A DNA stretch of 64,000 nucleotides, taken from contig NC_092353.1 of NCBI RefSeq assembly GCF_963676685.1, positions 37,324,001 to 37,388,000 on the forward strand, given 5' to 3'. The DNA is from Mytilus edulis. Taxonomy: Eukaryota. The translations under genes and the position numbers were made by a program. The notes under the pieces were generated by a model, which was not told where the DNA came from, searched no databases, and saw only the letters and a list, made by a program, of their open reading frames with translations. Of this stretch, positions 1-64,000 are shown piece after piece. Within the stretch, counting starts at the first letter, position 1. Each line of letters starts with the position of its first letter.

Positions 1-120
1 AGCAAGTTATAAAGGGCCCCAATATGACTAGTGTAAAACAATTAAAACAGGAAAACCAGCTGTCTAATTCATATGAAAAAGGAGAAAGACTAATATGAAC
101 TACACCAACAAAATACAACC
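1..120 (+). repeat. Interspersed repeat family A, 3' fragment
   Basis: Aligns by eye with 15648-15780 (agcaagctataaagggcccc...aggaaaacca). Confidence 0.7.
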
Positions 121-1788
121 ATTCATGCGAGATATCAAGGCATCATTTGAAGCTCCAAGAGTCCAAGAGAAACCAAAAAAGCCATGACATAAAACAAAAG
201 AAGATGTAAAGATAAACACAACAGTTTATAAGCACTACATCAATACCAAACAGTGAGCAATACAAATCCACCTGTTCCTGAGGCAATCTGTCTCATAGAA
301 AAAAAAAGTTCCTGTTTGAGCAGCATGTCTGGTTTATAAATTACAAACCGCATTGTTTTAATTATAAGTTGGAAGCTTTAATGCTGTTTGTCATGATTTT
401 CACCTACAGATCAAGGAAAGATATTCATGATATTGGTAATTTTGCTATCTATCCATTCTGGTACAGGAGTCCTTAAAAATTCCTGGTGTTTTTATTTTTA
501 TTTTAAAATAGTGATATATAAACGTTATCTTTCACAGAAATAACTTCATTATTTTTACAAAAATACTTATTTTAGGATGTTTCTATTTATCGTATAATTA
601 GAACTCGAGGTGACAAGATTGCTAAAGATGTGATGAAAAATTCAATAATTTTTGCGTCAAACTCTGGTTATCTGCCATTACAAGTGTTAGAATTTCCTGT
701 AGATACTGGCGGATCAATAGTAGAATACCTTCATTTTAATTGCATGGTCAAATACAGGTTGGGCTTCATGGCTATCAATGCTATAGTACAAAGCTGATCT
801 TACATAAGTGTTTGTTAAAACTATGTTACAGGGTTTTAGTTGTGATTAGTAAAATTGTTACTCAAAATCTAGAGGCCACCTCTGGGATGTGCTTAAAAAG
901 GTGACTTCTTCATATAGAAAACTTCAGTTTGCGGTTAAAAATTATAAATATTAAATAGCCAAGAGATTATGTATTTTAACTACTGTTACAATGGTCCTGG
1001 TAACCAGGTTTAAAGGCAAGGTTGATTCAACTTGGCTGTTGTGTTAGGAAGGCCTAGTTACCTATCAGACCCAATCATTAAACATTTGGTGTGAATGAGG
1101 GGCTTGAGTCTCTAGCTTAAAAGTGAAGGTCATTAACTAACTTTATACAGTTGCATCCTAGGTGCATGGCTTCTAATATAGTATCACATCTAGGTCAAAT
1201 AAATTTTCAGATTACTAATAAAAACACTGAAAAGAGAATTAAGCCACATGTAAGCAAGTCTTGTTAAAGTAATGGCCTAACTCTGAAAGTTGTCTAGTTC
1301 ATTTAATACAATTTTTTGTTGGTTTTATGATGAAGTCATCTTTTTCAACAAATGTTTGAAATTTAGTTGGATACTTGTTAATTTCAAGATGGTAACCTAG
1401 ACTAATTATGAGCTCCAGAATATATATATATAACTGTGTATGTAATTCACTGTAGTTGTTCCTTTGTCCAATGTCAATTATCTGTACCTAATCTCTTTGG
1501 AGGTTCTTTGATTGATGCTTGACATAGTTGTCATGACAGTTAGTTGATCATACATTGCTGCTAATTTGAATTGACTTTTTTGTTCACATGATGATGGTAA
1601 TTAGATTGGCTTATTTTGGGTAAATTGGAAGAGGGGACCTACTATGATATTTTTTTTTCTTTCTATTTTGGTCTAGTCTATTTTAATTCCATTTATCTAA
1701 TTAGTCTGGTAGTTATAACCAGATGTTCTACGCTGTTTGGTCTTTGCTATAACCTTCAACCTCTATTATACTTGGCTTTAAGTACTAG

Positions 1789-2006
1789 TACTGTAAATTC
1801 AGAAATTATTGGGTACATTTATTATTGCGATTTTGTCATTTTAGACTTAAATGTGATTTTATTTTTTGTGCTATTTAGAAAAGTTCTGTTTAATTCATAA
1901 AAAACATTCAAAATGTGAGTTTAAATTATTGTGATTATAACCCTGTTGCATTTTTCATTTTTTGCAATAATATAAGAATTGCAATAAATTCTGAATTTAC
2001 TGAGTA
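1789..2006. mobile_element. TA-flanked MITE
   Basis: TIR TACTGTAAATTCAGAA...TTCTGAATTTAC(tg)AGTA; no coding capacity. Confidence 0.65.
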
Positions 2007-3692
2007 GACTTAAGTGGTCAACAGTTGTTTGGTCAGTTCATTGGTAATGACATTTACTTCAATCAGAACAACTAATCAAATGTGTTTACACAGCCTCCCA
2101 GCCTATTGTTTTAAATAGACTCTCTGTGGTTACTTACAATGTGATAATTACATTGTCAATATTGAAAAAATTCTCATCTCCAGTTTTGTACAGATGGATA
2201 GTCCGCCTACTTTAAGCAATTATGATCACAATCAATAGCATACTAAACTTTATTACTAAACTTTATTATTGTTATCACGGAAGTTTTGATAATTTCTTGT
2301 CCACAGTAATCAATTAACTACTATAAATAGTACTGTGTCACCTAAAACTCAACGTAGTAATGCACATTTGATGCAATTTGCTTTACGCCTTTACTTACTA
2401 GAGTAGGGGATGTTTGGTTCAGTAAGTTTTCAGCTTTTACTGGCCAAATATAATATCAAGAGATATTATTGCAAAGATATTTCAACGTTCTAAGGAAAAG
2501 ATGTACAGAATTATTTTCTTGCATGTTATTATGCCATTATCCAATATCTGTGCTCAACATTTTCAAAACATAAAGGAACTAAATAATACATGTATACCAA
2601 ATCTGGATGAGACCAAAGGGTTATAGTTAACTTTGGTGAATTGGTTTTTTGTACCAGCCATAAAGTTTACAATAAGAAGCCTTAGGTTCATATATCAAAC
2701 TTGCAACTTTTCTTTCTCTATTTGATTAGAACGTTCAGACAATGGAAGCTCAACTTAAACTGAATTTTTCATCTGTACAATCAAATTAAAATTTAGTAGG
2801 GTCTCCTTTAAGAATCCATTGAAACAATTTTCACAAAAGATTTTTGTCAAGATCATATGTTCAAATGAACAGATTCCCTTTCAGATTTTGCTTTAGTATG
2901 AATGCTCATAATACATTTATTAAATTTGCCATTTAAATCATATAATTTCCAATTTTTAAAAAATCGCCCTAATCTATTAAAAATAAGTCTCAAGGGAATT
3001 TCTTGCATAAGACCATTATATATTTAGTTATATATATGGCTTTATTTCTATGCTTCTTTTGAAATGTCATTATGAGCGTTATTACAGAAAATTCAATTAT
3101 TCTTTTACTGACTGACATATTAAAGGGATTTGTTCAAAAATATTATAATGATTATAAATATTATAATGATTATACACAAAGTATGAGAACTTAGAGGAGA
3201 ACATTTCTGTTTCTCGTTGAAGAACATTGCTGGCATTTTTACATGTAGACATTTTATGATAGCAATGTGCACTAATCAATTAATTAAAATAAGTGTTTCT
3301 AAATATAATTTCTTGTGGTTTAAAGTTCGACATAAATTGGTAGTTCTTAATGTTCATGCATGTTGCGCTATAATAAGAACAAAATTCGTGTTTTTGATGT
3401 TTTAGAAGCAAAATTATGAAAATAAAAAATTATGCCAAATCGTTAAATATCATAAATTACACAACAGAAGATGATAGCTTCAAGGACATTATATAGGGGT
3501 AGGCTTGAATAAATGGCTGTCTTTCTGCTGTAATGACATTGAGAATAACCTGCAATTAAGATTTGACCATCACCTTGTCTTTAAATTGTTTTTCCTTTTT
3601 GTCATGGGTTTGTAAAGTTGGCTTTCAACTATTGAATATCCGTTTGGTATCTTCTCAGTAAAGGTACCACAATGTGACGACATTTCTGACAT

Positions 3693-3756
3693 AAATGTTG
3701 GAGCAAACTGGTACAGGTACTATATTATTTACCTGTACCAGTTTGCTCCAACATTT
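3693..3756. repeat. Perfect 27-bp inverted repeat with a 10-nt loop
   Basis: aaatgttggagcaaactggtacaggta (3693-3719) is the exact reverse complement of 3730-3756. Confidence 0.95.
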
Positions 3757-4831
3757 GACTTTTGTCTTTGATATTTATAGCAGTCTTACTGAGAAGGATT
3801 TACATTTATAGACCCTGACACCAAAAGACTTGACTCAAAGCAGTCAAATTACTTTTGTTCCATTAAAGCCTGCATAAAGAAGGTTATTTCATGGGCTTCT
3901 AAATTGAAATAGGTTCAAGATGTAGAAATGGAATAATTAGTAAGTGCCATTTTAACCTTTGTCCATATCAGGTAGTGCCGATTGTAATGAGTAGGTTTAA
4001 ATAAAGGGAAAATAAAGATGTATTACAATACTGACAATGACTTGCAGTTCCCAATGTTTATGGTAATGCATTCAAAAATTTTATACATGTATTGACATTC
4101 ACTCACTAAGTCCCATTGTAAACTGATGTTGATGTCATTTATATTTTAATGTGATTTCAGTCTTTCAGAACTCAAAACATATAGGGAAAAAACAAAAGAT
4201 GTCTGAAATGTTTTTTAAATTACATAATAAAAAGGGTTCATAAATGTTAAAAGGTGAAATTAAAAAAAAAAATAATAATAAAAGCAGGCTTCATTATTTA
4301 TAGAGACTGTTCCAAAAAAAAAAAATTTAGAAGCAATGGTAAATATCTATAACATTAGATATTTTGTTTAAAATACCAGAAGCTACGTAGTTCGTCAAGT
4401 TCTCCTCTGCAATGAAGCACATTCTCTGTTATTACAGTAATATTTACCCAAACTCCTAAAACATTTGTTGTATATTTGTAAACCATTATAGAAATATAAA
4501 GATTTGTTTGAAGCATTAACTTGTATCTATATATACTATGTAAACAGTGATTGGAGTGTTTTCTGTTTGGATTGAAACAGCTGGTGTGTGTACATATATC
4601 AACAAACTTGGACTTCCTGTCTTGTTTACAAGGTAGCTGATATCAATGCCACAATGTGACAACATTTGTCAGATGTTTACAAATAGGTTATAGTACCAGA
4701 CTTAGTACCTTTACTGATAGTCTTAATAATAGACTAAGTACCTTTAGACTGTGCTATTATAAACTCTTTGTATAGAGGTTAAGCGCTTATTTAACAAAAA
4801 AATAAGAGATTCTTCAGACCAAAGATCTAGA

Positions 4832-4999
4832 CAGAGGCAGATTTAGGGGGGGGGCAGTTGGCCCCAGGCCCCCCCCCTTTTTGGGAAAAAATTTGGGTGC
4901 TTATATAGGGAATCACTGAAGCGTGACTGGAGCGGGCCGGGCCCCCTCTTAGGTCAGTCAGTGGGCCCCCACTTATGAAAATTTCTGGATCCGCCACTG
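4832..4999. mobile_element. GC-rich MITE with CAG...CTG termini and 5-bp TSD (hAT-like)
   Basis: CAGAGGCAGATTTAG...CTGGATCCGCCACTG, flanked by CTAGA on both sides. Confidence 0.75.
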
Positions 5000-6709
5000 C
5001 TAGAGAACGATTGATTAAATGTGTAGTCTTCAGCTTTAAACATTAATAGGCCAACTGCAGATGGTCTTGAGGTTTCATTGGGCCTATAATTATAATACCC
5101 CACCTAGTCCTGCAAGTGATTTGCTCTATTTTGTATTCACTTCTTTACTTCAACAAATATTTTCATCACACTTTTCTTAAAACTACTGAACAGAATGACT
5201 TCATTTTTGGACAGCAGCTTGACAGTGATGAGTTGTAATGTGTGACTTTGAGGATCTGTCAGGTACTTACTTCCTTTTGGCCGTTATTTTGGATATTTCT
5301 GTATGTTGAATCAAACTTGAAAAATTTTGTCACATATTTCTCTGATGCTATATAATGAATAGAATGATTCTTGTTTTGTCAGCTGAGGTCAAACAATAGT
5401 TAGGAATTGCAATTTTTTCACTTTTCTGTTCTGTTTGTTGTTTTCCTGAAGACTTTGTGTGTAAAATGCTGGATTTTGGAGGTTCAGACATTATATGAAT
5501 TTGAAAAATAATTGGTCATACAAAAACTGGTTTAAATTAGTTTATCTAAAAGGATTAGATGAAAAAAAGATCAGATATGAGCTTGATTCTCTTGTTTCAT
5601 AACAAATAGGACTGATGATATCTATTTAAGCTTCAAGTAGTGGCCACATCCTGTTTGCAGAATATTTTCAATTAAAGAAACTATTCTTAAAAAAATACAA
5701 GAAATGTGAAAAGAAAAAAATGTAATGTTAATTTTTAAAATTACAGTATTGGCCAGTTATAATTTAAGTTTTGTTTATCTTAGCTGGTAGAGGTTAATAA
5801 TTAGGCTATCATTTCCTTACTTTATTTACTGTGTCAACAAAAATACCAGATAATCTTGTTAAAGATAGTAAGAAATAGTGTGGAAAATCTTATAATGAAA
5901 TGATATCCATTGGCCAGGTGATTTTTACAAGTGTATAACATGAGATTTTTTTGTAAAAAAAATCTTAAACTACAAGGTCATTTTGTGTGTGTGAATCTTA
6001 ACTTGTGCAACATTATTAAATAAACCTTATGTCAAAATACTAATATATTATCACAGTATGATGCTCATTTTACTTGATCATACATTGATGAAACAAATCC
6101 AAGGTGGATTGAATTCTTGAATTTGATAATGCAAAAGTTTGCCAGCATTTACTTGATCATTGATGAAAAAATCCATGTTACTTTCATGACCCATTTTGAA
6201 TTCTACAAATTGATAATTCTTAAGTAGTTTACCAGCAGGAAAGATTTTTGGTCTTGAGGAAGATCTCTTCATTGATGAAATTATATGCCAAATGTTTGTC
6301 AGAACCTTTAGACATAGCAATGATTTAGTTACATTCCATCCCTGAGTCCTCTGTCATATCTGGTATAACCAGCTGGTTATGATACCCCCATACCTAGTCA
6401 TGCTGAAATCACTTCTGATCATCATCTCTGACATTTATCTCTTCACATGACAGGGATCCTCTATCTACATGGGGAATCTTCTCTGTACCAAGGATCTGCA
6501 AGGTCGTTCAAGGTTAGATGCTATTTGATAGTTTTAATTGAACATGATGACTGTTTGTTCTTCTTGGACAGGTAAAGCTTAGCTTTGGATACATTGATAT
6601 GGGAATTGATAATTAAGTGGGTGCCAATCAGTTATTGTTCAATGCTGCAGTGTACTACAATTGATATTTTTGAAATTAGAAATATGTTCCATTTCCATTT
6701 ATACACCTA

Positions 6710-7042
6710 CAGTCTGTGACAAACTGTTTGAGTTTGTCTGACAGAAAGAGAAATTTTACCTTTTCAGACAGTAAATTAATCAGTCTTCACGCTGAGTGGC
6801 AGCCCAGGCAGCCCAGGCTAGTAGAATTGCTCTCGGGCCTGTAAAAATCATATCTACAGGCCAACAGAATCTAACTAAAAATTTTAAAAAATTGAGCTCC
6901 GGGCCTGTAGATTTGAAAGTTCGCCATGAAGACTAGTACTGTTTTCTGCTATATTTTCAACTAAAAAATCTTAAAAATTCTGTTTGTACAAATGAAATTT
7001 TGTCTGACATTTTGTCGGTCAGACAGAGTTTGTGATACACTG
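6710..7042. mobile_element. Probable nested MITEs (inner element 6781-6934)
   Basis: Outer imperfect TIR cagtctgtgacaaact/agtttgtgatacactg; inner TIR cagtcttca/tgaagacta; TSDs not resolved. Confidence 0.45.
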
Positions 7043-7674
7043 ACACTGTTCCTTATGTTTTAGGTGCAATTTTATATCTTTCTAAATATATCCATATGGT
7101 GCTGGTAAAAAATCTTTGAAAGTAATTTTAAGTTTATTATCTATGGTCATTGAATTTCTCTGAAAAGTAAATGATTGAAGAACTGTGCCAGTTACATAAA
7201 AAGTTATGATATATAAGACATTGTTTTAATAAAAGACAAACTGGCTGATGAATGTAATAGAAAGCTACATGGTTATGTACCACAATATGTAGTTCTGTAT
7301 CTGATGTATCTGATGCAAAGGTTGCATTGTAATGTACAAGTCTTGGCATTACAACACTGAGAAATGGTTACTGTCACAAAAAATTAACCAGAGCAGGTCA
7401 GGCAGGATCATCATAAGGTCATGCTACATTTCTTACTATATATATTTGATAGGGGCATTTTACCTTAATTATCCGTCTCTATAAAAGAAAATACCTGAAC
7501 AAAAAATATGGTATGATGTACACAGCCTCACAGATGTAACTCATTCAATTGACTATTCTCAAATTAATGTTATGATTACAGTTTTCTTTATAGAAGGTAA
7601 TTTTAGTTACAGTTCTAATGATTACAGTTCATATTGTCTTAACCCTAATTTTGTAATTTCTTTTCTATTTTTAG

Positions 7675-7723
7675 ATGCATCATCCCATACAGATGAAACC
7701 CGCAGACAGCGAGAAACGAAGCG
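7675..7723 (+). CDS. CELF2: CELF1/2-like gene, coding exon A (end of RRM1)
   Basis: Pyrimidine-rich ...ttttAG acceptor and GTGAG donor; encodes MHHPIQMKPADSEKRS, the CELF1/2 RRM1 C-terminal motif. The symbol marks the CELF1/2 (Bruno) subfamily, not strict orthology. Confidence 0.95.
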
Positions 7724-7839
7724 GTGAGACAAATTGTGGTGGATATCAAGTCTCAAGAATAATTTCCTGTAACCAAACAAACCTATTAATCTCAAAACAC
7801 AAATTTCACTTTAAAATGTCTTATCATTCATATATATTA

Positions 7840-8078
7840 GTCCAAATAAAAATATATGTGTGGTTCCAGTGACCCTACCTTCCCTACTTTTTCGTCTTGA
7901 AAGTAGCCTACCCTAAAGATTTTATTGTCATTTTTCATTAAGCACTGTTAAAGTCAGAAGGATGCTCCCATAGACTCAATGTAGAAAAAAAAAACCATAA
8001 AATAAAAAAAATCCCTACTTACCTACCTTAACTTTTTTTCAGATGTAACTGGAACCACACATACTATTTTATTTGGCC
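7840..8078. mobile_element. PIF/Harbinger-type MITE
   Basis: ~35-bp TIR (G[G/T]CCAAATAAAA...TGTGTGGTTCCAG) with TTA TSD on both sides; a second copy lies at 19744-19957. Confidence 0.8.
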
Positions 8079-10754
8079 TTATCATCTCCATATTTGTCGG
8101 AAAAATCTATGAATATTAAATCCCTATTAAATTTGGTGGGTTCAAGGATTGATTGCCTGATTAGAATATATTAAATTTTCTTGTCTTTTCTCTCCCCCTT
8201 CTCAGCTACTTTTTGTTTTAAAATGGACTAAGTCAATCTGTAACGAGGAAGGGCTATAAACTGCATACAGATTTCTCGAAAAGTTCGTTCCCAAGATGCA
8301 TCAGTATACAATGTTAATATGTACCCTTTATATAAACTCATTCAGAAATGTTAAATCTCTTTAGAAAGACTTGCCCATCACTTGACATGAAGGGAAAAGG
8401 GGGTTTATAAATTAATATGCTTTGATCCCTGAAAAAAGTGCCTAAAATAGAATTTTGAAAATAGTAAAGCTCGAAGCTCTTATTTTAACAGAATATTAGT
8501 TAATTTTACACAAAAACATTCAGATAAAATTAAAGTCTAAAATGCTATTTAATACACATCTTTAATTTTATTAACACAAATTTCACACTTAGAAATGAAT
8601 TTATCTGAAAAATTGTGTTTGAAATGATTTTTTCTGTAAAAATGTGTCAGGAATTCTTTGATAGACAACAGGTAAATTGAAAATGAAGCTAATGGAAAAT
8701 CTACTAGTTAGGTTAAGAAAATGTTTCAGTTTTTTATTTAAATTCTGTAAAATTCAATATGAATCAGGAAATAGAATCGCTTAAATGATGGTTTGGCATA
8801 CTCTTTCAGGTTTATTTCCTAGAAATGTAATATTAACTGGAATGATACAATTCTGAAGAATATTTCGTCCTACTAAATGGTTAATAAAGCAAAGCACTTG
8901 AGTCTTTTACAATATAAAATGGCGAATAAAGAATTTTAAAGTTTTATGACATCTAATTTTCTGGTCTCTTTGTTAAATGTCTCATTGTATATTAATCATA
9001 AATGGAATCGGGATTTGCAAGGGGAAAATAAAGATTGTCAGTCAATTAGTTTTGAATCGGAAATTCACTTGACTCTTCATTTCATGTATAAAAAAACAAT
9101 TATATTTGTAATTCTCCTTTAGACATTAAGTTGTTTATAACTATTATCGTCAAATTGGGAATTCGTCAGATGTACAAAGTTATTTACTTCAAATAGAAAT
9201 CTAGCTAAACAATGGACTTCTGACATTTAGAAACCAAATTTGCCTGGAGAAGAATGCATAGTTTTGTAGATCTTTGTAATTTAGATCTATAAGCATGTGG
9301 AAATTTGATTCAAATTATTGATTATATGTACAAAATAGATTAATACAAAGAATCCACAAAGTTTTGGCTTTCTGATTTATAAAAGGGAAAATTACAGGAA
9401 AAGTGTAATTAAATCAGAGTTTGTTTAAAAATTGAGTTAGTTTGAATAATTGTTTTAATCTGTACTTGCCGAAGAAGTCAATAAAAAGCACAAGGTTACC
9501 ATGTAAATTTTTCTATTACATTTTCTAAGTTTTTAAAATTTTTCAATTACATTTTCTAATTTTTCTTTCTTTCATATAAAATAAATGTTTTAGTGGTCAG
9601 ACTTCACTTTAGAATAGTTAGTTTAATTGCTGGAAAAACAGAACTAAGTAATGATATTGTCTGCTCAGGGAAAAGAATGACTGTTTAACAAACAGAAAAT
9701 AATGAAAAAAATAAGTGTGTCAACTTTAAGTCTAAGGATTCATATCACAAGTGCTGGCGTACTTTGATCAATTTTAAAGAGGAAAATTATGAAAAATTGA
9801 AATGTTTTATGAAGAAAAATAACTTTTTTCTTCAATTATGTATATTAAAAGTCTTGGTCTTGTATTGATTTTCTAAATGGGATATTGGAATATTTTTGAA
9901 CTTTGAAACGAAGATTTTTGCACTCTCATTTATTCATGAGACAAAAAGAATATCAGTACTTCGTAAAGAATCAGAAATGGCTTTTTTTTCAGTTTAAAAG
10001 GTCGGAAGAATCATTTTCATTTTCATGTGTCTTAGAAAATCATGTAAAATCCATTAGCATTTTAAAGTGAAATTTGAGTATACCTTATAATGTCTTAAGA
10101 TGTAAGACAGAAATAGATAATATGAATATCAAAAAGTTGATTATTTTATATAGAAGTCATGTAAATATCATATTATTAATTGCATAAAAATGTGACGTGA
10201 CTTAGGCTCTTGAATAATTCATAAAAATATGAAATTTTTGACAAGTTGCAGTTAAACAAAGTAGATGTCGTTACAGGAAATATTCTTGTGAATGATTTCT
10301 GCTTGTTTGCAATACAGTTGATGTATTAATGGTGTTTTATGTTGTTTTTTGTTTTTCTTGAATATATTAATTGTCATAATTTTTTTTCAAGTGCTACAAG
10401 TACAAGTTATCAAGGTTTATGTAAGTTTTTCTCAAGGTTAAGGAACTTTTACAAATTGTGACTTGGATAAGAGAGTTGCCTCATTGGCATGCATACCACA
10501 TCTTCTTATATAAATAGATTGGGAGTACAGTTTTTGAAAGATTTTTCAAACAATTTTGAGATGTTTGACTGATTAAATGAAAATCCCCCCAAAAAAAGGT
10601 TGACTCTTCCCGTTTGTAAGTGCACAATTCATGTTTTCCTAATGAAAAAAAAAATAAAAAAAATAAAAAACTACCAGTAATTGATTTTCAAATTAAAATA
10701 TGAGAATTATTTGAAAATTTAAAATCAACTAAAAAAAACTGAACAGTAGAAATT

Positions 10755-10977
10755 AGATAAAATTGAGAATGGAAATGGGGAATGTGTCAAAGAGACAACA
10801 ACCCGACCAAATAAAAAACAGCAGAGGGTCACCAACAGGTCTTCAATGTAGCGAGAAATGCCCGCACCCGGAGGTGTCCTTCAGCTGGCCCCTAAACAAA
10901 TATATACTAGTCCAGTGATAATGAACGCCATACTAATTTCCAAATTGTACACAAGAAACTAAAATTAAAATAATACG
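10755..10977 (+). repeat. Interspersed repeat family B (SINE-like)
   Basis: gagaatggaaatggggaatgtgtcaaagagacaac...cagctggcccctaaa. Related copies at ~29645-29925 and ~54225-54400; reversed fragments at ~33440-33512 and ~37690-37750. Confidence 0.75.
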
Positions 10978-11522
10978 TATATATTCCCTTCATTAATATT
11001 TATATAACTCCAAATCATGCTTTTAATTTGATAAAAACAAAAGAAATATGATCAGAATTTAATTTAGATTTCATTGCTATTTTAGGTTATTGTCAATATT
11101 GAAAGCATAATTGATCATCGAGGTCTAACTGAAATAAGCGTTACAACGTTGTGCACTTTAATATTAAAGGCATATCTAATAAAATATTCTCAAAATTACC
11201 ATATTCTCCTTGTACCATAAAAATTCTGGATCCGCATTTGAAGAAATATCTGAAAACACGAAACAAGGGTAAAACCAAATTTTTTAGCATTGTTAACAAC
11301 AAGAAATTAACAAAGTGGTTATTTAGTCACCAATGAAGTTCACACCACCATATATCATTTAATGTCAATGAAAAGGAGTTTCATAAAGCATCTATGAATT
11401 AGTTTTCTGATATGATTTTATGGCAATATATGTAAAAACTGTTTGCTGTTTTTAATTTGTATGCAAAATCTTTAAATTGTGCGAATTTGAGATTTGTTGT
11501 AACTTGATTCAAATTGCTGTCA

Positions 11523-12244
11523 AAATCAAATCCCACTGTGGTCTATGTGAGTCTAGAAATCAAATCCCACTGTGGTCTATGCGAGTCTAGAAATCAAATC
11601 CCACTGTGGTCTATGCGAGTCTAGAAATCAAATCCCACTGTGGTCTATGCGAGTCTAGAAATCAAATCCCACTGTGGTCTATGCGAGTCTAGAAATCAAA
11701 TCCCACTGTGGTCTATGCGAGTCTAGAAATCAAATCCCACTGTGGTCTATGCGAGTCTAGAAATCAAATCCCACTGTGGTCTATGCGAGTCTAGAAATCA
11801 AATCCCACTGTGGTCTAAGTGAGTCTAGAAATCAAATCCCACTGTGGTCTATGCGAGTCTAGAAATCAAATCCCACTGTGGTCAATGCGAGTCTAGAAAT
11901 TAAATCCCACTGTGGTCTATGCGAGTCTAGAAATCAAATCCCACTGTGGTCTATGCGAGTCTAGAAATCAAATCCCACTGTGGTCTATGCGAGTCTAGAA
12001 ATCAAATCCCACTGTGGTCTATGCGAGTCTAGAAATCAAATCCCACTGTGGTCTATGCGAGTCTAGAAATCAAATCCCACTGTGGTCTATGCGAGTCTTG
12101 AAATCAAATCCCACTGTGGTCAATGTGAGTCTAGAAATCAAATCCCACTGTGGTCTAAGTGAGTCTAGAAATCAAATCCCACTGTGGTCTATGTGTGTCT
12201 AGAAATCAAATCCCACTGTGGTCTATGTGAGTCTAGAAATCAAA
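11523..12244. repeat. Minisatellite, 34-bp unit x ~21
   Basis: Head-to-tail AAATCAAATCCCACTGTGGTCTATGCGAGTCTAG with few substitutions and no spacers. Confidence 0.97.
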
Positions 12245-13203
12245 CCAACATGAGTGTAGAATTTATAGAGAAGTCACATTTTACAGAGAAGTCTATTAAA
12301 GACAATAAAGTCCGTGCATTGTTTACATTAAGACAAAATTTCAAACAGGATACTGTTTCAAGCTGTGTTATCAGTTAATAATTTGAAAAAAAACCAATAA
12401 CCGAATAAAAGTTTTGCTTGTTTGAAAGTTTATAAAAAGAGGTATATATCAAATCTTGAAAACTTGTACTTGTTTTTTTTGCATAATATATGCTGATACA
12501 TTGACTAATGATCAAGTAGTCTCTAATATGTCATAGTGTACACATTTAAGAATTGATCATTTATAAAGTTCATTGTTGTTTACCATTTAAAAAGAAGAAA
12601 AAAGATTTATAAACAAAAATTGTTTTGTATGATGCACTTTACACAGAAATCAATTTATTCTTCATATTTCTTTTCATGCAACTATTTTGACGAAAATTTA
12701 TGTTTTTACTGAAATTGGTCATTAATAAATGACAAACATTTTCCAAATCATACTATACCTATGCAATTGTTGAAAAAATTCTATATTCTGTATACCTTAT
12801 GATTTCAAAATAATATTCATATTTTATTTTACTATCAAAAATGATAATAGATAAGGTTATCAAGGGAGGATACCCTGATTTTAAAATTGATTAAATTTGG
12901 CATCAAGAGATTTCAAAATGCAGTAAATCACATTTATCTCTAATTGAAATCACTTATCACAAGAGGAATTCAAATTTTTAGTATATTTATTCAGAATAAA
13001 GTTGTCTAGGGAATGAAAGTATCTATCCGCATTGTTACATTCAAATGAGGAAAGTAATTCAGTCTTTTACTGTTGTGTGAATTTCTGTTTATTTTATGCC
13101 TTTAAAACAGGAATCCTGCTAACTTTATCTAATTTCCAATGTTGTAAGATTTCTGTAAGGTTGTAATATCTATTTATAAATATAGTGAATGTTATTATTT
13201 CAG

Positions 13204-13332
13204 ATGAGAGAAAATTATTTGTTGGTATGATCTCTAAGAAGTGTTCAGAAAATGACATTCGCATGATATTTTCACCGTTTGGTAGCATAGAAGATTGTAC
13301 AGTTTTACGAGACCAGAATGGCCAAAGTAGAG
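13204..13332 (+). CDS. CELF2: CELF1/2-like exon B (RRM2 N-half)
   Basis: AG/GT bounded, phase 1-1; encodes (D)[42 protein letters not shown](G), including RNP2 LFVGMI. Confidence 0.96.
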
Positions 13333-15524
13333 GTAAACTAAAATTAGAAATACAGTGAAGCCTGTCTTAATTAAACCCAGACTAAACTGGCACCCTACCT
13401 GCCTTTTCTGAACTCTTAAAGATCATAAAAGATTATTCTGATATAACATGTGTGTACCAAACTTCTGTTGATTCTTAGAATTTTTTTTGTACCGGTACTT
13501 CCATTTGGATCATCCCAATCGTCTGGTGCTCTCACTGTAACCCCCAGTTTTTTTAACGGGATTGTTTTCTATATTGTGGTTTGTGAACTTGTTTTTCTTC
13601 TGTTTGTTTTTTTGTCATGGCATCATCAGTTATTTGTCGACTTACGAGTTAGTCTAATTCTTTGATATTTGCCGCTCCTCTTTTCCAAAGAAGTTATAGT
13701 TTAGTTGTGCTATAATTTGTATACATTTTAAATCTGTGCCTAAATTGAATCCTCTTGAAATTTTTCTTTGTATATATTTATTTACTAGTAATATTATGGG
13801 GTACAACTGTTATTTATCCAAGTTTAGACACATGCATAAATATAAACTCTTAATAGCCTCCTAATGTTATCATTTTCATAATTATGAATTTATAAAAGTA
13901 AATTCTTCAACGCTGATTTTGTAGAAAAAATCTTCCAGGTTCTCTCACTTTTACCAATGTTTGACTGGTTGACATTCTGTATGTCATATTCAATTTATAA
14001 ATATTACAGACACATTAAAACCATAACCACCTGTTTAAAAACAGTAGCAATTATTCTCCTTATCTGCTAAAAACATCATCAATGTTATATAACATCCTAA
14101 ATTGCACACAAAGGCATACTCTTGTTTATAATGTACAGGTTCGAAGATAACCTCTCTTTTTAAAGGATGGGTGAAATTTGTAAGATATTATGTACAGTAG
14201 CTGATTTGAATGAAGTTTTATGGAACATCTGGAGTGTATTATCTTTTAAGGGGAGATAATGCTGTGATAACCTTAAGTTTGTGTATAACCCTCGATTGAC
14301 AGACTTATACAACATTTATTATCTCAACGAAAGCTAAAACATACAAATTATTTATTACTCGGATTTAATTCTAAAATAAGGAATTTATACAAATTATTTC
14401 TCCTTATGATAATAGATAGAATTAAAATGAAAGATGTTTAAAAAGCATCATTGTCAGTTGGATATTGTTGGAACAAATTCACCTCACTTTCAGAAATTTG
14501 TTTATTGAAACCAAACCTATATGGAAATTTAAACAAAATCTGCTTCTTACCATTTCTCTTTGCCTCAGGGAACCATTTTGAATTGTTAAACAGGAAATAT
14601 TTTTGTGTCTGTACAAAGTTGGGCCATTGTTTATCGTTGGTTGTTTGTTTGTTCAGAGGTGTGTTGATTTGTATATATATCTATTGTACAGTCCAGCGTT
14701 TTTTTTGCCATTTCTGATATCCCTCTTTATGTATTATTGATATTAAGCAGATAAAAATAAGAAGATGTGGAACCATTTCCAATGAGGCAACTCTCCACAA
14801 GTGACCAAATGACTAAGAAATTAACAACTATAGGTCATCATATGGTCTTCAACAATGAGTATAACCCATGTCAGCTATAAAAGGCCCCTAAATACATTTT
14901 TGTTGATGAGTTATCCTTGAATATTTCCTTGTCCTCAATCTGCATATAATGTTTGACCTTGAACTTGAGGTAAATTACAATCAATTATTGAATCATTTTT
15001 CACTTGTATAAATGATGTATTTTGGCTTTTTGACATCTTTCATATCAAGGTGCCTCAGTTAAGCATCTGTTTCTGATTGTGTTAAGTTTTAAATATATAT
15101 ATATATATATATATAAAAAAAATTGAGTACAAATTGCAGGCAAATGTTGGGTTTCAAACTAATGTAATGACTTATGCCAAATTTTTTATAAAAAAAAAGA
15201 TGGCTTAAAAGTCAGCACTGATCTTATAATTTTATTTTAAGTTTCATCTTTACCTCTATTTACTTTATGTGTTTCATCTTTTTGTCTAAACTAATTTTAA
15301 AAGTTGCACATTTGAGAACAAGGAATTAAATTCATCTCTTATTCTCTAAGAAGAGTAATTATCGCTGCATGGCAAAAGGATGCAATGCTGAGATTTATGT
15401 TTGTAGAGGGATGTTTTTAAAAACAGGTGTTTCTCTAAAATGAAGATGGAATGCTGAGATAACTTATTAGCACTATTAAATTGGGTCATCTCAGTATGTC
15501 ATAAATGACGTGTTTCTTGCTAAT

Positions 15525-15797
15525 AGATATAAGAAGATGTGGTATGAGTGCCAATGTGACAACTCTCAATCCAGGTCACAAATTGTATAAGTAAATCATT
15601 ATAGGTCAAAGTAGGGTCTTCAAAACAGAGCCTTGGCTCACACAGAACAGCAAGCTATAAAGGGCCCCAAAAATGACTTGTGTAAAAACTATTCAACCAG
15701 GAAAACCAACAGTCTTATCTATATAAAAACTAGAAACGAGAAACACTTATGTCGAACCACATCAACAAATAACAATTACTGAACATCATATTCCTTA
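15525..15797 (+). repeat. Interspersed repeat family A (SINE-like)
   Basis: ataagaagatgtggtatgagtgccaatgtgacaactctc.... Related copies at ~14755-14890, ~17955-18222 and 1-120; reversed at ~10455-10512. Confidence 0.75.
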
Positions 15798-16620
15798 ATA
15801 GTTTTGTTTGTAGGTTTAGTAAATGACTTTTTAAAAAGCTGCATTTTAGAAAGATTATAACAATCTGCAGTTAGAAGGCTATTGAAACTCTTTGACGCCA
15901 GTACATTTAAAAATACATTTATAGGGCCTTATCAAGCTCATCTTCCTAATCGTTGTCGAATTAATGGTTTTGTTTGAATACACATTTGTAACACATCAGC
16001 AGCACATGTTTAAGTACACATGAGTTGTTAGAAGTGTCATTAACAACAGTACAGACAGGTGTCACCAATCAAACATGTGTTTTAACATCAAAACTGATGG
16101 ATTACATTTATCTTTATGGTTGTATTGAGTGTGACAATGTACATACATAAGATAAGATATATGGTGGTATTTTTCTTTTGTATTTTTTTAAGGACTTTGG
16201 ACAAATTTCTTGAGTCAAAAAGGGCTTATAGTTGTAAACCTTTAAACAACCAGGGTGAACTGTTTCACGATAGTAGGTAAATATATGAACATGATACAGC
16301 CATTGACCTGGTAGTTAATGAAGATGTATCTGTCTCATTTATTTATGATAATGACTAAAGGAATAGTATTTATCATATTGTAATTGTCCTTTCTCTTCTC
16401 TTTTAACTGTCTAGTTATAAATATTTGAAATATTGGCACTTTTTTTTTTGGTTTGTTTTATGCCACTCATTATGGTACTTAGGTCTAGTGCAAAAATGTT
16501 TATTTGATGATGGAAGATCAAAAGAAAAACATGAGAATATTCTACACATTAATTTCTCCTTGCAAGCCTGGATGTGGTCAATTTGAATTGAAGGAAGGCC
16601 TGTTGATTTGAAGTAACATG

Positions 16621-16888
16621 TTTGTATGCCCTTCTTAGGGGTATTATATTTTGCTGTCTGTGCATTCGTCATACTTTCTGTCACGCTTCAGGTTAAAGTT
16701 TTTGGTCAAGATACTTTTTGATAAAAGTGAAGTCCACCAAACTTGAAACTTAGTACACATGTTCCCTATGATATGATCTTTCTAATTTTGGTGCCAAGTT
16801 AGAGTGTTGACCCCAATTTCACGGTCCACTGAACATAGAAAATAATAGTGTGTGTGAGGCATCTATGTACTAAAGACACATTCTTGTT
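16621..16888 (+). mobile_element. Helentron-derived non-autonomous (HINE-like) element, short family, decayed
   Basis: Homologous to 35449-35768 and 39233-39691; ends acacattcttgTT. Confidence 0.75.
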
Positions 16889-17202
16889 TTTTGTCAATTT
16901 ATACACCAACTAGACAAATGATAAAAGGTTTAGTTTTTATGTGCAGAAAGAAATTGTACATGCTTGGAAATATAGTATTCATTTTGCTGGGTTTTTTTGC
17001 TGTTATTTTATATCTAATTAACCAAATCGGTTTGGTTTTTTTTCCATTGAAGCTAACACTAAGACTGTCAAGCTAAAATAATGATGTAACTACTTAAAAA
17101 ACTCTTGCTGCACTGACAGGTATAAGTTGCTATACATGAACAGTAAACTATATGTACTAATTACAGTCATTAGATGTCATCAGATTGTTATCTTTTTTGC
17201 AG

Positions 17203-17282
17203 GCTGTGCTTTTGTTACATATGTAAATAGACAGTCAGCTCAAAATGCAATAAAAAGTCTTCATCATTCCCAAACAATGGAG
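17203..17282 (+). CDS. CELF2: CELF1/2-like exon C (RRM2 RNP1)
   Basis: tttttgcAG / GTATGT; encodes (G)[26 protein letters not shown]. Confidence 0.96.
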
Positions 17283-18734
17283 GTATGTAAATGAACGTTA
17301 GCATTCCGCACTAATTATATAATTCACTCATCATCATTACTATAGAATTCATTCGCTGACGTTTTTGTCCTATATTTTTTGTTGGGCTATATCACGTAAT
17401 TGTGTCTTGTTCCAAATGTAATGAAGTACATGCATGTTTCAATGTTTCAATACGTTTTGTGGCACATAGTTATCCCTAATAGATGTCATTTAGATAATGT
17501 AGATGTGAGTGTCTGATATTAATAGTATTTGTAGTACACTTATTTTAAAAAGTAATTATAATCACATCTATTGCTCTTGAAGAAGGTTAACAGTTAATTC
17601 TATGCAATAGATTTCTATTATAAAGGAGTCTTTATGTATAAGCAGTGAATGTATATGAGTAATTACTAATTAAACATACACAAACATGCATATCTTTATA
17701 ATGTGGAGTTTCAATATAAACAACAACAATATAAGTGCCATTCTTTTTATACATAGTTATTTCCTAGTGCATCATGAAAAGTTGTCTTTTGTCCATCCAT
17801 TCTGTAATCGGTACATAAATATTGATGACTGTATGTTATAACGCAACATGAGAGTTAAGTGGAATCTTTAAAGGAAGTTAATTTCATCCTGTATATCTTG
17901 TTGAAGGCAGTTTAGTTAGAGCTGTTATCATTCAATTAAAAATATGTAAATATAAAAAAGAAGATGTAGTATGAATGCCAACGAGACAACTCTTTACAAG
18001 AGACCTAATGACACAGAAATTAACAACTATAGGTCACTGTACAGCCTTCAACATTGAGTAAAGCCCATACCGCATATTCAGCTTTATAAAGCCCTAAAAA
18101 GACTTTTATTAAGAACAATTCATACAAGAAAAATAACAGCCTAATTAAAGTACAAAAAAAGAAGAAAAGAAAAAATATGTAACACAGCATCAAAGAACCA
18201 CTGAATTACAGGTTCCTGACTTGAAAGCCATTTCTCCAGCTTTCTTGTATGAAAATAGAAATAAAAATGCTGCAAGCCATGTTATAGAGTGAGTCTACAT
18301 CTTGAAGAGAATGTCAACAACACATACTTAAATCTAATATACTGTTAAATCAGATATATTCTGTATTCAATAATTATTGAGAATCTTGAACAATGGGCAT
18401 TAATGCGAGAAACTAATTGCAATTTCAGGACAGGCTATATACAAATAATCCTATCTGAACTGGAAATCAAAGTTTTTATTTGCAAAACCTATCTTATTTT
18501 AATTCTTCCAAATAATTAAAACATTGTAAACATTAGTTTGTTTACAGTAATGTTTTGACTTCTGTCTGAAATACATTTTCTAAGGAGATATTTATTGACA
18601 TGTCATTGTAAATGCACAGATTTGCAAGAACAGAGATCTGATTTTGGAGAAATAAAATTGCATTGAATAAAAGAAAAAGTCGTGTATAGTAGTTACTTTA
18701 TGTGATAAAAGAAATTAATTGATCAATTTTATAG

Positions 18735-18872
18735 GGCTGTAATGCACCAGTAGTTGTAAAGTTTGCAGACACACAGAAAGAAAAAGAACAGAAAAAGTTA
18801 AACAACATGACAGCTAATTTATGGAGTCTTTCAGTGGGAGGTTTAAATGCTCTTGGTCCACAATACTTGGCA
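18735..18872 (+). CDS. CELF2: CELF1/2-like exon D (RRM2 end, linker start)
   Basis: AG / GTAAGT; encodes [46 protein letters not shown]. Confidence 0.96.
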
Positions 18873-18912
18873 GTAAGTTTTACTTTTTTTATTATTTTTT
18901 CTCAAAAGCAAC

Positions 18913-19111
18913 TACTGTGGATTCATTATTATTTGTTGGATACCAATTTTCGTGGATTTCGTGGATACAAGTGAACCACGAAATTAAATGTTCAACGAAT
19001 GACATTTTATATAGTCTTGTACACAGACTTCTCCATAACCAAGAAATTAAATATCCATGAACATGCAAGCCACGAAAAATTGGACCCACGAAAATAAACG
19101 AGTCCACAGTA
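18913..19111. mobile_element. TA-flanked MITE
   Basis: TACTGTGGATTCATT...AACGAGTCCACAGTA, with internal ttcgtgg/ccacgaa subterminal repeats. Confidence 0.8.
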
Positions 19112-19743
19112 CTATGATTGAGATTGATGAACAAAGATGATTTTAAGTTGGTTTGCTTGTCATTTGTTAAGTGCCAGTTGAAATTTATAGATATAAAATG
19201 TAATTGGGTCAAAAATAGGTTAACCAGAAGGATACTCATGTGATCAGCAAGTCTTTATGCAGTTAAAAGTTTCAAATAATATATGCCTAGAAACATGTAA
19301 ATATTTGTTTTCCAAGCCTTGGTCATGTTGGCTGTGCCAATTTGAAAGACGTCAATCATTTATAACACACTATGAAATCTAATACACTGTGGAACCAGTT
19401 TTAGACTGAAACCCTTTATGACACAAATTTTGTTTGTGATTAAACAAGGGGTTGGTTCATACAGGGTAATACATTGATTGTCCTGAAACAAGAGTTCCAT
19501 TTAGACAGGTGTTACTATATTTAGGTTATCATTTATATTAAATTATATCTTAAGGATGTTCTGCCCCAGGAACAGATTACCTTTATAGCTGTATTTGACA
19601 AAACCTTGCAGAATTTTGGGTCCTCAATTCTCTTAAATTCATACCTACTCTGATATATTTTTGATTCAATCATCACTGGTGAGTATTTTTTAGACAAAAC
19701 CTGTGTTGGTCATTTAAAATCATAAGCCGGGTATCTTTGATAA

Positions 19744-19957
19744 GGCCAAAATAAAGTAATATGTGTGTTTCCTATTACATCTTTGAAAAAAATAGGGAAG
19801 ATAGGTAGAGAATTGTTTGTATTTTGAGTCTATGGGAGGGACATTCTTACTTAAACAGCACTTATAGAAAAATGACCAAGAAAACTTAAGGGTAGGCTAT
19901 TATTGAGCTTTAAAAATAGGGAGGCTAGGGAAATAGGCAATTTTGTTTTATTTAGCC
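19744..19957. mobile_element. PIF/Harbinger-type MITE (inverted copy of the 7840-8078 family)
   Basis: TAA TSD on both sides; GGCCAAA...TTTAGCC ends. Confidence 0.72.
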
Positions 19958-21416
19958 TAAGTTTTTTTTACAGACATTGTATTTCTTATTCTTACTGAAA
20001 AACATACTGTGTATAAAACAGATTTTGAAATATCTTTCAATTACATCATTATCCTGAACGCATATCATGTTTCTCTCTATTATGTAATGTGATAAAAGAA
20101 TAATGTCCAAAGTTTCCAGTTCTGGATAAACAGGTTATAAATTTCATATTTGTCAAAATAAAAAAAGTTTGTCTGATGTCTTTATAAAATATTCATGGTA
20201 AATTTGAGCTTTTTGAAAAAAGAATCTAAATTGGAGATATATCTTTGAAACCTGATGTTTTGAGTTATCTTATTCTATTTCAATAAACTGTTCTTTAATC
20301 AATAAATGAAGAAAAAACAACTTACTGAAAATACATAAACTATGTTTTCCTATTGAAGATGAATTACGCTACTTATAAAAACTTGATACTAGCTCTAATC
20401 CTGATATATTATCAAAAACACAAAAATTTTGCTATTTATTTTATGTAAAGACGGCTGACAAATTGCTATAAATCTTCTACGTATTACATAATTTGTTAGG
20501 GAAACCAGTTTCCCCGCACACCTTAAAATCATTTCATTTGCAATAAAATCGTCTTTCACTCCTTTCCCTGTTTTTTTCTGCCAATTAATGCAAGATATAT
20601 TCCATAGTTTAACAAGTTCAAATGTAAAACCACAACCACAGTGAATCATAAAAGATTCTTACGAGCTGTGAGTTGCTTTGAGTCGCTGCCACCAAATATG
20701 TTGATGAATAAATCGGAGATAAAATGTGAAGAATGATGTTTTTCTTAGTAATAATTAGCCATTTCTTTCAAACTGACAGAGTAAGAGTCCTTTGATGTTC
20801 AAAGGGAAAAAATGGAGTTTCGTGTTTAATGGGCACCAATTACTTAAATTGGGTAGGCTTTACAAGTGGATTATGCAATGAAAGCTAATAAAATGATGAT
20901 ATGTTTCTTGGTATGTTTTTGATTTCTGGAGCATTGAATGTACCTGACAAAAGTCTTTGAAGATATATTCAAAGGAAGCAAAGGGGTTGCCATACATATA
21001 CTGTATCACTCTGAAATTAGGAAAATGATGGCACTTATGTAAATAAAATGACTTCTACAAAAAAGTGATATTTTTAGCAATCCAGGCAAAATTTGCAAGC
21101 ATTACCTATCTGTCTCAATTTGGAGTTGTTGCTAACACATTTTAAGTAATGAGGTTTTGGAGATTTCAGATTTAAATGAATTCTAACTAAAATTGACTAC
21201 CTATTTAAAATACTAAATTTTCAAACCCCTACTTCAAACCATAAGTTCAAATTCCTAAATAAAAGAAATATTTCTGCTGATTAAGAAACCTCAACTTAGT
21301 GTTTTCATTGTCCCTTGTATTATCAAGTAAATTGTTGAATTGGAAGTTCATTGGGTACTTATCTGGAGTCTTGTGTCCTAATTTGTTTATGGACAAGAAA
21401 GGGTTAAAGTTTTACT

Positions 21417-21754
21417 AACAGTCTATTATTTGAACTTGGAATTATTTTCAATTATGGAATTTGCTTGATTTCTTGTTATTGAAATTTTTAATAAATTCCA
21501 TGTTTATTCTGTACTGAAATGTTCTGTGCTGCGCACAACACTTTCTATTACAAAGAAAATAGTATACTTCCAATAGAATGTACTGTGCTGTGCACAACAC
21601 TATCTAACCAAAATATATTGTATGGAAAGTGTTATTAACCACTCAAAAGATCATAATACCTAATAAACATGGAATTTATTAAAAAAATTTAAACACAAGA
21701 AATTATGCAAATTCCATAATTAAAAATAATTCCAAGTTCAAATAATAGCCTGTT
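21417..21754. mobile_element. Foldback/MITE-like element with ~92-bp inverted arms
   Basis: 21417-21508 is a near reverse complement of 21662-21754; the centre has a short tandem duplication (ctgtgctgygcacaacact). Confidence 0.75.
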
Positions 21755-23020
21755 TACTGTAGCTTCACTGTAAAGAACTACTTTCCTGTCGATATGTGCT
21801 TTGAAATCATTCATAAACGAATTCAATGCATATCTGTATTAAATGTGGGATATTCTTTTAATTATTTTTAAACATCTGATTTCTCAGTACAGCTGTTAGT
21901 TTAATAGTTAAAGATGTTTATTTTATTGGATAAATACATGTAACTGAAATAAAGGTAATAAAATAGAGAATTATTGCTGTTTCTCTAATTTACATGTTGT
22001 AACCTGATAGTTTAGTCAGTTTAATAGTAAATAGAAGGAAGAAAAAGAGATAGGCAGAACTCATTAGGTTATCAAGAGTATTTTAATAGATTTTTTTTTC
22101 AAACCTCAAACAAATGCTCATGGCAATTTTGTGGAAGAATGTCTGATATTCCATTTGTCTATTAATTTGACAAACTATTCAGCTAATACTGGGCAGCTAT
22201 TTAGGCTTAGGACAGACCAACTTATTCAATTTCAAGAGTACACAGGAATGGTTGATAACTAAAGAAAACAAAACCTGATAGCATTCAACATCCAAATAAG
22301 TAGGTGAAAATCTATGTTCTTGCTAGGGTGCAGATATAAGATTTGATGACCGAAGGGGTTAAGTTTTCTAACAAAAGACCAATTTGGCAAAACATACAGT
22401 GATTGGGTATAAATTAACAATGTCAAGGCCAAAAGTTAAAATAAATTCAATCAATTTTGTAATTAGTTGCAGATGCTTAAAAATAATTTATAAATAGTAA
22501 GAAAGTTATGGTGATGTTTTTATATTTTGTGATAATTAACTATTTGTTTACTCTTGGTAATAAATAAAGTATTACTTGCAATACTTGAGAATTATACAGC
22601 TGGTGTAAAATAGTAGGAACTCCTGGATCTAATGGTGATATATCATTCACCCTTGTGTACATCAGTAAACAACAAACAACCAATAACAAAAAATTACCTT
22701 AGACAGAAACTAAACTTTTTCAATTTCCAAGAATTATCGATTTTCTAGTATTAACAGCCAACAGATGCAAGATTCTAAATTTAAACTTTATCATTTCAAA
22801 GCATATCTATGACAAAGTTTGTTTTCACCACAGAAATCATAACAGAAATATAGAAAACTGGTTTGTTTTAAAACTTCAATAATAATATAATTATGTCATT
22901 GTTTAGAATAAAATGATGAATTACGTCCACAATGTAGCAAGATGATTAAACTTGCTTTGATGGGGCAGAATTTTGATCAAATAAACATGTAATTACAACT
23001 GATTTGATTGTTCTTTTCAG

Positions 23021-23078
23021 TTATTACAACAGGCAGCCGCAGCAGGGAACCTGGGAATGTTTAATTTAGGTAATATGG
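23021..23078 (+). CDS. CELF2: CELF1/2-like exon E (divergent linker); alternative end at 23069
   Basis: ttcttttcAG acceptor; encodes LLQQAAAAGNLGMFNLGNM(G). Two in-frame donors: GTAATA at 23070 and GTACGT at 23079. Confidence 0.85.
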
Positions 23079-23809
23079 GTACGTAGACAATGCTAATTAC
23101 CTTATTATCTTGTCTGTCTGTTTACAACCATGCCTTGTTGTGTTGACAAGGGTCAGTTAACTTCCGCCTAATGTTATGTAATATTTACACAACAGATACG
23201 GCAACAGGAAACACTGGTTACAAGTTAATAAGACAAATTTTAAGGAATTTTTATGATTATTTTAAGCAGAACTTGTATGTGAATAAATATAACTGGCACC
23301 TGTGAAAAGGAATTCCTTTAGAATCTTATTAACATTTTTCATCATGAAATGGTAGACCATATACACAGGAGAAATCTTTGATTTGCTGAAAAGACAGATG
23401 CACATATCGGAAACGTCTTAAATGCATGAACCTGTGCAATATTTTTTTGTGGTATTTTTAGAGATTTCCATGTCTAGACTCTTAAAAAAGTAGTTCAATA
23501 CTTATAGGTTAAAGTTATATTAGCTACATGTTCTGTGATTCACAACTTTATCATGTGTCCTATCTTATGGCATCGTTAGTCGTTAAATTCTCATTTATAT
23601 AGCTACTAGAATGTGTCTCTTGTAATGTCAAAAGAATAGCAGCTATTTGAAGCTCATGTTTACCTAATTTTAGCATGGCATACAACCAATTAATAACAGT
23701 GATTTAGACTTAACACTAGTTCTCTTTTTGAAACATCAAAGCATGATGATTTGTTTGTGGCTACAAATAATCACTAAATTCCAATTAACATTATTAAATG
23801 GCGTTTTTG

Positions 23810-24063
23810 TTTACAGCTAATTTCCTAATGCATGTTAAGCAAGACTTTGGTTAGTTTGCTTGCTTTGTTTGTATATATTGTACAATTGTAATTGGGATAA
23901 CATTCAATCAAACTTAAATATAATATATACAGGTTAGAATATGCCTATATATATTGTTTGAAGATGAAGATGTTAATTACAAAGCTTGAATTAAATCCAT
24001 ACAAACAGAGCAAGCAAACCTACCAAAGCTTTACTTTACAAGCATTAGGAAATAAGCTCTAAA
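23810..24063. mobile_element. Foldback/MITE-like element with ~65-bp imperfect inverted arms
   Basis: 23810-23874 pairs with 23999-24063. Confidence 0.65.
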
Positions 24064-24483
24064 TCTTTTTTTTTATAAGTACTGTAAGTTTCATTTTAAA
24101 ACAATGGAAAACCATTATTTTGAACAAAATGTTAAAATGTAAACTATAACCGAAGGATCAACTGAATGAGATGATTTTTATATCAGAGAAGTCCAAAAAT
24201 GCCACAAAACTAGCTTAAAAACGGCCAATTGCTGATCATTAGTACAAATGAATTAACTTGGACTTGTAATTTTATCACCTGTCTTTCATGAAGGTCAGCG
24301 TCATTATTACATTACCCTTGCATCTATGTGTTATTCTTGTGACTGATCTGCACCGAAAAACTGTCAGATCATTTAGGTTCAAAGATTTTTTATGGGGGAG
24401 CTGATATACTTCCAAATAAGTTTCTTCACATTTGTTCCATTTTCAAAATTTTATGTACAGGATTATGAATGAGTCGAGTTGTT

Positions 24484-24623
24484 AAATGACTACTGTAAAA
24501 TTTCTCTACCTTATTTATTTACCTATCAAAGGTGACACAGGGTTAAAATAAATTAGAAAAATGACTACTGTAAAAATTCTCTACCGTATTTGTTTACCTT
24601 TCAAAAGTCACACAGGGTTAAAA
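24484..24623. repeat. Imperfect direct duplication (~65 bp x2)
   Basis: aaatgactactgtaaaa...acacagggttaaaa at 24484 and 24559. Confidence 0.85.
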
Positions 24624-24653
24624 GAAAATATTTTTGTTTTCTCCTATTTACAG

Positions 24654-24725
24654 CAGGTGGTAATAATGGTCTGCAGCATCTATTACTGGCTCTTGCTGCA
24701 GCCGCGGCAGGAAATAACCAAGGAG
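24654..24725 (+). CDS. CELF2: CELF1/2-like exon F (linker, symmetric 72 nt)
   Basis: CAGCAG acceptor after a pyrimidine tract, GTATAA donor; encodes (A)GGNNGLQHLLLALAAAAAGNNQG(G); GC-rich island within an AT-rich intron. Confidence 0.8.
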
Positions 24726-26528
24726 GTATAATCTCCCCTTTCACATGCTCTTTTGCTTTTGTGTTTTGCCAGACAATAGTCTGTTTTTGTAGTGAACACT
24801 TATTTTTCAATGTATTTTTGTTGGGTATTTGTGATATTATATATCTTTACATTTCGACTTCAATATTGTAGTACGTTTTGGTTCTTTTTCTCTCTACATT
24901 ATAAACACCTTACTTTTTACTATTTTTTTCTCTTTGTGTTATTTTAATTCAATTATTGGTGTTATGTATCAGATAAAATTTAATCAGAAGGAAAGATGAT
25001 TGTTGTCAAGTCATATGTGTATGAAATGATAATTAAAGGTCCAGGTATATTACAGAACCTGTTTAAAATAAATTTCAGATCTACACAAGGGCAGAATAAC
25101 AATAAGTTGTTTAAGTTTAGCCACACATGAAGGTCTCGGTCATTTCAGCTTCTACAGGACCATTGTCTGTCCATCTGCTGTGACAAAAATTTTGTGCAAT
25201 TAAATTTATAAGTTGTGCTAGCCACACAGTACTTCTAGCAATAATTGACGTCACTCAAAATAATATTTAATCATAACACTTTGTGTTGAAGTTTTTGTGA
25301 AATTTATACTTGTCCAAACAGTTATTATTGTGAAACATTTGCAGTTTGAATGACTGCTTTTAAAATTTTGAGTGTTTATTATTTATTTAACTAAATTTCT
25401 TTTAAGTGTGAACAATTCAATTTGTTCTATTAGATATATACATATTGTTATTAATAAGGACCTTTAAATTTTACTGTTGAAGTGAGCAAACACTTAGGTA
25501 TTTAAACAAATATTGAAACATATCCAGGTAATAAAATTTACCATGGCCTAAGGGAAGTAACTCAATGGAAATCTTGAAAATTTTGGTGATATTTTTTTGA
25601 ACAATTTGAACAGGGTGTAAATTATAAGGTTCATAATTTTTCCATCCACCTTTAGGAAAACATGGTGGTTAAAATAGGCTAACGAATTCTAGAATATTAG
25701 TGCTACTATTTCTTGATATCTACATTTAGTCTATATTTTGCAAGAAGAGTCTAAAATTTTGTTCTATAAAAATAGGAAGTAAATTGAGGGATATTTGAAG
25801 GCTCTTTTTCAGGCACCCAAACCATTCAGACCATATTGTTAATGCATTCAATTGATCTTGAATTAACCACACAATACAATTTATGTGTTGTGCCTTCAAA
25901 GTCCCAATGATGTCTTTTTTCGAGAAAAAAAAGGTCTTAATGAAATATGCGTAAGGATCTCCAAATTTACAGCATGCAAGATGGAAACAGTTTTGATAAT
26001 TTTGACTGAATTATACATGTATTAATTCAGACATTTTCTAGTTTTTCTTGAAAACTTCAATATAAATCTCTTAAACTATAGTGGTTTGGCACCCTGTCAT
26101 TTATGAATAGATTTCAATCTTAGCTAATTGCAGAACTTGTAAAATTATTTGGGATTAAATAAATACATAGTTGATGTTTACCTATGTTCATGGAATCCAC
26201 AGAAATTGATACCACATAAATAAGAATGTATCAACTATAGGTATAACATGACTATTTAGGCATTGTGAAGTAATTGTTAAATTGGAATGATAGTTGGATT
26301 TTGCATAAGCGAGTTATGAAAATAATCTTTTTTCTTAACTTGAAACAGCATGTTGAGTTATAGAAATTAATTTAATTAATATTAAGTCAGTATTGCTGTT
26401 TTCCATACCTAGTTTTTTGCCATTTGAGTTTTTTGAAAAATATTTATTCTCTTTCATATAATTGATATATATTTGACTAGAACTATAGAGCAAATTTTGA
26501 TAGAGTTTACATTTTTTGGTTAATACAG

Positions 26529-26630
26529 GACTATTAGCTGCCCTTGCAGGGCTCCAGTTTAATGGTGGAAATTTATCCACCCCAAATTCACCCAGCGGAT
26601 CAAATTGCTCCAATAACAACAGCAGTACAG
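26529..26630 (+). CDS. CELF2: CELF1/2-like exon G (linker, symmetric 102 nt)
   Basis: tacAG acceptor, weak GTACAC donor; encodes (G)LLAALAGLQFNGGNLSTPNSPSGSNCSNNNSST(G). Confidence 0.72.
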
Positions 26631-29518
26631 GTACACCAGCATCTGTGTCGATTTTCAGCCGACTCTTTTAACATGAATTGCTCTTCAATGTACAATGCAG
26701 GGAAATTTGGATTTTGTTTTGATCTAATGTAATTTCTTTTTTTTATTTATCACATTCCTGCATTATCTAAAGAAAAGGTCTTGGATTTCATAGCATTAGA
26801 AATTCCCATCAACACAAATATTGAACTGACCCGATAAAGTTATTAGGGGTCCATTAACACAGTGATGATATCAAAAGAAGTTTAAATGACGTGGAAATAA
26901 TTTTGCATCCAGGGGACTGGAAACTCCTGAACACAAAAATGGAACTTTGGTTGGTGTTTAGGGCTCTTCATGCCAGCATTACAGTCTACTGACTTGTCAC
27001 GAAAAAAGAATGAAAAAGGTTTTAATGTTAAAGTCAATCGATTGGAAACATGGTAAACCGACCCTCACCAATATGCATGTTTGGCTGTGTCCAGCTTGTT
27101 TGTGAAATAGCAGCATACAATTCATTCATTATTTCAATATTATGGTAGATTCTATACCTTTTATTCTAAATTCTCTTTAAAAGTAGGTCAAATTTTATGT
27201 AGCAAAGCTTTACCGAGATACCATATTTACTTCTCCTGTAAAATTTAAACCTTGACATAATCAGATTTTGTAAAGATGCACCTATAGTTGAAGACTTGTT
27301 GTTGATCTTTAGATGTCTTACGGTTATTTGCACTGTTGGACTGCTGACTGATTGTAAAATATTCAATTTATTTTATTTATTTAATCTGTACTAAAACAAT
27401 TCATGCTTTGAGATGAAGAGAATTTTTTTTACTTGCTTGCATTAAGCATTTTAAAATGGATTGTAGAAGCAAAAGGTCAACATCTAATGACTACCGAGAC
27501 TATAATTAGAGAGAGAGAAAACGTAACTACACCACCTTAAACTATAAGATAGAGAGAAAATTTTACTTCACCTGTCACTTAACAAAATTGAAGGAAACTT
27601 GCTGTGATGGTCATTAGATCACTTGGTTTATCTTTAAGTTGCTATCCCTCTGAACTAATTGCTGATTAGATAAAGCCTATTGGAGAGACTACAGCTGATA
27701 TTAAAACTGCTAGTATAACGAATAATTGATTTGAAATAAGCATACTACTTTGTATGCACAATATTTAGTTTCATATTGCCAAAACCTAAGAAATTTTGTA
27801 CTATAATACAGTTGAAGAGCAGTTAATGTTATTTTTGACTTTCCTGTTTATGTGGCAAGCCTGGCTATTTATTTTCCTCTTGAAGTTTTTATTATTGCAG
27901 CATGTTTATCATATTGTATTCATTTTTATATCTTTGTCTCATTCATTTGCAAACAAGGGTTATCATAACCAGAAAAAAATTCTCTTTTCTAACAATTTTT
28001 GTAATGGCTTTGCTTTCTTGAAGGTTTTTATACTGTATTATATATAAATTTAGTTATTTCTCACCAAATTAACTACTGTATGTATATATATCATACTCTT
28101 GAATGTCATTAAAAGCCATAATCCATCTTTTTTCCCTGCACTAATAGATGCTATCTCTCAAATTTTCAAAGATATCATACTTATACTTATCTTCCAGAGA
28201 AGCCATTTGATTCGGTAAATATACCTTGCATTATTTTAGAAGCATTTCTGAGAAAGCCCATATCTAAAATGTCATGGAAATTATGACGGATCATGGTTAC
28301 TCTAAATATATTTTCTACAGAATATATTGATTTTAACTTCAAAAGTATTTATTAAAAATGTTTGCAGATGAATTTTATTTCACAAAATGTTTATATTTAC
28401 TATAGGCCAAGAACACTTTCATCATAGTAAAGAGCCCTGTTTAATAGTCAGTATAAGATTACAGGGGGTGATTCAGTTCCAAGAAATATTAAGGCTGGTT
28501 ACATTTTACTTTTGATGCTTATGATATTGGAAAAAGAACAAAAATGCCTGGATACATGTACTACTTTTTACACAATTAAAGGAACTAAATTTACCCTGTT
28601 TTCTTGGAAATTGGACAGATATTTCTCATGGTTTTAGAAAGTTGAAACCATGCCATTTGATGTAATTATATAAGTAAATGAAACAATGTACAGATAAATC
28701 TTCTATTCATGATTGACCTGTTTTTAAAATGTTTGAAAACAGGCATTCCCTGAATTACATTGTGTATCAGCAAAAATATTTTTCCTAGTCAAAATTTGTC
28801 GTTTAATTATATTAAAACTTATAAACAGGGCTCTTAGCAGTATTTTCAGCAGTTTTTTGAATGTATGAATGTAGCATGAATTTTTTATTTGCATCATGTT
28901 TTTGGCTTTGTTTTATTCTTGACGTTTTATTTTGAATGCATATAACAGAAGCAAATGGTCACATTTGTTTTAGAGCTACAGAGATTTGCTTTTGTTGTTG
29001 TTTATTATTTTTTGTTTACACCAGTTATAATTTGCATGTCCAGTTCAGCCTATTTTTATATTGTCAGATTATCACAGCTTCTTTTCACTAATATGCGTAT
29101 ATTACACTTCGTTTTGTACTGTTTATGTTAAATAATTGGTGTCTTCATATTTATACCCAATGTTTTCTTTACTTTTGAATTTCTTGTTATCTTCTTTTTT
29201 TCTTGGTTTCCTTCTTTTTCGTAGTGGAACTGCCTTAATTTTGTAAATTTTGGGAAACTTTGGATTTTTTCTAATTAGGCTCGAACAATATTTTATGACC
29301 AGTCAATAATAGCATGTGAATATACTTTTTTGGAAACAAAGGACTAAAAAATTGGAATTGTTTTCAAATTTTATGATTCTTGGATTTTTTTATAATTTTT
29401 GTAACTAATTTTTGTGATTTTTTAATGGACATTTTTTTCTCTTCAATTTTTTGCGTAGACCTATTAAAAAGAATAAAAGAATAAGAATGATTGAACAATT
29501 TGTTGATTTATTTTACAG

Positions 29519-29581
29519 GAGATGTTGCCAGTCTACAGAACTTACAGGGTCTGATGGCTCTAGCCAATGCTAACAATCCAG
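29519..29581 (+). CDS. CELF2: CELF1/2-like exon H (linker, symmetric 63 nt)
   Basis: ttttacAG / GTACAT; encodes (G)DVASLQNLQGLMALANANNP(G). Confidence 0.85.
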
Positions 29582-29597
29582 GTACATATTTATAAGA

Positions 29598-30152
29598 TGG
29601 GGTCCTCGGTAGCTGAGTGGTTTTACGTATTTTATCTACTGCATCAATGAAATTTATAATGGAAATTGGGAATATGTCAAAGAAACAACAACCCAACCAA
29701 AGAGCATACAACAGCCGAAGGCCACCAATGTGTCTTCCACACATTGAGAAAATCTTACACCTGAAGGTGGTCCTCAGCTGGCCCCTAAATAGTATTGTGT
29801 ACTAATTCAGTGGAAACCTATGTCACTCTAAACACAATAAACTCTAAAACATATAATAAACTCATACTAAAAAAAAACATATAAGAGTAACAATGGCCAG
29901 AGGCTCCTGACTAGAGACAGACGCGACTAGCCTCTCGATACTTGAGTTTGTAAACTTAAACCTTACATAACCTTACATACCGGTACAAGTAGTAGGTGAA
30001 AAGGTTCGATTTCAATCTTAATTTTCTATAATTACTCATTTTCCTGCTGATAGTCGGTGGTTCTCTATGGTCACTCCTTCCACTAATAACAGCTGGCCTC
30101 CATGATGTAGGCAATAGTGTTGAAATTGGTGTCTAACACAACAATCAATCAA
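29598..30152 (+). mobile_element. Decayed tRNA-derived SINE interrupted by a family-B repeat
   Basis: Head ggtagctgagtgg, body similar to 31088-31342, (AATC)n tail. Confidence 0.5.
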
Positions 30153-30547
30153 TGTATTATAAGACATACCTTCAAATGGTATCAATGATATGACACTAAA
30201 AAAAAAATTCCTGAGGGAAAAGAATTTTTAATAAATTTAATTATCCCTACTTATTTTAAAATACATTAACACATTAATCTTTATTATATAGATACAAGCA
30301 TTATTTTTCTTGTGTACCTATGGCTTTTCTGCAATTTCTACTATAGAATATGAAGCATTAGGAATTGTAAGCATCAATTAGGCATTGCTAAATAACAGTG
30401 CATCAAAACTAGATTTGAATATTACCATATGGTATACAAATACAAGCAGTTACACAAACTAGGTATGAAGTTTAGCATTATCGGAATATAACTTATTTTC
30501 AATGTTTTGTGGCTTAAAATGTTTAACATAATTTACAAAGGTCATAG

Positions 30548-30637
30548 TTGAATTTCTGAATTATTCCATAGAATAATCAAATCTTTAAAGGCTTGAATTT
30601 CTGAATTATTCCATAGAATAATCAAATCTTTAAAGGC
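30548..30637. repeat. Perfect 45-bp tandem duplication
   Basis: ttgaatttctgaattattccatagaataatcaaatctttaaaggc occurs twice. Confidence 0.95.
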
Positions 30638-30686
30638 TTTATAACTAAGACAAGTTGTATTAATTTTTAATTTTGTACAATTTCAG

Positions 30687-30755
30687 GTGCTTTGAATGCA
30701 TTAGGTATACAGAGCCTGTCAGGATTGAGTGGTAATGGTATGTCTAATAGCACAG
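30687..30755 (+). CDS. CELF2: CELF1/2-like exon I (linker, symmetric 69 nt)
   Basis: tttcAG / GTGAGT; encodes (G)ALNALGIQSLSGLSGNGMSNST(G). Confidence 0.87.
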
Positions 30756-31087
30756 GTGAGTTTATGCTTTTTATGTTAATACAACAGATGTGTCCACTTA
30801 TCTGATTTTCTGTCCTTTTCAAGTGTCATGCATTTATTAAGTTGTTGTAGAATAGGGCAGCCTTCAATTTTCGTTCACCTGGCCCAAAATGATATACTAC
30901 TTCTTTAATGTTGGTTCTTCCTGAATATGCATGAAATACTTGCCACTTAATGTTGAGCTACTAACAACCAGCCAGATTATTGATGCAGAGTGGCATAAGT
31001 TGAAAAAGCAATATGAATCGGGTAGGCCGCAGGCAGCACAGGATTTTTATAGCCTTTAGTTTATAAGGTCTTCTCCAAATTTGTAAG

Positions 31088-31342
31088 GTGGCCTTAGAGG
31101 CAAAGTGGTCTAAGTAGTTCTACTACTGTAATCTCTAGCCAGTCAACACTGAGGCTGTGAGTTTGAACCCCGCCTGTGAGGGTGCACTCAACTCCAATGT
31201 TAATTGTCAGTTTTCCTATCAAAGGTCAGTGATTTTCTCTGGCCTTCCCGCTTCTTCCACCAATAAAAAATGGCCGCCACTTAATAAATAGCCCAAAAGG
31301 GGTGCTTAAAAGTGGCATTTAAACACTTAAAATCAAATCAAA
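31088..31342 (+). mobile_element. tRNA-derived SINE (V-domain-like core)
   Basis: A-box-like agtggtctaag, B-box-like gagtttgaaccc, pyrimidine core ttttctctggccttcccgcttcttccacc, tail aaatcaaatcaaat. Confidence 0.6.
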
Positions 31343-33704
31343 TTTGTAAGGTTTCCACTCATTTATAACAAATTAATATGGTAACAGATTGTTTAAACAA
31401 TGATAAAAAATGGGGGCCATTATTTGGACGTGGACTTACTTTTAAGTGGCAGTGTGGGTATATGACTTTGCTCTCCAAAGGTTCTTTAATTTCTTTGCTA
31501 TCAACATTAATCAGTTGGGTCAGGCAGCATACTAAGATTTAACAAGACTTAGTCTTGCCAACAACAAAGTCATTAAGTAGAAAAGCTGGTGTGCTGTTAA
31601 TGATAATTAAGTCCTCTGAAAGAGAGGCACAAATAAGAATTCATACTTTCAAAATAACCTACAGGCGAGATAAATCTCTGTCAACAGTTTGATAAACTGG
31701 TCACTTCAAAAAGGTCTTATAAGGATATGTTTGTCTTAGAAGGTAGTGCAAAAGGGAAAAACTAAAATTGATCATCTTAATAATTGGGAGTTGGATAATC
31801 TTTTTATAATCAGTGTAATATATTTCATTTTAAATTGAACTCGCATGTTTGTCATGAATGACCTAAAAAGATACGTTTATTTATCACTAACACAAGATTT
31901 ACTTTTAAAGATGAACAAATAAATATATGAGCATATTAACTAACTCATGACTCGATACATTGATTATCTAAAACAAAATTATCAGCATCATTTAGCTTTA
32001 ACAGGGAGATCATTGATCATCTAAGATAATCCTTACAATGGAAGCCACAAATTGTATAATATGTCAAATTTAACAAAAACGGTATTGATTGAAAAGTATT
32101 GTTGTTTAATGTTAGGTATTAACAATAGAGGAAACAACTTAGGTGAGATAGCTAAATATAGTAGCTCCGTAGTCTATATTGTAATATGTTGTCATGGTAA
32201 CATAAAAAGAGATATTGCTGAAAGAAAGGATTTCCAAGTGCAAAGTTATAAAATACGATCTAATATTTTATAGAATAAACTGGTATTTCATGTAAAACAT
32301 AAAACTTGTTATTGCTGGATCAAGTAGTATAAAAAAATGACAAAACTATGTTCCAAATTTTGAAAATGTTTGTTTGTTTGGCATTGTGCATTGTTTTGGT
32401 GTAGTTCAGTGTAGTTATTTTAATCCAGGTATTTGATTTTGCATCAACTTTAAGGATTTTTACCAAACATTTTCTACTGAAAAGGAATAGAGCATGCTTT
32501 TGTAATGGAATTATTTTTTGACCCACAAGTGGGGAAAGGACACCAGATTATAATGAACACTATTTCTAATAAGTGTGTCATGATAAACATTAGCTACATT
32601 TTTTCAAGCTTTTTACTTTAGAAGAATTATAATCGATTTATAAATAAAAATATTTTGGTGAAATTTCTATGGCTGCAAATGATATATGGAACAATTAAAA
32701 GAAATGGTTAATTTTACATACAAGATTGTTGGATTTAGAAATAATGCCAATTATAATATTCCTGAATGTGTGAAGTCTGAAAGATGAGATCAATTACAAA
32801 AAAAATTAAGAAAAAATGTAAAGAAGGTCAGAATTCACTTATGTAATGAAAGGTTGGGTTCTATGGACTTCTGCTCCCTTCTATAGATAGATCTTTAGGC
32901 CATTAAATTATTCTTAAATTGTACTTGAGAGAACAAATACAGTTAATTTGATTATGATAAACATTCACTTTCCTATCTAGCTTTTGGACACAGACCAAAT
33001 GGAAATATAGGTGAGACTTGGCTTGAGGTTTAATTAAATAATAAAAAAACCAGCACTTAACATTGGTATTTTACACTCCTGTTTTGACAATTTCACTTGT
33101 TCATACACTGGATATTGCTTTTAACTGGTACCTAATGGATCGCCCATTGGAACAGTGCAATAACTTGACTGGTTTCCAGTTAACTGCACCACAGGTTAAA
33201 TTGAAACTGGATCCTTGTTGCATTATTTTGTTGTTGGAGTGAATGATACAAAAAGATGCCAGTTAGCTGCAATATTTTATTACATTGTTCTTCTTGAAAC
33301 GTTGTTATTTGTAAAATTTGAAAACTGAAATCACAAGTAGTTTAATTACTTTCGTATGTAATTTAAAAATAGAAAAATGTATTACAATTTGCAGTGACAC
33401 ATTTGGGTAGAGATATTATTGCTTGATTTTATTTATTTTTTGGCTGTTGTCTGCTCTTTGGTCCGGTTGATATCTCTTTGACATATTCCCCATTTCAATT
33501 CTCAACTTTATTAAAACATTTATTAGTATCTATGCAAAATGGAATAGGTGTTTGTCCTCACAAAATTACAAGCACATTCTATTTTTTATATATATGTTTT
33601 TTTGTTACAAAGATTTAAATTTTTGAAGAGGTACAATAATTATTATGACTTAAAATTGAATCAAATTTTCTTAACTCCTTTAAATTATGGGCATTATTTC
33701 ATGA

Positions 33705-36000
33705 TTTTTATACGACCGCAAAATTTGAAAATTTTTCGTCATATATTGCTATCACGTTGGCGTCTGCGTCGTCGTCGTCGTCCGGCGTCCGAATACTTTT
33801 AGTTTTCGCACTCTAACTTTAGTAAAAGTGAATGGAAATCTATGAAATTTTAACACAAGGTTTATGACCACAAAAGGAAGGTTGGTATTGATTTTGGGAG
33901 TTTTGGTCCTAACATTTTAGGAATTAGGGGCCAAAAAGGGCCCAAATAAGCATTTTCTTGGTTTTCGCACTATAACTTTAGTTTAAGTTAATAGAAATCT
34001 ATGAAATTTTGACACAAGGTTTATGACCACAAAAGAACGGTTGGGATTGATTTTGGGAGTTTAGGTTTCAACAGTTTAGGAATTAGGGGCCAAAAAAGGG
34101 CCCAAATAAGCATTATTCTTGGTTTTCGCACAATAACTTTAGTTTAAGTAAATAGAAATCAATGAAATTTAAACACAATGTTAATGACTACAAAAGGAAG
34201 GTTGGTATTGATTTTGGGAGTTAAGGTCCCAACAGTTTAGGAATTGGGGGCCAAAAAGGGACCCAAATAAGCATTTTTCTTGGTTTTCGCACCATAACGT
34301 TAGTATAAGTAAATAGAAATCTATGAAATTTAAACACAAGGTTTATGACCATAAAAGGAAGGTTGGTATTGATTTTGGGAGTTTTGGTCCCAACAGAATA
34401 AGGGGCCCAAAGGGTCCAAAATTAAACTTTGTTTGATTTCATCACAATTGAATAATTGGGGTTCTTTGATATGCCGAATCTAACTGTCATGACTGTGTAT
34501 GTAGATTCTTAACTTTTGGTCCCGTTTTCAAATTGGTCTACATTAAGGTCCAAAGGGTCCAAAATTAAACTTAGTTTGATTTTGACAAAAAATGAATCAG
34601 TTAGGTTCTTTGATATGCTGAATCTAAAAATGTACTTAGATTCTTGATTATTGGCCCAGTTTTCAAGTTGGTCCAAATCGGGGTCCAAAATTAAACTTTG
34701 TTTGATTTCATCAAAAATTGAATAAATGGGGTTCTTTGATATACCAAATCTAACTGTGTATGTAGATTCTTCTTTTTTGGTCCTGTTTTCAAATTGGTCT
34801 ACACTAAAGTCCAAAGGGTCCAAAATTAAACTTAGTTTACTTAAACAAAAATTGAAATCTTGGGGTTCTTTGATATGCTGAATCCAAAAATGTACTTAGA
34901 TTTTTTATTATGGGCCCAGTTTTCAAGTTGGTCCAAATCAGGATCTAAAATTATTATATTAAGTATTGTGCAATAGCAAGTCTTTTCAATTGCACAGTAT
35001 TGCGCAATGGCAAGAAATATCTAATTGCACAATATTGTGAAATAGCAAATTTTTTTTAATTAGAGTTATCTTTCTTTGTCCAGAATAGTAAGCAAGAAAT
35101 ATCTAATTGCAAAATATTGTGCAATAGCAAGATTTTTTTTAATTGGAGTTATCTTTCTTTGTCCAGAATCAACTTAAATCTTTGTTATATACAATATACA
35201 ATGTATATTCACTTTTTACTACCAACTGATAAATTATAATAAATAACATTCAGTGATAACAAGCAGTTTTTTTTACATCTTAATATTTTATGATGTATTT
35301 AAATGAGTAGTTATTGTTGCAAACTCCATTAGAAATTTTAATTGAGATTAGTTTTGGAATAAGGGAAAGGGGGATGTGATTAAAAAAATTGGGTTCAATT
35401 TTTCTCATTTGAAATTTCATAAATAAAAAAGAAAATTTCTTCAAACATTTTTATGCCCCACCTACGATAGTAGAGGGGCATTATGCTGTCTGTCCGTCCG
35501 TCTGTCCGTTCGTTCGTCCGTCTGTCCGTTCGTTCGTCCGTCTGTTCGTCCGTCCGTCTGTCCCGCTTCAGGTTAAAGTTTTTGGTCAAGGTAGTTTTTT
35601 ATGAAGTTTAAGTCCAATCGACTTCAAACTTAGTACACATGTCCCCTATGATATGATCTTTCTAATTTTAATGCCAAATTAGAGTTTTTACCCCAATTTC
35701 ACGGTCCACTGAACATGGAAAATGATAGTGCGAGTGGGGCATTCGTGTACTGAGGACACATTCTTGTTTTGAGAGGATTAATATTCAACAGCATAGTGAA
35801 TTGCTCTAAGAGAAAACAAAAATTTTAAGTTCATTAGAACACATTCATTCTGTGTCAGAAACCTATGCTGTGTCAACTATTTAATCACAATCCAAATTTA
35901 GAGCTGAATCCAGCTTGAATGTTGTGTCCATACTTGCCCCAACCGTTCAGGGTTCAACCTCTGCGGTCGTATAAAGCTATGCCCTGCGGAGCATCTGGTT
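33705..36000 (+). mobile_element. Large Helentron-derived (HINE/DINE-like) element with internal tandem arrays
   Basis: Sub-TIR TTTATACGACCGCA / TGCGGTCGTATAAA, (GTC)n microsatellite, ~160-bp units (33802, 33961, 34122, 34283), ~130-bp alternating units (34412-34940), and a 3' end ...atctggTT. Confidence 0.85.
35449..35768 (+). mobile_element. Short HINE-like element nested in the large one
   Basis: Sub-TIR ATGCCCCAC / GTGGGGCAT, (GTCC/GTTC)n microsatellite, inserted in a T run. Confidence 0.85.
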
Positions 36001-36192
36001 ATAATAATTTTGCTGTACCGAAATTTCAGGAATTAGATTAAAAACTTCATGTTTGATACTGTATTATTTAGTTTGAAATGCCATAGATTGATTGGAAAAG
36101 AAATGTTGGGATTGAACTCAGTGAAAATGTGAACATCAATATGTAAATTTCATTAAAAATTATTATTATTTTCTAATTATTTTTTTTTGCAG

Positions 36193-36399
36193 GATCATTG
36201 ACAGGTACTACTACAACATCATCATTGCCTGGCCTTGCCGCTAATTTACAGAGTCTGGGCAACAACAACATTAGTGCTACACATTTACAGAATGCTGTTA
36301 ATGGCCTTGGTTCCACAAACCATTCAGGGATGGATACCATTAGCCAGGCTTACACAGGGATACAACAATATGCAGGTTTGTGTGGTTTACTCAGCCCAG
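36193..36399 (+). CDS. CELF2: CELF1/2-like exon J (linker); alternative end at 36375
   Basis: ttttttgcAG acceptor; contains GMDTISQAYTGIQQYA, resembling the CELF1/2 DALTQAYSGIQQYA motif. In-frame donors at 36376 (GTTTGT) and 36400 (GTAAAG). Confidence 0.9.
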
Positions 36400-36715
36400 G
36401 TAAAGGTTCGTTCATTTTACCGCCAATTTCTCAGGTGTGACGGCTATAGGTGTTGCTTATCATATAGTAACTATGCTACCATTCTGCACATGAGTCTAAC
36501 CAATTATTTTTTTGTCAGCTATTGCTGTTTGAAGTAAGGTTCATGATTAAATCTATTCTACTTTTTAATAAAATATTGGAACAAAAGATTTTACAATTCT
36601 GATATAAGAATAATTGGTTACTCATAAATATTTTGTTTTGTCACTTTCAAGGTGAGAGATGTTATTGTTTGCTAGGAAGATATACAGTTTGCACTAACAT
36701 TGAATTTAGATAAGG

Positions 36716-36853
36716 GGTCATATTGATATACAACACTTACACTGAATTTAAAATAAAGGTCATATATATTGAGATACAACACTTACACTGAATTTAAAAG
36801 AAAGGTCATATATATTGAGATATAACACTAACACGGAATTAAAATTAGAGGTC
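36716..36853. repeat. Short tandem array, ~45-bp unit x3
   Basis: ggtcatat..tgagatacaacacttacactgaatttaaaa repeated. Confidence 0.8.
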
Positions 36854-37806
36854 ACAGATGTGAAACTCAAGGTTGAAAGAAATAATTCTGTTTTCTCAAG
36901 AAAATCATGAGCTGCATCTGCAAGTGCACATAAACATGTACATGCACAAGACTTTGATTGAATTTGGAACTTTCAAATACGAAATTAAAGATGAATTTTG
37001 GTCTGTTTGTAGGATTTTTATAACAACTTTATTTTCAAACTGATACTATTTTTGAGATTTTTTCAACATGATTTTGGTTTAAAGATGTATTAATATTATT
37101 TTTTTTACAGTCAATTTGTATCACACCCAGCTAATATTAAACACACATCTTTCTGAACATCCTTAGAAGAGATGATGTTTTAAGGCATTGTAAACCAGGT
37201 TTAATCCACTATATTCTTCAAAAGGAAATGCCTGTACAAATTGAGGAATGTGGCAGTTTGTTTTGTTTGATGTGTTTTAGCTTTAGATTTTGCCTCTGAC
37301 AAAGGTCTTTCCGTTTTAAACTTTCTTTGTCCTTGGAAATGATAAAGATAAGTTATAGTGTATAGCTTTTAACACCAGTCATTATTAAACTTAAACAGAA
37401 GATATTTATATATTTGTATTTATCATTATAAACAGTTATGTATGCTTTATATTCTTAATCATAATAATGAGCAGTATAAATATCATGTGATCATAACAGT
37501 TAAAATCTATATATTGTCTGTGTACAGTGTTTCTCAGATAAATGTCTAAACAAGACTTGCATCCAAAATCTTTAGAATTGAAAAAAAAGGTACAGATTAA
37601 ATAGAAGAGACTAAAACATGTGTAAAATTTAAAAAGAAACATTCTCCTAAATTCTGTTTTATGTTTAGGTACTGAATAAAACTGTTTTCTGCTCTATGTT
37701 TGGGATGTTGTCTCTTTGACACATTCCCCATTTCCTTTCTCTATTTTATGAAGTTATATCAAAGTGTGATCAGATGTATTAACAGACTTATTTTCTCTTT
37801 TTACAG

Positions 37807-37881
37807 CAGCTTTCCCAAATTCATTCAATACAACAACAGCACAGATCCAACAGAATTCTGCAGCTGGTAAACAATCAGAGG
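37807..37881 (+). CDS. CELF2: CELF1/2-like exon K (pre-RRM3)
   Basis: CAGCAG acceptor, GTAAGG donor; encodes (A)AFPNSFNTTTAQIQQNSAAGKQSE(G). Confidence 0.92.
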
Positions 37882-37885
37882 GTAA

Positions 37886-38101
37886 GGGCTGTTCCATTAA
37901 AACATACATTGGGGTTATGGGCTGTTCCATTGAAACATATGTATGGGACCTATGTAGGCAACTTTCATTGGCCCCATTGGTTGGCTACGAAATATGTTAC
38001 ATCATTTAAGTTAATGCTGTTTTTCAAGGCTTCTATGGGTGGTTACTCTTAATTTCAAAGAACCTTATATGGGTACCATGTATGTTTTAATGGAAGAGCC
38101 C
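37886..38101. mobile_element. PIF/Harbinger-type MITE inserted in a splice donor
   Basis: 24-bp TIR GGGCTGTTCCATTAAAACATACAT / ATGTATGTTTTAATGGAAGAGCCC (1 mismatch); TAA TSD at 37883-37885 and 38102-38104. Confidence 0.88.
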
Positions 38102-38751
38102 TAAGTGAAATACTGTAAAAGCAAACATTTGCTGTTGGCTTGCATTTTTATTTCTCAGACTTATGATATAAATACTTCATACAAAACTGGTGTATCTGTC
38201 TGATATTTGGTCAGGATTGTCAGGTCTCTCACCACCTGTTTTCCAATCACTACAAAATCTATTTCACACATAAATCCAAATGTTTTTAAGCCTACAGAAA
38301 TTATAATTTCTAGAGTAGGTGCTTATTAGTAGTTGCTTTCTTTTACTTCAGTTGGTCTCTGGAAGAGAGTTGGCAATCATGCTATATTACTTATTTTTAT
38401 AAAGCCTGTAATTTTGAGATTTGTTTGGATAGCAATCCACAGTAGTAGCTATACATATTTAATGATAAAATGACACCCCCAAAAGTTCTATTGGAACAGG
38501 ATATTTTACTATAGACAGATGATGAATCTATCAATCATGGGCCCATGAAGGGCATTGCTGCATTTACAGAATTATAATTGCTTTTAAAAAACAATAAACA
38601 AGTCATGAAAACATTAATTTTAAGTTGACTAATTGACAAAAAAAACCAACATAGAAAAATCTTGTATTATATGGTACTAAATGTTTAGATGGTAGAATTT
38701 TAAGTAAAAATTGTGTTTAAACTGGTATTTAAGTTTGTGTTATATTTGCAG

Positions 38752-38895
38752 GACCTGAAGGAGCCAACTTATTCATCTATCATTTACCACAAGAATTTAC
38801 AGACAGTGATTTAATACAAACATTTTCTCCTTTTGGGAGTGTAATCTCTGCTAAAGTGTTTATTGATAAACAGACAAATCTCAGCAAATGTTTTG
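38752..38895 (+). CDS. CELF2: CELF1/2-like exon L (RRM3 N-half)
   Basis: Encodes (G)[47 protein letters not shown](G). The EGANL and DKQTNLSK motifs favour CELF1/2 over CELF3-6. Confidence 0.97.
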
Positions 38896-39232
38896 GTAAA
38901 GATTTATTTATAAACCATATTTCATGGAGTATTTTATGACATTGGATAAAAAAATGAAAACAATGCTTTATTCTTTTGTCCTAGCACTTTTTCTGGATTA
39001 AACTTCATAAGAAGCTTCAAATCAAAGCATTTGAAGTGTTATATAACCCTTATAGGACATAGAAGTAAAAGTCAAATCCATCTGATGTCAACTTTGCCTG
39101 AGGGAGTTTCTGTATTTATTACTGTAACTGACAAATATGACCAAATTCTGCAATGCGAGATTTGTCGTGTCGAGTAGCCATTTTATAGTGAACATGATGT
39201 GTACAGAATGATGAGATGAGTGGAATGTCTTA

Positions 39233-39691
39233 TTTTTATGCCCCACCTACAATAGTAGAGGGGCATTATGTTTTCTGGTCTTTGCCTCCTTTCGTCTGTC
39301 TGTCTGTCCTTCTGTCCTGCTTCAGGTTAAAGTTTTTGGTCAAGGAAGTTTTTAGTGAAATAGAAGTCCAATCAACTTGAAACTTAGTACACATGTGCCC
39401 TATGGTATGATCTTTCTAATTTTAATGCCAAATTAGAGTTTTTACCCCAATTTCATGGTTCACTGAACAAAGAAAATGATAGTTCAAATTTCAGGTGAAA
39501 GTTTTTGGTCAAGGTAGTTTTTGATGAAGTTGAAGTCCAATCAACTTGAAACTTAGTATACATGTTCCCAATGATATGATCTTTCTATTTAAAATGCCAA
39601 ATTAGAGTTTTTACCCTGATTTCACAGTCCACTAAAAATAGAAAGTGATAGTGCGAGTGGGGCATCCGTGTACTATGGACACATTCTTGTT
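39233..39691 (+). mobile_element. Short HINE-like element with two internal ~170-bp units
   Basis: Same termini as 35449-35768; core ttcaggttaaagtttttggtcaagg duplicated at ~39321 and ~39490. Confidence 0.85.
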
Positions 39692-39869
39692 GATTACTGA
39701 GCTGTATAGCTGGTATTGAGGCACTTGTCCAGGTTTCATAATTTGTATAACATCTACATGTTTTCTGAATTAATATGATTAACAAAATATCTGATAAAAA
39801 TTGATTTGTAATAATTTACATGAAGATGTAAAAACTTTTGACCTGAAATAAGAACCTTTATTTTTTTAG

Positions 39870-39997
39870 GATTTGTTAGTTATGATAACCCAGTCTCAGC
39901 TCAGGCTGCCATACAAGCCATGAATGGTTTCCAGATTGGAATGAAAAGGCTGAAGGTTCAGTTAAAACGCCCAAAAAATGATGGCAAGCCTTACTGA
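39870..39997 (+). CDS. CELF2: CELF1/2-like last coding exon (RRM3 C-half and stop)
   Basis: Encodes (G)[41 protein letters not shown]. The 13 exons sum to 1314 nt in one frame. Confidence 0.97.
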
Positions 39998-40126
39998 TAT
40001 AGGCAACAATGTAAGTGTTCAAACATACACACAAGACTGCATCTCAGGTTGGCATGATCAATTTCATATAATCTGCTTTTGAAGACGAAAATATGGTTTT
40101 GAAAGAAAGGCATGGACCTATTACAA

Positions 40127-40437
40127 GGTTAAGCCAATTTAATCTTTGGGTAATACTCTTTCAAGGGCAATAGTGTTGAAAACAAGGTGAAAAGAGAGAC
40201 AAAATATACCAAAGGGAACATTGAAGGGAACATTTCACTTAAGTGAATAGCTAGTTTACAGTTCTAATAATGCATTAAGGCATGAATGATTGAGAATAAA
40301 AGTTTATCACCAAAAAGAAAGATTTTTTTTTCAAAATTACAGCATATTGGAATAAATTTTGCACACAGTGAAGTAATGTTTTGGCCTTTTATATCAAAAT
40401 TCTAAATCCAATAATAAAAAATCAAATTGGCTTAGCC
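40127..40437. mobile_element. Degenerate MITE
   Basis: GGTTAAGCCAATTTAAT / ATCAAATTGGCTTAGCC inverted ends; TSD not intact. Confidence 0.45.
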
Positions 40438-42816
40438 TTAGCAGGTAAGTTGCTGGAAGTAGCATTTCTGAATGACAAAAGTATATAACCTTTAAATTTG
40501 ACTGTATTATGCTTTTACAAGAAGAACCAGAAGATTGTATTCCAGCTCAAACAAGGAATAGACAGAATGCTATATGTTGTTGATTTGACTTTACTTTCAT
40601 TCTTGTTTCTTGGACTTTTATGTTAAAATAGTCAAGAAATTAAAAGAAAAGATGTTAGAAAAATTATATTATAAGAAGGAAATCACAGATGCAACATTAA
40701 GCAACAACATTCAATTGATATAATCAATTATAATTTAAAGAATTGAACTGCAGGATATATTCCTTGATTTTTCACCATGTTTTGAAAAACAGCTGATCCA
40801 TTATAATGTTATAGCACCCAGAAAAGGCACTTTAAAAAGGGTTTACCATTGGTAGAGGCAATTTATAATTTTTCTTGCATTTTCAATGTTACAAAATAAT
40901 CCTGAAATAAGTTGAGATTTCTGTTATTAATGGATCTGCCTTAAAAAGTTCCTTGCATAGGTGTGTATTTTTTTCAACGATTTTCATTTTAATTTCTTAG
41001 GAGATTTATTATGCGAAATATTTTGTCCTGTAGATTTTTTTCGTTATCAGAAATTTTTATATCTGGTTTCACAGTATTTTTATTTTGAGGGAATATTTCA
41101 CTTTATCCTGAAAGCCACTGATTTGCAATTGATGAAATTAATTAAGAATGAAAATCGTTGAATAAGTTATTACAGACGTACATAAAGAATGCATTGAATA
41201 TGAGTTTGATAAACTATTGTATTATTTAGTACACAAAATAAGCTATTCACAATAGTTATCCTGATGTTATGTGAAAATTTATAAATCGTGTGCATTAATG
41301 CAATGAAGATGCATGAAATATTCGTGTATTCATGTGTACATGTTGTGGTGTGAATTATATGTTTATGTGTCAGCTAGGAATGATTTCTGCTTTACGTTTC
41401 TCAAGCATTCTGTTTAATGTCAGCACTCAGCATCTGCACTGTGACTTTGCTTTTAAGCTCACCTGGACCAAGGTCCAGGAAAAGCTGTTTCCATCATTTA
41501 GCATAGATTCTCTCTTGTAAACTTCTTACATCTTTATTTCTTTTACTGACGAGATCAATTTACACTAAACTGGGAATGAATAACAAAGTTAAGGACCTTG
41601 ATGAAAAGACATTATTACAATATGGTAAGGGTGATAGACCAGTTAGAGACAAAATAAATGATATTACTGGGTGGGGCCTAGGAATTTGAAAATCACCCAG
41701 TACAAATGTAGCAAATAAAATTTGGTAACAAAATAGTAGTCTGTCAGAATAGTAATGATACATTTCAATTTATATCTATATTTCTCACATAAAAGGCAAA
41801 ACTGCAAAAACTGTCTTATTCCAAGATCTGATCACTAAATATGTGTATTAGTCAACCTGAAACAAATGAATTAATAGAGATTTTTGGGTGATGTCAATTA
41901 GACAGAAACCCAAGAAAGAATCTAATAAATTCCTATCAAAAAGACATAGATGTCAAAAGTAAAATCTGCAACAAGTGATAATTACTCGGACAGACTACTA
42001 TTAAATGTGATAGAACCAACTAAGACTGAAAGGGCAAAAATGAGGTCTATCCTACTTTCTCTTTATAGTAGATAGATAATAAGATGTAACACAAAGTTGT
42101 AGTTCTAGTTGTGACAAATGCAATTATGTTGTACAATTTTTTAAGGGAATTCAGTTGTCACACCATTTTGTTTCTATCAATTGCATTGTGAACTAGTATT
42201 CTGTGAGAATTGTTCCTACTGAAATTGAGAAGAATTTTAAAAGTGTATTTATTCATGCCACAACTAGAAACTTTTGACAAGACCCAAGCCAAATAAAGAG
42301 AACTTTTATTGCTGTTGTTCATTCTGGTACTAGAACCTTTAACTTGTGGCTAAGGCTCACACCCCATAGCAAGATAAAAATTTAAAAAAAGCTCATATTA
42401 TCAATTTTAGTAGACTGACTGTTAATTAAAAACATTTTATGTTTTTTAACTTTATAACTATGATGCAATCATGAAACTTTTGAAACAGGAAAAAAAATCA
42501 AAAAACTAGAACTACACCTTGTGTGATAGAAATATTTATATATACATGTGGGAATGCTTGGAAACTGTATTTTGAGTAAGCCTAGTCAATTAAGTGCTGT
42601 AGGTTGCACAATAACACAAAAAAGGGAGACTTTTTATTCCACTAAAAAAAAAAAATAATGTGTGCATCTTAAAAAATTTCAAATATATTTTTTTTACAAT
42701 TGACGCACAGTAGAATATAAAAATTTGAAATACAGTTTTGAGTATTGTTAAAGATTTTTTCATAAATCACAATTGATTGTGCTACAATAAGTTAATATGT
42801 CTGCTTCTCTCTGTAG

Positions 42817-45800
42817 ATGACACAGTGGTGTTTCCTTTGTCAGTGACGTGATGTCTTCATTTGTCCTTCACATCCTGTCTGAAAGTGTTTGCGTCATACA
42901 GAAATAACTTAAAATCAAGACAATTAGATTTTGTATTTGTTTTGTATAAAGGGTTCCTTCAAATACCACTTAAAGTTTTCTTGTATCAAGTTTTAAAAGT
43001 TTGTGTACTGTTTAAGTATTGTTTTAACGTTTACATAATTTTATTTTTTTGTTAGTGATAAGCTTTACTGTCGTTTAATAAATTTAAATTCATGAAATTT
43101 TAAGTGGTATATGAAAGTTGTTACAGCATTTATGAAATTATATGAGTGTACAAAAATTTTCAACCATATGGCTAAAATACTTATGTGTAATCAAGAAAAT
43201 AAATGTATGTGTTATTTTATATACCAAAGATTATGTTATAATCAAACGATTGTTTTTATTATTTTTTTTAATTGATATATTAAGTTATATCATGTGACCA
43301 TTAGGTCATAAATTTATCGGTGCCATTTAATTTTTCACAATTTTAAGCAATTTGATACCAAAGCTATATTTTTTTATGTTACATACTTAGTTTGTGTTAG
43401 AAGCAAGTCAATTCTTTTAGAAGTCTGATTCTATTTAAACAAAAATGAAGCAAGAGGGCAGATTAAGATAGTGTTTTACTTTTAATGTTTCTCTGCAAGT
43501 ATGAAAAGGTAAAACGTCTGTATTTGTTTCTTGTGATTTTTATTAAGCATTTTTAAAATTAGAAAAACTTTTTACAGTTGTGATACTTGTGTAAATATTT
43601 GTTTTTATTCTTCATTTCAAATAGTGCAGCTAACTTCAGTTTTTAGAAATGTCTTTGTGAAATCGTGCGTAGTCCTTCATAAAAAAGTGAGAAAGGCAGT
43701 GATTATCATTTCACAACTTTTCAAGTTTTTTCAATCAGAATGTTTATTTACATGCATTTTTTTTTTTAGAATTGACTGAAAATGGGAATTGAATTTTCAA
43801 TTAATTTTAAATTAACCTTTTGTTTAAATTCTGGAAGGATCGTGAATGTCAAAGTTTATAAGATACAAGAACTGAAATTATGTGTATATTTTGTCAGGAT
43901 TGTTCATAATGGTTATAGCCATATTATTTATTTTTCATCCGATTCACTTGTATTTATATCATTCTGTATCAGTTCAGAGGTTGTGGTCCATGTTTATAAA
44001 AGCCATATGGTTGTTAATTTTAGATCCTTCATTGAATAATCAAAAAGTTCTATTGAACTTTAATATTTTTTATCAGAGTCATTGGAACTCTTTTCATATC
44101 AATCAGGTTCTTTTTCAGAACCCATGTCATAATTTATCAAGTTCATAATGCGTCAATGTTTTGTGACACTTGATCAAAATTGCTAACATGTTTGTCAGTT
44201 ATATATATATCTTGTAAGTATATATATATGTGTGTGTAAATAAATATGGTATCTGTTTGCAGTGTGAAACATTTATCATTTAAAAAATGGAGTTGTAATG
44301 TTAAATTTTGTTGATATTGTGTGAGTTAAAATCAAAAGATGTTGTTTATTATATATAATCTTGTTTTTTTTGTGACTAATTACATGCACATGATAAAAAA
44401 ATGGTTGTTTTGACACTTAATTTTTTGTTTTAGGAAATATTTAGTCTCTTTATATATATCGTGAGTGTTGTGTTTGAAATTTCAAACTAAAAATACAATT
44501 ATGGAATCTTGTAACATATGGATAGTAGCTGTAATGATCTTTGATTCATGAATTTAATTTCAAATGCATAGGAGCATCCTCTACCAGGGGAAACAGAGGC
44601 TAATTAAAGACCAGACTAATAGATTTTAAAATCATTTAATGTTAAATAATTTTAGAATGCAATCAAAATACAATTATGCAAATTTTATGTTAATATTTAT
44701 ATAACAAAGTTCAAAATGGTGACAATCTTGTTTTGAATACAATTTTTGTTAAAGTGCCTTAGTGTGTTTTTCAATGTGATATATATTTACTGGGTTAAGT
44801 TGAATGAGAAAAATGTGATATATTTTTACTTTCTATTTGGATATGTTCTTTAAACATTCCAGAATCTTGTTTTAAAGAAATGTTTAAAGTAAGATTATTA
44901 GAATAATTCAGCATGAAACAGATTTAATTTTATGTGATAGCTCTGGGGTTTTCTTTCTGAAAAGCTTGATACATAATAACCCTCACAATTATAGTTCTGT
45001 GCTCTTTTCTATTTCAAGTGTAACGTTGTTTTTTATCATAAAAGTAAAGCCTACATCATTTTAAAATGTTCATGAATCAAAGAGCATGATAGCTGCTGGA
45101 ATTTCTCAGGAATACATGTGGGATGTATTGTTGACCGTGTCGTTTGTAGTCTGTCCCAGACAGAGCTAGTTTTACCAGGGAGGAACCAATCAAAACAAAG
45201 TCTTATTTTTGTTCAAGGTCAGTAGTTAGGATGCTAAAAGTGTGTCATTTCAAGTCTATTTTTAGCTTTAATTGAAAAGAAGAAACATTTAGTAACTTTT
45301 TTTTTTTTTAGCTTTAATTAAATGCACAGGCATATTTGTTCTTTTACATAATCAGTTTTATTTGTAACAGGGACCACTTTGCAATAAATGTTATCCTGAG
45401 TGCCAAACATTTACATAGTAGAATAGAATGGCAAATCATATCAAAAGTATTTTTTTCTTTTTTTTCCCCCTAATGAAAAATATCAATTTTACTCTAAACA
45501 AGTACCTCTTATTTTAGTTTAACATAAATTCGCATCCCTTGTAAATGAATTCAAGAAATCACTCCTAGTGTTTAAATCAATTTAGGCCCCAACGTAACAA
45601 AATTTTATGGGATAGAATAGGAAATCACTAAAATGTAGCATTCCCAAACTAACACAAAATCTTTCTTCTCTCCTTTGTTATATCATAAATGTTTTTATAA
45701 ATTGTTCTATTAGTGATATCTGCCTTCTGGTTTTTAATCTTAAAACATTTGTATATTATCATATGCCATTTAAGAATTATCTGTTAGTCAGTTTGTTTGT

Positions 45801-48800
45801 GTTCCCTGGACTTGAAGTGGCACATTTGACCATATATATTAGTAATATTTTAAGTTTATCAAGAGTCTCAAGTTTTGTTTTGGTGTTTTTTTTTAACTTG
45901 GTTAGTTTTTGGTTGATTTTGTTGTATATTAATGTTTTTTGTTTGCTCAGTTAATCAGTAAGATTGTATATGTATAATGCAAATTCAGTCCCTTACAAGT
46001 TTAAATTAGGTTGCCAGGTCCAACATTTTTCTCAATTTTATATATTTCAAAAGTTACATATTTAAGTCAAGCCATCAGGTACGGGAATCGGTTTCACGAA
46101 TCAACTTTAGACTTAAGATTTATTGCAAGTATACTTAGTTGTTCATGACTTACAATCAATCTTAACTGTAAGTTTTTTTTTGTGAAACAGACTTCTGGTC
46201 TTTAAGACTTTCTGTCAATTTTAATATAATTCTTGATAAATTGAAACTAGCATGATGTTGATCAATCAATTTGTATGATTGACATTTGTGGTGTAATACA
46301 GTTGCAAATTAAAAAAAAAAAAAAATTGAAATCTGTATACTTAAGGAAGGACAACTCAATATTCTAGCCAACTTCAATGATACACAAGATGAAGAAATGA
46401 GGAAAATGATGGATCTGGTAGTTAGATGTGATTTGGTAAATATTTTTTGAATGCACAACTTTATTATGTGATAAGCTGTTTTGTTTAGGGTTGTTTAAAG
46501 AAATAGATAAAATTAATGTTTTTATCAAAACTACATATCAAATGAGTCTTGTTAAATGTGTATATATAGATACTATTGTGCTTTTACTTTCTAATAAAAG
46601 AAAAACAAGACCAGCATCAAAAAGTGCTTTATTGTGCTGAAATTGAATTTTAGTTCTATTTGATCCATAATCTTTTGCTGCTAGCTACCACCAATTATGT
46701 TTTTAAACGGATAATCAACAAATTCAGTATTTTAAAGTCAATCATTCATAATATAGTTAGAGGATATTTTATTTTTTGCTGACAGCTTTTACAGTATTTT
46801 TTTTAAGTTGTAAATTTGAATTGAATCGTTTTTATTTCATCACCTAACAAAATAATAAAACAGTTACCCTGGAACCAATATGGATTCTACATTTTATTAA
46901 TTAATTGATTAATTAATTAATTAATTAATGGTTAATTCTCTATATATTATTTGGATCTAGTCTTAATTAACCATTTTAACTCTGATAAAAAATGATTGAT
47001 TTTAATTGCCTATTTAATTTACTTTCTACTAAGAAAATGAAGTTTATACAGTCATTTAAACAGGGTAATAATATAGTTAATTAGCCAATCATATGTTTAT
47101 AATGTTACTAAAATAATTTTAAATGGTTGAAAGGAAACCCAGTTATTTTATTTTTCATCATAACTCAAAAGTACTGTTTCATGGCATTTTTTGATGATCT
47201 CAGATATAGAAGATGAAAAGAAATTTAAATATGGCAGTACATTGTCTTTGATCTTTTTAAATATAACATCATTTTATTTTATGATCAGTTACAGTGCATG
47301 TGACTGTTATTATATATTTTTTGATGAAGTGTCTTCATTTTATTAAAGGGTAAACTTTTAGCATAATTTCAAAGACCATAGAGTGCATTGTTGTTCAGTG
47401 TTAACTGTTGTTAAATGTGAAAAATGCTTAACACGAATATGCCTTGTTCCTTATGTCGTGTAACAACAATTGTTTTAAACTGTTGAAAAGTTTGATGTAC
47501 AATCATCTAATAGTCCATAGCATGTTTAAGTAAGAATAGGAAGGACTTCAAGTGGATGATAGTGACAAGTGATGAAAATGGATTGTGTTTAGAAATTTAA
47601 GAATACCACTTGACTACCTTTTTGAGAACAAAATTAAGTGCTCTTTCCTGCGTCACGAGGACATTCATTTCAGTACAATTAAGGCATTTGGTCGCCCATG
47701 ACTATAGATGGTTGTACATAAGACTTGTAGATATTTAAGAGGTGCACAAATTTATAAGCAATATATGTTACTTTTTGTAACTTGGGTAACAATTTTTCCG
47801 GTGTTTCAGTAAGATACCAATTGACATCTAAGAATTTTATAGGTATACAGTATTTACAAACTTTCATCTACATTATGACAACATATCCATTTTTATGCAA
47901 TATGTTATATGGTGTATGTTAAAAGTAAACAAAACAGTATTTCTTATACTTGGTATTCACTTGTTCTGTAAGAAATTAAATTATATAAAATCAAAAAATA
48001 AATACAAACAATCAATTATAGTATTCCTAAATTTTGGAGTTTTAATGGCGATAGGTAATGAAGCATGAAATCAAATATATGTGAATGTTTTAGTTCATTT
48101 AATAGTAAAGCAGGGTGCTGTAGTTGAATCATAAATACAAAAACAATCTTTATAATCAAAAAAGTTTTAAAAAAGTTTGATAGTCTAAAAAGTCGTGATG
48201 CCATGATTGAATCTTGTTTGATTCAGGAAAGTATAATTGTATGTTAAATTACCATTCAAATTCCATGATAATTATTTGTTTAATGAAATAATGCAATTTT
48301 TAAAAACTGACAACTTATCAGGGACACTTAAGCATTTATATTCTAGTTAAAAAAATCACAAAATAACATAACAATGTGTTGTTTGAGCATTTTAAAAGTT
48401 ATCTCAATGTTATCAACTATTTTTTCATCAATTTATACTTAAGGCAGCATATATTCTTTTCATAGCCGAAAAATTAGGCTACTTTAAATATTATATCTAT
48501 GATATTGTTAGAAATATTTTGAACTTTTATCTTTTTCAAATCAAGGTGTATTACAAACAACAAATGGTTAACTGCTTTCAAGAATTTTGTACCAATCTAT
48601 TGAAAAATTTTGAGAGATAAATGTCATATTTTAGCACCAGTAAAGTTCTTAAAGTGAATGACAATCGGTCCATGGGTATAAGGTTACCAGAAAGACATTA
48701 CTGGCTATATTTTTTGAATGGCCATTCTTTTCAACTTTTAGCAATAATTGAAATTGAAATCTCAATATATTAACATGGGAGGTGTGATTGTCAACACAAA

Positions 48801-49030
48801 TTCAAACTGATTGTATGTCACTCTGATAAGCCTTTTTTTTTTAAATAAGGCATTCAAATAGTTCTTGAATAGACTGTTATTTGACACTATTTGATTCTGT
48901 TTTTATGGGGTGGGACAAGCATTATATGTTGAGGTTGTTTTACAAACCACTATTTGGTATAGTTCAGCATTTTGTTGTGGTTTGGCATTGTACAGAATCA
49001 GTATGCCAATAAACAGTTGAAAATTTAAGT
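42817..49030 (+). other. Putative terminal non-coding exon (long 3'UTR) of the CELF gene
   Basis: GTAAGT donor at 40011 and tctgcttctctctgtAG acceptor ending 42816. Followed by ~6 kb of T-rich sequence with no repeats that I recognise, with miRNA seed matches, ending at an AATAAA. Confidence 0.55.
49008..49013 (+). terminator. Candidate polyadenylation signal
   Basis: AATAAA with upstream TGTA (48989) and a downstream GT-rich tract (49029-49042); interspersed repeats resume soon after. Confidence 0.45.
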
Positions 49031-49430
49031 TTTGTTGTTATTTACATGTTTATAAAAAAAATAATAAAATGAGCAAAAGGAGAGGCAAACATATACCAAA
49101 CAGATATTCAAACTCAAAAGTCGAATACAAACTGAAAACAAACCTCATCGACACTCATACCACATCTTCTAAATCTTATACTATGACAATGGCATGGCAA
49201 AATAAGAACAACAAGGCACAAGGCACATCATAGAGAACTAAAGACTAAGCAACACAATCACTACCAAAAGTATTGTCAAGAAGTATTTATAAACAATCAT
49301 ACACATTGAAATGGACCTCAATCTGTCAAATGTGATGGGGCTTTTAGAAGAATATAAATTTCCATGTCAACAATAGCAGGTATACACTATGACAACTTGG
49401 GGACGACATAAAAAACAATTCAAATAGTTT

Positions 49431-49450
49431 GGGGGGGGGGGGGGGGGGGG
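49431..49450 (+). repeat. G20 homopolymer
   Basis: 20 consecutive G. Confidence 0.9.
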
Positions 49451-49540
49451 TTGTCAAAATTGGTACAAGTTTCTTTAATTGACGTCAATTTTATATTTAT
49501 CTAATTGGTCTATCAATTTTCCCCAAATAAAGTTGAGAAG

Positions 49541-50688
49541 CAGTGTTCCAGCTAGGATTTCAAAAGGGCAGGGTGCCAATCCTGAAAAAGGGCATTTAAC
49601 GCGTGATATGATAATATGAAAAGGGCATGTTGTGATAAAAGATATTAATCAAACATTGTGTTTATTTGTTGAATCACAGGTTATACAAAAACAACATCAT
49701 TAGCCCATATAGAACTCTATCTTTCTACTTTTTAGGCCGAAAAACTTGTCAAGCAGCTTGTCACACAAGTGTTTAGATCATTGCTTGGCACAGTTGAGCT
49801 TTATATGCAGTATGTTTTAAAAGGTGACCTGTTTCATTCTGTTTCTATGGTCTGGCACATTTTACCAGTTTAACCTTTTTACCCCTGCTGTGCTTAATAG
49901 CAATACAGCACAAAACAGCTGTCCTCAGTAAATACACAATGTTAGGATATATAGCAAAAGTGAAAAGTTGTATCAAAAATAAAGAATACAGAAAAAGATG
50001 ACCAAGGCACCCTACCAACACTGCTACTAAGACCCTCTTTAACTTTTCCCATAACTCAAAATACCTAAACATATATATTCTTAAGCAAGAAGTATGTAGA
50101 CATATTTTAGAATATGTAAATGGGTTACTCAATGCTAGGAAAAAAATCAGATTGAGTTATCTTTCTTTATTCGGGTGTGCTCCTTCTTTGGAGGATTATA
50201 AACAGTACATATGTCTGAATTTCCTGTTTATTTCACGGAAAACAAGTAAAACAATGTCTTCAACGAGTTTATTACAGTTTTTAACTTTCTGTCATTACCT
50301 TTCCTCCATGAAACTACGGTAAAAATTGCAAATTGTGCCCAAGTTGTTGTATGCACATTTCTTCAAAGATAATTGCCGACTGACCGATTCTTTTTGAATG
50401 AATTAATGTTGATGATCATTAATGACCTATCCGATATTAAACGGATTACCTACAACAACAGATTATGACACCAGTTGTAACCGTTGATTAGCTTGGGGTC
50501 GTAAACAAAATCATAAAATTTTCCCCAGGTAAATTTAGTAATTAGCGTATCTTATCAATATGAACAAATTAATATAAAATCGATCTTCAAAAAGGCAGGG
50601 CGCCCTGGAAACTGTAAAAAGGGCACAGGGCGGCACTCTGGAAAGGGCGGGCGCCGCGCCCTCTGAAAACGGCCTAGCTGGAACACTG
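49541..50688. mobile_element. Non-autonomous DNA transposon with CAG termini and 5-bp TSD (hAT5-like)
   Basis: Perfect 16-bp TIR CAGTGTTCCAGCTAGG, AGAAG on both sides, AAAGGGCA subterminal repeats. Confidence 0.88.
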
Positions 50689-51004
50689 AGAAGGGTAGTG
50701 GATAAGATCAGTAAAAAAAAATAATTATGAATTAAGTTTTTTATCCTACATTGAACTTATGATTTCGTCTTTTAAAAGCTGTCTGAGTAGCTTATGGAGT
50801 GTTCAATGAGAGGTGGGTTTGATACCCTGCGATGTCAAAGAAAACAAAATTCTGATTGAAAATTTTCTGGTCGTCTCCCAAGCATGATAAATGCAAAGAC
50901 TGGTTGTCTGGGAACCAGAATATTGGTAAATATTTGATTCGGATGATCTTTGTTGACTATTGCTTTTGGAAGTTAACTTGTTAGTCTTGCTCACAGTTGA
51001 TCGG

Positions 51005-51909
51005 TTTTTGTCAAGCCTGCAACTTTTGTTGCAGAAAGCTCGACATAGGGATAGTGATGTGGCGGCGGCGTTAGCTCACTTCTTAAAAGCTTTATATTTT
51101 AGAAGGATGAAGACCTGGATGCTTCATACTTTGTATATAGATGCTTCATGTTACGAAGTTTCCGTCAGTCACATGTCCAATGTCCTTGACCTCATTTTCA
51201 TGGTTCAGTGACCACTTGGAAAAAAAGTTCACATTTTTTGTAATGTTGAATTCTCTCTTATTATAAGTAATAGGATAACTATATTTGATATGTGCGTACC
51301 TTGCAAGGTCCTCGTGTCTGTCAGACAGTTTTCACTTGACCTCGACCTCATTTCATGGATCAGTGAACAAGGTTAAGTTTTGGTGGTCAAGTCCATATCT
51401 CAGATACTATAAGCAATAGGGCTAGTATATTCGGTGTATGGAAGGACTGTAAGGTGTACATGTCCAACTGGCAGGTGTCATCTGACCTTGACCTCATTTT
51501 CATGGTTCAGTGGTTATAGTGAAATTTTTGTGTTTTGGTCTGTTTTTCTCATACTATAGGCAATAGGTCTACTATATTTGTTGTATGGAATGATCGTAAG
51601 GTGTACATGTCTAGCGGGCAGATGTCATGTGACCTTGACCTCATTTTCATGGTTTAGTGGTCAAAGTTAAGTTTTTGAGTTTTGGTCTTTTTATCTAATA
51701 CTATATGCCATAGGTCAACTATATTTGGTGTATGGAAATATTTTATGATCTTCATGTCAGTCGAGCAGGTTTTATTGGACCGTGACATCATTTTCATGGT
51801 TCAATGCACAGTGTTAAAGTTTTTGCGTTTTGGTCTTATTTTTCTTAAACTATAAGTAATGGGTCAACTATTTAATATGTTGTATAGAAGCATTGTTAGC
51901 TGTACATGT
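51005..51909 (+). mobile_element. HINE-like element with ~147-bp internal tandem units, 3' truncated
   Basis: 5' palindrome ctgcaacttttgttgcag, (GGC)n, and gaccttgacctcattttcatgg repeated at ~51183, 51338, 51484, 51631 and 51778. Confidence 0.75.
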
Positions 51910-52204
51910 TTTTCCAACTTTGTGCGAAACGAATTCGGAACTATTCAGCGAGCATGGTTTTAAAATACACTCCTGGTCAGCACTTTTATTAGTTTTAATG
52001 GTAACAGTCATTTTTGAGTTTGGCGGAACTGTGATGGTTTGTTTTATGCAAACTTGCTGAGTTGAAATTTCGTTTCCACTGTTAACAAATGTCTCATTTG
52101 TCACTTTATTGTTGATGGTAATTTTGGGAGTACTCGGGTTTATCACTGCGCTCAGTGTGTCCGAAATTTAGCCTAAGTATAACATAGTCTGTTAATGGCT
52201 CTTT
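51910..52204 (-). pseudogene. Decayed Gypsy-like pol fragment (protease C-end and post-protease linker)
   Basis: Minus strand reads KEPLTDYVILRLNF (ILGxDF-like), then after a frameshift DTLSAVINPSTPKITINNK...QTITVPPNSKMTV. Continuous with 56137-56668. Confidence 0.7.
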
Positions 52205-55200
52205 CACTGTGTCTAAACCACGCCGGCAAAATTTGCTCGGACTCGATGCTATCTAACATCCGGCACAATGACGGAACACCAATAGACAAAAGAAAGGTAG
52301 GTTTCTCCTTATTGTTTTATTCTTTTTATGATATCGAAGAATATATATACATATACAACTATTTTCTATTGTGAGATGCAATATTTTCTAAAACCGTTCT
52401 CTATTAACGGAGAAATAAGTCAAAATGCATGTCAAAATGACGAATTGAGTGAACCTTGCCTCGTAATTGTTTAATTTCTCGTTAAATTGTTCACATTGTA
52501 CGGAAAGAAAGGTACGGGAAGATAGATATTGACACGGAGATTGCAAATTAAGTTATTATGAGCATCTCAATAATTGTAACTCTGTGTATGGAACGAAAGA
52601 AATGGGTCATGTCAAAATCGAACTGGCCGGTTGCGTCAATGTATACAACCCGGTTTCGTCATAGATTTCAAAATGCATAACCCGGTTTGGTCAAATAAAA
52701 AAAATCATAATCCCATTACATTAGAATTGATTATTTAACTTCAGCGTTCAAAAGGAGTTTTGTGGGTCGTTCGAAAACAAGTTCGTTCACCGGACAGCGG
52801 CTTATTATTTATATGAGTCTCAGATTCAAATAAATAATAAGCAAATTCATACTCTTATAGCCGACACATATATTTTAATTTTACTTTGCATTCCGAAATT
52901 TTTTAACAGCATATTGAGATTAAAGCTCTCTATATGAGTTATGGGAAAATATGATGAACATTTTTAAACTTGAAATTAAAGTTTACGGTCTTAAAAATCG
53001 AAACACACAATTGATATGTGATTTTCTCGCACAAAAGAATGGACACCTTTATAAGTAATCTAATCATTCCATGTATGTAATCTTTTCTACCATCGTTAAA
53101 AATAAATAAAATTTATTTATCACTATACTGCTATGTACAAATTAGTTAAATAGTCTCAGGTCAGCGATACAATTCAATAATAATTATTTTGTTAACATTA
53201 TTAAAAAAAAACGAGTCTGCACTGTTGCCATTGTGTTATGATGATCGTACACTGATGTTGGTCAATATATTTTGACAATATATACGGACAGACGAATTCA
53301 GTTTATTTCAAAGTGGGCGTATTTCGAACAACTTGTACATACCGCCGAGCGTAGCGAGTCGAACAATATTTTGATTATTTTTTGCTTTACAAAATCTTTA
53401 AATACAGGAATCAATAAAGTTTTGGCAACCAAAGGTGGGGTCGGGGCGTGCAACATATACGTCATCTAGATTCGCCACTTACCTTATAAAGTGTATACCG
53501 AATTAAAATATTGTAAGAAATGAGAAAACAGGGACACCCGGGAAATCGGATTATGTCAGTTGGATTATGTTTCTCATAATAAATGCCGAATATCAAGTTC
53601 TTTTTATCGATTTCTATACATTTTTTTTTTCAAATATATATAAAAGTTTTATGTGAAAATGATAAGGCAGACAAATATACAAATAAATCGACTTGGCCGA
53701 TATTCTGATAAAAATTATTGACCTTTAATTACGATTTTTTTCTCCATTTCTCATTCCGCGTTTTTACACGCCCGTCCCAATTTTGACAGGCCGTATTATT
53801 GTATACACCCGTCTAACCGTCCGTCCTTCCATCCGTCTGTTCCTCCATCTATCAGTCATTCTGTCCGTCCGTCCGTCCGTCTATCTATCCTTCTGTCCAC
53901 CATAAACATGTCGCACCGTAACTTCAGGACAGCTTATCTTATTTTCTTAAAAAAACATGATCTGTAAACCTTTTAGTGAAAATCAAATTAAATCTTTTTG
54001 AGTTACAGAACATGTAAGTGAAACAGGAATGTGGGGTTTTTTAACATGTCGCGCCATATCTCAAAAACGAAGTATTATAACTGCATAAAACTTTATACAC
54101 TTCTTAGTTATATAAATACTATAAACTTCTGTTTATTTTTTGGTGATGTTTAAAATTTTGGTTTAGAGGGATTGAATTTTTTTTGGTAAAACAAAAACAA
54201 AGGGGGGGGGGGGGGCATTTAAACATGAAAAATTGATACAAATTACAAGCGACAACAACCCGACCATAGAGCAGAAAACAGCCGAAGGCCACAATGGGTC
54301 TTCAATGAAGCGAGAAACTCCCGCATCCGGTGGTGTCCTTTAGCTGGCCCCTTAATTAATATGTATACTAGTTCAGTGATAGTGGATTTCATAGTAAACT
54401 GCGAATACATGTATATTTATCATTTTTAATGGATAATTTTAACTATGATACAAGTTTTGGCACAAATCGCGAATTTACTATAAAGGCTCTGTCATAGGAC
54501 GAGTTAAGGTTTATTCATCATTTTTTATTATTTGTACTTTTGTTGTACTGTTTGTGTCAGCGACAACACTTTGACTCAGTCCATTTCCCGAGTCACAGGC
54601 TTGTAATTCCATGGTTGTCTTTGGTTGCTTTGTACCATATGTGTTTTGAACATAACATAGGCAGGTAGTTTTTTTGTTTGAATTGTTTTACATTTATAAT
54701 TTAGGGCCCTGTTATAGCTTGCTTTCATGCGGTTTGTGTGTTTTTCTCATTGTTTAAGGCATACGGTGACCTAAACTTGATTAATTCAACATCATTTTTG
54801 TGTCTAAAAGAAAGTTGTCTCATTGTCAATGTGTATGGGATAAGTGGTTACCGTCACTTTTTCTAAATAAGACCTAGATATAATTATAAATGACGGTCAT
54901 GTTTTGCAAACCAACTTTTATTCACATTGAAAATACAATACTGTCAGATATTGTTTTCGAAAGTTATCTTGAAGTTTCAATTGAATTCGAACTGTAAAAA
55001 AGATGAATTTGAAATGTAAAAAAAAATGAATTTGAACTGTAAAAATAATGTGAAAAAAATGCCTATAGGAAAATAAATGTGCCTACCAGAAACGGGGAGA
55101 AAGTTACAAATCTCATTGCTATGTTATGGATGCTTAAGTGTGAAAACTTGCTTTAGTGCGCAAGGAACACAGTATATATAGTACCAGAAAATGTGGCAGG

Positions 55201-56136
55201 ACTGCATGCATGATAAACTTGTGCAGAACAGTAAAGACTATAGTCGGTTTGGGACTGTTCGTCAATGATTGAATGCATAGTGTATATAATTTAGTATAGT
55301 AAATTAAAATTATGGCACAATCAAAACACATACTTTTATTTTTCATCTTTACATACTACTATTATAAACGAAGAAAATATAATAATGTTACAAATAGTTA
55401 GATACCAGTGTTTGCTATTGAGTATTTATATTCCATTTAAAATTAGTTTGAAGTTAAGTGAAATAAGGGATACGCCTTTCACTAGAAAATGTGTATTATC
55501 ATAATTAACTATGTCCAAAAGTGCCTGTTTTAAATAGATTTTAACACGCCAAGTTTACCTTACAATAAATATATATTTAAATTCTCGAAATACAATGTTC
55601 AGACCCCTGCCAAAGTTGCTTTTCATAAATTGTTTGTTAAAAAAACCAACCAAACCGGGTGATATATATAGACGAAACCGGGTGATTGTGTAGTAACAAC
55701 ATTGACGAAACCGGTTTATTTTAATTTGACATGACCCATTTCTTTCGTTCCATACACAGAGATACAAATAATGAGATGCTCATAATAACTTCATTTGCAA
55801 TCTCTGTGTCAATATCTATCTTCCCGTACATTTCTTTCCGTACAATGTGAACGATTTAACGAGAAATTAAACAATTTCGAGGCAAGGTTCACTCAATTCG
55901 TCATTTTGACATGCATTTTGACTTATTTCTCCGTTAATAGAGAACGGTTGTAGAAAATATTGCATCTCACAATAGAAAATAGTTGTATATGTATATATAT
56001 TCTTCGATATCATAAAAAGAATAAAACAATGAGGAGAAACCTACCTTTCTTTTGTCTATTGGTGTTCCGTCATTGTGCCGGATGTTAGATAGCATCGAGT
56101 CCGAGCAAATTTTGCCGGTGTGGTTTAGACACAGTG
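52205..56136. mobile_element. Non-autonomous Transib/RAG-like DNA transposon with long TIRs
   Basis: 412-bp TIRs (52205-52616 / 55725-56136, ~11 mismatches by eye), termini CACTGTG...CACAGTG, 5-bp TSD TCTTT. No transposase ORF is visible; superfamily inferred from termini and TSD only. Confidence 0.8.
53761..54190 (+). mobile_element. HINE-like fragment nested in the long-TIR element
   Basis: tttttacacgcccgtc start followed by a (CCGT)n microsatellite and partly repeated core. Confidence 0.55.
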
Positions 56137-56668
56137 TCTTTGCACACATCCCATTGTATGTTTACTCTATTAATGTCGAGAGTCGTTCCATGTTTATAAT
56201 CTACCCAATAACAAGCTGTTAACCCAAACTACGTAGCGTTACGTTCTCCAAATCTCCATTTTCTGCCGGAATTAATTTCTCATATACTAATGTTATCATT
56301 GCAGCAGTGTCCACAATCATTCTCACATTCTGGTCATGTATAGTACCTCGTTGTCGCTAATTAGTGAGACCGTGATTAGGTGATGTTTCATGACCAATAG
56401 ACTTTGGAATCGTGCGTTGGCCTACTGACCTGAGCCTTTGTTGTTTAAAGACCCCATTGTTGGGGTTTCACTTTGATTTACTCCGTATCCTGGTTGTCTG
56501 AAATAACCGAGATTTCTGGAGTTTGTCCGAGGAGATGCTATCCGTTGTCTTTAGGGACTATATGATCTCTAGCTTAGTGGGGGATGTTGTTTATCGATAG
56601 GCATTAAGCTTGGGTGTATTTCTATCTGGCGATCTATTGCATTGCCAGGGATCTCCATGGCCTGTTTA
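56137..56668 (-). pseudogene. Decayed Gypsy-like gag-end/aspartic protease fragment
   Basis: Minus strand: RGTIHDQNVRMIVDTAAMITLV (DT[G/A] active site), with stops and a frameshift, then IQWDVCK. An upstream RS/SP-rich frame ends T TTA AAC...LNNKGSGQ*. Confidence 0.72.
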
Positions 56669-56772
56669 GAGATGGCGCCCCACCATCGTTCAAATGTCTT
56701 GCGCCATCGTCAAATGACCCGCGCAATCGTTAAATTGTCTTCCGCCATCGTTCAAACTGATATCATTTTTAT

Positions 56773-57368
56773 GGGAGATATCCATTTGCGCCAAAACTGC
56801 GTCCTTTTACGCCACAATTGTTTTTCTCCAATTCTACGTTTGCGCCACCTGTTTTAAAATTATATGGTATCATTTGCGCCAAAAATAAAACATACGATTG
56901 CGCCAATTAGAAGAAAAATGACTTCCCTGCTCCTTTATTCGGACTTGGAATCGGAAGTTTACATGTAAAATGTTTACTTTTCTGAAAAATGCTTTCTTCT
57001 TACTGCTGCTGCATGGGTACTTCAAATTCAATGTATGTAGTAGCGTGTAACTTCCCTTTATTGTCCAAAAAAGACGATCATTAAAGATGAAAACAGTTCA
57101 TACTGATAATTACTGTAGAATGCCGCTCCGCTCTATTACTGGTACGTCTTGCAGTAGATGGAGTTTCAGCCCATACGGATGGTGAAATATCTCCGAACAA
57201 ATATGATATTTTTTAAGCAAAAATAAGAATATATAGATAGATATGTGTACAGGTAAATTGGCGCAAATGAGTTCCGAAAATTGGCGCAATCAGTATGCAT
57301 TTGGAAAACAAAATTTGGCGCAAATGATACCCCTGAAAAACAGTAATTGGCGCAAAAGGACTGCTGCC
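56773..57368. mobile_element. Non-autonomous DNA transposon with 8-9 bp TSD (Merlin- or MULE-like)
   Basis: (C)ATTTTTAT flanks both ends; GG...CC termini; TTGCGCCA repeats on the left are mirrored by TGGCGCAA on the right. Confidence 0.7.
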
Positions 57369-59509
57369 ATTTTTATAGCCCGGTGCCATTTTTTTTAGCA
57401 ATTATAATCAAATGCATGTAATTGCATAACCCGTAGGCTTTTTTTATATATTATAATCCAATACAGTTCTAACGCCTGAAGGATATCCGGATTAAGATCG
57501 CTATAATCACTGATACCTGAGCCTGTACAGGTAGATCAACAACGTCTCCAATCTTTTGAAAAACAAAATGTCATTTAAAAAAATAGGGGTCCATGCACTC
57601 GTTTTCAAATTAAATCAGTTTGAATGATAAAAATCAGTCGAAAAATGCATCTTTTCCCGATATGTCACAGTTTGACGTCGCGAAAATAACATTTTACGTT
57701 AGCAACGTCATTACCTCCCCTGTAACTGTATCGTATGCCCTTAAAGAATAGAATGAAGGTGAGGGATCAAGGCTTTGTCATTGGAAATCAAACAAATTGA
57801 AAAAATTAAAAAGTCTTCTATAGTCTAATATATATTCTATAGTATAATAGTCTATTGTTTTGTCAATGTCCTCTTTTTTTCTTTTTTTTTTTATGATTTC
57901 TCATTAATTTTATTTTGCAAAAAAGTGGATGATACCTATAGTCCCCCAACTTGTTTCCTACCCTTTCAAGCGTGTAATACACGTCTATACAAAAAGTGAG
58001 AAAATGCAGGCATCAGCAGACATCCCGGCATTTTTTTTTTATATAAAAACGAGTGTTGAAATAAAAAGAATAAAATTCAAGCCGGGAAAATGCAGGCATC
58101 AGCAGACGTCCCGGCAACCAAGGGGCGAGAATAATGGGCACAAATTCTAGAAAACAGACATGAAGATCCTCATCAAAGTTGTTTTTTTAAATATAAAACA
58201 AATTATTTTTTTTTCTTATTTCCGTTCTGAAACAAATTATTATGATTTTAACAATTCTTTAAAAAAAAAATGCCCCCCCCCCCCCAAATAACAAAAAAAA
58301 AAGGTCAGTGCCTAACATCATTTATTGCGGAAAATCTTTAATTTCTCCTCATTATATTATTACATAGGAAATGATTCCCTCGTCGTGTGTGCAAGATGTC
58401 ATGCGCATCTCTTTTCATTTTCTGTGATATGTTATATTGTTTTAATATTCCAAAACATAACTTGAAATCAATTTGGTTTATCAGATTTGTCCTAATATTT
58501 TTCAGCTACTGACAAACATTGGAATTTCAATGCGGTAGATTAATTTTAAAGGAGACAACGATTTATACTTTTCAACCACTTCTAAGCGACCAAGAGTTGT
58601 CTCCATCGAATGTGGTATGGAATCGATACACATGTTTATTTAAAGATTTTTCGACGTAATACTAGCAGTAAAACGTTTATGTTTAAAAAAGAGAAAATGT
58701 AATTCTTTCACAGGAAATTAGTTTTAAGATTGTAGGAATGAACAGTTTGTCCAAACTTTAGTTGTTAGTTAGGAAATTTCGTAGGAAAATCATTAATTTT
58801 GTAAACATTTGTTTTTTGGCTTTAAATCAAAATTTTCTGCATATGTAATGATTACCGTATTTATTTCTTTTAGAAAGATTACTTGGTGTCATGTTAAGAC
58901 ACGTCGAAATTTACGAAACAGTCATTTAATCGTATATATTACAAATATTCGTAATATAGAAAAACTATATTATAGATATTCGTAATATTGATTATTACGC
59001 TTTTTTTTGTAATAAAGGCCTTATATTACACAGAGCTGTAATGTTACTATTTGTCGTAATATTACAAGTTTGAGGAATATTACGAATAACAATAATCGCC
59101 TGGACTGTCAACGATTCGGCTTTTCCCAAATATTTTATGCATGCTGTCTGTTTTATTATATATTAATGTATTAATGTAAATACTAATTGTATAGGTTATA
59201 CAGATCTTCCCAATTTGTAGAGTTTTACAAAGTGACACCATCTTCAGATCCTTATGATGGAAGGAGGTTCATATATTTGACTTTTTTCTGTTCTTGATAA
59301 CTTATTCTACTTGTATTATTTATCTCCAGCTTTATTTTCCAAGCATGAAATGTACTCCATACCTCAAGCTCTGGTATCAATTCTGACAGCCATTTTTTTC
59401 AAATTTCTTCAGCATCGACAAGCCATTCATGAAAGCACATGTATTATATTGGCAGTATAATACTTCCATGATCAAATCAAGTTCCTATATAATACTTCAG
59501 TTATCATGG

Positions 59510-60190
59510 CCTGTGCATCAAGTCAAGTTCATGCCGCTGGTACAAAATGCTCTTATCCAGAGCATCAAGACCATCTCATCATGGCATATAATGCTTTTAT
59601 CCTGCCAACAACAAAATGAAAATAAGTCACTAGCTAAGGCCAGGGCTGGACCATCGCTTATACTGATCATCATGTCAAGCTCATGTGGCCCAAAATGCAT
59701 TCATCCTGCGCATACTGTTCTTATCCTGCACATCAAGCAAGCTTGTGGCACATAATGCTCTTATCCTGCGCATCAAGTAAGTTTGTGGCACATAATGCTA
59801 TTAAAAGTATGCATCTAGTCCAGCTCATGCGGCACATAATGCTTTTGTGAACATCAAGTTACGTTCATGCGGCATACAATTTTCTTATCTCCCGAGCTCC
59901 AGCATAAAGTCAAGATCATGTGGCACAGTTTTTTCCTATCCGACCTAAGCATCAAGTCAATCTCACGTTGACAATAATGCTCTTATCCTGTGCAACAAGT
60001 CAAGCTCGTGGCACATAATGCTATTAATCTAAGCATCTAGTCAAGCTCATGTTGTACATACTTTATTCTGAGCATTTATTTACGTCAAGCTAGTCATGTA
60101 GCAAAAAATGTTGTTATCCCGATCAAGCATCAAGTCAAATTTATGCCGCGCATAATGCACTTATCCTGAACACCATTGCAAGCTCATGTA
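59510..60190. repeat. Degenerate minisatellite, ~43-bp unit
   Basis: Recurrent gcatcaagtcaagctcatgtggcacataatgctcttatcct variants. Confidence 0.85.
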
Positions 60191-60257
60191 GTAAGATCTA
60201 GATCACCGTCACCTGCAGATATAGCACTATCAGCTGGCGATATGGCACCTCTTTGGA

Positions 60258-60841
60258 AAAGGAGAAGGTTCAGTAAGACCCCTTTTTGGCCCCAAAATAT
60301 AGCCGTTTTACAAAATTGTGATAATGTAATCATGAAGCTATTTATTGGAAAGTAAAATGATTCTACTACATAAATATGGGCTGTTTTTTACAATACAATG
60401 CACATATATCGGCTACTAGCATCATACAGTCATGCTAAATTACTGAAATCTTCACAAAATTAACATTTTAGTAAAATTTTAGACGGTTTCTGTCTAAAAT
60501 GAAAGTGGCCGCATTCGTGTTCATTCATAATATTGAAATGCAAGTTGTATTTGACGATAATACATAATATATATAAAGGTTGAGGATGAACACGGATGCG
60601 GCCACTTTCATTTTTGACAAAAACCATATGAAAAGTGACGATTTTTGGCAAATTTGATAGATTTTTCATATTTAAGCTTGAATCGGAGCGTTTTTGATAA
60701 CTTAATCAGTTAAAATTTTTCACAAAAACTAATTAAATCAATTGAAATAGACACTTAAGTGTTTAAAAAGTATCTAAAATATTTCGTCAGATGAACTTGA
60801 AAATTGAGGCCAAAATCGGCCCTTACCGGACCTACTCCTTT
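60258..60841. mobile_element. Non-autonomous TIR element with an internal palindrome
   Basis: AAAGGAGAAGGTTCAGTAAG / CTTACCGGACCTACTCCTTT ends; internal IR aaaatgaaagtggccgcat...atgcggccactttcatttt. Confidence 0.7.
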
Positions 60842-61720
60842 GTTTTGCCTCCCTTTGCATGGTATCTTTAAAGTTTTCAAGGAAAAACTAAAATATAAGT
60901 TTGACAAACACACTATAACCGTCCAACACACTATCTCTGACACTCACATACACTATATATATATATATATATAACTCGTCTTTTATTAAACATCAACCCA
61001 ACAATGTATGCTGGTGATCCGATGGATAAATCTGTTCAGTGTAGAGTTGTCACTGACTCGGACGTACTTATATATATATATCAGACTAAAAAATTTGCAC
61101 AGGTTTTGTGACACTTGAAGATTATATATATAACTTTTAAATCATTTAAACTAACTTACATTATGATAAAAAAAAATGTCTTATAATCATTTAATAAAGT
61201 GTTACGAACTTGCTGTTTCTGTATTGGCACTGGTATAGATTCAAGGTTTGTTGTATTGGCCTCGAGACTCGTACCTTTTATAATGCTCTTTTATTAAATA
61301 ATACGATTAAAACTGCCCTATTTTTACTATTAAAACGGCATGTGTCATACTGGTGACATCGTCCTGGTCATAGTAAATCACGTGATCTATATTGCTTTTC
61401 GGCCCGGTCCAATACTCAAAATCATTGGCCCTGTAAACATATATTGTGCATGTAATTCAGGATTCACTGCCAGTCCGTATGGGAAATATTGGCCCTTTTT
61501 TCACATCATTGCCAGTCCGTATTGAAAATATTGGTCCTATATATTAAAAATTTGATGTAGAGTTGTAATACAGTATTCAGAACAAGTCTGTATTGAAAAA
61601 GTTGGATTATTTAATAAATTATTAACTGTTTACAAAACTTTGAATTTTAGAAATACTCAGTAGACTTTTCTACCTCAGATATATAGTCAACTCAGCACAA
61701 CATGACACGCATATATATAT

Positions 61721-62413
61721 ATTTCTCGTGCTAGCAACATCAGCCGAGATGAACTTTTACAATATAAAGTCAAAAAGGTCAACAGGAGGGTGCCTTTTGT
61801 GTTGACTTACCATCCAAAATTTGACAACTTGTCTCACCTTATCCGCGAAAGTTGGAAAGATATCGAAAAACATCCTAAACTATCCAAGATCTTTCCCGAG
61901 CCACCTGTACTGGCTTTCCGCAGGCCCAAAAGCCTTAAAGACTTGCTGGTGAGAGCTGAGTTATCCTCTCAAGCAGGTTCTTCGTCAGTGGGCTCTTGTA
62001 AGGGTTGTGGAAACAAACGATGTCTGACTTGCAAACAAATACTGGATACCCAGACTTTTAACAGTCACTCCACTGGTACAGAATACACCATATTTTGCAA
62101 TGTTAATTGCAAGACTACAAATGTTGTGTATCTCCTACAGTGTAAATGTGGTAAACAGTATGTAGGCGAGTCAGAACAACCGTTTCACAAACGAATGAAC
62201 GGTCATCGTAGTGACTACCAATGCAAGCCAGACCTCCCTCTTAGTCGACATTTGAGATCCCCTGGCCACACTAAGTCAGATCTCAATCGACTGACCATTA
62301 CTATCATTGACCACAACTCTGCTTGGTCTAGGGAGGATAGACTTACTCGGGAAAGATTTTGGATAAGAAAATTAACAACTTTGGCACCAAATGGGATAAA
62401 TGAAAAGATGTAG
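61721..62413 (+). mobile_element. Penelope-like retroelement (Neptune-type), 5' truncated: linker and GIY-YIG endonuclease
   Basis: Open frame with PFVLTYHP, AFRRPKSLKDLLV, Cys-rich CKGCGNKRCLTC, and NVVY...YVGE...R..H...RE..WI..L.TLAPNGIN. Confidence 0.92.
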
Positions 62414-62937
62414 TTCGACACCATGCAGTGCTTCACATCTGGGTTATATTACTTATTATTACAGTCTCCGTTTCTATTTCTTTACCTTACTCGTCTCTAA
62501 AATAAATCTGTTGAATATAACAATTTAAATTGCTTAATTTTTTTAGGGATGTATAAGTACCAAGCCACGTCCAACTATTTTACTTTAGTCAAAATTTGTT
62601 ATTATATTTTAACGACCATTTGTTTTAAACATCGCAGACTTTAATGTAACTACACTACAGTTGTCAAATCTGAAATATTTAGAAATTTAAACCGTTCAGT
62701 GCTGTTTATTTGGAATTCTTATTGACGCAATCTTTCTTGTAACATCATAAAAATTGTGCTAGTTCACATCGCACATTATTATTTTTATTTAAAGCATATA
62801 TTTGAACTCTCTGATGTAATTAGTCTTATAACCTATGTCATATTCAACAAATTTTTTAGAATGGTGCAAGCGTCTTAACTGATGTTCGGTTTGCCTTTTT
62901 TATTGTATATTTCAAGATTTAGTAAAAGTTTAACTAA

Positions 62938-63996
62938 GAAGACTTAAAGATGATTCATTTCTTGAACACTGTAACTCTTTCCACCATTCAATAAAATTTA
63001 CATATGAATCATCTATGGAGAAAATAAACTTCCTCGATACTACGAGTTACATCAAGAACGGAACCATTATAATGGACCTCCATACCAAACAAACGGACAA
63101 ACATCAATTCCTTTCTCCTAAAAGTAGCCATCCTAAACACTGCTCCCGTGGTATCCCATTCAGCCAGGCATTGCGAATCAAGAGAATATGCTCTACTGAA
63201 AATACGAAAAATGCTAGACTTGGACAACTTCGTAAACATCTAGTTGTTCGAGGATACAATAACAACATCATTGATAGCGCTTTCGAAAGAGCAAACAAAA
63301 CTAGTCGCCAAGAACTTCTTGAGTACAAAGATAAGAATAAAGCAGCTAACAGAACACCCCTTGTACTCACTTACCATCCTGATTTTAAAAATGTGTCATC
63401 CATTGTTCAGAAGCATTGGAAAATTATAGAAAATGATTTAAATCTAAAAAAAAGTATTTTCATCACCACCAGTCATGGCCTTCAGAAGACCTAAAAACAT
63501 CCGTGACAAATTAGTGACATCTGTATGAGCAAAGCAGCCTAATCCATCGCCCGGTTGCTACAAACAATGTGGTCGAAGGAATTGTTTGTGTTGTAAAGCT
63601 GCCAATACAAGCAGTTCTTTCATCAGCTCCGTTACTAAACAAAATTATACCATCTACTCTAATTCCAACTGTAAAACGGAGAACTCAATTTATATATTAA
63701 CATGTGACACTTGTGGCATTCAGTATGTGGGAGAACCAATGGACAAATTTAATATTCGGCTCAATAACCATCGTTCATCGTACAAAACCAACAAAAACTG
63801 TCCCCTCACAAGACATCTTCGTTCAACGAAACATCCTTTTGATAATGTTACTTTCCAAATTATAGAAGTTAACACCGAGTGGGACACCACGGCGAGAAGG
63901 AGAAGAGAAAATTTTTGGATCCACCAACTCCACACTTTAGAACCTGATGGTCTTAACGAAAAAGACGAAAAAAGATACAGGAAAGATAAAGAATAA
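62938..63996 (+). mobile_element. Second, divergent Penelope-like element (RT C-end/thumb and GIY-YIG), disrupted
   Basis: NSFHHSIKFTYE..INFLD, SSHPKHCSRGIPFSQALRIKRICS, PLVLTYHP; frameshift at an A run (~63450) and TGA at ~63526; then SIY...YVGE, RENFWI, EPDGLN. Confidence 0.92.
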
Positions 63997-64000
63997 TTTA

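What the first reader, a model, noticed from the sequence alone, without database searches (positions are those of the whole stretch)
52200..56141. 3.9 kb transposon with RSS-heptamer ends, 5-bp TSD and 412-bp TIRs (Transib/RAG-like)
Seen: the left end starts CACTGTG and the right end finishes CACAGTG; read inward, each end is one mismatch from the canonical RSS heptamer CACAGTG. The flanks match as a 5-bp TSD (TCTTT); 2-, 3- and 4-bp TSDs do not match, which argues against CACTA/EnSpm or Chapaev. The TIRs are ~97% identical over 412 bp, then decay into AACCGG/CCGGTT subterminal repeats. Established: CAC termini plus a 5-bp TSD mark Transib and RAG-like transposons, the ancestors of the V(D)J recombinase, and their TIRs are normally only tens of bp. 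Inference: this is a non-autonomous member of a fairly recently active Transib/RAGL family with unusually long TIRs. The A-rich motif GCAAAATTT lies 14 nt from the heptamer, so there is no 12/23 spacing.
Basis: partly seen in the sequence, partly recalled or inferred. Interest (0 to 1): 0.8.

Follow-up and report, generated by a model that had tools for sequence, protein, structure and literature searches.

The report
Gene-less Transib-type transposon in mussel
This is one copy of a young, gene-less cut-and-paste transposon family (several hundred copies in a Mytilus mussel genome). Its ends and 5-bp footprint are those of the Transib/RAG group, and the same genome encodes intact RAG1-shaped transposases, but none could be tied to this family.

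Summary
Window 52205-56136 is a 3,932-bp element with 438-nt terminal inverted repeats (TIRs, 96% matched), ends CACTGTG...CACAGTG, and a TCTTT target-site duplication (TSD).

It is one of at least 260 copies: 526 termini match the 32-mer, against 0 for the control. Copies share the whole non-coding body at 91-97%. Homology stops exactly at CAC. 14 of 15 complete copies have a perfect 5-bp TSD. Insertion sites read C|DNNNH|G.

No family copy carries a transposase. All 11 long copies (5.5-15.8 kb) were checked at least in part and hold unrelated nested insertions.

One nested unit gave a new result. It holds an intact 865-aa ORF (three 99-100% copies, plus several diverged lineages with 808-835-aa open frames) that Pfam does not recognise. 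Its profile hits amphioxus RAG1L (E 4e-6), and its model matches RAG1, BbRAGL and HzTransib (Foldseek E 1e-13 to 1e-8). So the genome has RAG1-fold transposases, but their one readable end shows no significant similarity to this family's.

Verdict: a non-autonomous, recently active element, very likely Transib-type. The mobilising enzyme is unproven.

The scan has noted the same kind of element many times elsewhere in this genome.

The parts
52200..52204 (.). Left copy of the 5-bp target-site duplication, TCTTT
   Evidence: Identical to 56137-56141. 14 of 15 complete family copies have a perfect 5-bp TSD.
52205..52642 (+). Left terminal inverted repeat, 438 nt, starting CACTGTGTCTAAACC
   Evidence: the repeat finder pair I1, 96% complementary to 55699-56136. 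The arm hits the genome at 97-98% identity. Homology to other copies begins exactly at 52205.
52627..52693 (+). Left subterminal direct repeats: three CCGGTT(G/T)CGTCA / ACCCGGTTTCGTCA / ACCCGGTTTGGTCA motifs at the inner edge of the TIR. Presumed extra transposase-binding sites (inference).
   Evidence: the repeat finder D14, I2, I4 and I5. Conserved in other copies.
52643..55698 (.). Non-coding body shared by the family. It includes a CCGT-rich microsatellite at 53809-53898, a fragment of a common mussel short repeat near 54220-54350, and 22-23-bp tandem repeats at 54982-55050.
   Evidence: No ORF over 70 aa. Colinear at 91-97% with eight other full copies, differing by internal insertions and deletions. 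Tandem repeats. The 54165-54355 bin has very high depth in all runs.
55645..55720 (-). Right subterminal direct repeats, the mirror of the left set
   Evidence: the repeat finder D11, I2, I4 and I5; alignment of the arms.
55699..56136 (-). Right terminal inverted repeat, 438 nt, ending GGTTTAGACACAGTG
   Evidence: the repeat finder I1. Its terminus equals the family's majority 32-mer.
56137..56141 (.). Right copy of the 5-bp target-site duplication, TCTTT

Best explanation
The element is a non-autonomous cut-and-paste DNA transposon of the Transib / RAG-like type.

Proposed mechanism:
- It codes for nothing and is moved in trans by a RAG1-fold DDE transposase made elsewhere in the genome.
- The enzyme pairs the two identical ends and cuts exactly at the CAC borders.
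- By analogy with RAG and HzTransib, this is a nick followed by a hairpin on the flanking DNA.
- The blunt-ended element then inserts with a 5-bp stagger, preferentially at C|DNNNH|G sites, giving the 5-bp duplication.
- The 438-bp arms and the CCGGTTT repeats at their inner edges would supply extra binding or pairing sites.

Shown here: the exact termini, the 5-bp TSD, the target pattern, the copy number and youth of the family, the lack of coding capacity, and the presence of intact RAG1-fold transposase genes in this genome.

Inferred: which enzyme moves this family, the chemistry of the reaction, and the role of the long arms.
For: - Ends and TSD in the window.
- 526 termini genome-wide against 0 for the control.
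- 118 exact-majority termini preceded by A and 112 preceded by T.
- Homology stops exactly at CAC in 29 loci.
- 14 of 15 complete copies have a perfect 5-bp TSD.
- A second family in the same genome, ending CACGGTG, has a 5-bp TSD (ATTGT) and sits nested in copy L041.
- Target pattern from 47 termini: C at -6 in 22, no C at -5, G once at -1. This resembles cCASTGg of Transib-N1_AG (PMC1131882).
- The third base of the terminus is C, as in RSS and Transib. In the 22 hAT families compared in that paper it is always G (PMC1131882).
- 5'-CA..TG-3' ends with 2-5-bp TSDs mark the clade of EnSpm, Mirage, Chapaev and Transib, within which 5 bp is the Transib value (PMC12730594; PMC1131882).
- The genome holds an intact 865-aa ORF in three 99-100% identical copies, plus diverged lineages with 808-835-aa open frames.
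- The profile of that ORF family hits BbRAG1L at E 3.8e-6 and vertebrate RAG1 at 3e-4 to 1e-3, across the second D, CxxC, HxxxxH and E motifs.
- Its AlphaFold model matches RAG1 (E 6.5e-14), BbRAGL (3.3e-10) and HzTransib (1.7e-8). The next fold, Hermes, scores 2.2e-4.
- That ORF's carrier unit appears to have a 5-bp TSD, CTACA.
Against: - No copy with this family's termini carries a transposase. Among 77 pairs with exact termini, all 11 of 5.5-15.8 kb were read at least in part. They hold LINE, Penelope-like and tyrosine-recombinase elements, unrelated repeats, or a foreign DNA transposon.
- The RAG1-fold element's left end (CATTGTCAAG..., or CACATTG if it starts 2 nt earlier) is not significantly similar to the family terminus. 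No family termini appear near its C4 or C6 copy in the lists; the C4 check is complete to within 2 mismatches, while C6 was checked only for exact A- or T-prefixed termini.
- No other family shares even the first 13 nt of the terminus: 19 hits against 41 for the control.
- The Pfam RAG1 model finds nothing in the genome. This is weak evidence, because the model also misses the RAG1-fold ORF family entirely.
- There is no nonamer-like block at 12 or 23 nt, and no asymmetry between the arms.
- TSDs are AT-rich (24% GC), whereas Transib and RAG are reported to prefer GC-rich targets (PMC1131882).
- TIRs of 438 bp are about ten times the usual Transib length.
Confidence: 0.68

Rival explanations
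1. It is a non-autonomous member of another CAC-ended lineage of the EnSpm-Mirage-Chapaev-Transib clade (EnSpm/CACTA- or Chapaev-like). Its transposase in this mussel happens to make 5-bp rather than 2-4-bp duplications.
For: - The clade shares 5'-CA..TG-3' ends and makes 2-5-bp TSDs (PMC12730594).
- Long arms with subterminal repeats are more typical of CACTA elements than of Transib (own knowledge).
- No Transib-type nonamer block is present.
Against: - 14 of 15 TSDs are exactly 5 bp, a length assigned to Transib within the clade (PMC1131882; PMC12730594).
- No EnSpm- or Chapaev-type transposase was linked to these ends. I did not search for one.
Confidence: 0.14
2. It is a non-autonomous hAT5 element, from the hAT lineage that makes 5-bp TSDs.
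For: hAT5 is a described group of animal hAT elements with 5-bp TSDs (Kapitonov and Jurka 2007, cited in PMC12730594). hAT elements are reported as abundant in bivalves (PMC10294476).
Against: - The third terminal base is C. It is always G in the 22 hAT families compared in PMC1131882.
- The ends read CAC...GTG.
- No hAT transposase was linked to these ends (not tested).
Confidence: 0.07
3. It is an orphan family. The enzyme that spread it is no longer in this assembly (lost, or present only in other individuals), so the copies are fossils whatever the superfamily.
For: No autonomous copy turned up among 77 exact-ended pairs or among the 40 best arm matches. No relative shares the terminal 13-mer.
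Against: - Many termini are identical over 32 nt (230 counted), and the sampled copies are about 2% diverged, which points to recent activity.
- The listings stop at contig 12 and cover only exact termini preceded by A or T.
- Intact RAG1-fold ORFs exist in the genome.
Confidence: 0.25
4. It is a single-copy inverted duplication or an assembly artefact, not a transposon.
For: None.
Against: - Hundreds of dispersed copies on all large contigs, with unrelated flanks and their own TSDs.
- Contigs from public runs of four organism labels lie on the element.
- A copy is present in a marine metagenome contig.
Confidence: 0

Closest known systems
Non-autonomous Transib families (e.g. Transib-N1_AG, Transib-N2_AG, TransibN1_SP; Kapitonov and Jurka 2005, PMC1131882)
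   Same: Gene-less elements with CAC...GTG heptamer-like ends, a strict 5-bp TSD, and a target flanked by c...g (cCASTGg in Transib-N1_AG). They are far more numerous than their autonomous partners.
   Different: - TIRs are 438 bp instead of about 38-60 bp.
- There is no nonamer-like block at 23-nt (or 12-nt) spacing.
- TSDs are AT-rich rather than GC-rich.
- The partner transposase is not identified.
RAGL / ProtoRAG transposons of amphioxus, oysters and other mussels (Martin et al. 2020, PMC7204232)
   Same: CAC-initiated TIRs and 5-bp TSDs. Rare non-autonomous derivatives are reported in the pearl oyster Pinctada. The phylum is Mollusca.
   Different: - The protostome TIR consensus CACTWMCAAACKTYKBB matches only at CACT.
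- No RAG1L detectable with the Pfam RAG1 model.
- RAG2L was not tested.
- Copy number here is in the hundreds, whereas RAGL non-autonomous elements are described as few.
HzTransib of Helicoverpa zea (PDB 6PQN, 6PQR, 6PQX)
   Same: The only Transib transposase with a solved mechanism. It has the RAG1-like fold that the mussel 865-aa ORF model matches (E 1.7e-8).
   Different: - The mussel ORF is closer in fold score to RAG1 than to HzTransib.
- It has a coiled-coil N-terminus and a SAP tail.
- It follows a chromodomain ORF.
- It is not shown to act on this family.
CACTA/EnSpm and Chapaev (CMC) elements
   Same: CAC ends; long or complex subterminal repeat regions.
   Different: TSDs of 2-4 bp, against exactly 5 bp here.
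hAT5
   Same: 5-bp TSD.
   Different: hAT ends have G at the third position; here it is C.

Membership tests
Transib superfamily | 5-bp target-site duplication | tested here: met
   Window TCTTT. 14 of 15 complete copies are perfect and one has a single mismatch.
Transib superfamily | Termini 5'-CAC...GTG-3' with a heptamer close to CACAATG / CACAGTG | tested here: met
   CACTGTG at both ends, one mismatch from CACAGTG. Invariant in all copies read.
Transib superfamily | Second conserved A-rich (nonamer-like) block about 23 nt (or 12 nt) from the heptamer | tested here: not met
   The only A-run (GCAAAATTT) is 14 nt from the heptamer and identical in both arms, so there is no 12/23-type asymmetry.
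Transib superfamily | Preference for GC-rich targets, with family-specific sites such as cCASTGg | tested here: inconclusive
   TSDs are 24% GC against 32% in the flanks, which does not meet the GC-rich criterion. The flanking C(-6)...G(+6) pattern does resemble the published sites (PMC1131882).
Transib superfamily | Mobilised by a Transib/RAG1-core transposase whose own element carries the same ends | tested here: inconclusive
   RAG1-fold transposase genes exist in the genome. None lies between this family's ends as its own cargo, and the one end I could read is not similar.
RAGL (RAG1L-RAG2L) transposons | Convergent RAG1L and RAG2L genes between the TIRs of the autonomous form | tested here: inconclusive
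   The Pfam RAG1 model gives 0 candidates in the genome, but it also misses the RAG1-fold family found here. RAG2L was not searched. 4.1 kb downstream of the 865-aa ORF was sampled only by short probes.
RAGL (RAG1L-RAG2L) transposons | Protostome TIR consensus CACTWMCAAACKTYKBB | tested here: not met
   CACTGTGTCTAAACCAC agrees only at CACT, and the AAAC block is displaced by 3 nt.
CMC (EnSpm/CACTA, Mirage, Chapaev) | TSD of 2-4 bp | tested here: not met
   5 bp in 15 of 15 copies, counting the one with a mismatch.
hAT5 | hAT-type termini (third base G) and a hAT transposase | tested here: not met
   The third base is C (criterion from PMC1131882). The transposase was not tested.
Academ (DUF6589 transposases) | TSD of 3-4 or 9-10 bp; DUF6589-type transposase sharing the ends | tested here: not met
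   The genome has 104 DUF6589 hits, but none of the 20 loci shares DNA with the TIR. TSD lengths are from PMC10045372.

The most novel reading that the evidence does not exclude
Mytilus carries a live Transib-related system that has gone unnoticed. It would consist of several lineages of RAG1-fold transposases that Pfam does not recognise, each with a SAP tail and, in the one lineage read, a chromodomain ORF just upstream. One lineage has three 99-100% identical intact copies. Together these would mobilise many hundreds of young, long-TIR, gene-less CAC...GTG elements such as this one. That would make a common, tractable protostome a natural model of RAG-like transposition.
Probability: 0.35. 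Interest if true: 0.7.

Novelty: new member of a known kind. Interest (0 to 1): 0.5.

Why it matters
Transib and RAG-like transposons are the relatives of the enzyme that assembles antibody genes. Active examples outside insects and amphioxus are few. A survey of mollusc transposons found a single Transib transposase (PMC10294476). If these abundant, nearly identical mussel elements are moved by the RAG1-fold transposases found here, Mytilus would offer two things. First, a natural pairing of enzyme and substrate for testing how end recognition works without a 12/23-type signal and with very long arms. Second, a source of recent insertions for studying target choice. Taken alone, this single copy is an ordinary member of a large repeat family.

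Tried and rejected
1. **RAG1 Pfam model (PF12940) on the whole genome:** 0 candidates. This later proved uninformative, because the model also misses the RAG1-fold family.
2. **P-element (PF12017) and zf-RAG1 (PF10426) models on the genome:** no hits.
3. **DUF6589/Academ-like transposases,** a lead from earlier notes: 104 hits, but no DNA shared with the TIR and no CAC ends at the copy boundaries I could see.
4. **Long copies as candidate autonomous elements.**
   - L041-L044, L032, L034 and L070 hold unrelated nested elements or repeats. Among them are LINE reverse transcriptase, a Penelope-like element, a 1,418-aa ORF with a weak tyrosine-recombinase match, and a CACGGTG element.
   - L071 to L073 are family-like or unidentified sequence without ORFs.
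5. **The 15.8-kb copy on contig 9.** It first looked autonomous, with perfect family ends, an AGTAA TSD and an 865-aa ORF. It is a non-autonomous copy that received a GGCC-ended MITE (3-bp TSD), and the MITE in turn received the ORF-bearing unit.
6. **Relatives sharing the terminal 13-mer but differing further in:** none above chance. A 4-copy candidate proved to be internal to another repeat.
7. **C2H2 zinc-finger ORF in variant L045:** a captured gene fragment present in about five copies, not a transposase.
8. **Sampling copies through a 42-aa ORF inside the TIR in the protein database:** nothing on record.
9. **Reads.** Contigs of four runs laid on 51300-57000 gave mostly repeat noise. One contig bridges the left junction (filled site), and no empty site was recovered.
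10. **Closed or exhausted tools.**
    - Known Transib protein sequences could not be used as queries, because no tool supplied one.
Full report
**Setting**

The window is contig 10, 37324001-37388000, of a 1.37-Gb genome with 14 large contigs and about 31% G+C. Database proteins 97-100% identical to ORFs met later are from Mytilus edulis and M. galloprovincialis, so this is a Mytilus mussel. Around the element lie a 147-bp satellite (51337-51909) and retroelement ORFs (61790-63996). No host gene is evident nearby.

**The observation**

- Sequence and repeat search confirm an inverted repeat of 438 nt, 96% matched, at 52205-52642 and 55699-56136.
- It starts CACTGTG and ends CACAGTG.
- It is flanked by TCTTT on both sides, and the duplication does not extend to a sixth base.
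- Each arm ends inward in three ACCCGGTTT(C/G)GTC-type repeats.
- The two arms are nearly identical, with no difference between them that is fixed across copies in the first ~360 nt. The only A-run sits 14 nt from the heptamer in both. There is therefore nothing like a 12/23 pair.

**It is a transposon family**

- The left arm hits the genome at 97-98% identity over its full length. There were 898 first-look candidates, and all 40 that were scored were full-length.
- The 32-nt terminus occurs 262 times forward and 264 times reverse at up to 2 mismatches, against 0 for the reversed control.
- Of the termini identical to the family's majority 32-mer, 118 are preceded by A and 112 by T.
- In 29 other loci, similarity stops exactly at CAC and the flanks are unrelated.
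- Eight further complete copies (3.3-4.8 kb) are colinear with the window copy over the whole body at 91-97%. They differ by internal deletions and insertions.
- 77 pairs with exact termini range from 537 to 15,832 bp, with a median of 3,435 bp.
- Thirty left ends average 2.3% from the majority state, and the window copy 0.9%. That sample was chosen as the best matches, so it is biased young.
- Contigs from public runs under four organism labels cover the element, and one bridges the window's left junction with a single mismatch.
- A marine metagenome contig holds another copy.

**Footprint and target**

The TSDs read in complete copies are:

| Copy | TSD |
|---|---|
| Window | TCTTT |
| 13 other copies | ACTAA, AACAC, ACTAT, AATAC, TACTT, AAACA, GAGTA, TTTAT, TTACT, TTCTT, TATGT, GGAAT, AGTAA |
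| L041 | ATATA / ATAAA (one mismatch) |

From 47 termini, the TSD is AT-rich (24% G+C). C stands at -6 in 22 of 47, C is absent at -5, and G appears once at -1. The target is therefore C|DNNNH|G.

Kapitonov and Jurka report cCASTGg and cCAWTGc for two mosquito Transib families, but GC-rich targets overall (PMC1131882).

A second family, ending CACGGTG, sits nested in copy L041 with its own 5-bp TSD (ATTGT). The hallmark is therefore shared by more than one family in this genome, as earlier notes of this scan also say.

**No coding capacity, and no autonomous copy found**

The window copy has no ORF over 70 aa. I looked for a coding relative in five ways.

1. *The 29 best arm matches.* All continue into the family body. 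Two that deviate carry a captured C2H2 zinc-finger fragment. That fragment is present in about five copies, and its two halves hit different other loci.
2. *All 11 exact-ended pairs of 5.5 kb or more.*
   - Seven hold identified unrelated material: LINE or Penelope-like reverse transcriptases, a 1,418-aa ORF with a weak tyrosine-recombinase match, unrelated repeats, or the CACGGTG element.
   - Three (L071, L072, L073; central 2.5-kb samples only) are family-like or unidentified sequence without ORFs.
   - The eleventh is the 15.8-kb copy on contig 9, described below.
3. *Elements that share the first 13 nt but differ further in.* None above chance.
4. *Genome scans with Pfam models.* RAG1, the P element and zf-RAG1 gave nothing.
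5. *The DUF6589 (Academ-like) transposases raised by earlier notes.* There are 104 hits, but none shares DNA with the arms.

**The contig 9 copy and a RAG1-fold transposase**

The pair 87810475-87826306 has exact family ends and a perfect AGTAA duplication. It contains an intact 865-codon open frame at 87815284-87817878, just downstream of a 167-aa ORF with a chromodomain.

The ORF is not the family's own cargo. Three nested layers can be told apart:
- The family sequence breaks at body position ~2060. There a MITE with GGCCTAAATT... ends and a 3-bp duplication (CCA) is inserted.
- Within that MITE, the ORF-bearing unit starts at 87812046. The contig 4 and contig 6 copies match the query from position 536 on at 99%, while hundreds of MITE copies match positions 1-535.
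- The MITE resumes at CTACA|CCTGATTC. This restores a MITE of 1,148 bp, against 1,146-1,176 bp in most of the other MITE copies whose two ends I could pair (one is 1,319 bp). The ~11.6-kb unit therefore appears to be flanked by a 5-bp duplication, CTACA.

I could not check this last point against an intact MITE copy. The unit's right end shows no inverted repeat of its left end (CATTGTCAAG..., or CACATTG if shifted by 2 nt).

The ORF has these properties:
- It has three 99-100% identical intact copies, one broken copy, and several lineages at 36-50% identity, four of which keep uninterrupted 808-835-aa open frames.
- Pfam sees nothing in it except a SAP tail in some relatives, and no RAG1 match even at E 10.
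- A profile of 15 relatives hits the amphioxus RAG1L chain 6B40_A at E 3.8e-6 over 281 positions. The alignment runs through GGDMKF (second D), CPWC, the PYMHxxxYH histidines and the following E. It also hits zebrafish and mouse RAG1.
- The AlphaFold model (840 aa, mean pLDDT 71, core blocks 80-94) gives Foldseek E-values of:

| Match | Foldseek E-value |
|---|---|
| RAG1 | 6.5e-14 |
| BbRAGL | 3.3e-10 |
| HzTransib | 1.7e-8 |
| Hermes (next fold) | 2.2e-4 |

- Relatives in the protein database are almost all from Mytilus species, with single ones from a sea star and a coral.

**What this means for the finding**

The features of the DNA itself point to the Transib/RAG-like group:
- CAC ends, with C at the third position.
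- A strict 5-bp duplication.
- A c...g flanked target.

Within the clade of CA..TG-ended transposons, 5 bp is the Transib value (PMC12730594, PMC1131882). The genome demonstrably encodes RAG1-fold transposases that look recently active, and one of them seems to leave a 5-bp footprint.

The link is circumstantial, for three reasons:
- The one transposase-bearing end I could read is not significantly similar to the family's terminus.
- None of the paralogue positions lies within a known family pair.

Rivals remain: a CMC-type lineage with an unusual footprint, hAT5, or a family whose enzyme is gone. Single-copy duplication is excluded.

**Comparison with what is known**

Non-autonomous Transib families and RAGL elements with CAC ends and 5-bp TSDs are well described, including RAGL in oysters and in the mussels Modiolus and Bathymodiolus (PMC7204232). 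This element differs in four ways:
- 438-bp arms.
- No second conserved block.
- AT-rich targets.
- High copy number.

A bivalve-wide survey found only one Transib transposase (PMC10294476). The RAG1-fold lineages seen here may therefore be under-reported because profile libraries miss them.

I file the element as a new member of a known kind, with membership probable but unproven.

**Earlier notes of this scan**

They describe the same kind of element many times in this genome: 26 notes mention Transib. One follow-up concluded that a CACGGTG family of about 500 gene-less copies exists. I saw one copy of such a family. None of the notes I could retrieve reports a RAG1-fold transposase.

Noticed in passing
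G000 contig 9: 87815284-87817878 (+) (loci L091, L075, L074); copies at contig 4: 64741596 and contig 6: 26944447; broken copy at contig 1: 34181866-34183001: An intact 865-aa ORF that Pfam does not recognise. Its family profile hits amphioxus RAG1L (E 3.8e-6), and its predicted fold matches RAG1, BbRAGL and HzTransib (E 1e-13 to 1e-8). It has a SAP-like tail and follows a 167-aa chromodomain ORF. Diverged lineages lie at contig 9: 68532973 and 59380949, contig 7: 8415938, contig 2: 53287525 and contig 14: 31810851; the first four keep 808-835-aa open frames, the last has an internal stop. The carrier unit is about 11.6 kb, its left end reads CATTGTCAAG, and it probably has a 5-bp TSD (CTACA). 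The right end is unverified and shows no TIR.
   Followed up: partly
L078:162-696 and L079:51-663 (contig 9: 87811511-87812045 and 87823650-87824262): A high-copy MITE of about 1.15 kb with 40-bp TIRs starting GGCCTAAATTAAAATATTG and a 3-bp TSD (CCA here). There were 814 first-look candidates in the genome.
   Followed up: partly
L041:316-3421 (contig 1: 40552728-40555833): A 3,106-bp gene-less element of a second family with CACGGTG...CACCGTG ends, 64-bp TIRs and a 5-bp TSD (ATTGT), nested in a copy of the studied family.
   Followed up: partly
L045:944-2308 (contig 9: 36955354-36956718): A subfamily of about five copies carries a 1.37-kb segment with a 146-aa Krueppel-type C2H2 zinc-finger ORF on the minus strand. 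Its two halves hit different other loci (contig 11: 13803325 at 81%; contig 6: 60785289 at 74%), as if host gene fragments had been captured.
   Followed up: partly
G000 contig 8: 53807595, 53811829, 53816063: Three right termini of the family in the same orientation, exactly 4,234 bp apart. This looks like a tandem triplication of a copy with its flank.
   Followed up: no
G000 contig 6: 34651357-34651893 and contig 9: 27278645-27279494: Very short copies (537 and 850 bp) that can hold little more than partial arms.
   Followed up: no
L043:1031-5284: A 1,418-aa ORF with a weak tyrosine-recombinase (Phage_integrase) match, inside a 5.4-kb insertion with 167-bp inverted ends. It is probably a DIRS- or Crypton-like element.
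   Followed up: no
G000, 104 places (loci L046-L065): Many DUF6589 (Academ-like) transposase ORFs. One has a PHD finger inserted in the core (L046) and one lies next to a helicase ORF (L065).
   Followed up: partly
window 51337-51909: A 147-bp tandem repeat of about 3.9 units at 77% identity, immediately left of the insertion. It has very high depth in all four public runs.
   Followed up: no
window 61790-63996: Three ORFs (207, 159 and 136 aa), two of them with GIY-YIG-like motifs. They are likely remains of Penelope-like retroelements.
   Followed up: no
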